NCBI GenBank assembly: GCA_001949185.1
Contig: BDGG01000001.1
Coordinates: 1,546,263 to 1,610,262 of the forward strand
Source of the DNA: Ramazzottius varieornatus
Lineage: Eukaryota > Animalia > Tardigrada
DNA length: 64,000 nucleotides
Reading direction: 5' to 3'
Shown here: positions 1 through 64,000 of the stretch, piece by piece
Layout of the letters: every line of letters starts with the position of its first letter
Position numbering within the stretch: the first letter of the stretch is position 1
The notes under the pieces: generated by a model
The model's database searches: none
What the model was told of the DNA's origin: nothing
Seen by the model: only the letters and a program-made list of their open reading frames with translations
Position numbers and translations under genes: made by a program

Positions 1-2817
1 AACAACAAAGAGGCACAAGTTCAGGTAGGCAGTCTCCGGTTGATTCATCAAATTCGTGTTGATCTGACACGATTCCATTACGCAAACATCGCTGTTCTTC
101 CCCGTCCGCGTAGCCTGATCGTTGTTGGCTTCGTTCTAGCTAAAGACTGGAAACCTCGGCCCAATGGCAGACTTCAATACTCCCGGAGCACGAGAAGCCA
201 AAGCCAAGCTGGACATGGCCCGTATCGCAGCACGTGTCAAAGAAGCAAAACAGAAACAGCTGACAGTCCAACAAAAGCCTCCACAAACACCCGGACAGAA
301 ACCCCCTGCTCAAAATCGACCTGGTACTACTAGGAGAAAACATTACTCTACACATTTGTGTTTCTGTGAATTTACTATAATTGTTGTAGGGGATACATCG
401 AAGAAGAAGCCAGAGACTGCTCCAACCTCGCTTCCGCCACCGAAGCTCAACAATCGTCCTGCTCAAAACGGCACGAACGCTTTCACTAAACCATCTATGC
501 AGAAGCCTTCCATCCCTCAGAAAATCTCTACGTTTCAGCCGTCGAACAAGCCTAGTCCTGCCACAAACGGGCCAGCAGTTGGTCGTCCTGATGGGTCTTC
601 ATCAGGACAGCTCAACAAGTCGTCTTCGAAGCCCCTTCAGACGAACGGACATTCTGTTCCCAACCATAACTCGAAGCCAACTTCAGTCCCCACCAAAAAG
701 CGCGTAAATCCTGCACCTCCGGTTCCGAGCTACCATGAATTACTCAATGCAGCCCAGAATCAGCATAAGGAACACATCCAAGAACCTGAAAAATTCTTCC
801 GTGCACCTGCGCCACCTGTGAAGAGGGTGGAGAGCGCTGCCTCGTCCAAGGGTGGACCACCAAGGTCGGGGGTGCAGAACACAGCCTTGTCTGACCGTCC
901 TGGACACGGTCAGGGTGACAGCCGGAATGGACCAGTCAAGAATTCCCGTCCAACCTCCAGCTTAGTAGCTCCACCTCCCAGCGAAGCACGCAGAAATTCC
1001 GCTTCCGCTGCTTCTTCCAGCGTCAAACCTTCTCTTCCTACAGCGAAGGTTCCAGGATCCTACCCAAAACGTCCAGTGGACGGAACTGTATCGTCCAAAA
1101 TTACTCCAGCTGGCGCGAAGTCATACGCCCACGTGGGAAACGGAAATCGGAATGTGCACCAAAGCGGTCAACATGCTGGAGTGCCTTCACGGGACAAGAT
1201 TCCTCCACCTGCTTCCAGCGTAAGCGTTTCCCGATCTCCTTTTGTCTTTACGATTTTTGGCACATATCCAAAGAAAACTGTGTATGGATTTTTACTCATT
1301 CAGTACCGTTATCTGTATCTCGCTTCCGGCGGAAGTGGAGCTCGATTTACATTTCTCATTTTAGGGTCGACCAACGCCTTCCAACCCCTCATCTTCTAAA
1401 CTTCCTCTCGCTCCTGCAAGGAGTCTTCCACTCAAGCCAGCTTCTTCAGAAGGCAGAAACCTACTGCCCAACGGAAAGTCGGCGGAAAGAAGCCAACCTG
1501 CAGTAACGAACGGTCGACCTGCCATTCGACCAGCTGCTACTTCCGGTCGTCCTCCAGTCCCTCCTGCCCGGCAAAACGGTCTACCTCTATCTACAAGGCT
1601 ACCTCCAGGGAAAATGGCTCCAGCCAGAAGGCAGGAACCTCCGGCACCGCCTCAGCCGGCACCTCGGCGGAATATCGTTTATCCGAACGGACCTTCCTTC
1701 CCTGCTTTCCGTCCAGGCTACAAAGGTAAATTACTGTAGTATCAGAAATTCAGACGAGATTTTCCTCACATTTCATCACAAAAACTTCAGTACTTCTTTA
1801 GCTTTCTACTCTTTTAGCGCCTAAGAGGAGGATTGAAGAGGACGAAGAGGAAGAGGACGATGACGATATGGCCGACTTCATTGATGACGGCGATATGGAC
1901 GAGGACAACTTCGATGTTTCGAAACATCTGCGGGAAATATTTCCCCGATACGATCCTCGAAGGTAAATCTTCTTTTTTGCATACATTATGTTCGAAAAAT
2001 ATGGGGAATTTTGATTCTTTCAGGTTTGTGGGAAGGGATGAAGATGATGACGACCTGGCTCATATGGAAACTCGCGTCGAAGATCAGTGGCGAGAAGAAG
2101 AGAGAAGGTAAATCAGATACTAAACCAGCGGCAGTACGTAAGAAAATGGCCAAATGACGATCCTCGACGAAGAGCTTTCCGAAAAACCTTCCGAAAAACC
2201 TTCGTACGAGGTACAGGACATAATTCGGGCATATCGATTTTCGCACCATAATTCGGGCAACGCAAAACGTTTGAACATTGTAATTGACACTTGATTGATT
2301 TCTCATCGTACGCGGGGTGATAAAACTTGGGCTGTTTGACATTGCACAGACCCATCTTCGTCCCAAGACAAATTCCTTTGAGCTTCGATGTTTTGTTGTT
2401 CCCTCACCTATCAATACTCTGGAAAGAGAGATTGATCTACCTCGGGAAGCAAGAAACAGGTGATTACTGCCTACAGGAGCGGAGAAAAAATATGCCCGGA
2501 TTATGGTATGAAAACCGCTTTGCCCGAATTATGTCCTGCACCTCGTATAGAAATCTTGCAGTGCAAGAAGAAACTCAGAGGCTGCTAACAGCTTTCCCGG
2601 TGTTACAGTTACTAACAGATAGTCTGACCTGGTATTGTGGTCAACAAAAATACAGCAGGTTAACGAAAATGACTAATAAACTGCCGGTGTTCCTTTCCCA
2701 CGTTTTAGTGCTAAAATTGGTGAGCTCGAAGACGAGTTGGAAGAAGAGCTGGAGCAACTACATGCAAAAGTCCAGCGCGTCAAAGCAATCAAGAACAAGA
2801 AAGCCAGGAAGTTCTAA
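1..2817 (+). CDS. SPT2: SPT2 chromatin protein / histone chaperone (SPTY2D1-like), 5'-partial, multi-exon
   Basis: Exons about 1-24, 140-323, 390-1219, 1365-1725, 1818-1962, 2024-2107, 2709-2817 join in frame via GT-AG introns. A long Pro/Ser/Lys-rich region is followed by the SPT2 C-terminal motif DDDDMADFIDD...DVSKHLREIFPRYDPRRF...DDDLAHMETRVEDQWREEERSAKIGELED. Confidence 0.88.
2207..2545. mobile_element. Tc1/mariner-type MITE in the last SPT2 intron
   Basis: About 50-bp imperfect TIRs (CGAGGTRCAGGACATAATTCGGGCA...), each containing a repeated ATAAT(T/C)CGGGCA motif. TA on both flanks (2205-06, 2546-47). No coding capacity. Confidence 0.85.
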
Positions 2818-3903
2818 CGCATCCAAACAAACATCCTCTCAAAAATACTTTACTTTTCTAATTCAGAGTCTTTCTCTTTTAATCTATATATCCTAAGTTC
2901 ATGAACCTAACAAAAGCTATCTGTGTTACCGATACGGGACATTCCTTGAAGGAAGGGCCTCTTTGTGATTTTTGCCTGTTGATGTTCTTTTAAGCTCATG
3001 CAGTTGCTCTTCCCGGTGCCGTTCTCTATGATACATCGTTGTACAGCGGGACAGTTTATACTCATGAATTTCTATTTCTAGTTCGGTTGTTTATATTCTA
3101 AAATCCAAGCTTTGAATCTGTTTTTGTAATACTCGAATTCACATCGATAACTCTCATTGATAAAAATGGGGCTGTGCAGACAAAGCGTTCACGATCGTTA
3201 CTTAAAATGGCGCACAGTTTCATTGTTTTTGGCTGGAAGTTTGCGCCATTCAAAAAATCGGTTGTCCAGCTTTCCAACACTGCTGTACATGGTTCTGTTG
3301 CCAGAATTAAAATGCACGACCACGATGGCGCCGATTGGAAAGAGGAGAGGCTCGTTGAAATCGCATCAAGAGAATATTTTCGCACGGATGTCAACAATGG
3401 AAACTTGTGAAAGTGTAGTAATGTGCGACTAAAGCTGTGATTGTTTACGCATTGTTCGGCCATGGTTTGGACCCTTATCGCGCATTAGGCCTTCATCAAT
3501 AATAGCCGATCTTTTTTTCCTTGCGTAGACCTTCCAGATGAGAGGGCGGCTTCCATCAAGGTCCACGTTATAATCAGTCTGCTGTCCAGACAGTTGACAC
3601 ATTCCTGCACAATGACTCGGAAAATGATGCTGAATTGCCTGACTTCTGTAGGTTCTTCACCAGACAGTACTCTGTCTTTTGACGAACTTGGTCGAGCCTT
3701 GGCAATCATTAATTTTGCTTGTCAGTACTCTCTCCTTGCTTCTGCTGCTTTGCCGAGCTTCGTGGAAAACATCTCACTCTGTCCGACAAGTCTTTCATTC
3801 AGCAGAATCCCAGCCAAAACCTTGCCAACTTTATCCTGTTCACTTTTTCATGTCTATGCACGCTTCTGCTTTGCTCGCTTACTGTTCCATCCCATCTTCC
3901 ATC

Positions 3904-4721
3904 ATGTATCGCCAATTGCTTTCGGTCATCCTCTTAGCCGTCATTGTGGTGGAATTAACTTCCGGTCTTCCGTGGCAATTGGCGCATATAGTAAGTAAAA
4001 TACCACACTTTTCAAAAGGGACGTTTTTTGGTTTATGCGAAAGTATTCAACCTTTCCGAACTTCATAAAAATTTACAGAGCGCAAAAATATTCGACCGTA
4101 GTAAACATGTCACCTTTCTTTCAGAACACGAACTCTGATTTGACGTTTCCTTCCTTCTCCTCTACCACTGAGAAGCCGGACGCCTGGAAAGATCGAGCCG
4201 CCCTTGGATTGCTGGACAGCGGTGTCGAGGGTTCCGGGTACGCTGCCGACGCTCCCTCTGACGACAGCGACCTCGAAGGAAGTGGTGCTCCCAAGATCTT
4301 CCTCAAGAGCGACGCCCAATTCGCCCCAGCGGATCAAGCCAATGGTTCCTTGTCATCGGTCTCTGGAGGATCTTCAAGCTATCCGGCTAACTTCGCTTCG
4401 ACTCTTCAACAGGACGGTGCGGTGATGACGTTCCCCGTTGTGGACAACAGCACGGCAAAGGTTGACAGTCAAGTCGACGTCGGCATGGTTCTTGGGTATG
4501 TGGACAGAGCTTCGGTAGGTTTCACGAGTCAAAGTCCTGCGGATGACGTCGTTGCAGTTTACATCAGCCTGAAGAACGGGAAGACCGCGTCTGGTACTCT
4601 GACCTCGCTGAATATTGTGGAGGATGTATTAATGGCTTTGTACGGTACAGGTAGTGTTGAGCTCGCAAGTTCTACTCTGCCCATCACACCGACGCAAAGT
4701 AATGCTACTCAGTCAAACTAG
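3904..4721 (+). CDS. Secreted uncharacterized protein (about 227 aa) with acidic Ser-Gly motifs, proteoglycan-like
   Basis: Exon 3904-3990 encodes a signal peptide (MYRQLLSVILLAVIVVELTSG). Phase-0 intron 3991-4124. Exon 4125-4721 contains DSGVEGSG and DDSDLEGSG. Confidence 0.7.
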
Positions 4722-5269
4722 TATCCGGGAGGCAATCGTCTTGAACCGTGGATGAGCGTAACGAGTTCGCCAGTTCGGGAATAATTTCTTAACACTATTA
4801 TTACTCAAAGTCATGCATTTACATCTTCCTTCCTGTCTTGTCTCTTCCCATTCCAAACTTCCATTTCCGTTGTTATTTTATTTACTTTCCCGTTCAGGAG
4901 AAGTATTTTCCGACATGGCCGTGGCTAGGATCTTCGAATTCACCGGCCTAGATAATCGTTTCTACTAAACTGAACCAACTGATGAGCTCGGTGGGTCTCC
5001 TTACCTTGCACTATTGTAATAGGACATTAATTTAGACTGCTGTCACAGACATAGGATCTGTTGGTCTGTTCACGTACAGTAGCTCGCGGCAACAACGTGG
5101 CCGCGAACTCGCGATGTTCTTGTACTGTACGGTCATCAACAGTAACCACGCTCATCGACATCTCTGAGCTGCAGTAGGAGGTAACTGCCATCCTCGCGAA
5201 AAAAACCATTGTTTGCAATGGCCGCATACTGGTAGGGCTTTTCCGGAGTAGGTCCTTTTGGCTTATTTC

Positions 5270-7685
5270 ATGCCGCGCTCCCGTCGAGCTGGGCGTCCTT
5301 CCTGGTTTGTATCTGTACGCCCGGTACTTCGACTTGCGCGACTGCGTATTCTTCTTCAGGTCCTCGTTGTTTTTATTGTTGTGCTGGTGTTTAGTGTCTT
5401 CCTTCGGTGGTTTGTTTCTTTTGATGTTCCGTTATCTGGTCTCAAAAGTGATCTTCACTCTTCCCGTAAAGATCTGGTACATGCTGATAAATTAATATTG
5501 CGGAGCTTGCATCAAGGAGATCCACGGGCCACAAAGTATAAACGAACCGGTGTAACTTTATTCCATTACGATAACGCACAATCCCAGCTTCTTTGTTTCT
5601 CCCGATGCGTCAAGTGTTCCTGCGTGTCTTTCAGATGCCACAGCATCCAGTATTCTACGAACTTGCCATCTGTGAGCGTCATCATTGTCTTCTATAACGA
5701 GAAGCTGCATATCTTGCTGCGAACAATATGGAGCGTTCTCCTGAGGACTCCTCCGCATCTCCTGACCCAGACCATCCTAGTGGACGACGGCAGCAAAAAT
5801 GGTACTCAGTGAAAGAACGTTCGAATTTTCAGATCCCTTCGATCTTGCTGGATTTCTTTTTGTCAGAAGACTTTTGGACTTAATAAGCTAGAGCTGCTCA
5901 ATTCAGTCTTTCTCCTTTACGGTGCATTATCCAATGCTTCCAGAAGATCTTCAACACGATTTGAGCCGGTACCTCGCACAGTACTTCCCCTCGAATCTCA
6001 TCCAGCTGCGAAGATTCCAGACTAACAGAGGCTTAATCAAAGCTCGCCTAGATGGCGCCACCGCGGCGAAGGCGGAAGTGCTGGTGTTTCTCGATTCGCA
6101 CTGCGAGGTGTCCGTAGGATGGTAAGTGGTGCGTGTGTCTGCACAAGACAGTCTTCCAGAATTGCACTTTGGAAGCTGAATGGAGCATACTTCAGGTTGG
6201 AACCACTGCTGGAACGGATTAAGGAGAACCGGAAGGTGTTTGCCTGTCCCGTAGTAGACTCAATGAACGAAGAGACGCTTGACTACGAACCCATCGTTGG
6301 ATTCAGAGCTACAGGACTGTTTTCCTGGTCCATGTATTTCACATGGGGTCGACGACACGAGGACGATGTACCCGACGAAGATGACTGGAAACCTTACCGG
6401 TAGCTATTGTTGTAGCTGATCCATGCTCAATTGTATCAAATGAGTTACTGTTGCTGTTTCTGCAGAACAGCGACTTTTCCTGGAGGACTGTTTGCGGTCG
6501 AACGGAAGTGGTTTTTCCAAGTCGGCTCTTACGACGAGAAAATGGATGGGTGGGGCGGAGAGAATCTGGAGATGTCCTTCCGGGTTAGAAAATTCAAAAC
6601 CAAGCTCTTGCATTAATTTAGGTGGAACGTTTCCTTCTCGAGCCAAGGATATCAATCTTTCTCTATTGGCAGGTCTGGATGTGCCATGGGTCTATCGAAT
6701 TTGTTCCTTGTTCCAGAGTAGCTCACTGTGCGCATCAGCTGCCTGATCCATTAATATTTAGGGTTGAAATGATGTTCTGTATGCTTCCAGTATCGAGAAC
6801 CAATAATACACTCAACTACGAAGCCACCAACAAAAACCTCGTACGACTGGCGCATGTTTGGCTGGATGATTACATTCGGCTCTTCCATCTTGCTCGTCCA
6901 GAACTGAAGGTATCAGTATGGGTTACCAATGCCGGTCTTTCTTTCTCCTATTTCCGTACAAGCTTTTCTGCTGTGTATATTAAAGGGTATAGAAACATCG
7001 ATGGATCTCTCATCCAGAAAGCGCGTCCGCGCCCGGCTGAAATGCCACAACTTCAAATGGTTCCTCGACAACATCCGCCCGCAGAAATTTGTCCCAGACG
7101 ACAACGTTCAAGCTTGGGGAAGAGTACGAAACGCCCAGTCTAATCGGTGTCTTACTGTTGAAAACTTTGACGAACACCAAGCTTTTCCGTTCGTAACGCG
7201 GCCATGTGTTTCTAACACGTCCACCAATTATATCCTGCAGGTGGGTGAGTTAGGTATTCCGGCTTCATCTTGGCTTGAGTGGCACACGAACCTTCTCACT
7301 GCTGACACGATATATTTTCTAGTTGTTCTCACTGGACAAGACCGGTATGCTGCGCCGGGAAGAATGGTGCCTTGACAGTGTGCATGGAGAGCGGGCCAAC
7401 AAAACCACCTTGACTAGAATCAGCTCCTACCATTGTGACGACAGGATCGCTAGCTCATGGGTACATTTGTCCGAGGTACGCGTAGGGCCAGAAAACATTC
7501 TTCATTGAAATACTAATGTCAGTCGTGTAACGTCTGGTTTGATGTCGTCCCAGGGATCGCAGTTAATCAACGTACAGTCCGCTTTATGCTTGACCACCAC
7601 CGGAAACCAGGAAGTTGGACTATCCCCTTGCGAAAAAGGCACAAGATTGTCTCATCAGTCTTGGATATTTGATTTCTATCTCTGA
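5270..7685 (+). CDS. GALNT: Polypeptide N-acetylgalactosaminyltransferase (GT27), copy 1
   Basis: Type II TM anchor; [27 protein letters not shown] (DxH), [42 protein letters not shown]; C-terminal ricin-type lectin repeats; about 10 exons; stop TGA 7683-85. Confidence 0.93.
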
Positions 7686-8051
7686 ATGGAATCTTTTGTG
7701 GGCCTACTGTACTTACCGTCATTACTACTGCTCTGATGAACTGTTCGCATATATATTTTGATGCAAAGTACGATGGCGATGCATGCGCCGCTTTAAATCG
7801 CTGTTTCCGGTTTTCACAACAGAGTAACACACTGAGCAAGTGTCACTTATTCTTTTGCCTCCGGCCAGCATACAGAGTTCATCGGCTCAGCACATAAGCA
7901 ATAAAAACCCTTACTCTCTCGAACGATCAAGGTATTAAATATTATACATTCTCCGTCTGCATTTGTACATGTACCGAAAAATTCTTTGTGCCATGCGAAT
8001 CTTTTGCATATTCCAGCCATTTCCATTGCCGAATGCTGTGAACATTTCGTT

Positions 8052-10753
8052 ATGGGTCAGTCGGCCATTGAAACCCGTTCACGAGCGCAAAGTTCCCGTA
8101 GTTACCTATGCATTCCTCGACGAATATCACGTTCATTGGCCGTCATCATATTCTGCTCATGCGTCTCGACAGCGGCGATTCTGGGATTGCGAGCCAGCTC
8201 GACCCATTCAGATGCCACTACGCCATCTCTTGCAAGGCAGGCTGAGGATGTGCAAGCGTTGGAAGACTGGAGAAAGGCGGTGTCGGCGAAAGGAGATTCA
8301 GAGAACGGAGCAGAACCTTTCCTGAATGCCAACTATGAAACTCGCTCGGACCAGGTGGCGGAGGATGCGCCAGGTGAGCTGGGCAAGCCGGTGCCTTTCT
8401 CCACTTTTAAAATCTCACAAGAGGAAGCACTGGAGATGTTCAAAAAGGAGCAATTCAACTTGATGGCCAGCGGTATTATTTCATTACAACGAAAGCTTCC
8501 TGATTACCGAGGTGACAGGTAAGCCAGTTACATCTACCGGCCCAAAACTTTCTTACTTTTCTACATGGTTCACATGCTGACCGTATATTCCCATTCAGGT
8601 GTCGCCTAGAAAAATATGCAAAAAATCTACCGACTGCCAGCGTGATCATTGTACTGTACAACGAGCCACTGTCGTCGCTGTTGCGAACCGTCTGGAGCGT
8701 CATCAATCGGACACGGCCCAGACTTTTGGGGGAAGTGATCTTGGTTGATGATGCAAGCGAAAGAGGTAAGTACTTCGTATAAGCATTTACCATTATGCTG
8801 CAAAAAACTGTCACGTTACCCCTTGGTATTCGAACGTCACGAAATGCTTTTTGCAGAAGAACTCAGGGGGAAGCTTGAAAAGTATTTGCTTGATCACTTT
8901 GAGGGCAAAGTGAAAATACTGCGCCACCTGCAGCACAAAGGTCTCATTCAGGTGAGCCTTTTTCAGCGCTATCCCGCCATAAAGACGTACAAGACCTTTC
9001 CCAATTGTATACGCTTTGCACTAGGCGAAGCTTCTGGGAGCTAAGAGCGCAACCGGTGACGTACTGGTCTTTCTGGACAGCCATTGTGAGGTGGCTGTTG
9101 GCTGGTAAGGCAACATCCATCACGTTCCGAGTTAATCTATACTGACAACCCGGACTATGTATATTTAAAGGCTGGAACCCTTGCTTACTCGTATCAAAGC
9201 TAACCGGAAGGTCGTTGCATGTCCACTGGTGGACACACTGAAAGCGGAGGATCTCAGCCTTGTCCCATCGGCCTCATGGGCAACTGGACTGTTCACCTGG
9301 TCCTTGTACTACAAGTGGGGATTCAACGGAATGACTGCCGCAGAAACCCAACGTGTCAAAGACGTATCCTTCGAACCACATAAGTGAATTATACTATGCG
9401 TGACACACCTTCACAAACAAACTGCGTAAAAGTAACCTGCGTATACCAACAGGACGCCGACTTTTCCGGGTGGACTCTTTGCCATTGACCGATCATGGTT
9501 CTTTGAGGTCGGATCGTACGACGAAGAAATGCAAGGCTGGGGTGGTAAGTCAGTAAACTGTAGCTCCTGAAATCAGCCGAGATGGTCACCGTTCGACGGG
9601 TTTGCAGGGGAGAATTTGGAGATGTCCTTTAGAGTATGGATGTGCGGGGGAGAAATAGAATTCGTGCCTTGTTCCCGAGTGGCACACGGTAGGTGAAGTT
9701 TCGCGCCGATTCGATCGTGCATTGTTTTTTTGTGGATTTGTTTCATGAAAATAATTGACAATCCTTTGGCTAAAGTTTCCAGAGACCATACTTATACGTT
9801 CGACCACGAGACTCAAGCAATCAACGGTGCTCGCTTGGCGGAAGTATGGCTGGATGACTACAGACGATTATTCTATGCGAACAAACCTTCCATTCGCGTA
9901 CGTGAAAGTGTCTAACCACAATCGGAAAAAGGTTTTTTTTCGTTTAAAAAGTTCTCTGCGGTTTTGTCAGAATGCATCTGTTGGCGACCTGTCGGCAAGG
10001 AAGCGCCTTCGAGAGAAACTGCAGTGTCACACCTTCAGATGGTATCTGGAGAATGTGTACGCAGAGAAATTTGTGCCCGACGAAAACGTTCTTGCATATG
10101 GCCAGGTAGCAACCGTTTGAAGTGCTCATACTCCCTTCTGGTCGAAGCATTCTCGTTGCGCAACATCCGTTGTTCCAGATACGAAATCCGGCAACAAACT
10201 TATGTCTCCACACAGACCTCGTCGACGAGCATGGCAGCAGCACCTTCTCTTGTCAAAGTTGTATTTCACCACAGTCTACTTCGAGCGGTTCCTTCTCCTA
10301 TGCTCGCCAGGTATTTCAAATACTTTCTGCTGAGCAATAAATGTACCAGTAAGGTTTGTTGTTGTGCTCCAGTTGTTTTCTCTGAGTAAAGACAACGAGC
10401 TGCGCCGAGAAGAATGGTGCATAGACGTATCCACTGTTCCTGCCACACCCACCGATCCACTGACTATCGCCGAATTCCTCTGCAAACCAACGTCCCCACG
10501 GAGATGGGAACTAACACAGGTAATAATACCTTAGGAAGCATATGCCTTCTGATTGCCCAACGGTGGTTGATCCTTGCAGAGTCAGCAGCTTTCGAACATC
10601 AACTCCAGAAAATGCCTAGAGTCCTTCCAACACAAGGTTATCCTGGCTCCTTGTGATGCGTCCTCCGCCAGCCAGAGATGGCAGTTTGTACCTGCCAGCC
10701 TCTCGCATTCAAGCATAGGCACCACGCCTATCTCTACTCGTACCAACACGTAA
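8052..10753 (+). CDS. GALNT: Polypeptide N-acetylgalactosaminyltransferase (GT27), copy 2
   Basis: TM anchor, stem APGELGKPV...[70 protein letters not shown], ricin lectin ending SQRWQF; stop TAA 10751-53. Confidence 0.93.
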
Positions 10754-10861
10754 AGAGGTTCGGCAGACCAATCTTTATCACTGAATAAAATGTCTTTCCG
10801 GCGCACTCCACTGAGTACTCATCGGGTATTCCATCGACATGTTTTCCAGAGCTGGTACATA

Positions 10862-11221
10862 CTGTATTACCTCCAAGGTTCTGCGCAGTCACGTGACATG
10901 CAATTGAGCTACACCCTATGCACTTTTTACTGTGCAACGAGTTGATTATTTGATTGTGGCCCAACGCGTTACCACTTGTTATGCCAGAACCTCTGTACAT
11001 GCTAGCTAATCAGGAAGAGAGTTTGGATATTCCTGATGATTTAGAAGCGTCTTTCGAGTGGAGTTTCAGTTCGGTGGAAGATTGATTCACGGAAGAATAA
11101 AGTGTTACTGTGCTTTAATGGATCGCTGTCCTCGATTGAAGACACGGAAACTTTTTTGTCCCCGCCAGGTAATCTTTACGAGCATGTCACGTGACTGCGC
11201 AGAACCTAGGAGGTAATACAG
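10862..11221. mobile_element. MITE (360 bp, about 40-bp TIR, TA TSD), copy A
   Basis: Left end CTGTATTACCTCCAAGGTTCTGCGCAGTCACGTGACATGC. The right end is its reverse complement with 1 mismatch. TA on both flanks. A highly similar copy lies at about 40310-40667. Confidence 0.92.
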
Positions 11222-11289
11222 TACGTCTGTGATTTGTACTGTGATTTCTGGCATGAAAATTAACGAAATGTTACCGGACAGGCCGATTA

Positions 11290-12519
11290 TCAAAGAGCAA
11301 AAAACTCTGCTCTGGATGAACGTGAGATCAAATTTAATAAATGTTGTTCTTGAGCACACTGTGGTATGCCGTTGCGTTCCAGTCTTTGTCCGCCTGTTCC
11401 ATCATCTGGTTGTACTTTTCTTTGTTTACTAATCTCATTCGATTCAAGATCTGGATAACAAAAGAGATAGAATCAACTCCCACTTCCGTGCAAGTACAGA
11501 AAACCAACTAAATTTCCAATTAAAATATCAGCCCTCGTACCTCAACAACTTCTTGCGAAATCTTTTCCCTGTAAAAGCTTTCTCGCCCCATCGACTTCAT
11601 TTGATCGAGGAAGTTCTGCCTTTCCTCTAGTTCCTCGATCACTGCAATAAATTTCGCTCATAGTAAAACGATCAGTTTTATTATGAGGTACAACCAGCTT
11701 AGAGTTCTCTGATTATATCCATACGAACATTGGTCAAACTCGGCAGGCGGCGTTACGGGACTTGGAGGTCTTTTAAGGCTTTTCACTTCGGAGGGAATGT
11801 CCACCGCTTCCCTTCCGAACAACATGATAGTTTGTAATCGACGCTTCTCTTTTTCTCGATCCATAACTGGAAAGTCCGTGAAAGGCAATTATGGAAAAGT
11901 AGAATCGAAGAGTCAAATTGGCTATCATGAAGGAAGCACTGCTTGGACCAACCTTTGTATCGTGCGACTTCGTTTCGAACGTCATAGGCACCAGATCCCA
12001 TGATGGCATCTTGCGACCTCTTAGACCGCCGGAAGTGGCTTGCCAGCTCGAACAATTCTTCCACTGACATATCATTCAGTCCTTTTCGACGAGGTGGAAC
12101 GTAGACCGGGTATGCGGGGACCTCTTCTCGCAGCAAGGATGTGAACGAGTCCGCTCGAAGGTTCGCTTTGCCATTCTCTACAACAAGGGTAAACCATGGC
12201 CTATCTATGGCAGGAACATTCATTCCAAAGCGCACTCTCATGGATCAAGGAAGGACGGAAAGTCATCGTCTTACTGCAGCCCACTTTTGATCACGCTGGC
12301 CGTATTCCGGAGTCGATTGGCGATCTTGGCTTCGTCCCACAGCGCTGTAATTCAAAATATATCGTCAGGGAACCTTATGGCCAAAGTCAGCAGTATCGAG
12401 AAAAAGCAGCCAGATTGCATACCTTTACGAAACTCGGAAGAGTGTGGACTCGAAGGTAAAGTGGACGAAGAGGACCACATGGAGACGCCTTCTTGAACTG
12501 GTCGATAAGGTTTGTCCAT
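11290..12519 (-). CDS. UPF0193 / EVG1 (C22orf23-like) protein
   Basis: Spliced: MDKPYRPVQEGVSMWSS...RKALWDEAKIANR...SGAYDVR...MDREKEKRRLQTIMLFG...FDQLIEELEERQNFLDQMKSMGRESFYREKISQE. This matches the recalled UPF0193 pattern EKEKxRLQxI...FxELxxEIxERxxFLxxMxxxG. The last exon end is approximate. Confidence 0.75.
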
Positions 12520-12845
12520 TCTTGGGTGGCGGCGAAACGCTAGGACAAACTGCCGACTCAACGTTAAGAATGAAAGCACACTTGTACCGCAAGTGTTGTT
12601 CACAGCTAACGCAGAGTATGTGTTGCCAAGATCCACTACAGGCATTATTAGTCCAGCCTCAACTGGCAATGGTTAGGGCAAACACGAATGATCCGGGCCA
12701 TCTCTTCAATCGATTCCGAGGTTCGAAAGTCGGTTTGAACGTTCTAAACATCCATAAAACTGTTAACCGTAAAAAAAGTCAGCCGCATCATCTCAAAACG
12801 AAGCACACCAAAGATCCTAGGAATATTTGGCACGAGAGATCAAGA

Positions 12846-13725
12846 AATTCAGAACCAGCTCCAAGTACATGCACTTCCGCCGGACGACTCAGCACTTTCA
12901 TCTTCCCAGTCGCTCTCATGGTCGGAGACATCCTCTCTGTCCCATTCTGCTTTCAAGCATTTTTCTTTTATCCGGTTTGCTACCTTTAAGTTCCTCCGGA
13001 AAAACGACGTTGGCACCTTTCATCTAAATTGCCATCAGTGAGAAGGAAGACTGATTCGCTTTCTTCAGCTCCTCAGAGGGACCAACGGAGCAGAGAGCCT
13101 GAAAATAAACGGCATGGGATAACGCGAAGCGTGAATCAAGCAATGTTGGAAAATACTATATTAACAGGTAATGTTTTGTGGACTGGGTTGACTTACTCGC
13201 AAATGATTCGGACGGGTGCTGGCCCATATCAGCAGGTTCTTTTCCACGTCTCCTGTAGTCAGCTCGGTCAGATAACAGAACATCTTGTCCAAGTTCAAGG
13301 CGATGTCGGATTAGTCCAGCTCGGTCTCTTCTCTCATCAGAAACATTTTCCCATGTCCCCAGGATAGATGTTGTTGCAGTTGTTCAGTGCTTTTGATTTC
13401 ATGTCCGTCCGCTCGACAGACCAGCTCCAGCTTCCTCATAGACATCGGATCACACTTGACGTATTTCGGTCCGGCTGCACCTGCAACACAAGACATCCCG
13501 TAACCACCCCGGCAGAGTAAACAAAATAACCTGTTCCCACATCCATCCATAGACAACAATCAACAATCAACAATAATCGAACCCTCCACAATTTGCCGTT
13601 TATTTACCTCGACGTTTGGCAATCTCTAGTGAACGACCAGCGCATCGTGCTTCGTCTTCCGTGGTGACATCCATGAGGGTGCATCGCATCACACTCTGAG
13701 AGGCAAGCACATCTGAATCCGACAT
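12846..13725 (-). pseudogene. Spliced orphan gene with frame disruption (probable pseudogene)
   Basis: Good splice signals link MSDSDVLASQ...KRR|GAAGPKYVKC... and ...RPNHLR|MKGANVVFPEELK|EWDREDVSDHESDWED...WF*. The two halves of the middle exon (about 13200-13480) are in different frames. No recognisable domain. Confidence 0.35.
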
Positions 13726-14432
13726 TGTTGAAGAATGAAGGGTAAATCAACCTGAAAAAACTGACGAAAGTGTTGGAGACTGCAAGAAGTGGAGTTAGTG
13801 ACTCTCTGAGGATTGAGCGGCGGTACTATGTCAGGCAGTCTTCGGTTTGGTCGTGCTGTATATTCTTCGTTGAATCAGAATTAGAGAGACGGAAGAGAGG
13901 TGTCCCAAAAGTCGTTAGGTGTTCCATTGGTGCTCGGAAATGTGCCAGTGAGTTCGTGCCGAGACTATAGTACACACTTTACAGGACACTACCGGAAGCT
14001 GTGCAGAGGATCTTCGGCGCCAAGTGGCCTACCTCACAGGAACCAAAAACGGTGGCAAGAAGCAAGCGAAATGTCTTTGGGGTGTATTTTCCGCCGGAGC
14101 CAGTACCATTGCCCCAGACATGTAGTCTGTTGTTTTTCACAGCTATTTCGGAAAGTTCGAAGAACCTTGAACAAAATCAGCAAAGAAATCACCCTCCTCA
14201 AACAAGACCAACGCTGGACGGATGATATAGCCAGCCTAAGATCCAAAATAACGCAATTGTCTCGTGCGACCTGCCACAAACCGGTTGAACTGGCAACTTG
14301 GTCATGCGTGCGGAAATTCTATCTTTACTACTAAAGAGATCCAGTGCTCGAACGACATCCGATGATCCGAAGAGGTTTTTCAAGATTGGAAAATATTGAT
14401 GGATCGTTTAACGGCTTTAAGTTGGGCTGTAC

Positions 14433-15247
14433 TTGGTCTGGGAGAACCGTTCTGTATTATCGGTACTTCACTGTCTAAATCATCAGTCCAACGCTGAACA
14501 GAACCCAGCGCTAGAAGAAAGCGACAATTCCACCACATTTCTGGATAGAAAAGATCGGGACCCAGAATACTTCCGGAAAAGGCACGACTTCCTGAAGATC
14601 CGAACCGCGAACTCGAAAAAGAAGGTAAGAGATTTTTCTGCTCCAAAACCATGTCGCTGAATTTCCATCGATGGTATCGTGTTGGAGTACCTGGGATATC
14701 GCGCCCAAAGTCCCATGCGGAATGCTCTTTACAGACTCGCAATGGAAGTGGAGAAGAAGCTGCATGGATGACACCACCCATACCGAGTCTATTCAGTGAG
14801 CTCGCAGCAGCTTTGGTGAACGCAGAATTCCACAGATCTTATGTCCAAATGATCGGAACAGTTCCGTCGCCCTTCTGCGACAAGAACGGCAGAATAAAAT
14901 GTTCCGGTGCCTGGAACAAGAAGGCTTGTCTCCGACAAGCTCAAGTGTCTCCGTACAGAAACTGGGTCCAGAGATGCGAACTGACAAACTGGAACTTTGA
15001 ACATGTAACCACACTAAAGAGCATGATCGATTTTATAGTGGAAAAGGGAAAGAACATGCCGGATGGGAAGAAGTTTTCATGGTCCTATTTTTACAAGATG
15101 TTATTCATGCGGCCAAATGTGAAACTTGTGGAACGCTCTTGCAATGTCGGAGGAGAGGTGGGACGCAAAACAGTCGACCCTGCTCAAGGCCTCATTGATG
15201 TCGACGTGCAAGAACAGCTCGATGCCTTCGCTCATCCGCATGCGTGA
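14433..15247 (+). CDS. DFFB: DFF40/CAD (caspase-activated DNase)-like nuclease domain, divergent; 5' part unresolved or disrupted
   Basis: Phase-0 intron 14625-14734. FCDKNGRIKCSGAWNKKACLRQAQVSPYRN...TNWNFEHV...DGKKFSWSYFYKMLFMRPNVKLVERSC aligns by eye with the recalled CAD sequence LCTPEGWFSCQGPFD..CLSRHSINPYSN...STWNLDHI...DGREVDWEYFYGLLFTSENLKLVHIVC. Confidence 0.8.
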
Positions 15248-15451
15248 GTTTCTTCTGACAAGAAGGTTTTATTTATGGATGTTCCAACGGTTGGATAATA
15301 TTCCTTGCGTTGAAATATTCTTGTTAGAATTTTCTGACTTACTTGGCTGGTTATAGCGAAAAATTCGGAAGAGGTTTCACAATTAACCACCGAACCGGGA
15401 AGTAAAATATCGAAAAGCGAACAAACTCTCGTCTGCAAGCCACAATCTTCT

Positions 15452-21168
<5,717 letters not shown>

Positions 21169-21364
21169 CTGCATTGACAACCAAAAGCACCCACGTTAGA
21201 AAACCACCGAAAGCCATCAATCAAATTTCCCGACTCATTTAACATCAATCAACCGAGAAAAGCGCATCATTGTCTTCACCTATATTCAAACATCAATCAG
21301 CCGTACCAAACACATTACAACTGACACAAAACCGTCAAAATTCTTCCTCGTCGCTCGACATTAC

Positions 21365-22546
21365 TTTTTGCTCCACATTCTTATCGAGACTCTTCGCCGA
21401 ACCATTGGAAAAGTATCCTGTATCTCTCCCACTGGATTTGGACTCCCAACTATCCCGTTTCGACGCCGCAGCCTTGGACGAAAGGGGAGAAATCTGAATG
21501 ATGGTGGCCTGGACAGGGTCCGCTTCGCTTACAGCCACTTTCCCATCCCTGCGTTCCGCTTCGCTTTCCCGCCTGTCCTCTGCCACCGCCACCACCCCAT
21601 CCGTTTCATCGTCCTCCTTCAATTCCGGAATGCGCGCAACAGGCATTTGTTGTCCGAAGGCCATCATGGACGGGTTGGATTCCCACCTCAGCGCGCTATT
21701 GACCGACAAAGGCCGTGCCTGGACATTGGCCGATATCTGCGTCAGCCGCCGCTGAACACCCACATGTGCTTCCACAGGTGCGCGAAGGTCCCATTGTGAA
21801 GCGGACTTAACAGGCTGACTTTCCCCAGGTAACATCTGCGACGCCGATATCCGCAAGTCCGTACTGCTGGCCTGCTTAACGTTAGTCTTCTTTGTGGACT
21901 GTTGTATGGACTCAATAGTAGATTTTGGGAAGGAGTTAAAATTCGAGTTGGCTTTCTGACTGAGATCCCATCCACGAGATGACGGGTCCCACTTCAGGTA
22001 CGAATAGCGCTTTTGTAGCTCATTGACAGGCGCGGGTTTGACCGCTGTGTTCTTTGGTGAACTGGAAGAAGCCGTCGAAGCTAAGAAGAGATTGGGCGTA
22101 CTGGCGTGAATCTTCTCCTGTTTGCTCGAGTTCGTCATCCAGTTGCCGAACGGTTTATACCTGGAAGGTGTCTCTGCCTTCCAATCGACAGGACGCATCT
22201 GGATATTGGCCGGCAGACTCTCCCTCTTATCCACCAGCGCTACTTCTGCTTGCGGATAGTTCTGCTGGGAGAAACTGGTCGAACGCGGGTTCACATTTTC
22301 TCTCGTGACCGATTCCGTCACATTCCAGTTTGACTTTGAATAGCCCGCATCTTTCACCGAGTCTGCTCTCTTCGTGACGGTCGTCGTCGAGCTACACACC
22401 ACGAAGGAAGTCGACTTCTGGACAGGCTGCGACGGTCGTTGTTGGACAGGCGAGTAGCGCAAATCCATCTCCGAATGATAGGTAATCTTACTGTTCCCCA
22501 ACAACTTTGGCGTGCCATTATTACTCTTCTTCTTGCCGAAACCCAT
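21365..22546 (-). CDS. Candidate long alternative first coding exon of the GCKIII kinase (394 aa low-complexity N-extension)
   Basis: Uninterrupted 410-codon ORF (MGFGKKKSN...). A phase-0 donor AAA|GTAATG at 21365/64 is compatible with the phase-0 acceptor of kinase exon 21168. Confidence 0.6.
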
Positions 22547-25500
22547 ATCGGCCAGATGAAAGCGCATAATATAATTCCAAACAAATCCTCCGATAAGATA
22601 TGCCCATACAGATCTATTCCGATAATTAGCTGCACTTGTCAGTCCGAGTTCATCATTTTCAGCCTATCATTAGCGATCGAACAAGATCAGCGTCGCCATC
22701 ACCGGCCATCAAAGCGGTCTCCTCCGCGACAAGGTAAGTTTGAGGGTAAGGCAAAGAGGGTAAGAGTAAGCTGGTTGCGGACGATCGAGCGCAGATCTCG
22801 CAGAATCCGCTTTGACTATGAGTGAGTGAACTTCTTTGCCTAACACCAGCACACAATCTGCGCTCCATCCATCACTACCACTGCGCATGTTCAGCACAGA
22901 CACGTCAAAATCCTTTGCAGCACGATATCCGTATCAAGAGCAGTATAAAATCACATCGGCGCACTAGTAGTAGTTTTCCAACATTGTGAACTCTCCACAT
23001 GTCCACTTCATCGTCACGATCGCCGTCAAAGCGCCGTTATCGTTGATCCGTTCAAAAGCAGCACCGAGAATATTCTCCTCGCAAACACGTTCACTTTATC
23101 ATCAAAACATTCTCCACACAGCGGATGGTGTAATGGACACTCGAAAGCCGTCCTCTGTCGTCGTTTGATTACGCGTAATTTCCCCCCTCTGATGTTTCCT
23201 CAGAGACACAAGGCAGATGGACAAGCACGTTTCATTCTAAAGATAGAGCCTGGTCGTCTCTCTCAAGACACTGGTCAGGCTTGTCTCGCTGTGAAACTTG
23301 AGATCGAGGCTACATGAAGCTAGCCCAACAACTGGCACAAGCCAACAAGAGTCAAACTGAAGCAAAGACGCCTGACTGATTATAAAATCCGTAAAGGGAG
23401 GTATATCTACGGTTGAATTTCGACCAGCGACGAGACCAAGTAGGCCGCACCATTGTCGGCTTGCGGAGGTAAGTTGGCCCGCAGCACAACACTATTGGTA
23501 CCTACACTCCGTACAGCGTTGTATACAAGCCAGCCCATCATAATTGTCATGCAAGGCAAAGGCAGTAAAGAGATTAATGCTTTGTTGACTCTATGCCGTG
23601 GGGCATTAACTTCGCGCACTGCAAACTACACTTCGGCTCTTTTCGACGGACCACCCCTCCTCTCTACACCAAAAACCAAGAACCTCCGATCACACAGCCC
23701 AGTTCCTGCCAGCGCATCAACGGCCACCTGGAAGAAGCCCAACGTTCCATCGAGAACCCAACCGGCTGCCCAGTGCACCCTTCGCCACCGACACTTGTAT
23801 TGCCACACGAAGGCTGCAAGGGTAACGAATATCAGTCTTCAACGACGTCATTGGCAAACACTGTAGCGAATGGTACAAAACGCCGAAAAGCCCTATATTT
23901 ATGCCAAGACCCCGGCGACAATCCGGGATGTTTGAATTCTCACATTGCGCGAACCCTGTTGGCAACACATATGCATCCCGGGTTGTTGCCAATGTCGAAA
24001 AATGTGTGATTTATTGCATCTTGGTGCACTGTTTGACTTGTTTATTGCTAATTCATGTCTGCCCGTGGTACTTTTTTGACTGTTATTCTTTCCTTGGGGT
24101 CTTGAGGTTCGTTCGTCCTTTACCTTGCTTGTTACCACAGGCTAGAGCTGTTGTTTTTCCTACCCCAATCCGTTCAGTGTTGGTCAATGCTATAGCCAGC
24201 AGCCATATTCAACGATCGCCATCGCTCGTTAGCATGGTTCAAAAACAAACAGCGGTGGTTTTATTGCGTCTGTGACTCGGCGCTGACGAGGTGCATGCTT
24301 CGACAATGAAAGTGGCCACTTGCTGGGTAGAATACGGAGCTCTGCAAGGTTCTAGCTCTCTCTCTCTGCATCGGCGACCTTCATCGATGCAATACCAAAG
24401 TACGTAAACGATGATTGTGAAGGCTCTTTCTCGGCTGTGCTCCAATGTCCCAACGTCACTCACCAGTAAATAGCCCCACGCATAAAGTGTAGAGCTGTAA
24501 TCAACAGGTGCTGCAAGCCGGAACAGTGCTTGATGCTGCCTCGACCCTCCATCTTGGCCATAATTATCGGCACCATCACGACGACACCTGCCCAGCATGC
24601 AGCTCTACGTTTAACCTCCGACCATAGTTTGATGGAGGAAGAAAAAAAGAAGAAGAACCGCCAGGAGAATCTGTGAGTGATGCCGACACGCTTTGCCAAC
24701 TTCGAATTGTTCGAAACGTGTTTAATTTCAGGTTGACCGCACACAAACACCCCGAGCACAAACGATACCGTAAAAACGACACCCGTCACCAGCCTTGCTC
24801 GTCTTCAGGAACAGACTGCGGGTGATTTTGAAAAAACCGTGAAATTAATATATCAACATTGTTCCAGAGTCTGATTGTACCTTGGATGTTTAAGTATTCG
24901 CTCAATGCATTTTCCCACACACCGCCAAGATGAAAAACGAATTTCCGGCGGTTGTTTCCCGCATGCTGGTCTAACCATACTGGCACTTTGGGCAATTGTT
25001 AGTCTACCAATTCCCAAACAACACTTGCCAATAATGAAAACATGAATGCATAATCTCTCACACCTGTTTTCTGTTTGCCCTTGTTCTGACGCCGTTGTAA
25101 TACCGGCGCGGTAATATCAGTGGACATGGCGTGCAGAACCTCATTAATTTCAGTGCATTACCCTCGTCACGAAAAGCTCGATCTCCATCATGATCAGTGT
25201 CCGTATGTCATTTGCCTTTCCTTAGTTCAGACGTTTATTAGTTTGTCCATCTCCATGGCCAATCGTAACAGAATCATAAAGGTGCCGAAACTTAGACACC
25301 GGAATGTATAAACCTACTGAGAGACGTAATGACGGACATATCAATCAGCCATCAAGTACTGCCTTCTGTAGTGGATTACGCCAAAGCCGTTCGCCTCTCC
25401 AAACCTCAACCACGGACCTCCTCCCACCATCTCAAATTCGCGGAAGCATTCCGCACTCCTCTTCCCAAACCTCCACAAGTACATATATCCCTGAAGATTT

Positions 25501-26406
25501 CAAAGAGTCGATGTACAGAAATTCTGTAGAGAACAGTCCAAGTCCAGCGTTAGCGTAGTGGACTTAGTTGGACATGACAGTTTGGACAAAGATGGCACCG
25601 GATTTCCATAATCGCCAGACATCAACGCAATAAAATTTGTAGAAGAGCCCTGCTTGGTCCCGGTCATCACGGATGACTTGCTTTCACACGGACTCGCAAA
25701 ATACACACACCTCATCAAACGTCATGTCAAGCGTTTCCTTGCTGGATAGCTCGGGAGTAATTCATGTTTAATCCTGAGCCTATGCTATACTGAGACTGCT
25801 TCTTTTCTTCCTCCCTTCTTCGTCTGGATCTCGTTTCCTATGGCGAATTTTGGATTGACTCCCAATATAATATTTGTTCGGCAAGTATTTTGACGTCCTC
25901 CTGTCCCCTTTGTTGTGGTGAAGTGAAATAACGAAAGAACATTTCTCGAGTGTCTCAAACATTAGAACTCAAGTTAAAGTGACCTTGACTGCAAACCGCC
26001 AGTGCCGCGAATCCCACGCGTCAACCCAAAACCTTCCTGGCACCAATAAATTCCAAAGCGGAAATACTCGACGCAGCCCTTCCCAGCATAAAACTATTCC
26101 AACTACAATAAAAACAATTCCTCCAACCAACTGAGACGGTGTAAAGCAGCAAAAAGCCCCCACCACCATGTCGATACCGCCTGACAGTAGCGCCATCTAC
26201 CGTTACCTCTTGTCCAAAAAGCGGCTTTCACAAAAGCGGACGAACTTTCAATCACACCGTGAGCAGGCTTACGGCCAGTATGACGTTATAAACGGCAAGC
26301 TTTAATTTTTATTTCTCTCCCGAACTTCCCGTACTTCTATCACATCCATTACTAACGAAGCGATGTTTCCCAACTCTTACCCTTCGATCTGTTGAGCTAG
26401 ATTTAC

Positions 26407-26658
26407 CTTGTTGCCACTTTTGGTTTTCTTCTGGCGTTTGACTTTGGGTGAGTTGGCCAGCGTCATCTGGGTCCTCATGGAGGCAAGCTTGTCCTCCGCG
26501 CTAACCGAGTCGATCACGGTCGCTGCCCACCACGGAGTACCTTTGTCGCGAAAGGGCCACTTGGTTTTGGTCTCCAGCGGCGACCACTTGGGCAACTCCA
26601 CAGCAGTCCCAGCCTGCACTTGGATCCAGTTCCGGTCGATACTTTCCCATGCCGGCAT
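26407..26658 (-). CDS. Candidate distal first coding exon of the GCKIII kinase (84 aa)
   Basis: ATG 26658 (MPAWESIDRNW...KKTKSGNK) ends at a phase-0 donor AAG|GTAAAT, in frame with KLDPEVIF. Confidence 0.5.
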
Positions 26659-29600
26659 CGTATCCCGAACAATCACACAACCCTCTCATCGAAAGGTTTC
26701 CCCCAACTCAAAGTACAAAGGGACTTATTTCGCAACACAAACTCTTTCCACACAACAAACAGATCGCAGGACAAACGGTCCTTCTTGTCATTCCTGTGCG
26801 CATTGGCAAACAGTTAACTTCTAATAAGCGAGTAATAATATCTCTCAATGGACAGCATCAAGTACCAAACTGCCGTCATATTTGTTGGTCAGCAGAGTAA
26901 CTTTCACTGATGTATCGATGTTGCAGAAGACGTAACGAAACTTTGATTAGCGCTTGTTACAACACCACGGACTGTTGTTTGCAAAAAACGCAACGACAAG
27001 GTGTAAAACTTCAACAACAGAGATCAGCAGGTAAGTTAGCAAGGACTGATGGATGTAGAGTTAGATCTGGTCATACCGGATGGAGGCCATGCAAATCACT
27101 TGTATAAAAGAGCTCGTGGCCATTGTGATCAAAGCCCCACCGTGGTACCAGTACAATTTGTATCACCGCTCTCTTCAATTGTACCTCCGACATCCCTCCT
27201 GTCTGTTCTTTTGTAGCGTACGTGTTTTTACTGTATCAGCGTATTCAACACAGAGCCCTTTGAGAAGGTGTTGTGACAGTTTACATGGACGGGCCATGGT
27301 TAATTGTTTGCCCAACCAGCCAAACTCGAAGATTGGCTTCTTTGTTCAGCTTGTCTTTTACTTTGCTCATTACAATGTACACGTTTGTGTAACATCGACG
27401 AAATTCGGAGCCAGCCAAGGATGTCCGTCTAGCTCGGTGGGCTCTTCGTACTCTGCATTACCACTGTTGTCCCGCCGACGTCCGTACGCCTCGTTACACC
27501 TATTCGCTCACGGCAGGCCGGCAACGTCACGATAAGTCAAACTGATGAAGCGTTCGATCAGTCCGCCAAAAGAAAACGACATTGGTGTCTTCGTGCGCAT
27601 CTTTAGAAGAAACAATACGCATTGTGTGTGTTCAACTAAACTGCACTCGTAATCGTCCCATATAGGGTCCACACGTGCGCGCGAGCAAGCTCATAACGAG
27701 TCCATCAGACTAGCTCAACAAACTCTTACCGAAAAGCCTATCATCAATATCAAACCATATCAAAATAAGCTCCAGTAACTTTTACACCTGTTTACTCTCC
27801 AAAGCACCTTTCCCACACTCGAAACAGAACTCGTTCTGCCCATCGCAAACTTCCGATCCGCCACTGCGAACCTGACTCTGAATTTCTCTCGATCTTTCTC
27901 CTATTAAATCCTTTCCAAGGACTGCACGGGAAGAACCTAAGAAGAAATGAAGACATAGTCAATCCAACGTCAGCGAAATCATTTCAAGTACGATGTATAC
28001 GGTTTTCGAGTGCCTCACTTACGCAAGTCTTTATCAGCTTACCTCGCTATGTTTTCATGATAAGGTCCGCCACTTTGCTTTTACGCTTCCAGCTCTTGTC
28101 TAGGTACAAGGAGATAAGCCATCGTAAGCACCATCCACACCTCTGATTCACTTCCAATGAATCCGACTGCTTCACTAAATCACTCTTGGTTGCACCTGTG
28201 CAATAGTGATTCAAGTCGATAGTCTTCGCATCAGTTCACACGCGTACATTCTTCAGCCGTATTTCATATTCAGCATCACGTCGCTGACTTCCTGTCCACC
28301 CACCATCGTAACAGGTCGCAAGCTGACTTGTGCTCAAATCGAAATTTGACAGAAAGCTACTCAAGTCCTCCGCAAGGTCGAAGGCGGTTTAGAGTCACAC
28401 CCTTCTACCACATCAAACACCGCACTCAGGCTTCCATTCAAGTGGCGCAGATTACTACCATTTGCCTTATTAATCCCCCGCCGATGTGACGCGCTACCCA
28501 AGATTAATGATGCAAAAGCGTAAATCACAGACAACACACTTTGCCAATCTTCAGACTACATTTAGCGGAGGTCTTTTACAGCAGCTATCAAAGGGAGCAG
28601 TGCGCCACACACGATCGATAACTCGATTCCATTATTCTCCGGCTATACAATACAAGCTTAATGTTTTTCCAGGCCGACAACGAGCCTGACTATATCTCTC
28701 CTTCATTAGACTCATTTACATAACAATGTGCGACAGGCCAACAAAAATAGCCGCGTAATGCCCCTCGTTGACCCGAGAACCCATCACAAACTCGCAAAAC
28801 GACACTTGACTTCCTCAAAGTCCTCCGCGTCCCTTCCAGAAAACGACTCACTGAAACGAGCAACAAATCATCCAAAATTACGCGCGGTCGACTGCAGCTT
28901 TCAAATTAAATATGAGTTCCGGATGACAGAAATCGAGCGTGAAGAAGCCGAACTGAATAAGCAGACATTATTCATATCAACATGCAATTATCCATCGTAC
29001 CCTGTCTTTCAAGAAGTCGAGATGAAACAAAGTCCAACCGAGCTGATCGATCCCAGCCTGACTCTCCCAGCTTCTGACGAACGTACTGCTTCGAGGAACA
29101 ATTTTCACCTTTCCAGAAGCCTGAAGAGGCCTTGAACGAACCTCCGATTTCAAAAACTGGTCAAAGTCTAATGAACGTCAAAACAGACACACACAGATGC
29201 AGTGGCGCACATGCGCTGGTAATTCAGCCCGACAAGTGCGTCAGTCCGAGCAGACCATGGAACATCATACAATGAACAGTTCGGTTGATTATTGATTGAA
29301 TTTGGCTCACCTCTGTGATTTCGGCCATCCTCCAACACGTCCTGATATTCCAGTTTCCAGTCAACTGTTTCAAACTCCGACGCGCCGTAAGTTTGTAAAC
29401 TGAGCTATCCACCGATGAAAAGAAGTTCGTGAAGGATCTGCGCGAAATTCCGTAGAAAGGGAGAATGTGCCAATTCAGCTGATTGCTTGGCTGGTTGACA
29501 GCGGTGTTATTGGCAGCTTTTACAGGCTCGTAAAGGTGTAAAGTAGCGCTGCCGAAACTGGACCGCCTGTACGGAAAGATTGCGCTAGCACTCTGAAGGT

Positions 29601-30309
29601 CTACAGGTAAGATAAGATACAACCTAACAATCGAGACTCCTTCGCCATGAAGATGATATCACCACGAACGGAAAAATACAATCATCAGAATCTCGCATGT
29701 CCATCACGCTTTGAGTGGCAGCGCAGCAGGCGATGGAAAATTAAATATTCTATCGCTTTACAATGGTGCAGCAGTGTGGCTCAATACATCGTCATCAATC
29801 AAGTACGATTGTACGACTGCCCCGTTACACTCGCGCAGGTTTCCGATTCAACCGTACGGAACTGACGGAGGTCCTCGACCATAAAGCATTTTCTTGTGCT
29901 CGCAAACAATGTGCGCTCCAAGATTTGCTACAGTGGTAAACACTATCATCTTCACCGTCGTAAAGCGGATTGGAATCTCATTTCGGTGAACAGAAAAGAG
30001 GAAGACAAGTTGCACAACCGCATTCTGGCAGGAAACCCAAACAGTCTTCTTAAATCCCGACTGACCACAGCTCGGAAACGTTAACTTGGTACAAATGCGT
30101 GGCCAAGCATCGACATATTCTAGATGAAATTTGCTCAACATCCGAACTCAAACGGATAAAGAAACAAAAGAAGACTAACATGATATCTTCGCGCAAAAAT
30201 TTCACTCCAAGGTTTGGTTCGATCCCACGAGGAAAGTTCTATGGAGCAAAGGAACGACAAACCAACATGGCCACAAACGCCTTCTGTTCCGAAATTGATA
30301 AAATCCTTG

Positions 30310-31062
30310 TCAGGCGTTCAGTCCGGCTGTAGATCCGCTCTTCGCTGCGATCTGTAGCCTTAGATTCATGACTTCTGCCAGATAAATAAAGAAACGAATT
30401 GTACGGACTGTCGCTGCGTTTTGAAGAACGACCGTCTTACCAGACTCTAGGCATCTAGACTCATCCTTCACGCTTCTGAGCTCTGCCAGCAGTTTATCTT
30501 TGACCGTCTCCAGGCTGTCCTTCTGTTCAAGCCGGCGGTTCCGACAGCTCTTAAAAAATACTATCACAATTCATCTTACTTTTACCAACTGCCAGCGGCG
30601 CAGCCTGACACGTGACCTTGTTGGGTCATGCAGCTTATGCTACCTATGATAGCACGTGCTCAAGCAGCGCTAACAGTACTTACAGCTGCATATCCTCGAT
30701 TTTTCAACGTTCTCCTTCTCTGCTTTATCCGTTTGATTTCTTCCTTTGGCTGACCTCGTAGCCGGCGATTGAGCTCAGGGATGGTCAGGTCAACTAATTC
30801 TTTGTCGGAAACAAGCTCAGATTCCTCTCCAATCAAGTCATCGTTGTCGTCGTCTCCACGAGAAGAGTTGGTCTCCGAATGACGGGAATCCACCGACCTA
30901 CGAAAAGAACACAAGTCGCAACCGTTGTCACATCTTTCGGATCGAGTAATCCTACATTGTGGCTAGGTTCAGGAACAGGTCCAGGAACTCTGACACCTTG
31001 AGGAATATTTCCAGGTGCAATCCAGGTAAACACCCAAGAAATTGCTAAACCTGCCTCGTCAT
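30310..31062 (-). CDS. maf-S: Small Maf bZIP transcription factor
   Basis: [42 protein letters not shown]|[14 protein letters not shown] is the Maf extended homology + basic region. No transactivation domain. Start is either 31062 or a split AT|G at 30957. Confidence 0.92.
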
Positions 31063-31146
31063 CTCAAGTTCTCAACGTGTTAACGACTTGACGGTGTTAT
31101 AGTTTTACAGTAGTTTACCGTACTACTTGCCGAATCAGCTGGCGAT

Positions 31147-31232
31147 GACGAAGCAGATATCTAAGTTAAGCTTGTCTTTTGAATTACACGACGAAGCAGA
31201 TATCTAAGTTAAGCTTGTCTTTTGAATTACAC
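31147..31232. repeat. Perfect 43-bp tandem duplication in the Maf/CDC23 divergent intergenic region
   Basis: GACGAAGCAGATATCTAAGTTAAGCTTGTCTTTTGAATTACAC x2. Confidence 0.95.
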
Positions 31233-31533
31233 GCAGTACGTCATAAGCTTCGATCCGGTTTCCATGAGTTTGGAGCTTGATTCAGTTGGAGCCGGTGACG
31301 CACAACTTAATCAACTTCGTTGGTCCGTATCGTTGTGCACGTCGCAGTGCGCACCGATCTTGAAAACCACAGCAAATGGATTTCAATCATTTCATTTTCT
31401 CAGACCTAGCATCTCTCGTCAATTTTCTTCCGGTGAAGCGTCAGTGGTCTAACCGGTCTTCCGATTCTTCTTCGTGTGTTTATGTTTGTAGATGTGAGGC
31501 CTCGACCTGGAGGAAAACAGCTGTCACCGTGAA

Positions 31534-33732
31534 ATGGCCGATCTTTCGACATCGCAGCTCAGCGAGATGGATTTGTCGACTGCATCCTCTCTACCTTCTC
31601 CTACCGAAGAATTCATCCTTCCTCTCGTTTTGCGTCAGTTTCCGTACTCTACTATCAAGAATGATGTAACCCGATGTATGGTATGGTCCAGCCGTCTATG
31701 TTTCTTCCAGTCACAACGATGGGCAGCGGAGCTGCTGAGGCCGATGGAGAAGATCAAAGGCAAGGCCAAGTCTCCCTTGGCGGAAAGCGATGTCGAGCTG
31801 TTTTCCTCCGTCAACCATCCTCTCTTCTTCGTCATTATCAGCGCCATGCAAAGGTACCAATATGGAGAAGCTTTGGGTTACCTCAAGTCGCCAGAGTACG
31901 AAGAAGACGCGAAGAAGAATCACCTGTTTCGCTTCTTGTCTTTCTACTGTCGATTTCTTCATGGACAATCTTTAGCTATTCAGACGGCCGACAACCCTTT
32001 AGAATTCTCCCCGACCACCGAAAAAGATGTGAAACACCTCCAGGTAATATTTTCACCAGAAATTCCGAAATCCATTGTGGAATGTGGATATATCTCGAAT
32101 TCTGTGCAGATTTTGCGCGAACAGATAAAAGAAGAAAAGCTGATCAACGGCTTGGATTCCCTCATGAAGTACATGTACGCTGTCGTTCTCCGACAACTGG
32201 ATTCTTTCGACATGGCTTGTGATCTCCTGGCAGAAGCCATCACAGAACAGCCGTTCATGTGGTGTTTCTGGTTCGAGTTGTCCGACTGTCTTCGTTCCAC
32301 CGACCAACTCACAACCCTCCTCACTCGACTTCCGCTCCACTGGATGCGCGATTTCTTCCTCGGTCGAGCCTACCATCTGCTAAATATGCCAGAGGAGGCC
32401 TATCAGACATACAAGTACCTAAGAAAGAGTCTGTTTTCTAGCACGCCGTACGTCTTGGGGGAAATGGCCAAGGTCTGCTATGGAAGGAGGGAAACGCAGG
32501 AAGCCTTCAAGCTGATGGAAAAGATTCGAGCCAGTGAGCCCTTCCGGCTGGACGATATGGACTTCTACTCCGTAGTCCTGTACGCTCGCGGAGATAAGGT
32601 ACAGCTGAAACCCTGATGACTGTGGCATGGAAGTCTCATGAGAAGAACTGGAGAAGTGAATATTGAGCTGAGGCTGAATATCGAGTTTACAAACGAATGT
32701 CGTCATTGCGAACGCGATCGCTTACACTGTACAGAGCACAGTATAATAGCGATGACGTCATGTGCAAGTTGGTTGAATCTGGCATTCGACAGTTGGACAG
32801 GTTTTGCGAAGGTTATGTTGAAGCATCTCGTCAAGCGTTTTTTCCTTATCTTGCAGGGAAGGCTTGGGAAACTTTCAAGAGAGCTTCACGACATTGATCC
32901 CTTCACGCCGGAAACTCACATCGTCATTGGAAACTACTACAGCTTGCTGGAGCAGAGCGATCGAGCCATCGAGCACTACAGCAAAGCCTTGAGAGCCAAC
33001 TCGGAGAACCAGACCGCTTGGCTCAACCTTGGGTACGAATACATGGGCCTCAAGAACTATACAAGAGCCACTTCCAGCTTCCAGAAAGTCGTTGAACTGA
33101 ACCCGTTGGATTTGAGAGCGTGGATCAGTTTGGGGAAAGTGGCGGAAGCCGAACACAAACGACCGGAAGCTGCTCTGTACGTCTTTCCTCGTTTCAATCA
33201 TCTGGTGCTGTCCTTGTTTAAAACCCACTCTATTCTTGACAGGTACTTCTTCAAGGCTACGCAAGTCAGTCCAGCCGATCCGCGCGGCTGGAAAGCCTTG
33301 GGGAACGTCTGCGAGTTGATGGAGAAGATGGAAGACGCCATGAAAGCGTACTGGCAAGCATACTTGTGTGGTGAGAAAGAAGAACCTGTGCTGGTGAAGT
33401 TAGGTAAACTTTACGAGAAGGCAAACCAGAAAAAGAGCGCTTTGACTGTGTACGAGAAGTACGTGGAGAGCTGTGAGGAGATGGTGGCGAACGCGAAGGG
33501 CAAGGAGGACCTCGGTAGAAGTGGTTACTTGTCCGAACTGATGTTCGTAATGCAGTTCATAACGCTCGAATACAAGGATGAAGGAAGGGAAGATGACGCC
33601 ATGGCGCTGGAGAAACAGGTGGAAAGGCTAAAGAATGGGAATGACGGCAAGAAGAAAGCGGCGGAAGTTCTAACGCCTGGAAAGAGTTTCAATGAGTCTG
33701 TCTCGATGGATCTCAGTACTGACGAGCAATAG
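31534..33732 (+). CDS. CDC23: Cell division cycle 23 / APC8 TPR subunit of APC/C
   Basis: SSRLCFFQSQRWAAELL, LPLHWMRDFF, EPFRLDDMDFYSVVLY, PETHIVIGNYYSL, AWLNLGYEYMGLKNYTRA, NPLDLRAWISLG; introns 32044-32109, 32599-32856, 33177-33242. Confidence 0.9.
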
Positions 33733-34212
33733 TTTCGGTTTCCGCTTTCCAGAATATTTCAGTGTTGTATTTTCTGCCTGACAGAATGGAGTTTTTTCGT
33801 ACAATGATGACTTTTCGGAATGATTAGGTTTGTTGACGGAAGGAAATGAACTGGCATCCCAACTTCCCGGAAACGAATGATACAACCGATTTCTAGTACT
33901 GTAACAGTTCTCTGTTCAACATCTTCGAACAGAGAATGGAAACACAACCAACGTCAACAGGAACAAAAGCAAAAATCTTAAAATTCTCAAATGGGGAGGA
34001 GTACAAAGTTCGAAACAGATGAGACAATCTTCGGCATGACGGCATGACTGCAAACTAAGTGATTGTAAAGACTGGAAAGTAGTTCCGACGCGACCAACTT
34101 TATATTTCAGAAGGAAAAAACAACATGGAAAACAACTCCGAAAAGTACACCACTGCAGTTCAACGAAGCGACAAACAAAAGCTGAAAGATCCTAAACCCC
34201 TCACGTATGTAT

Positions 34213-35303
34213 CTAAAAATAATGTCCGTTGTGGTAAAGATAGTCGACGACTTCTTCTTTCAAGAAATACTGACGGAAAGTTTTGGATGGAGCACAGCGG
34301 TTGCAGACGTAGGCTTGGTTGTCACTTTTTCTGCATCGGAACACACAGATTGAATGATGCCACTCGTCACAATTGTCACACTGGGTCATACTGAAGAGCT
34401 CTTCGTGGGAGTACTTTCCACAAAAACAGTTGGTCACATCAACATTCCGTCCCTGTAAGCAGAACGACAAGCAACTCACGCATGGAAATTGTAAAAATGT
34501 GATCGTCGAAATTTCAGATTATAATGGAAGTTTCGCACTTACACCAGCATTTGCCTTCCTCTGTTCAGCCATTCTTCTGCGCTGAGCTGCAACCTGTAAT
34601 CGAGGAGCTTTCTTCGGTTGAACTTTCTTCTGCGGCGCGGCTTTCTTCTGATACAGAGGAGGTTGTGCGACCGGAGAACGACCAGCTACAGACTGATGAG
34701 CTGGTTTCTTCGGAACAGTCTTGCGAGGTAGAGGAGACTTTCTGGCTTTCGCTGAAGAGACTTCCGGTGCTGGGACAGTCTTCCGCGGGCGTCCGATCTT
34801 CGGGGTAGCGAGGACGCGACGCGCAGTGGGCTTTCTCTGGAATGGAGTCTTTCCTCGCGCCATTCTTCTGACCGATTCGTGACACAGGCTGGAGGATGCA
34901 TGAGAGTCGGTAGGTGAGGGCTGGGAAGCTTCCAATGCAGCCAAGTCCGATAGACGAGACGAAGTAAGTCGCAGTGAGTGACCACGGATAGTAGCTGGAA
35001 GGTTGGGATCGACGGGCGCTGGAGCTTTCGCTTTAGCAGGACGTCCCCGCTTGGCAGCTGGTTTGGCCGGAGCCTTGGCTACAGGCTTCTTCGCAGTTTT
35101 CTGCAATCGACAGTGTAATAAGAGAATGTTAATACATCAAAGTGAGATTTGTAAGATGGGGATGCAATCCGCACCGTAGGTGGACGACGGTTTTGCTTTG
35201 CAACCAGGGGTGGTCGAGGCTTGCTGACCAGGCGCGTGGCGCTGACGTCCATTGCTCTAGATTTGGAGCTCCTGGGACTGGTGAGCAGACTGATCTTGCT
35301 CAT
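34213..35303 (-). CDS. Basic disordered AT-hook protein with C-terminal PHD finger
   Basis: Exons 35303-35175, 35100-34543, 34452-34213. KRGRPAK and GRPRK AT-hook cores. PHD C4HC3: CFC...QCDNCDEWHHSIC...YVCNRC. Confidence 0.8.
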
Positions 35304-35606
35304 TCTGCAAGTAACAAACCATCAAGGAACATGGAAGGACTACAGTGAAACCTGATGAACCGGTCGTATGAAGACTGCTTCGGCTTCAGGCTTTCAGCTC
35401 CACAAGATGGAGAATCCAGAACGCACTCACCTTCTTCCGCAGCTGTGTGCAACAGGAACCGGTTTTCTGCGAAGCTTATACAGCGCAAGGTATGGAACGA
35501 ACTTTTGCTCGGAAATCAGAAGGAAACAAACCCGGACAAACATTCAAAATGAAGGTCGCGCTGAACGGAGAAAATGCCAAAATCAGAATTAATTTTCATT
35601 TCAATA

Positions 35607-36702
35607 TAGAGATTGCGAGGACAGGTCAGGTCCATAAAAAGCCACTCCCATCTTTCGGTCTCATGTTTCGACGGGTCGTGGGCCGGCTCGAACACGGTGA
35701 AACGCTGCTATTGGTCGACCGGGAAACCGAGACTTCGATTCAGACCGTGCGCGACTGGTCTCATGGAAAACTGAAATTTTGATGAGACCGATTTCTGAGA
35801 CCGTCCGGTAAATTATCTCCTCTAACTTTAGCGTATTTCTGCGCGTTCCGGAGCCTGAAGACTGCCCCTTTCGTGATTTTGGACCGCAGCGTGCGGTGTC
35901 GAACTTTTACGTGGGAGTTCGACATAACATTACACGCATCTACCCCTACTTCAGTGGCGCACTTCCAGTCCCACGATGCCCGAGGAATCGCGACTTGCGC
36001 TTGGAGATTTGCTATTATCCGTGAACTTCATAGCACCAGGATACTTCCAGATTACCAGAGGCTAGGAGCCTGGCTAGCCAGCTGAAATTCGACGGACGAG
36101 AGCGATATACATCTTTCAGACTTTCGGCAACCTCGGCGCAGTGAGCATTAAGCAACAATGCTCAGGATTCCATGACATCCACGATGGCCGCTTTCTCCAC
36201 AAAGCAACCAGTTGAGGATGCCGATTATGTGGTCTGCGGGTGTTTGTATAGCCGGCTAGCCAGGCGTAGGACAGTAGGAAGCTGCACTAAAGTTGCTGGA
36301 TTAGAAAATGAGAAAACATGCGTATCCCCCGCGTTATCAGATATGTCCTTGATGTGCCTCATTTGACTTTCGCCTTATCGTGCGTGTTATGATCTCCTTT
36401 TCGTGTCATGCGTTGGAGTTCGGGAGAGTAAAAGATGGTCAAGAGTTTAGACACTACTGCGGATCCGGTCAGAGCTTTTTACTTCCGGTCGGCAGAACAA
36501 GGATTGCGATATGAGAGTGCACAAACGTGAGACCGTGAGGCGAAATTCTTCCCATGCACAGACGGTGACATCACTTTTGACTTTCATAAAGCTTCATAAA
36601 GCTGATCGGGGCGGAGTTGACTTGTCCATATCTGAGACTGAACCCTGAGAGTCGCGAATATGACGGCAGTTTATGAGACCTGACCTGTCCTCGCAAGCTC
36701 TA
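35607..36702. mobile_element. Non-autonomous DNA transposon (about 1.1 kb, TIR about 33 bp, TA flanks)
   Basis: TAGAGATTGCGAGGACAGGTCAGGTCCATAAA at 35607 versus the reverse complement TAGAGCTTGCGAGGACAGGTCAGGTCTCATAAA ending at 36702. TA on both sides. No transposase. Confidence 0.82.
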
Positions 36703-37001
36703 TAATGTCAAAGGCAGATCCGTGCCGACATCTACGCATTTGCGAGGGCTCCGCCCAAAAGGCTGGCCTTCCAGCGGAGCTATAGAATGAATTATAGACC
36801 GCTTGAGTCATCGTAGGAAGCTGTTCAGGCATTCTAAAGTCCTTAAACTGGGGAAAATATGGCAAACCTGAGCCTAGGGCGGAAAGATAGAAGGATGGGA
36901 ACCAAGGTTCATTCACATCTGACGTAACTAAAAGCCCGGACCGGTTACCACGCCCATTGACCAATAAACAGGAAGAACGGGCCAATAAACCAGCTGTGAT
37001 T

Positions 37002-37175
37002 GGGCGGTCAACCTATCAATGCCAATGGCTAGTATCGGTGGTCAAATATAGCAGAACCAATGTCCGGCCCCCAGTGCTCAACCTAGAAAGACCAATGGTC
37101 AACCCCTAGTGGTCAAGACAGCAAGACCAACGGTTAGCCACTAGTGGTCAATCTACCAAGATCAATGGTCAACCA
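37002..37175. repeat. Degenerate 35-bp minisatellite, about 5 units
   Basis: Units at about 37002, 37035, 37071, 37106, 37141; consensus like CTAGTGGTCAAnnTAnCAAGACCAATGGTCAACCn. Confidence 0.75.
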
Positions 37176-40100
37176 ACCTACCCACCCACCCTGGCGATTG
37201 TACCATTGTACCATCCTGTACCTTCCTACCTCGTTACCCAGCCACGTGGCTGCCGATCGTACAGCAGGCAGCACGAGTTACGCCATACCCTGTCGGTCGT
37301 ACTATTGTCCGACCGGCAGGGTCCTGAGAGTCATCATCTCTTTGATCAACTAGCCGAATTTTGATTGATCAGACACAAACTCATGATTAAGCAAAACCTG
37401 AAGAATTGGAAAAACCAGTAAAAAAAAGGGGAATCGTCCTGATAAAAACGGATCGTGTTGTCTTTGGCTCGAGCTACCTCTGATGAGTTTGCGATTCAGA
37501 GTCCCCTTGTTTGTTACTAGTATTGTTCAGCAAGTTACCAACTTCTTTACGCGATTGACCAGGCAATGGGGAGACTGCGGAAACTCGTCAGGGACGACAT
37601 GGGCGCAGCATCAAGGAATCACTTGCCAATGTGGTCGTTTTTTTGAATGGATTTCCTGATCCTGATCCTGATCCTTACGCCTCGTCTCTGACAGGTTTCC
37701 GCATTAGACTGATTGCGGGGCACTCCCCAGGCGATCAAGGGTGAAATCATCATCAGGGTTTCGGTTTACAATCAAACAGGGACGAGGCCCTGATTGGTTG
37801 AAACGAAGCCTGACAACTTTTCACCGATCCTGATGAGCCCGGAGTAATGATGAGCATTACACGCAGATGGTCCGTATAATGTGAAGTGCAATGTAAAATA
37901 GTATCACTGTAAAAGCGTATTTTCTAGTGTACATTTTACAGACCGAGTGGTTTGTAACGCCTAAAAGTTACAAGGAGCGACGAAAACGACGAACCAGCTG
38001 TGTCTATGTTTACATAGAATATGGCTCTTAGTAATTGTCTTCCAGACAAAGATAAAAATACAGTTACAAAATGACTATTAATTATTTATAGTCAATTATT
38101 AATTATTTAAATTACTTTTATGAATCAGTCTTTTCAGTTTGTCCTACACGAGAATTACATTACACAACAAGCTGAATTTTATAGGATCATTCGATAGCTA
38201 GAATCAGTCTAAACAAGACTTCATGAGAGGATAAGTGTGGATTATCCCGGATCTGGCCACTTCTGAAACAAAAGAAGGAGCACTTCTAGCATCGAAACTC
38301 AAATTGCAAATAGAGATAGGATGCCGGCCGGAGGCCAGCGAAATTTACCAAATTCTGCTTCAAAAGACATTCAAGACTTACTGTCGAGAACATGGAACAA
38401 GCCGGACAAACCAAAGCGACTTACTTGACCGATCACACACGATTCGAACGAAAAATAATGCGTGCCACAAGTTGCGCATCTGGTTCTGATAAGGAGTGGA
38501 ACATGTAAGGATAGCAACTATTCAGCCGCCTTGGCTGTTGTTCCGGACATTGATCGTCTGATTGAGCAGCATTTCCCGGTTTAACTTCAGATACACCTTG
38601 ACTGAATAGAACAGCTGCACTCCTGTGTTTGGACCTGATACATGCGTACGATTCCGTTCAGAAACATAGATTAAGAGGATCAGAGATTTTATCGGTTGAT
38701 CTCCTCCGGTAGCGGACTGTTCGATAGGTAACCTCAGCTTTGTGGAACGGCCGTTCGATAGCTCTTCCAGCTGTTTGAACATTCAAAGCCAATGTAGGCT
38801 TGAGTGGTTGTGCAGGAGGTTTGCCATCTGGAGAGTCTTGGGGTCTATCGTTGGTGAAACGGAGCTTAGACTACGTTTAGCAAAAAGTGAAATTCTGGAA
38901 TAATCTTGTTTTTCCAACTCCCATCCAACTTATCATTGCTAACGGATCTTTCTGGTCAGTTTTTTGCCTTGGAAGTTGTGCGGTGTTTCCTGCTTGCTTA
39001 CCTGTTTCGTGATGAACAATACACACACAATGGATAATTATGGGACAGTAAAAAGTTTGGGATAGGCCTTTTCGCTACGGCGGTATGGTAGCACGTTCGT
39101 ACACGACCGAATCACGCTCAAGTACTTTTCAACACTTTTTCACAGTTGAAGTTCCATTTTACCGTTCTCCCCGCCTGACCCATGACTTTTCTGTCTTTTA
39201 ATTACCCATCACGAGTGTACAAAGCAATGAAAGCATTAGAGGAAGAATATAAACGCATGCACAAAGCGTAAAGCGTGGTGAGAGCGTGACAAGTGACGTA
39301 AAGTATTTGCGGAAAAACGGAGCTGCGGCTACTGTAATGTCATGCGATGTCTCGCACACGATCGGACAGTGTAGTTACAATCAACAGTCAAGGTAGACGG
39401 ACCAGAGAGACCAGAGGGGTAGAGTGACCGCTGTGTAATAAAGTGTGTATATCGAAGAGCCGCAAAACATGGAAGCAGTAGAGGCACTTACCACTATTAA
39501 CGAACAGTACCGTTGGTCTAATCAGCACATAGGCCACGTCCCGGCACGGTCGGCTACATTACGGTTAATTACCTGTGTGCGGCTCGTGGCGATGGGTTGT
39601 ACTTGTGCGTTGCAATAACGGCGGAACAGCGTGCCGCATCTAATCGAGACTTCTTACGAACCGCCTGACCGTAATCAATGGATCGTAACGAGCTCAAAAC
39701 CATAGTTCATAAAAAGTAACAGGGTAGAACCATGATGAACGAAGACACATAAGGGCGTTACACAGAACTGACGTGAAAGACTTCAATATCTGCGCTGAAC
39801 ATATGGATCCGTTCTCTTGAGACGGTTCTTTGTGATTTTTTCAACAAGTTTCGCAACTTGGGTGAGCCGCCGAGAAAGGAAGTGAAGTCGCATTTCAAAG
39901 TAGAACTAAGCCATCCCATGTGCTGTCTTGACCTGGAGACTTCAGTCTCGATGTTTTGTTCTATTTCAAAAGTGTTGTCCTTACCCAGGCACACTTGCAA
40001 GGCAGGTTTCTGAACTTGGTTCCAAGACAGTCATTCGGAGTGCGATCCGTGAAGACTGCCATGAAACTACCGACAGGGTTGCCTTTCGCGGCTTCGTCTG

Positions 40101-40309
40101 GATGAGCACGACAGACTTCAGAAGTCCCTTTTATTATAGTTATTGAGTTCTCCGCTTCGGTCTGATTAGTTTGTTACACCGTTCTGCTGACGCAGATTGC
40201 GAAGCATGGCGCACCTGTCAACCCAATATAATGAGGTTAGCGTGAATCAGAGTCTCCGTAGGATTTTTGGCTCATCGTCGCCCCATAAGTACCGGTAATG
40301 TATTCCGCT

Positions 40310-40667
40310 CAGTATTGCCTCCGGCTCCAAGGTCCTGCGCAGTCGCGTGACATGCAAATGAACTACACCCTATGTAGTTTTTACTGTGCAACGGGCCGAT
40401 TGTGGACCAACGCGTTACCACTTGTTATGCCAGAACCTCTGTACATGTTAGATGATCAGGAAGAGAGTTTGGATATTCCTGATGATTTAGAAGCGTCTTT
40501 CGAGTGGAGTTTCGCTTCGGTGGAAGATTGATTCACGGAAGAACAAAGTGTTACTGTGCTTTAATGGATCGCTGTCCTCGATTGAAGACACGGACACTTT
40601 TCTGTCCCCGCCAGGTAATCTTTACGGGCATGTCACGTGACTGCACAGAACCTAGGAGGTAATACAG
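40310..40667. mobile_element. MITE copy B (same family as 10862-11221), degenerate left TIR
   Basis: Near-identical internal sequence (…CAGGAAGAGAGTTTGGATATTCCTGATGATTTAGAAGCG…). The right TIR ends GGAGGTAATACAG|TA. Confidence 0.9.
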
Positions 40668-42798
40668 TACCTTCCAAATAGGAGTCCTTCGGTTCAACAA
40701 TCACTCAGCGTCTCTCTTCTCGCTTGCAGAAGGCCTAAACAACAGTACATGTACCACATCACTCATGCAATATGTCAGATGGGCTCTGAGCTTACCGTTA
40801 ATCTCTGGGAAATTGATAAGATATCTAGGGTGTACAGCCGCTACAGCGTCCGAATATGATGATATGGAACTGTGCAAACTCAACCACAAACTGCAAGGGT
40901 CACGTCCACCAGTAATCCAAGCGTTCACAGGCGGCGAGGAAAGAAGCAGGAAGAAGGAAGCTAAGAAGCTTTGTGGAGCACGGGATATCTTGGTTCGGGA
41001 ATGTCCATCGGCTGCGTTTTTCGCTAGCAGGGATAAGGCTGTTCAGCGTCGATGTTCCGGTAACAGCATTTCTCCGTCGCTAGCTGCTTCCAAACGACAT
41101 ACCTGCAATACGTCCTGCGGAGAAAAACTGGACAGGGAGACGCTCCAGTATGACACAGATTTGTCAGATCCTTGCCAAGCGCGAAAGGAATGATGGGGAA
41201 AGCGGGAAATCTTTTGACGAGTATAGCTGCTTACGCAATAACATGGTGATTTCATGTAGAAATGATTCATGTGCCACGTGCCTGCCCACCCGTAAACCAT
41301 GTTGGTCTACCCACGTAGTTCGATATTTACCTACGGTAGCAGCTCCGTAGTGAGCCGTATTTAGGTGGTTGCCGGACCTATGTCACAAACGCAGGCGCTT
41401 CATGTGCCTGCATACATAGTTTATGCGCAGCAGCTCGCTCTGTCAGGTTAGGCTGGACCGTCGGATCCTCTGAGCAGCTAAGGGTCATCGGATGTTATCC
41501 CTTTGACCTCGACTGTCAACTGAAGCTAGTCCGGCAATGAGTTTATCATTGAAAGACTGGCGTGACGTACGTACGCGTTCCTCTACCCCCTCTAGTCTCT
41601 CTGGACGCACGCTGTTATAGACCGAGGTAGCAGAGTGCCACGCGACCAAACATGAATCAGTACGAAAAAGGAAAACTGTAAGTCACGCCACAAAACGTTA
41701 CCGCTGCACCACAAAGACATTCGCGAGACCTAGATGTTCGTGGATCGACTCATGTTCCGTCTTATATTTTTAAACTTATTACTAGTACTAATTGTAATTC
41801 CTACCCCAATTAGCGTTTGCGGTCTTCCCAGGCAGATGTTCCCGGTCCTTATGTTTGGGCGGGATTTTCCCGGTAAGTACTCTAATTCTGGACTCGTTTG
41901 GGTGGGAATATTCCCGGCATTCCCGGCCTTAGTCCAGGTGTGCGTCCAGCGTCCAACACTCAGCGTTGCTGACTTTCGTCTACCAAGGTTATCCTTGTGC
42001 TGCATCTGCGAAACTTCCGAGACTCACTTCCTTTGGTCAGTATGCACGGACGACGGCCTAACGCAGGAATGCGAGAAGAAACGCAGCGCCAAGCAGAAAA
42101 GGAACCATAGCTTACCGTGCAAGTCGTTACTCGCTGGCCTTTAGAGATGTACTGACGAGGACGCCGTTCCGTGTTACAGTTTACATGGCACATGTACTAG
42201 GTTTTTTTCCACTTTGTCTTTTCGTTCTGCTGAACGGATATGAGAAGTCCACGTACAGATCTTGCGGGTTGACAGAGGCTGCAAGAATTTAACCCAGCCG
42301 CAAACGTCGGCAGACAAAGCTAGCAAGCGACAACAAACACTTTGCGATCCAACGCACCCTGATTCGAAGGTATCAGGGAAGCCTGGTTGTAGGCGTGACT
42401 TCGGCCCTGCGAGCGACCCTGATAGGCTCTGTTCCAAGTAGTTCCGCAATCTCTCTAATCCCTCAAATATTTCGTTCGCAGGCGGAGCCTCTCTCTTAAA
42501 GCCTTTGTAACAAGATGACCATCAGGCGCAGCGCATGCGCAGACAACTTGTCCTCATGCAGATAGGTACACTGGTACCTCGAGTTGATTGATCTGATTGA
42601 GGGAATTTGCTGTCCCCGGAAATTCGTGTCTTGCCACATTCAGAGAGTCATTCCCGTTTGATAAGATCTTCCTCTCTCAATTGAGTCGATTCAAGTGCCT
42701 CGCTGCAGGGAACTCCCTTAAATTTATTCGTTTTGCATTCGTTTTGCGGCATGCTGGGGAGGGCCGAAACCTGAACTAGTTCCGCTCCTCAGATAGAG

Positions 42799-45700
42799 AT
42801 GTTAAAACGCGGCTTGCGACGGGCTTCGCCCATCATCTTTGGCACCATTTCCGGTCAGTCAAGTTTGCTTTCTACCAGACGATATCCCCTGTCCTTACTC
42901 TGCCAAATAATTTCACAGGCTGTTCGAGGAACGAAACAAGGCTCGAAAGGTATGCTCGCTGCCTAAACAACCAAGCTCAGCCTGCTGTCATCACTGCTCG
43001 GACTGCACCCGAATCCATTTCGGCATCGTCTGATATCTCGTCAAAGAAACCCTCGACCCTTCCGAACGTCGACGCAGGCTTGGACAAACTTCTCCACAAA
43101 GTCGTGCAGAACCGGTCACTAAACGCCTCGAGGCTGAGGCATCCCGAAACCGAGAACGATGGCCTTCGCCTGAACCTCCTCGGGCTGCCCAAGTACAGTC
43201 CATTATTCAACCCCGTGTCGATGCGCGTCTCCCTTCCCGCATCTGAAATGGTCCCTTTACGCGAACGTCTCCTCTCAATCGACCCTGCTTCCCCTCTCCA
43301 AACTCTTGTGGACGTTCTTCGGGATGTTTCGCTGTTGGCGTCAGTCGCCCGAGGAAGACTCATCGAAGACTATGCTTTCACCACATTCGTTCAGTTGCTC
43401 CAACAGAAGCTCCAGTCCTCCGAAGAAGCCTCCTTCCCACAACTCCACACGATGCTGCAAGCCTTCCAGAGCTTCCACTTCGAGCAGCTAGCTCACAATC
43501 ACGAGACGTCGAATATCCTCCGGAATATCCTCGACCGGAAATGTATGGAAGCCTTACCGATGCTGACCAACCACGAAGCCTTCATCCTACTCGATCTATG
43601 GTACCTTTCTTCGTGTTCGCGTCTAGCCCACTTCCCATCTTTCTTCCTCAGCAAGATTAAGCCTTCCCTGACCAGTATGGAACCGGAGGAGATCGTGCGG
43701 CTGCTGTTCGCAGTGATGCTTCAGCGTTCAGCGGATGCAGGGTTGATGCTGACGATCGAACGGTTGATCCTTCCTCATCTGTCAACCTTCACAGCGTCGG
43801 AACTGGCCGTAATCTGCGCGGGATTCTTCAAGACGCAGACTTCACCAGGATCAGACTTGGTGGATAAACTGTCGAATAGACTACTGGCGTTGGATGGAAT
43901 CGTGCTGCAGAACGACTACAATGTGACCATGTATGCGAAGTTCCTGAGCAGGTACGCCATGCCTTCATTGCATGATAAAATCCAGAAATTGCTGCTAAAG
44001 ATCAAGCCACATACGGAAAACTTGAGTGTGACGTCCTGCGGACATTTGGGAAGCTTGTTGGAGACAACTTTGCAGGTACGAATCAAAAAAGCATTAGGTG
44101 AAAACCGTCAAATTGAGTTCCCAGTCGGAAATGAGACATCAGTGACATGCTTTTCTGTTGTTATACTCACGTGATGAAAGCATGGTTTTTCAGCAAGTTT
44201 GTGCTTGGGCTGTAGTAACCGCAAGTTAGAATGCTGGTAATTGAGCCTTCCGTTGTAGGCCGACGAGGACTTCCTGCAGCGGGTCGCGGAGAAGCTCCTA
44301 AGTAAGTGGCCGGATGTCAGGTTGAAGGATATGGCGAAGATCACCAAGACGTGTGCCTTCTTGAATTTCCGGCCGGAGTTCAAGGGTGTGGATTTCTTCG
44401 AGATCGTGAAGGAGAGCGCGGAGAAACTGCTCGATGTAGACACCATCAGTACCTTCCCCTCAAAACTTGTAGAACTCCTGGCAGCCTTGGCTCAGATGAA
44501 CGTCTTTTCCACGCATTTACTAGGCTACTTGGAGAAGCCAGTTTTCTTCAGAAACTATTCAAGTGAGCAAAATTGACAGCATGGGAGCCCGAGCGTGCTT
44601 TTTCCTAAGTGGCGCACGTCCCTATTGTTATGGGCTGGCAGTGTGCGCTACTTGGAGGAGCGATCTTTTTGAGTTTGTTTGTTTGCCCAGTTTCCAAATG
44701 AAGTATAATCAAAAAATGATTCGGTTTCTCGCTGCTGTTTTCATCTTCTGATCTTTCGTTTCAGGTCAGGCGAAGAGCTTGCTGGCCGATGACGACCTTC
44801 TCAAGCTGCATTATGCGGTCCAGTTAGACTTCCCCGACTACGAACTTCCGGTGGTACCGGAGAAGCTTTTAGAGTCTACCCTGAGGAACAAAGAGATGCG
44901 GGATGGGCCACTGAACACCGCGGTGGCATCCATGCAGAAAGGTCTGGAGACCTTACTGCAAGACTCGGACAAGCATGCGTCTAAGAAAAGCGTCGCGGTC
45001 CTGTCGCCTCTGCCCTACGCTGAATCAGGTACGGAATGGGTTAAATTTTAGCTTCGTATCAAACGCAGACGTGGATAGTCTGGAAAAATGGGACATTGCT
45101 TGTTTCGGACAGAGTTTAAAATGTGTTTCTCTCGTTCGTTTTTAGTTCTGGTCGTGAGACTGAAGGACTTCAGCCCGATTCCTCTTCCTCCTGACTTGAT
45201 AACTTCGAAGCAGCGACATTTGCTACGGAAACCACCCAGTGACCATACATGGTAAGTGACACGAAGAGGACGATGAGTCTCGTAATGAATCTGCTTGAGA
45301 AGAAACTTGAAAGGCCGGCAAACGAAACTTGCAAGATTGTCGCGTGAGGCGGCGCACGATTACAGCCACTATCACTGTCGACATGCGCCATTTGAGATAG
45401 TTGTCTGAAGTGGCGGAGGCCGACAGCCAATAACAATGACGACGTGTGCCACTTATGATGGCGATCTTGTACGTCTCGTTTGCCGATCTCCTACTTTACC
45501 TCTCAGAAAGGAAGACTTTGATGGCGAGTTAGGTTGAATGGTAGCTGACTGTGGAGCGTTTTATCGTTACAGTTCGGTGATACTGTACCATCCATGGTGG
45601 AGTTACTCGAGTCCTCTGCACAAAGCAACGGGTTATCGAGAAATGAAGATACGGCATCTGCAAGCCTTGGGTTACAACGTGATCAACGTGAACCAGATCG

Positions 45701-45879
45701 ACACACAGAACTTAACTTTTGTTCAAAAAATTAAAATGTTGAGAGATCGACTCTTCTTTGAAAAGTATGATACTCGAGCTTCTGTAATAGCACCGGAGAA
45801 ACCCGGAAACATTTTGACTTCAACAGTGAATTTTTCTGCTTCATCTGAACGGAAGGTTTCGATACGAGATTTCGTGTGA
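42799..45879 (+). CDS. FASTKD5: FAST kinase domain-containing mitochondrial RNA-binding protein, FASTKD5-like
   Basis: Arg-rich presequence-like start (MLKRGLRRAS), helical Leu-rich repeats (ELAVICAGFFKTQT; RLKDMAKI; STFPSKLVELLAALAQMNVF), C-terminal RAP-like motif TGYREMKIRHLQALGYNVINV; about 6 exons. Confidence 0.75.
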
Positions 45880-46396
45880 TTTTAATGGTTTTAGCTCAGT
45901 TCAAAATACGCAATAAAGACCGTAAACACATAAAATTTATGACTATGCTTATGACACCATCAACATCGACATGCTGGTGCGAGCGGCCACTCAAAAAAAA
46001 TTGAAATAAAAAAGACATGTAACAAATGCAACAGAGGCTACAGCGAAAGCAAATTGTAAGAACAAAGCAAATTTCGGACCAGTCCATGCTGTCACTCAAA
46101 CTGAGAAATTGAACGGATAAACGATAACAATTACATCACCTTTCGCGCAGTATCAATGATCAGGTTCAAGTAAGGTATATTAAATAAAGGAGACAAAAGA
46201 AACCAGCTCGCCGTCGCAGGTTTTCGCTGCGCCGATCATCTTCTAGACGCATCATTAGGTGCGGCGGACGTCGCACCGGAAACCCTCAGGCAGGTCTTGA
46301 TGAGGTTTGGTTAACAGCAGCAGCTGGTTCTTTGAAGGCCAGGCCAGCAACAGTCTCGCCAGAAGAGCACAGTCTAGGCTGGACAGCTGACGAGCG

Positions 46397-47357
46397 CTAG
46401 GCTGTAGTGGATTCCTCATGCCTACCAGCCTGGCATCTTTCTGATCAGCTTTCAGCCTGAAACAAATGACGTTAGAGGGAGTTTACAGTACGAGTATCCT
46501 ACAGTATACGTTTCACAGATGCAGAATTCTCACTTCCGGCACCACTTCGCGTAAACGTCCTTCAGTTTCTTTGTGGTGTCTCTTGGAAGTTCGATCAGTG
46601 ATCTCATCAGCCATTGAGTTTGAAGTTTCCCGTAAGGCCAGATCAAGCCTGCCGCGTCCAGATCACGGAAGCTCAACCCGCTGGACTTTGCCATCACTTC
46701 ATATTTCCAGTGAATTGCATAATCTGAAGCTTTAACCTTCCATTCGCCAACGACGAATCTCTCGAGCGACTCCACTTGCTGGGAACGGTTCAGGTTATTG
46801 CGGAGACCGCGCTTCTTGAAAGCTTGACGATGTAGCTGGTAGTTGGCAGCCGATGCTCGTGCTTGGGCGACTTCCGCCTTCAACCGTTCGTTCTCTTCCA
46901 CAAAATGACGCATGTCCAGCTCGACCTTGATCCAGTCATCGTGGAATGTTGTCCCGTCGAGAAGCAGCGCACACCTGTCGAAACCCGGAGTGCCACCCTT
47001 GGCCTTCTCCAGAAGGTCCAGCCGACGTTTCATCTGTTCCGTCTCAATCTCCTTATTCTTTAGCTTTTCCTGATACCGCGTTAGCTGCAGCTCGGCTTTC
47101 TCCAGCATGTGCGCCACTGTTTCCCGATCGTCTTCCCGGTGTTTTAGTCTGTCCAGTTCCTCCTTTAGAGCATCGTTTTCTTGGGAGAGAGCGTTGGCAT
47201 CCAGCAGCTTCAGTCGCTCACAATTCACGCGTGAAAGAGGAGCCTTGTTGGAGCGGCCATCTTGTACTCCTTTGTATCCTCTCGGCACTTGTTGTTCTTT
47301 ACTGGGCTGCTTGCGCTTCTTTTCCGCCACCAAGGACTTTTGTCGTTTCGCTGGCAT
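46397..47357 (-). CDS. Uncharacterized coiled-coil protein with basic N-terminus
   Basis: 275-codon ORF with heptad-rich segments (LSQENDALKEELDRLK; FVEENERLKAEVAQ). Probable short last exon 46457-46397. Confidence 0.55.
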
Positions 47358-48077
47358 CTTCGGGCTGTCCTTTAAAATGAAACAAGGTTCAGAAAGAGAT
47401 ATAAAGGGTATAAAGTGAAGGGGAAGACGATATCTGATGCAGAAGATAAATAGCAGAAGCGAAAACAGTTCAGTTCAAAAAGACGCGTGTGGTGCTCTGT
47501 CACGCACCGCGATACAAGGACTTCGCACGCTGCTCGTTGCGACTAATGAGTGCCCACACATCCAGCTGCGTGTCTCAGGTTGCCCTGCGCAGTGAACCAG
47601 CTCCGGTTGGACGGTTCAGCCACTGCCACGCCCCTTCTGTCCTCGTTATTCCTTTGTCTTTTCTTTTCTGGATGGAGGAACGATGGCTACTGTGCCTTGA
47701 CCGACGGGGAAGTTGTTCATAGTGTTCTTTCTTGTTTACAACATCCAGTTTTCTCGCATTGTCCACTGGCCCTAAGTGTTTCGACAGCATTCTGGGCACT
47801 TTTCGCTGCTTTGCCGCTAAATAAGTCGATCGTCCAGTCTCCTTGGACGGATAGCCAACCGTATCTCAGGTAATATAACTGAATCCTTTTCTCTCTGCCG
47901 AGCTATTCTTCGATATCATGAGATACCCTCTCAGATTCTTTCATGTAAACTTACAAGAGACGGCGGTTACCAGTCGGATGAGTAGCTAGCGGGCGGAGCG
48001 CGCAGGACGAGATCCGCCAAGACTTACCAAGTCGCCATCTTGACAGAAGCTCCACATCCCAGAAGCGAGCGACAATA

Positions 48078-48347
48078 CAGACATTAAGTTGCCACCGCCA
48101 GACGAAAGTCCCACTGTAGCTAAGATGAGTTGCAACGTCACTCATAAGCGCAGCAGCTGATCAGAACTTTGAATAGTTGGGCATCCACCATGCTTCCCAA
48201 TGTTAGCCAACCGTAACTCCGATTACGCTATTTTTCGAAAATAAGGGGAGCTCCGGAAAGCAAAATGTAGTTACACGTCACGAAAGGGGCGGAGTAAGGC
48301 CGTAGCTACAGTTGCAAAGTGAACGGGAAGTGGCAACTTAATCTCTA
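48078..48347. mobile_element. Degenerate MITE (270 bp, TA flanks)
   Basis: CAGACATTAAGTTGCCAC...ACTGTAGCTA versus the reverse complement of the right end TAGAGATTAAGTTGCCAC...ACTGTAGCTA. TA at 48076-77 and 48348-49. Confidence 0.7.
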
Positions 48348-48416
48348 TAATAATCAGAGCACATTGCAGCAGCCAACAGCAGCATCAAGCTCTTCGAATT
48401 CCTCGTTCGGGCAACC

Positions 48417-49403
48417 ATGAACGCGGACAGCACCATTCCGCGACCGCCGCACTACTGTTGGGTTGACGTGACGAACTTACCAGCTGATGAGGTGAAAGCG
48501 TCTCGTTGTTACACCTGTAATGCCAGTCTGTTTCACGTCAAATCACAACTTGCTTTACAGAAACTAGTCATCAAAGAACTGAAGAAGTTTGGAAGGATCA
48601 TGACGCTGCAGCTGATGTATCCCGTCCGTGATGAAGTTCGCGTCCAACGTCAACGAGAAAAAGATCGGTGGGAGGACCGTCTATGCAGCTGAACGGGTGT
48701 TCCTGACCGAACTCAAACGAAGGTAAGGAATAGTTTGTCGTACTCAGCGCAATAGGAAGTCGTTAAGCGTTGTATGTCTGACGAGCCCTACAACGTCGTG
48801 TTCAATTTCAGAGCATGCAAGATGCCGGCACCCTGCATCCACCGCCAATCTTTCGTTGGGTTGATGTGGTGAACTTGCCAGCATATCCTGTAAAAGTGAT
48901 AAAGTCTTCGACCTGGAAATAACACCCGGTTCCTTGCATTTATTATCCCTACCTGGACTGAAGTACGAGATGTTCTATACGCTTGTCAGCCGTATTCAAA
49001 CGCCGTCTTTGCAGGCCTTGATTAGGAAAACTGTGGTGAATATGGGTGACATTCAACAGTACACGTTGGTAAAAATGCATCCATCAGCCGAACCGCACTA
49101 CCACACGATCTCGAGCTCGTTCCGGCACACCTGCCAAGCAATCGGGGAATCCCGTGCAGACGCCACCTCGCAGAATTTTTGACCCGTTCCCAAAGCTTCG
49201 CCAGGACGAACGTTGCCGTCACGAGCGCGACGCCACCAAGTACTCCCCTGAAACAACCAGTCCACCAGGCCAAGGGCATGCCAGCTGAAGACCTGTGGGT
49301 GTGCCATCGTAAAGGCTGCCGGCCCTACAATAAACCGTACAAGCAAGAGATTGCCTCCACATACATATGTCTGATCACGACGCGCAGGATGCGGGGAAGG
49401 TAA
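48417..49403 (+). pseudogene. Disrupted gene with two tandem RRM-like repeats
   Basis: PPHYCWVDVTNLPADEVK...LQKLVIKELKKFGRI and PPIFRWVDVVNLPAYPVK...LQALIRKTVVNMGDI are separated by a GT-AG intron (about 48723-48811). Stops and frameshifts are present. Confidence 0.45.
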
Positions 49404-50085
49404 AGGCGCCTGAAGCTGCCCTTACACCCCAGAAACTTACACGTCCTAGCTTGTCCAGACGACGATAAAAAATCTCATGATGGTGAGGAAATGCGCCCTG
49501 GTTATCTGAGATAACGGCATTGTTTCTGTTACATATGATGCATATACAGTTTTACCCTTGGACTAAAACCAGCTTTGTTTTTTTTATTCTTTGAATTCTA
49601 GACATTTTAAAGTTCCACTTTTCTTAATACATAGTAGTAGAGTAATAGAGAGTTCCGACAGTGACGCCTTCCTTGCACTTTCTTGTTTCACGCGGGGTTA
49701 CGGTGTACTCCATTTCTTGAGTTTTAGAGCAAAGTTTTCATCAGTAGAATTTGCGTCGCAGTGTTAACACTAAAATTGACTCGCTGTAGATCTTTCGCAG
49801 CTTAATTGTGCGAAGACCTGGCATCCATTCGGACTGAGATTTGCTTCAGATCATCGCAAACTCAGAGCAATGTAGAAGTATACCTAGATCGCCCAGTTTT
49901 CAAACTGAAGAACGCAAGTTTTCGAAACAACAAGCCTTATCAGTACCTCACACAACTCAAACACGAGACTATCGGTTGCACGAAAATTCATGAGCCGGAA
50001 GCACGGCGAATTGACAGTTCCGCAGAAAGCCATACTACACATCAACTAAGCGGCTGCAATAGAGATAACTAAAAATACAACAGCA

Positions 50086-52963
50086 TCATATCAAGTCAGA
50101 GTCATCCTCTTCCCTGTCTTCCTGCATATTGCTGAAAGTGGCGAAGAATTCCTCGATATCCGCGTCCGTTATTGTCTGCTGCAAAACCATACAACACTTC
50201 AGGCCAGTGTGTAAAATGATCGCTACTATCAGCATATCGTTCTTCTTACCTGTCCTTGCGACAACTTGGTTTGCAGGAACGTGACGAACACTTCTCTCAA
50301 ATTATTGAACCCTGCAAACGGAAAATACCACACTGTAATCAAAATCTGCATTCACTGTGCGGAAGAGAAAGAGGTAACTGAACTTACAGTGCGCCAGCTC
50401 GACCTGCGTGATGGAGTCAAAACCTTCGCAAATCTGCGCAAAGATTTCTTCGGGAGACATTGCAGCTGCACGCTGGACATTTTCCATCTCCTTTGTACCC
50501 TCGCGTTCCTCGTACGAGGCGAAAGTATCCTCGGGATCGAGAAGGAAGTCCACATTCTGTTTCCTGTACATGTCCTGCAGAAAACAAGACGAAAAGATCC
50601 GACATCTGAGTGCAAAGTGAGAGGCAACCCACAAAGTGTCCTACCTGGCAGTCGGAGCACCGACACAAGTTTCCCCACCAGCTTCCGCTGAAGACATAGG
50701 AGCGTCCAGCTGATTGTTGTTCGCCAAACTTTCTCTTCAGTGCAGCCAGAGTGCAGATTTGTCCAGCCTGCAACAAGCGAACAAACTCCTGTCACTTCCG
50801 CACCTGAGTCAACTCAGAAACGACGGAATAGTAAGACTAACCTCTGGAATTAGAGTCAGAAAGTAAGAGATAGTGAGACGAACCTCTGGAATAAAGGCTT
50901 CAGGGTTGTTAAGGTCGGCTTGGTAGTACCGGAGGAAGTCGTGCTCATTGAGGCAGTTACGGCAGACCATCTCGCCTGCCCACTCCTCCCCAAAGTCTTC
51001 TTCCGTCACTCCGATATGTGACGCGTGGTACTGTTCTTCGCAGATCCGGCACTGGACGATATCTTCATCGGCTCCGGCGTTGGCAGCAGTGCCACTGGCC
51101 ACCTCGGTCAAGTTACCAGTACTGGCTGTGGTCCCCGCCAGCGACTTTTTGCAAGTACAAACTACTCCATGGAAGTTCTGAAACATGGAACATCTTGTAG
51201 TTACCACATCAAGCCTTCGAAAACGAGTTAGCATCAATTACGTCATTGTAGACGTTCATCGAATTCTCGCGGTCTTTGTCTGGTATCAACTGACACTTTC
51301 GCGGACCAAACTTGCTGTTACCACAGTCGCACCGAAAGTTCCTGCAGCAAAATAACTCTAAGAAGTTTTGCCGACTTCTGACATCGAAAACCAGAATGAT
51401 GATGAAAAAACACCACCAGATTAAAACGACAAGTCTTGACTCCAGAACCGACCTTCGCGTCAACATGGGAACGATATCGTGGTCTTCGTGACAGTTCAAA
51501 GCACAAGCCAGGCCTATAAATTTTTAGCACTTCAACTTTGAGAAACGCTCAACGGCCAATGTCAGAAGGAAACCTACACATTCCAGCTGGGTCCATCACA
51601 TCCAAAATGCAGGTCCGACAGGCATAAACTAGCTGACGTTTCACGTAACCCTAAAACTCGCACCGGACAGTACTCCAACACCATGGCACTGGGTAGAAAC
51701 GAGTCGATGCCGACCATGCATTGAGTCTCGACAACGTACCTGGCTGTAAGAGCAGTTTCTGGTGGAAGAGTCGATCAGTTCGGCCAGTGCCTTCATATTG
51801 ACATCATCCGACAGTTCGTCATTCTGCTGGTCCTCATGGTCGCTCTTGACCAACGACTCTGCACTTCCGCTTTCGTCCACTGTAGTAGCCGTGGGGGCAT
51901 CGGAGACTCCCGACATGACAGACCCAGTCGAAGGTACTTCAGCTAACTCTCCCCCCCGTCCATGTCCATGTCCGTGGATGTGCCTGTAACCATGCGTGGG
52001 GTTTTCCACCATGTGAGCCAGTTTGGGATGTTGCTGCACCAAGCGGATAAAGGGCGCCGGAAATGCCGTCTTCAAGGCCGACAACTCCACGTCCTTCCCA
52101 TCCAACGTCAGCTCTCCCGGTGCCAATGTCACCGTCGTGATTTCAATAGTCTGGATGACCGGCTCTGTTGCTTCGATTTCGTCGACCACCGGCTCAGTCA
52201 CGATCGGTCCTTCCTGGTGATCCCCTTGAGGCCCTTCCAACGCTTCATCGACCCTCGTTTCCCCATTTTCCACTACACCACCATCCCCGTTGCCTGCTTC
52301 GAGATCGACAGTCCGCGCTTCTTCTGCTACCTCAGCCACTTCAGCAGGTTGTTCTTCCTGTTCTGGTGGAAACTCAACTGTCGGCGTAGTTTGTTCAACA
52401 GGTTTCTCTTCTTCTCCGGAGTTTGCTTGCTCCATGACAGGTTTTACGCTGTTTTCCTCGTCAGACACGGGTAAAGTAGGAACATCGTCTGGGCTTGCAT
52501 GATGATATGTCGTGAAAGCTTCTACAGTCATCAGCACTACTCTGACGTTACCGGTGTTGTCGTCATCAGACCTGACTTCTTGTCCCGCAGTCGCGGATAA
52601 GACGATTATCGGAACATCCACTTCAACGCTCGAGTGATTGCTTCCTTCGGTACTTTCCTCCTTGGCTAAACTTTCCTCCTCGGCTGGTTTCTCGTCAGCG
52701 ATCAACCTAACCTTGTCGTCTGAATTCTGAGGTTGGTCTTCGGGTATCTCGGACGAGTTCAGGGTGGTGGCATTCCGCAGAGAACTTTTCGCACTAGACG
52801 CTTCCTCGTTCGAAAAGGCGTCCTCCAGAGTGCGCTTGTTATCAGCATTGTCAGTTCGGGTCAGATCGACCTGTGGTGCCGTCGAGCTACTGGGGAAGTT
52901 GATCAGGGAGGTGGACATTGGTTGCGGACTGGTAGAGGTTGAGGGCAGGTTGTGCTCCGACAT
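50086..52963 (-). CDS. UBR7: E3 ubiquitin ligase UBR7 with long acidic N-terminal extension
   Basis: UBR box CSYSQ|GYVKRQLVYACRTC...CLACALNCHEDH...RNFRCDCGNSKF; PHD-like VQCRICEEQYH...MVCRNC; C-term FLLDPEDTFASYE...ITDADIEEFF. Confidence 0.93.
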
Positions 52964-53493
52964 GTCGGGTATACGCTTGAAAAAACAAATGTTGAAATCA
53001 AGGAAGAGTGGAATACGATGGTGCAGGAATAAAACAAAACGTTGAGATATATATTGCTAGAATATTTTACTTGACACGACTGACTCCATCATGTCTTCTT
53101 GTCGCAAGAAATTCCACCTTGAGCGGAAACTTCTGGGACGAAATGTAAGATACCCACTTAGCAACATGAAGCATTTCCGGGACTATGCACTGCACCTGTT
53201 GCCGTGATGGGCGCATTGGAAAGACCCGCAAATGAATGTATTCCTTCATGATTACAAGACCGAAGCCTACCACGGTTCGCACAAGGTTTTGCTCCGTGGA
53301 TCGTCGTTTATTTTGGAACATAAAACAACAAAATTAAACACGAACATAAAAAGTTAATGGAACATTCGTGAAAATCGTCTCATAATTCGCAACTTAATCA
53401 GGGCAACACCGGGGAAAAAAGACAAACTAAACGCAACATCAACTGGAATGGCTAAATTCGTGTCTTGAGAAGTAAAGTTACAAAGAATCAGAG

Positions 53494-55215
53494 CTAGACG
53501 GTCTGAGATTCGAAAGAGTACCGGTTAGGCCGCGGAGATCGTGAGAAGCCCATGCGACGGCGGACAATTTCGTGCGAAGGACTTGCGGGTGGAGTTGAGC
53601 GACGTAGGATGCAGAATGAGCGACGAGTTCGAGTGAACAGCAGCAGAGTAAGCTTCACCCCTTTCAGAAAGACAACGACAACAGAGAAAAAGATGAAACT
53701 TAGAACTAGCGAGACGATCCACTTTAGTTTCGCAGACCATGCCTAAAGAAGGAAAAACAGGAAGACAGAAGTTCAAAGATGGAGCAGAAGCTGGAAGAAC
53801 GTACTCGCAAAACAATGCTTCACAGCGTATTCGACAGCGAAAAGAATAGATCGCTGAGTTCGAAAAGCCCTACCTTTAACTTGAAGAACCCCGATCTGTT
53901 TTGCTCAATCGGTTGGTCTCTAATTTTGAAGTAAGTCTCGAAGTTCTTGGCGGGAAACGCTCCCTGCAGGAGGGCTTTGTCTTCCACCTTCCGCCCAACG
54001 TCCGCTTGCTGCAGTTCGTCGGCCAAGCTGAGATCCAACTCGTTCACGTCCGTTCCTGGCTCTTCTTTCCTATAGGAAAAATGTTTGTGGGTGTAGAGCG
54101 ACGAGTTCGAGTTATTCAAGATTATGGAGTTCGAGTTATTCAAGATTATCTGACTTACATGTTGCAGTCGAGGTGAGTGATTGCATCTGAGAGACCTTCT
54201 TTCATCTCGGATAACCAGACAAGTTTGCTGGCTTTAACCTTCAGCTTGTCCTGAATATCCTGGATGTTACTGGTCGTGGGCGGGAACTCAGTCTGCACCG
54301 AGGCATGGCTGAACGACGTCGACGACTTCACCACCGGAGGATTCCCTGAACTCTTGGCTTCTTCCACCAGCTGGTCAGACTTCATCAAAGCCTTCTGCAA
54401 CCCCTCCAGATTCTTCTCTAGCTCTGCCACTTGACTCTTGTACTTTGGAGCCAGGTGTTCGTAGCGTTGGTTCGAGTCTTGCAGCTCGATGATGTCCGAG
54501 ACGAGCTGCTGGTTTCGAGCGCGCAAGCTGTTATTGGCGGCCTCCAAAGTCTTAGCACAAGCTTTATGGACCTCCATTTCTTTGTCATGCTCCTTCTCCA
54601 TACTTAATACCACCTGAAAAAGACAAGGATATAGCAAAGCTTTACTCACCAGTTGACGAAGCACACTCGACCGGGAGGAGAGCAGCAATTTCATGAACAA
54701 ACCGGGAGCTCGGCAAGATCGTATTTTCAAGTAGCGCACGTTATCAGCCGTTAATACTGGAAGCGTGCGCCACTGGAGAAAATAGCCTTGTCGAGTTCTT
54801 TTGCCGAGCGAAAGCCACTCTACATGGGCCCTGTAAAGTGGCTTTGACCGAGCTCGCAATTATGCGTCTTCTTCCTGCAAGTATGAACAAACAAACCACG
54901 CGAAGCAAGTTCTGAGTTGAACTAAAATCGTACCTTTTCGTGATTGTCTTTGAGGCTTCGCAGCTCATCTCGCAAGTCCCCATTCCTCTCCAGATATTCC
55001 TCCACCTGTTGACACAGCTCTGAGATCCGCTCGCGATTCTCATCCAGCTCGCTGGCCATGTTAGATGCTTGTAGAAACAGTTTCTCCACCACGGCAGCCA
55101 GCTTGCCTATAGCTTGTCCATCCATACCATTCTGGTCCAGAGAACGAAAGGATCGCATGATATCCAACGCGATTCCCGCCAGCTCGTCCTGGACGTTCAA
55201 TCGACCTTCATCCAT
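53494..55215 (-). CDS. Coiled-coil protein with RILP/JIP RH1-like N-terminus and C-terminal transmembrane segment
   Basis: Exons about 55215-54934, 54613-54159, 54069-53874, 53742-53494. N-term LAGIALDIMRSFRSLDQNGMDGQAIGKLAAVVEKL. Last exon KWIVSLVLSFIFFSVVVVFLK. Confidence 0.55.
54103..54149. repeat. 24-bp tandem duplication in an intron
   Basis: GAGTTCGAGTTATTCAAGATTAT(G) x2. Confidence 0.9.
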
Positions 55216-56093
55216 CTTTCCAGAACTCTATAAACGATTGCAAAGGATGATAGCACGAACTGAATAGTGTTCTGATGATAGTTTTCCCCCGCGGGAAAAA
55301 ACAACGAAGCCCAATGTCCAGATGTTGCAGTCTTCTGGCCTCCTCTCATCAATGCGCTCAATCAAAGTAAGCAGAGTGTTTTGCTCCGTTCAACAGTTGG
55401 AGTACTGCAGGTCCTACCGCAGCATTCATTGGTAGTGTGAACTCGCCCTACGGCACGAATCACGACGTAGGCAAAAGTAGTCTGACCAGCGGTCGGTTCT
55501 ACGTCATACTGTACATAAGCTGCTCCTCAACGCTGGGTAAGACCGTGGATTCGCAATCATGATTTTCCATAATTTAATCGGTTTAAGCAACAGGAAAAAC
55601 AAACACAAGCGATTAGTAATCTAGAGTCGCAAAATGCAGATCTTATCGTGCTGTCAGAGACAGAAGCAAACAACACTGCACAAACAAGGTAGATGAGAAA
55701 AAAGAGTATAGACTAGGGTTATTTGGTGGAGGATTGGGAATGGAAATCCCTTAGCTTTAGGATGCGCTCATTCAGTCAACAATACAGCATTTGCCCGAAA
55801 TCAACGGCTACTGCTAACGCGGAGAGCCACAACGAGGAAAACTGAGAAGGAGCAAAGGTTGAGGAAGAGGCTTAACACTTGGGAAAACGACAAGGGAAAA
55901 AGACCAAAAAGTGTGGGCGTCGACAAATGGCCGAGCCAGATTTAAGAAAGAACCCACAAATGGGTTCTTCTAGGGAGAAATTACAAAATAAAAGAGACTA
56001 CCGTAAAAACTGTAACCGACAAGGAAGTAAAACACCAACGTATATTGGACCACCAGGGACGATTCTTTTCTGTCTTATTGGACGAGAAGCACC

Positions 56094-59000
56094 TCACAAC
56101 AGCTCGGCACAAGCGCGACCCCTGCACAGAAACTTGCCGTGATAGTGAGCCACCGGTTCTTCCTTGGGAGTATCACTGATGATTCCGAACAGACCAACAT
56201 CTTGAGTCGCGCCCAAGTTCAAATCACCACTACAGAGAACGAATGTTGAAGAAAAAGGCAAACACTCAGATGATATTGACAGCTTTCAGCTTTCAAAACC
56301 AGGAGCTCGGCAGACAAAGGCGGCCAGACCGCTTTCCCGAGTGACGCATGTTCTCAACTTCATCGGCTGAGAGCGTGCGCATCTTCGATCGAGTTTGTTT
56401 GCTTAGCACCAATTCCCATTTGAATTTTTCGTACAATATCGCGGGGAATGTCACTAACCTGCTGTGAGCGATCTCCCAGCCAGAGTCAACACTACAAACA
56501 GATAGAATCATCAGTAATAAGACTTACACGTTTTTGGCCTGAAAAAAACCAAATTATTTTCAAAGCAGGGATACTTTCCAATGGAGGAAGATACCTGTCT
56601 TGAGCGTCTCGAGTGATTCCTAACCCCGAGTAGGAACTGCAAAACATACCAAGGTATTTCCTCATGAACGGGGCCGACGTGTACCTGAAAGCTGCAAAAG
56701 CAAACTTATACCTGAATGGGTATCCTTCAGTACGATTCGCAGCTGTGCGAACATCGTTCTCAACACCCTCCCAATGTGACATGGTAGGCCAAGCTGCCGC
56801 GTCCGAAGCCGAAGACGACGCCGTCGTGCGGCTTGACGCCATGTTGGACATGTTCAGCGCGCTTGAGCTTCCGGGTGAGGACCAAGTGATGGTTGCCGAA
56901 GAACCACCGTCGCCAAAGACTGCACCATCCGCACTTCTTCTACGTCCTTTCATAGCGTAAGCAGCGTAGGGATTCACGTAAGGACCTTGGTCCACGTCCG
57001 AATCCAGCTCAAACTTCAGAAGAACAAAGAACCAATCTTCAAGAGTTTTCATTTATCTCAGTTTGAAATACTTTCCAGAACTAACTCATCATAGCACTGC
57101 AAAATATTTTTGATGGGTGTTCCTAAACGATTTTTCGATAAACTGTGATCTCTAGATTTGGGCAGCTGGGCAGAAGAAAACAACTCTAGAAACAGTTCTC
57201 TCAAGTGGCGCGTTTTTCGGAAGTTATTGGCTGAAGGCGTGCGTCACTTGGAACTATAAAGTTTGTCTAATTTCGATAATATTCGAACTAAAATTACTCT
57301 AGTCTTACCGATAAGGATTCCGAAGTTGCCCGACCACGATGAGTTCCAGAAGCTCCGCTGGGACTTGCCTGAGGACGGTAGGGAGGGTTGCAGAACACTC
57401 GCCAGTCAGGGACTGGTCCCGGCTGAGGAGTGCTAGTCGGGGTGCTACGATCGCTAGAGAAGCTCTCGTTGGCGCTTCCGTAGTCAACCAATCTGGTAAA
57501 ACCCAGATCACGAAGCCGACTGGCTAACGCATTAGCTTCTCGAATCATCTTCACATCTTCAGAAACAAATTCAGAAAGCCCTATCAACCTTCATCGGAAA
57601 ACCAAACAGGAGCGAAAGCTGAAAACCTTTCCCGAAAAACTTTCCAACTTACGATTTTGCGCTGGACTTGGCTTCGCAGTAGCATCATTCACCTAGAAGT
57701 CAGAAGGGCGGCTCATTATTCGTTCTCGAAGGTCAACATAGTCTGTCGGAACCTCGCCAGACTGTGTTAGAGCGACCGGGAGCTCGACAAAAGAACTCGA
57801 GCACATCGTTTTCTCACTTGGCGCGCACTTTCAGTACTGTTATAATGTGAGCGTGCGCCACATGGGAAAATCGGTTCTGTGGGTCTGTCCGTCAGGTGGC
57901 GCACGAAGACAGTGTGATTGGCCAAAAGCGTGCGCCAGCTCGAGAAAAGGGTCCAATTCGTTTGCCGATCACCCGATTACTTTTATTCTGTATTCTGTTT
58001 TGTTGTTCCATTTTCCGGATTTCAAAAGGTGATTTCGTACCTCAATCTGTCGTCCTTCCACCACTTTATGATGAAGGTCGTGCTTGGCGCGAACCGCCGC
58101 ACTTCCACGCTTCATCGTAACGAAGCCAAAACCCTACGAAGGAAAAACACGCCAGCCGTTATCTAACACGCCTAAATCCCACAGAAAACATGATCTGTCG
58201 CCTGTCTGGATATTTGTCGCCATCAAATGGTGCATGAAGTCGCTTATCACTGACTGTCAAAGTACACTAATTGCCACATCTGACAAGCAGCGATACATAA
58301 AAGTTGCGATATGATAACTGCACCAACCTTCGACCCGCGATCGTTGAAGATTATCTCGCGCTCTTGCACTTCGCCATATTCCTGCAACGAAAACCAAAAC
58401 AAGCACATTAAGCAGAGGATACATTTTCTAATCTACTCGATACAAGAGCTTGTCAGACATAGGAGATTAATTTCACCGTACCTCGAAGAGACGACCCAAC
58501 TCGTTCTCGCGCCAACGGAAGGGAATGTTGCTGACATGCAGTCTCTTCGGCGGGTCGTTGGGATCGTGGCTCCCCTCTTGGACCGTGTTCGGTTGAATCA
58601 GCCTTGAGCGAGCTCCGTAGCTGCTTGGGACGGAATGGCCAGTGGCGAAAGGGTTTCGCGAGGAAGGTGTGCCAACGTTGCCCATCAAGAAACTTCCCTA
58701 CAACAAACGAAAATTTTCAGTTTTGATCGCGTGGAAGAAACATATTTCTTAGCTTGAAATCTGCAGCTTTAACATTCTGCTTTAAGTTAGAAATAAGAGG
58801 CCCCAAGAGCCGGAACCATCTGCGGTCTTCAGTGCTACAAGAGAAATTTCTGACTTTTCTGCCACCAACTGCTTCATCCGAACCTTCAACTTATCCCATG
58901 GTTGGATTCTCCCCCAAAAGATCTCAAAGTATTCCCTAAAGCTGCGTCATTGAACGTATAAAGTAGTGCAAAAAGAAACTTGGAGAGTCTAACCCCAGAG

Positions 59001-59375
59001 AGAGAAGGAAACAGACAACGCAACAGGTGGTCATCTAGACTGGTCCCATTTACCACCAGATCCTCACAGTCTAACATTGATTGACTGATTGATGATTATC
59101 CAAAGGCGGAAATACTCCACTTGTTCTGCCTTCGTCCAAAGGTCGGTGCTTACCTCGGGAGAAGCGTTGCGGGCAGTAGCTTGGTGGACACCATTGAGGC
59201 CAAAGACGGGATCAGGATCGTTGAACAAGCCCCGGCTGGAAGTAGAGCTGCCTTGAGAAGAGCTGTAGCCTGTAGAAGGCCAGTAGGATCCGGACGATGT
59301 TGCGCTGCTCCACGGGTCGACTTGTCCACGACCTGTTCCGGCCACAATGTCCATGGCCGAGCTTCGCATCTGCAT
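56094..59375 (-). CDS. RBFOX: RBFOX/Fox-1 family RRM splicing regulator (divergent)
   Basis: Spliced RRM PKRLHVSNIPFRWRENELGRLFE|EYGEVQEREIIFNDRGSK|GFGFVTMKRGSAAVRAKHDLHHKVVEGRQIE|VNDATAK. Terminal exons are approximate. Confidence 0.88.
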
Positions 59376-59931
59376 GACCGATAGCTCGAGGAGTAGTAAC
59401 CTGCAGCGAAACAACAACAACAGCTCAGAAGTTAATCGACAGTAAGAATTCAAACAAGATGTCCGCGATCGTCTTTATGATGGCGCGCGAAAAAGCAATC
59501 TTATCGGATGAGTGAAGAAACCCTTCGCAGCTTTGCACGTTGTTCGTCTGTTGTCTGTTCGCTCTTCGTCTAGATCTGTTACGTCAGCGATGTTTTCATC
59601 CATTGATGCGTCAACAGGGTATCGACAATGGGAACAGGTAGAAGAGGGTGGGGCCATTGGGTCAGAAACAATAGCCATTGGGAGGCTGGTGGCTCGTTGG
59701 ATTAGTCACGGAAGTACGAGGGCACGGGAAGTACGTACCACGCCCTGTCCACACGCTGGACATGCGGCAAGCCGCCACAACCACTTGTTACGCTGGGCTA
59801 GGTCGCTTCGAAAATCACCCTTCCTGGTTGTGTTCGATCTGGTGCGTCGATACACCACAGTGGTATTAAATGGCGATACAGCTGATCGGATCATTAAGAC
59901 TTAGAGTACACGTGCCTGGCCTAAATGTGGG

Positions 59932-59981
59932 NNNNNNNNNNNNNNNNNNNNNNNNNNNNNNNNNNNNNNNNNNNNNNNNNN
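59932..59981. other. Assembly gap (50 N)
   Basis: Run of N. Confidence 1.
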
Positions 59982-60845
59982 AACCAAAAGTTACAACTTC
60001 AACGGAGAAGCCATTCCAACTGAAGAAGAAGCTGAGTGCCTGGGGGTGACGTTCTCGAGGCGCTTAGACTGGACCGGACAAGTGGACAAGGTGGTGGCCA
60101 AGTGCAGAAAGAGACTGTACGCTATCAAAACCTTTTTCCCTCGGCGCTTTGGTATGGTGAAACAACTGCTGTACAAGAGCATCGTCAGATCGGTGTTGGA
60201 CTACGCGTCATCGTCGTGGCACAGCACGGGAAAAGGTCTGCAAAAGAAGCTCGCAAAAAAACAGAAGTTCCTACAGACTATTCGCTTGGGCTGTCTGGAA
60301 GGGAACGAGAGGCATGACGTGGACTTCGCGCAGTACAGAGAACATTTGGCTGAAGTAGAGTGGCATCCGCTGTGGCAGAGAAGGCTGGAAGGTATTTTAC
60401 TGAACGCTTTCAAGATCTGGAAAGGAATGTTTGCAGGTGGCGAGCTCATCATGAAGAGAGACATGCCAGGAAGGACAACAAGAAGTCAGTCCAAAGAATT
60501 TCTTCTGTCGCCTGTAAGCTTTGCTTCCGCGTCATGTAAACTTTAGATTCTACCGCAGCTTCTTTTGCCTACGCGGCCGCAGAAATTTTGAAAGATCCCG
60601 TCTTTTGCCCTAGGCCTGGTCAACTGTTATCTGTTGGCAGCTTTAAGAACTATCTGTCGGGTTTTAAATTTTCAAATTTAAAATGGTGCAAGGACTTTGT
60701 CGATCGTTTGCTGGTTGTTTAAATTGTTTTGCTGTACTTTTGTATGGCTCTCTTTTTCCTACGGCTTTCTTGCCACCATTTTTCCAATTTGTCCCCTAAG
60801 CGCTATGCCTGGCCAAGCAGTCGGATAGATAAAGGTTATTATAAC
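59982..60845 (+). mobile_element. 3' end of a non-LTR retrotransposon (CR1/L2-group ORF2 C-terminus), truncated by the gap
   Basis: YNFNGEAIPTEEEAECLGVTFSRRLDWTGQVDKV...LYKSIVRSVLDYASSSW...LWQRR...FKIWKG. Frameshift or stop near 60545. Ends in ATAAAGGTTATTATAA. Confidence 0.85.
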
Positions 60846-60858
60846 TTTGGAACAACAA

Positions 60859-60936
60859 AACGATAAGAACCTAACGATAAGAATGACTGCGGAATCCTAA
60901 CGATAAGAACCTAACGATAAGAATGACTGCGGAATC
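60859..60936. repeat. 40-bp tandem duplication with internal 14-bp subrepeat
   Basis: AACGATAAGAACCTAACGATAAGAATGACTGCGGAATC x2. Confidence 0.9.
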
Positions 60937-61005
60937 AAAAGAGTTAACCTGGTAAAAGACAGCGAACGAAACATCGAAGAAAAATGGGGAAGTAGCCCAT
61001 TCAGA

Positions 61006-63179
61006 TCATGACGTCATGTCTTCATGCATGGTTACTTCAGAGGTTTCCGGGTACTTCTCAGGCTCTGCGTTTTGCTCATCTTGGAATTCTACTGCATCTG
61101 GGTCCGCTCCGAATCCTTCGCCAGCTGGGGAAGATGGTGTGGCATCCTCCCCGGTTTTTTTCTTACGCGACCTGTCGGAGCTCGCTTTCCGCTTGACACC
61201 CGTCACCGCCGTTTCCGTCCCGTCACTCATGGCATTGACGTTAATATCCACGGCATCATCTTCATCGTCCGTCATGTGCTCTTCTTGATTATTCTGCTTC
61301 TCTAGTCGGTGTTGCTTGCAAACTTCACACGTATCGAGCTATCAATAAAAGAAAGCATAAATGGGAGCTCGGTAAACAAACTCGCCATGATCATTTTCCC
61401 CGGTGGCGCACGGTCTCAGCGTTATTGTCTGAAAGCGTGCGCCAGTTCGGGAAGTTTTCAGAGTCTCTTCTCGTAACCTACCACTTTGTTAACGTCCTGG
61501 AACATTCCTTTCCAGTAGTACTTGTCCCGAATTATTCCCAGAAGACCATCTCTTCGTCGATGATCCACACTGAAAGACAAAAGGACTGGTAGAGACCACT
61601 AGTCTGTCATACGACTGCAAGTCTCTCGGAAGGGGTCTCACATGTGGGCTTCCCAGATGATGTTCATCCGGCGAGCTCGGTCTTCCACACATGGTATGAG
61701 GATACCCTTCTTTGTCTTGTAGAGCAAGACGCCGTCTTCGTCCAGCTGAAAGTCGTTGCATCGTTTCCTCAAGTTCCGTTTGGCGTTTGTGTTCCAGCCA
61801 GGAAAGTACTTCTTCTCGGCGAGGTACTGTCGGATAGCTTCGAGGGGAATTTCGTCGCGGTCTAGGTGCGCTTTCAGAGCGGGTATGCCCGTTTTCTGCA
61901 ACCCGAAAACCGCAGTGTTTGCTACAATTTTGTGGGACAGCTGCCATTGTCAATCGCCATCAGGGTTTCGGAGGATCTTACTGTATTTGGGAGATCGGCA
62001 GATAAAGTCAAATCACTTGTTTTCTCAAGTGGCGCACTTTTGCGGTGAAATTGGCCGAAAGCGTGCGCCACTTAAAAAACGAGCTCGTCAAGTTTGTCTG
62101 CCGAATTCGCGACTTGTATTTTTATCGGACCGAACTGGAATATTTTCTACCGGAGAAGTTCCTTCAGCACCAATATCGCCAGCCGTGACGCCAGCTTCCT
62201 CAGCTCCGTTTCCAACTAGATGAGGTGACAACATACATGGCAAGATTATGCCAGGATGAAAAGTGGAAGGCATCTAAAACAATACCAAAGGAATTCAACA
62301 GCATACCGGGTTCGCCTTCGGGTAGCGGATTGTAAACCGTTTCTTCTTGACTTTTCTTGTTCGAGTTCTTCTTCGACGTCCCAGCGCCACTTATAGAAGG
62401 GAAGAATGAGGGAACTGGATATCGCTCTGTTCTTGGCTGAGTGATAACTGCAAGAAAAGAAATCCGTGAAAGGAATAAGTGAAGACTCTCATGTGCCGCA
62501 TGACGTCACGTTAGGCTGAATAAGTGAGCAATTCTTGGCATGATGTCTCAGCTGGACAATGACGTCACAGTTAGATTAATCCAACCTGAACAGGTTCGGG
62601 TTGCACACTTACTTCCAGACTTTCGCTTCTTAATATTAGAGACGCTGACTGCTCCACTGAGTGTCTGGAAAATTACTGGCATGTGGGACCTAAGAAACAG
62701 AAAGACAATTAAACAAGAAGGCTCCTACACTCCATCTCGGATGAAATCAACGCGCCACGAAAAGATCCACCATCATTCCAATTTTTCACGTTTACCCCAT
62801 CTGACAAACGGAAATTAGTTTCTGGAAGAAGGCTTCCACGGAGGCATTACTGGTCCCGATGATCAGCGGTTCTCCCCTCAGCAGCTGTTTCCGAGTAGCC
62901 GGTCCCAAGACTATGCACATGTGTCCCTAAAAGATGGAATGAGACACAATTTCCGGGATAAAACAGTCGGAAAATGACTTGGAAATTCAGCAATATATTT
63001 CTTCAATCGTAGAGAAACGTTACCAGTTTTTCATCATCCAGAATTTGCATTCCAGGATTCACTTGAGTCCCATCTTGAGACCCTGCGGGGGTTGCTTCCG
63101 ATTCGGCTGTTGTTTCGTCTGTTCCAGCTGCAGCTCCATCTTGTTCGACCTGTCCACTTTTCGACTTGCCTTTGCTCAT
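61006..63179 (-). CDS. Intron-containing gene with a Gypsy-type integrase zinc-binding (HHCC) domain, no DDE core
   Basis: About 8 exons. IRQYLAEKKYFPGWNTNAKRNLRKRCNDFQLDEDGVLLYK...RMNIIWEAH|IVDHRRRDGLLGIIRDKYYWKGMFQDVNKV|LDTCEVCK, then an acidic tail with KRK/RKKK. Confidence 0.8.
61990..62108. repeat. Representative copy of a dispersed palindromic element (GTGGCGCAC-N25-GTGCGCCAC core, arms up to about 45 bp)
   Basis: Other cores start at about 17956, 20134, 20749, 44609, 45349, 45410, 54731, 56341, 57205, 57818, 57896, 61403. Confidence 0.85.
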
Positions 63180-64000
63180 CTTTCTGCCGCCGAAATCGAA
63201 CAACTTGATTGACCAGAATATCCGGACAGATTGCGGGAAATGACCACTGGGTGAACAGAAGGAATTTAGTCCCGGGGTACTTGTGGGAGAGTAATGACGG
63301 ACCAGGATTTGCGGAAAGATGGGCGAACATCGGCCATCGGGACCTGGAAATCTGCTTATCGGATGCACGCTGCCTTTCGAACGAAATACAGGTCCACCCG
63401 TCAGCACATGGCCAGGTGGTTACACCACCACGTCAAACTTTGAGCACGTTGCATTCCAATGTGGAAGTGGAGTACTCGTTTAAAGTGCGCGCAAACCCGT
63501 GTCCAGCACTAAGTAGCAGCCTCCAGATCCCACTTCCACGTGTGACTGCTGCGAGACCGTGTTTCTCTCCTTGATTCTTGATTCAGTATCTGTTGTTCTG
63601 CAGCTTCCATCCATGAGCTGCTAAAGGGGGCCTTGCCGGAACGTCGAACACACTGATTGAGCGATTGATTGATTACGTTCCGCTAACAAATAGGTAGGAC
63701 CGATATGGTGTTCGTCATACGTTGGTAATACGCAGGTTGCGATTTCTCAAGGGTCCAAAACAAATCGCACAGAAATGGCAAATCAAAAATGGAAAATGAA
63801 AGTTAGCCCGCACACGAGCCAATCAGGCGCGAGATTCTTCTATTTCGATGCGATGTCGAATTTCCGTGCTTTTCCGCTCCCATCAAAATTCCGAAATTCT
63901 GATGGGACCCCAGCAGGGGAGCCACCTCAACTGCCCCCAAACACGAAAATTCAAGATCAGCTGCCATACCGTTCATTGATTTACTGATACTTCACATCGA

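What the first reader, a model, noticed from the sequence alone, without database searches (positions are those of the whole stretch)
34213..35303. AT-hook/PHD protein with an embedded histone H3-tail mimic
Seen: at about 34730-34863 the protein reads MARGKTPFQRKPTARRVLATPK...SAKARKSP. This echoes the H3 tail elements MARTK, RKQLATK and AARKSAP in the same order, within an H1-tail-like K/A/P-rich region with two AT-hook cores, followed by a single PHD finger. Established: PHD fingers read H3 N-tails, and ARKS motifs are methyltransferase/kinase targets. Inference: an undescribed chromatin protein whose own tail could be modified or bind its PHD (autoinhibition or decoy). Initiation at the internal Met would expose an ARxK N-terminus.
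Basis: partly seen in the sequence, partly recalled or inferred. Interest (0 to 1): 0.7.

Follow-up and report, generated by a model that had tools for sequence, protein, structure and literature searches.

The report
Tardigrade PHD protein; histone mimic coincidental
This is a spliced tardigrade gene for a floppy, positively charged protein that ends in a zinc finger predicted to read methylated histone H3, and its resemblance to the H3 tail is likely a by-product of amino-acid composition, since its one retrieved relative lacks most of the matching residues.

Summary
The gene is real: RvY_00545 of Ramazzottius varieornatus, minus strand, three introns confirmed in RNA-type contigs from five studies. 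The PHD finger is real and of the MLL5/Set3/ASH1L type, with all eight zinc ligands and the methyl-lysine pocket positions in place. The motifs quoted are at the stated coordinates. Against shuffled sequence the H3 tail scores p 0.15-0.32 with ordinary gap costs and reaches 0.006-0.09 only with very cheap gaps; 6 of 45 unrelated control stretches did as well. The one ortholog found (P0002) keeps 3 of the 14 H3-identical residues, has no Met there, and its own best H3 match lies at a different place. The mimic Met (M161) is internal, behind three in-frame AUGs. Only the first AT-hook core is conserved. Best reading: a fast-evolving, PHF13-like chromatin reader (basic tail on DNA, PHD on H3K4me2/3; inferred). 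A charge-based, BAZ2B-like damping of the PHD and a species-specific mimic remain open on one ortholog. The scan noted H3-tail mimics before in fungal DNA, not this gene. Undescribed but ordinary.

The parts
35431..35580 (-). Exon 1: leader, holding the in-frame ATG at 35543 (M1 of the database model; probably not the main start)
   Evidence: RNA-type contigs end at 35508, 35537, 35545, 35552, 35580 and (one, with differences) 35817; ortholog starts at the M39 equivalent
35305..35430 (-). Intron 1, 126 nt, GT-AG
   Evidence: skipped in 6 of 8 runs laid; the other two runs hold unspliced low-depth pieces
35175..35304 (-). Exon 2: likely start M39 at 35303; conserved SLLTSPRS block (35291-35268)
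   Evidence: residues 39-76 are 20 of 38 identical to P0002
35101..35174 (-). Intron 2, 74 nt, GT-AG
34543..35100 (-). Exon 3: basic, Ala/Pro-rich, predicted disordered region (residues 82-267)
   Evidence: composition; pLDDT under 50 and no secondary structure before residue 248; no Pfam or PDB match
35032..35052 (-). AT-hook-like core 1 (KRGRPAK), conserved as KPGRPRK in the ortholog
   Evidence: no Pfam AT-hook model matched
34912..34959 (-). Conserved short block SRLSxLA...ASQxSP (residues 129-144), function unknown
   Evidence: residues 113-147 are 17 of 35 identical
34732..34863 (-). The claimed H3-tail mimic (M161-P204); includes GRP core 2 at 34794-34786, which is not conserved
   Evidence: present; weak statistics; 3 of 14 H3-identical residues kept in P0002
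34453..34542 (-). Intron 3, 90 nt, GT-AG
34294..34428 (-). PHD finger, C4HC3 (C276, C278, C292, C295, H300, C303, C317, C320), MLL5/Set3/ASH1L type
   Evidence: phmmer MLL5 E 6e-8, ASH1L 2e-7; all eight ligands kept in P0002; Pfam PHD_5 22.7 bits, under its cut-off of 27, the ortholog passes
34231..34257 (-). Predicted C-terminal helix after the PHD (residues 333-341), as in MLL5 and Set3
   Evidence: AlphaFold models; model range 5-76 aligns to MLL5 4l58, Z 6.2, rmsd 2.7, 65 aligned
33835..34212 (-). 3' untranslated region, ending close to the 3' end of the convergent CDC23 gene
   Evidence: contigs end at 33835-33927 in five runs; in one run the contig runs on past 33800

Best explanation
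RvY_00545 is a spliced, transcribed gene for a roughly 308-residue protein with a long basic low-complexity region and one C-terminal PHD finger, and it likely works as a two-point chromatin reader, with the H3-like motifs likely a compositional coincidence. Shown: gene structure, splicing, PHD fold class, conservation of zinc ligands and pocket positions, one ortholog, loss of most H3-like residues in that ortholog. Inferred step 1: the PHD pocket (T274, H283, M289, W298, with D293) holds di- or tri-methylated Lys4 of real histone H3, as the same positions do in MLL5. Inferred step 2: the basic tail (net charge about +47) and the conserved first GRP core grip linker or nucleosomal DNA without much sequence specificity, adding avidity, as the polycationic region of PHF13 does. 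Inferred step 3: Ser/Thr-Pro sites in the tail (6 here, 9 in the ortholog) would tune that grip by phosphorylation. The tail is under selection for charge and composition, not for H3-like order.
For: Splicing in 6 runs of 5 studies. PHD best matches are H3K4me2/3 readers: MLL5, ASH1L, Set3, PHF20, PHF13. MLL5 Thr119, His127, Met132, Trp141 and Asp136 (PMC3793974, passages) align to T274, H283, M289, W298, D293; H, M, W, D are kept in P0002 and T is I. Net charge of the tail is +47 and +46 in the two proteins although only 78 of 215 background residues are identical. H3-identical residues kept: 3 of 14. H3 likeness not significant at ordinary gap costs and matched by 6 of 45 controls at the most favourable setting. 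phmmer of the mimic segment and of the whole exon against the PDB gave 0 hits at E 10. In humans 209 proteins carry an internal M-small-R-x-K motif with no enrichment for chromatin function (PMC8166343, passages).
Against: Only one ortholog was found, so a gain in this species cannot be excluded. K-x-R-K-[S/T] is kept in the ortholog (KARKS, KTRKT). M161 has A at -3 and G at +4. The controls are mostly less K/R/A/P/T/S-rich than the query and include near-duplicates. No binding of H3K4me or DNA was measured; the PHD scores under the Pfam cut-off here and the fold matches are all under Z 8.
Confidence: 0.7

Rival explanations
1. Charge-based self-damping: the basic tail, whatever its exact order, competes with the H3 tail for the PHD surface and lowers its affinity until the tail is phosphorylated or bound to DNA, as the BAZ2B linker does. 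This can hold together with the best explanation.
For: BAZ2B precedent: removing positive patches of the linker raises H3 affinity 3- to 9-fold (PMC5663869, abstract and section 9). Tail charge is conserved.
Against: The BAZ2B effect rests on acidic PHD residues (abstract); this PHD exon has net charge -1 and the ortholog's +4.
Confidence: 0.15
2. A single ARKS site (K202) is a real H3K9/H3K27-like substrate for G9a/SUV39/PRC2-type enzymes or Aurora B, read in trans by a chromodomain, independent of this protein's PHD.
For: K199-x-R201-K202-S203 aligns to K-T-R-K-T in P0002. ARKT/ARKS mimics are known in G9a (PMC8166343, passage) and proposed for CDC73 (PMC11703355, passages).
Against: ARKS occurs in 5.2% and RK[S/T] in 41% of shuffles of this region; the Ala before Arg is Thr in the ortholog; the register there depends on gaps of 11 and 18 residues.
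Confidence: 0.09
3. A true, lineage-specific H3-tail mimic: a short form starting at M161 exposes an ARGK N-terminus that, once methylated at K165, binds the protein's own PHD or acts as a decoy.
For: MARGK fits the iM-small-R-x-K rule of H3 N-terminal mimics if it were N-terminal (PMC8166343); good Kozak context; MARxK in only 1.0% of shuffles; cheap-gap alignments start at M161; the PHD is of the class that would read such a peptide.
Against: M161 is the fourth in-frame AUG; all six spliced contig sets include exons 1-2; the ortholog has Tyr-Pro for Met-Ala and Arg for the target Lys; the same 12 bases around the AUG recur at M258, so the context is a local coding pattern.
Confidence: 0.06

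Closest known systems
MLL5 (KMT2E) / Set3 PHD finger
   Same: Best sequence match (E 6e-8; profile 8e-10); pocket residues align; the model aligns over PHD plus C-terminal helix (4l58 Z 6.2, rmsd 2.7, 65 aligned; Set3 5tdw Z 5.6, rmsd 3.0, 66 aligned).
   Different: MLL5 and Set3 also carry a SET domain (from my own knowledge, and the MLL5 abstract, 46 listing); this gene has none, and its PHD is C-terminal. Z values are tied with ASH1L, PHF13 and PHF23.
PHF13 (SPOC1) / PHF23
   Same: About 300 residues, mostly disordered, polycationic non-specific DNA-binding region plus one late PHD reading H3K4me3 (PMC12214034, passages); PHD matches at E 0.0025 and Z 5.6-5.7.
   Different: No predicted N-terminal dimerisation helix here (low-confidence model); PHD closer in sequence to MLL5/ASH1L; C-terminal helix present. 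Works-like, not shown orthologous.
H3 N-terminal mimicry proteins (VRK1 and others; Chen et al. 2021, PMC8166343)
   Same: M161-A-R-G-K fits the M-small-R-x-K pattern.
   Different: The pattern is internal, the class with no chromatin enrichment in that paper, and it is absent from the ortholog.
BAZ2B histone-mimicking linker (PMC5663869)
   Same: Basic disordered stretch in cis with a PHD.
   Different: BAZ2B's PHD reads unmodified H3 through acidic residues and the patch is PHD-proximal and conserved; here the PHD is methyl-pocket type and about neutral.
Dsup (tardigrade damage suppressor)
   Same: Same species; nucleosome-binding disordered protein (PMC6773438 and PMC11447161, search listing only).
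   Different: No sequence comparison was made; Dsup has no PHD (recalled). No evidence here for DNA protection.

Membership tests
PHD finger | Cys4-His-Cys3 zinc ligands | tested here: met
   All eight present and kept in P0002; invariant or nearly so across 19 rows
PHD finger | Pfam gathering score | tested here: inconclusive
   PHD_5 22.7 of 27, PHD 19.4 of 24; ortholog passes both, 33 and 25.5
H3K4me2/3-reading PHD (MLL5/Set3/ASH1L type) | Trp and Met of the cage, with His/Thr and the following Asp | tested here: met
   T274, H283, M289, D293, W298 align to MLL5 T119, H127, M132, D136, W141
H3K4me2/3-reading PHD (MLL5/Set3/ASH1L type) | Measured binding of methylated H3 peptide | not testable with these tools
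   needs peptide binding assay
MLL5/SETD5/UpSET/Set3 proteins | SET domain in the same polypeptide | tested here: not met
   346-aa product with stop at 34213; Pfam shows PHD only; spliced contigs end in a 3' UTR
MLL5/SETD5/UpSET/Set3 proteins | C-terminal helix packing on the PHD | tested here: inconclusive
   Predicted helix 333-341, pLDDT about 68-69, aligned to MLL5 and Set3; the alignment used for folding held Set3-like and ASH1L rows
PHF13/PHF23 | Conserved N-terminal dimerisation domain | tested here: inconclusive
   No helix predicted before residue 248, but from a two-row alignment with pLDDT under 50; no direct comparison with PHF13 full length
H3 N-terminal mimicry proteins | M-small-R-x-K sequence | tested here: met
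   M161-K165
H3 N-terminal mimicry proteins | Motif at the protein N-terminus | tested here: not met
   Three in-frame AUGs upstream on the spliced mRNA; no contig evidence of a shorter form, though contigs cannot show starts
Histone mimic (general) | Motifs conserved above background | tested here: not met
   3 of 14 against 78 of 215, one ortholog
Histone mimic (general) | Likeness to H3 beyond composition | tested here: inconclusive
   p 0.15-0.32 ordinary gaps; 0.006-0.09 cheap gaps; 6 of 45 controls as good
Histone mimic (general) | Modified or bound by H3 writers/readers | not testable with these tools
   needs methylation and pull-down assays
AT-hook | GRP core flanked by K/R and P | tested here: met
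   KRGRPAK and KIGRPRK, definition from PMC11354804 passages; only core 1 kept in P0002
AT-hook | Full PRGRP-type consensus or Pfam match | tested here: not met
   No AT-hook family at E 1 in either protein
Histone H3 / CenH3 variant | Histone fold | tested here: not met
   No histone match in Pfam or PDB

The most novel reading that the evidence does not exclude
In R. varieornatus this chromatin reader has newly gained an H3-like tail, absent from its relative, and a short form starting at M161 presents an ARGK N-terminus and an ARKS site to H3 writers, so that the protein's own H3K4me-type PHD can be switched off in cis or decoyed in trans: a self-contained writer-substrate and reader in one animal protein.
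Probability: 0.06. Interest if true: 0.65.

Novelty: new member of a known kind. Interest (0 to 1): 0.17.

Why it matters
If the best reading holds, this is one more stand-alone PHD reader with a basic DNA-gripping tail, undescribed and with few detectable relatives, of modest interest to people who study tardigrade chromatin next to Dsup. The case is also a calibration: H3-tail 'echoes' of this strength arise readily in Lys/Arg/Ala/Pro/Thr-rich tails, so conservation, not motif order, has to carry such claims. If the short M161 form existed and bound the PHD, it would be an unusual in-cis H3 mimic and directly testable.

Tried and rejected
No whole genome is held for this window, so paralogs, this species' own H3 genes and the presence of a separate MLL5/SETD5-like gene were not examined. 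Word-index homolog searches with the PHD exon, the whole protein and the two-row alignment returned only P0001, then P0001 and P0002; the full HMMER scan with the PHD exon gave 31 hits at E 0.001, of which only P0002 stood out (E 4e-13). These searches are weak for low-complexity, fast-evolving proteins, so limited distribution is not proven. The complex prediction of the PHD exon with residues 150-215 gave no answer (score 0.02, mark 0.34; alignment not used), which is no evidence either way. ESM Atlas: whole protein gave generic PHD clusters under 0.9; residues 150-225 gave no usable hit. The full-length AlphaFold model was low-confidence (mean pLDDT 41.7). Foldseek gave no match at E 0.001. 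No run is on record as RNA; the kind is a guess, but the joints are GT-AG introns. Contigs cannot show transcript starts; an unspliced depth-2.5 contig of X17 ends at 34931 and was not taken as a start. Origin by insertion of an H3 gene piece: rejected for lack of alignment; not tested at DNA level. Origin by internal duplication: a 12-base repeat links M161 and M258 and a 17-base one links the two PRKTVP copies; suggestive only. Literature: 'RvY_00545' 0 papers; tardigrade + PHD finger + Ramazzottius 1 paper and tardigrade + histone H3 + chromatin + AT-hook 1 paper, both listing only. Supplementary tables were not searched and may list the gene. Earlier scan notes by place and by sequence: none.

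Full report
What is there. The finding lies on the minus strand between a convergent CDC23/APC8 gene (31537-33732; Pfam ANAPC8 E 2.5e-24 and TPR repeats) and a short element bounded by inverted repeats. From splice signals I predicted introns at 35305-35430, 35101-35174 and 34453-34542. All three are skipped in single contigs of 6 of the 8 public runs laid, from five studies; the two others, of unknown kind, hold unspliced low-depth pieces. The spliced frame from 35543 translates to database protein P0001, named by its source RvY_00545 of Ramazzottius varieornatus, a hypothetical or PHD-type zinc-finger protein of 346 residues.

The ortholog. A full HMMER scan with the PHD exon gave 31 proteins at E 0.001; one, P0002 (318 residues, unnamed), stood apart at E 4e-13 and aligns over the whole length (BLASTP E 3e-38, 112 of 347 identical). 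It begins exactly at the M39 equivalent, which favours M39 as the start and a 308-residue product; two of six spliced contigs also stop short of the M1 codon. No other relative was found. Conserved are the N-terminal SLLTSPRS block, the first GRP core, an SRLSxLA block, the PHD (28 of 59) and the net charge of the tail, +47 and +46.

The PHD finger. All eight zinc ligands are present and conserved. The best solved relatives by sequence are MLL5 (E 6e-8), ASH1L (2e-7), Set3, PHF20 and PHF13. A model of the exon (mean pLDDT 71) matches the same H3K4me readers; MLL5 and Set3 align over the PHD and a C-terminal helix (4l58: Z 6.2, rmsd 2.7, 65 aligned), but these Z values are modest and tied with ASH1L, PHF13 and PHF23. 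The MLL5 paper names Trp141, His127, Thr119 and Met132 as the methyl-lysine pocket and describes the C-terminal helix as a feature of MLL5 and its homologs (PMC3793974, passages). These align to W298, H283, T274 and M289; all but the Thr are kept in P0002. That the finger reads H3K4me2/3 is an inference from this.

Is the H3 likeness more than chance? I took real H3 tails from metagenome loci (104 intact tails in 120 loci, 59 identical) and aligned the commonest to residues 39-267. With BLOSUM62 and gap-open 12, 11, 8 and 6, p was 0.23, 0.21, 0.32 and 0.15 against shuffled target, and higher against shuffled H3 or block shuffles. The reversed H3 tail did not fall under 0.27 on this protein. 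Against it: P0002 gets equally low values (0.007-0.05 in the favourable settings) from a different, non-homologous place, starting at residues 26-31 and running over its AT-hook; and of 45 control stretches from unrelated PHD proteins and window reading frames, 6 reached a best p of 0.010 or less, the query's value in that run, and 20 reached 0.05. The controls are imperfect: three stored proteins under 100 residues were left out, four are pieces of ASH1L, two are near-duplicates, most are less rich in K/R/A/P/T/S, and 200 shuffles set a floor of 0.005. phmmer of the mimic segment against the PDB found nothing at E 10.

Is it conserved? The deficit is not significant (Fisher p 0.39); the point is that there is no excess. 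Four MAFFT settings gave the same register. What survives is K-x-R-K-[S/T], and RK[S/T] appears in 41% of shuffles of this region. The second GRP core is GKP in the ortholog.

Internal initiation. M161 has A at -3 and G at +4, but it follows three in-frame AUGs, one of them (M56) also in a strong context, and one out-of-frame AUG. The same 12 bases surround M258. P0002 has Met only at 1, 26, 261 and 308. Contigs cannot show transcript starts, so a minor short form is not excluded.

How it most likely works. The anatomy is that of PHF13: a mostly disordered protein of about 300 residues whose polycationic region binds DNA non-specifically and whose single late PHD reads H3K4me3 (PMC12214034, passages). 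I infer the same two-point grip here, with the conserved GRP core (definition from PMC11354804, passages) contacting the DNA minor groove and Ser/Thr-Pro sites as possible phospho-switches. Confidence 0.7. It works like PHF13 and has an MLL5-type finger, but is not shown to be a member of either family: there is no SET domain, and the PHF13 N-terminal domain was not found in a low-confidence model. Rivals: charge-based damping of the PHD as in BAZ2B (PMC5663869, abstract and section 9), 0.15; a lone ARKS modification site (PMC11703355, passages), 0.09; a true species-specific mimic with a short form, 0.06.

Novelty and verdict. The gene is annotated but I found no paper naming it (two further searches gave one unread paper each; supplements not searched). 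It is a new member of a known kind. Interest 0.17.

Noticed in passing
window 35602-35632 and 36677-36707: A pair of 31-nt inverted repeats (94% complementary, 1044 nt apart) just upstream of the gene's 5' end; RNA contigs show loose ends and variant letters at 35601-35716. Looks like a non-autonomous DNA transposon next to the promoter.
   Followed up: no
window 33835-33862: The CDC23 transcript appears to end with a poly(A) at 33862 while contigs of this gene reach 33835-33858, a tail-to-tail overlap of up to 28 nt; no AATAAA/ATTAAA in this gene's mRNA.
   Followed up: partly
window 35303, 34863 and 34572 (minus strand): M39, M161 and M258 are each preceded by the same six bases coding Arg-Arg on the spliced mRNA; a 12-base exact repeat links the last two. 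PRKTVP occurs twice, 20 residues apart.
   Followed up: partly
window 37045-37174: Three diverged 35-nt tandem units rich in CCAAT-like words.
   Followed up: no
window 31147-31232: Exact 43-nt tandem duplication between the Maf bZIP and CDC23 genes.
   Followed up: no
window 30660-30962 (minus): Maf-type bZIP gene, Pfam bZIP_Maf E 1e-14, head to head with CDC23.
   Followed up: partly
window 14549-15247 (plus): DFF40/CAD apoptotic nuclease-like exon, Pfam DFF40 E 3e-18.
   Followed up: partly
window 59905-60546 (plus): Open frame beside a run of N that reads like the end of a LINE-type element by eye; no Pfam match at E 0.01.
   Followed up: partly
P0002 residues 66-76: The ortholog's own best H3-like stretch (PRK-DATKAA) sits on its AT-hook flank and is not kept in RvY_00545.
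   Followed up: yes
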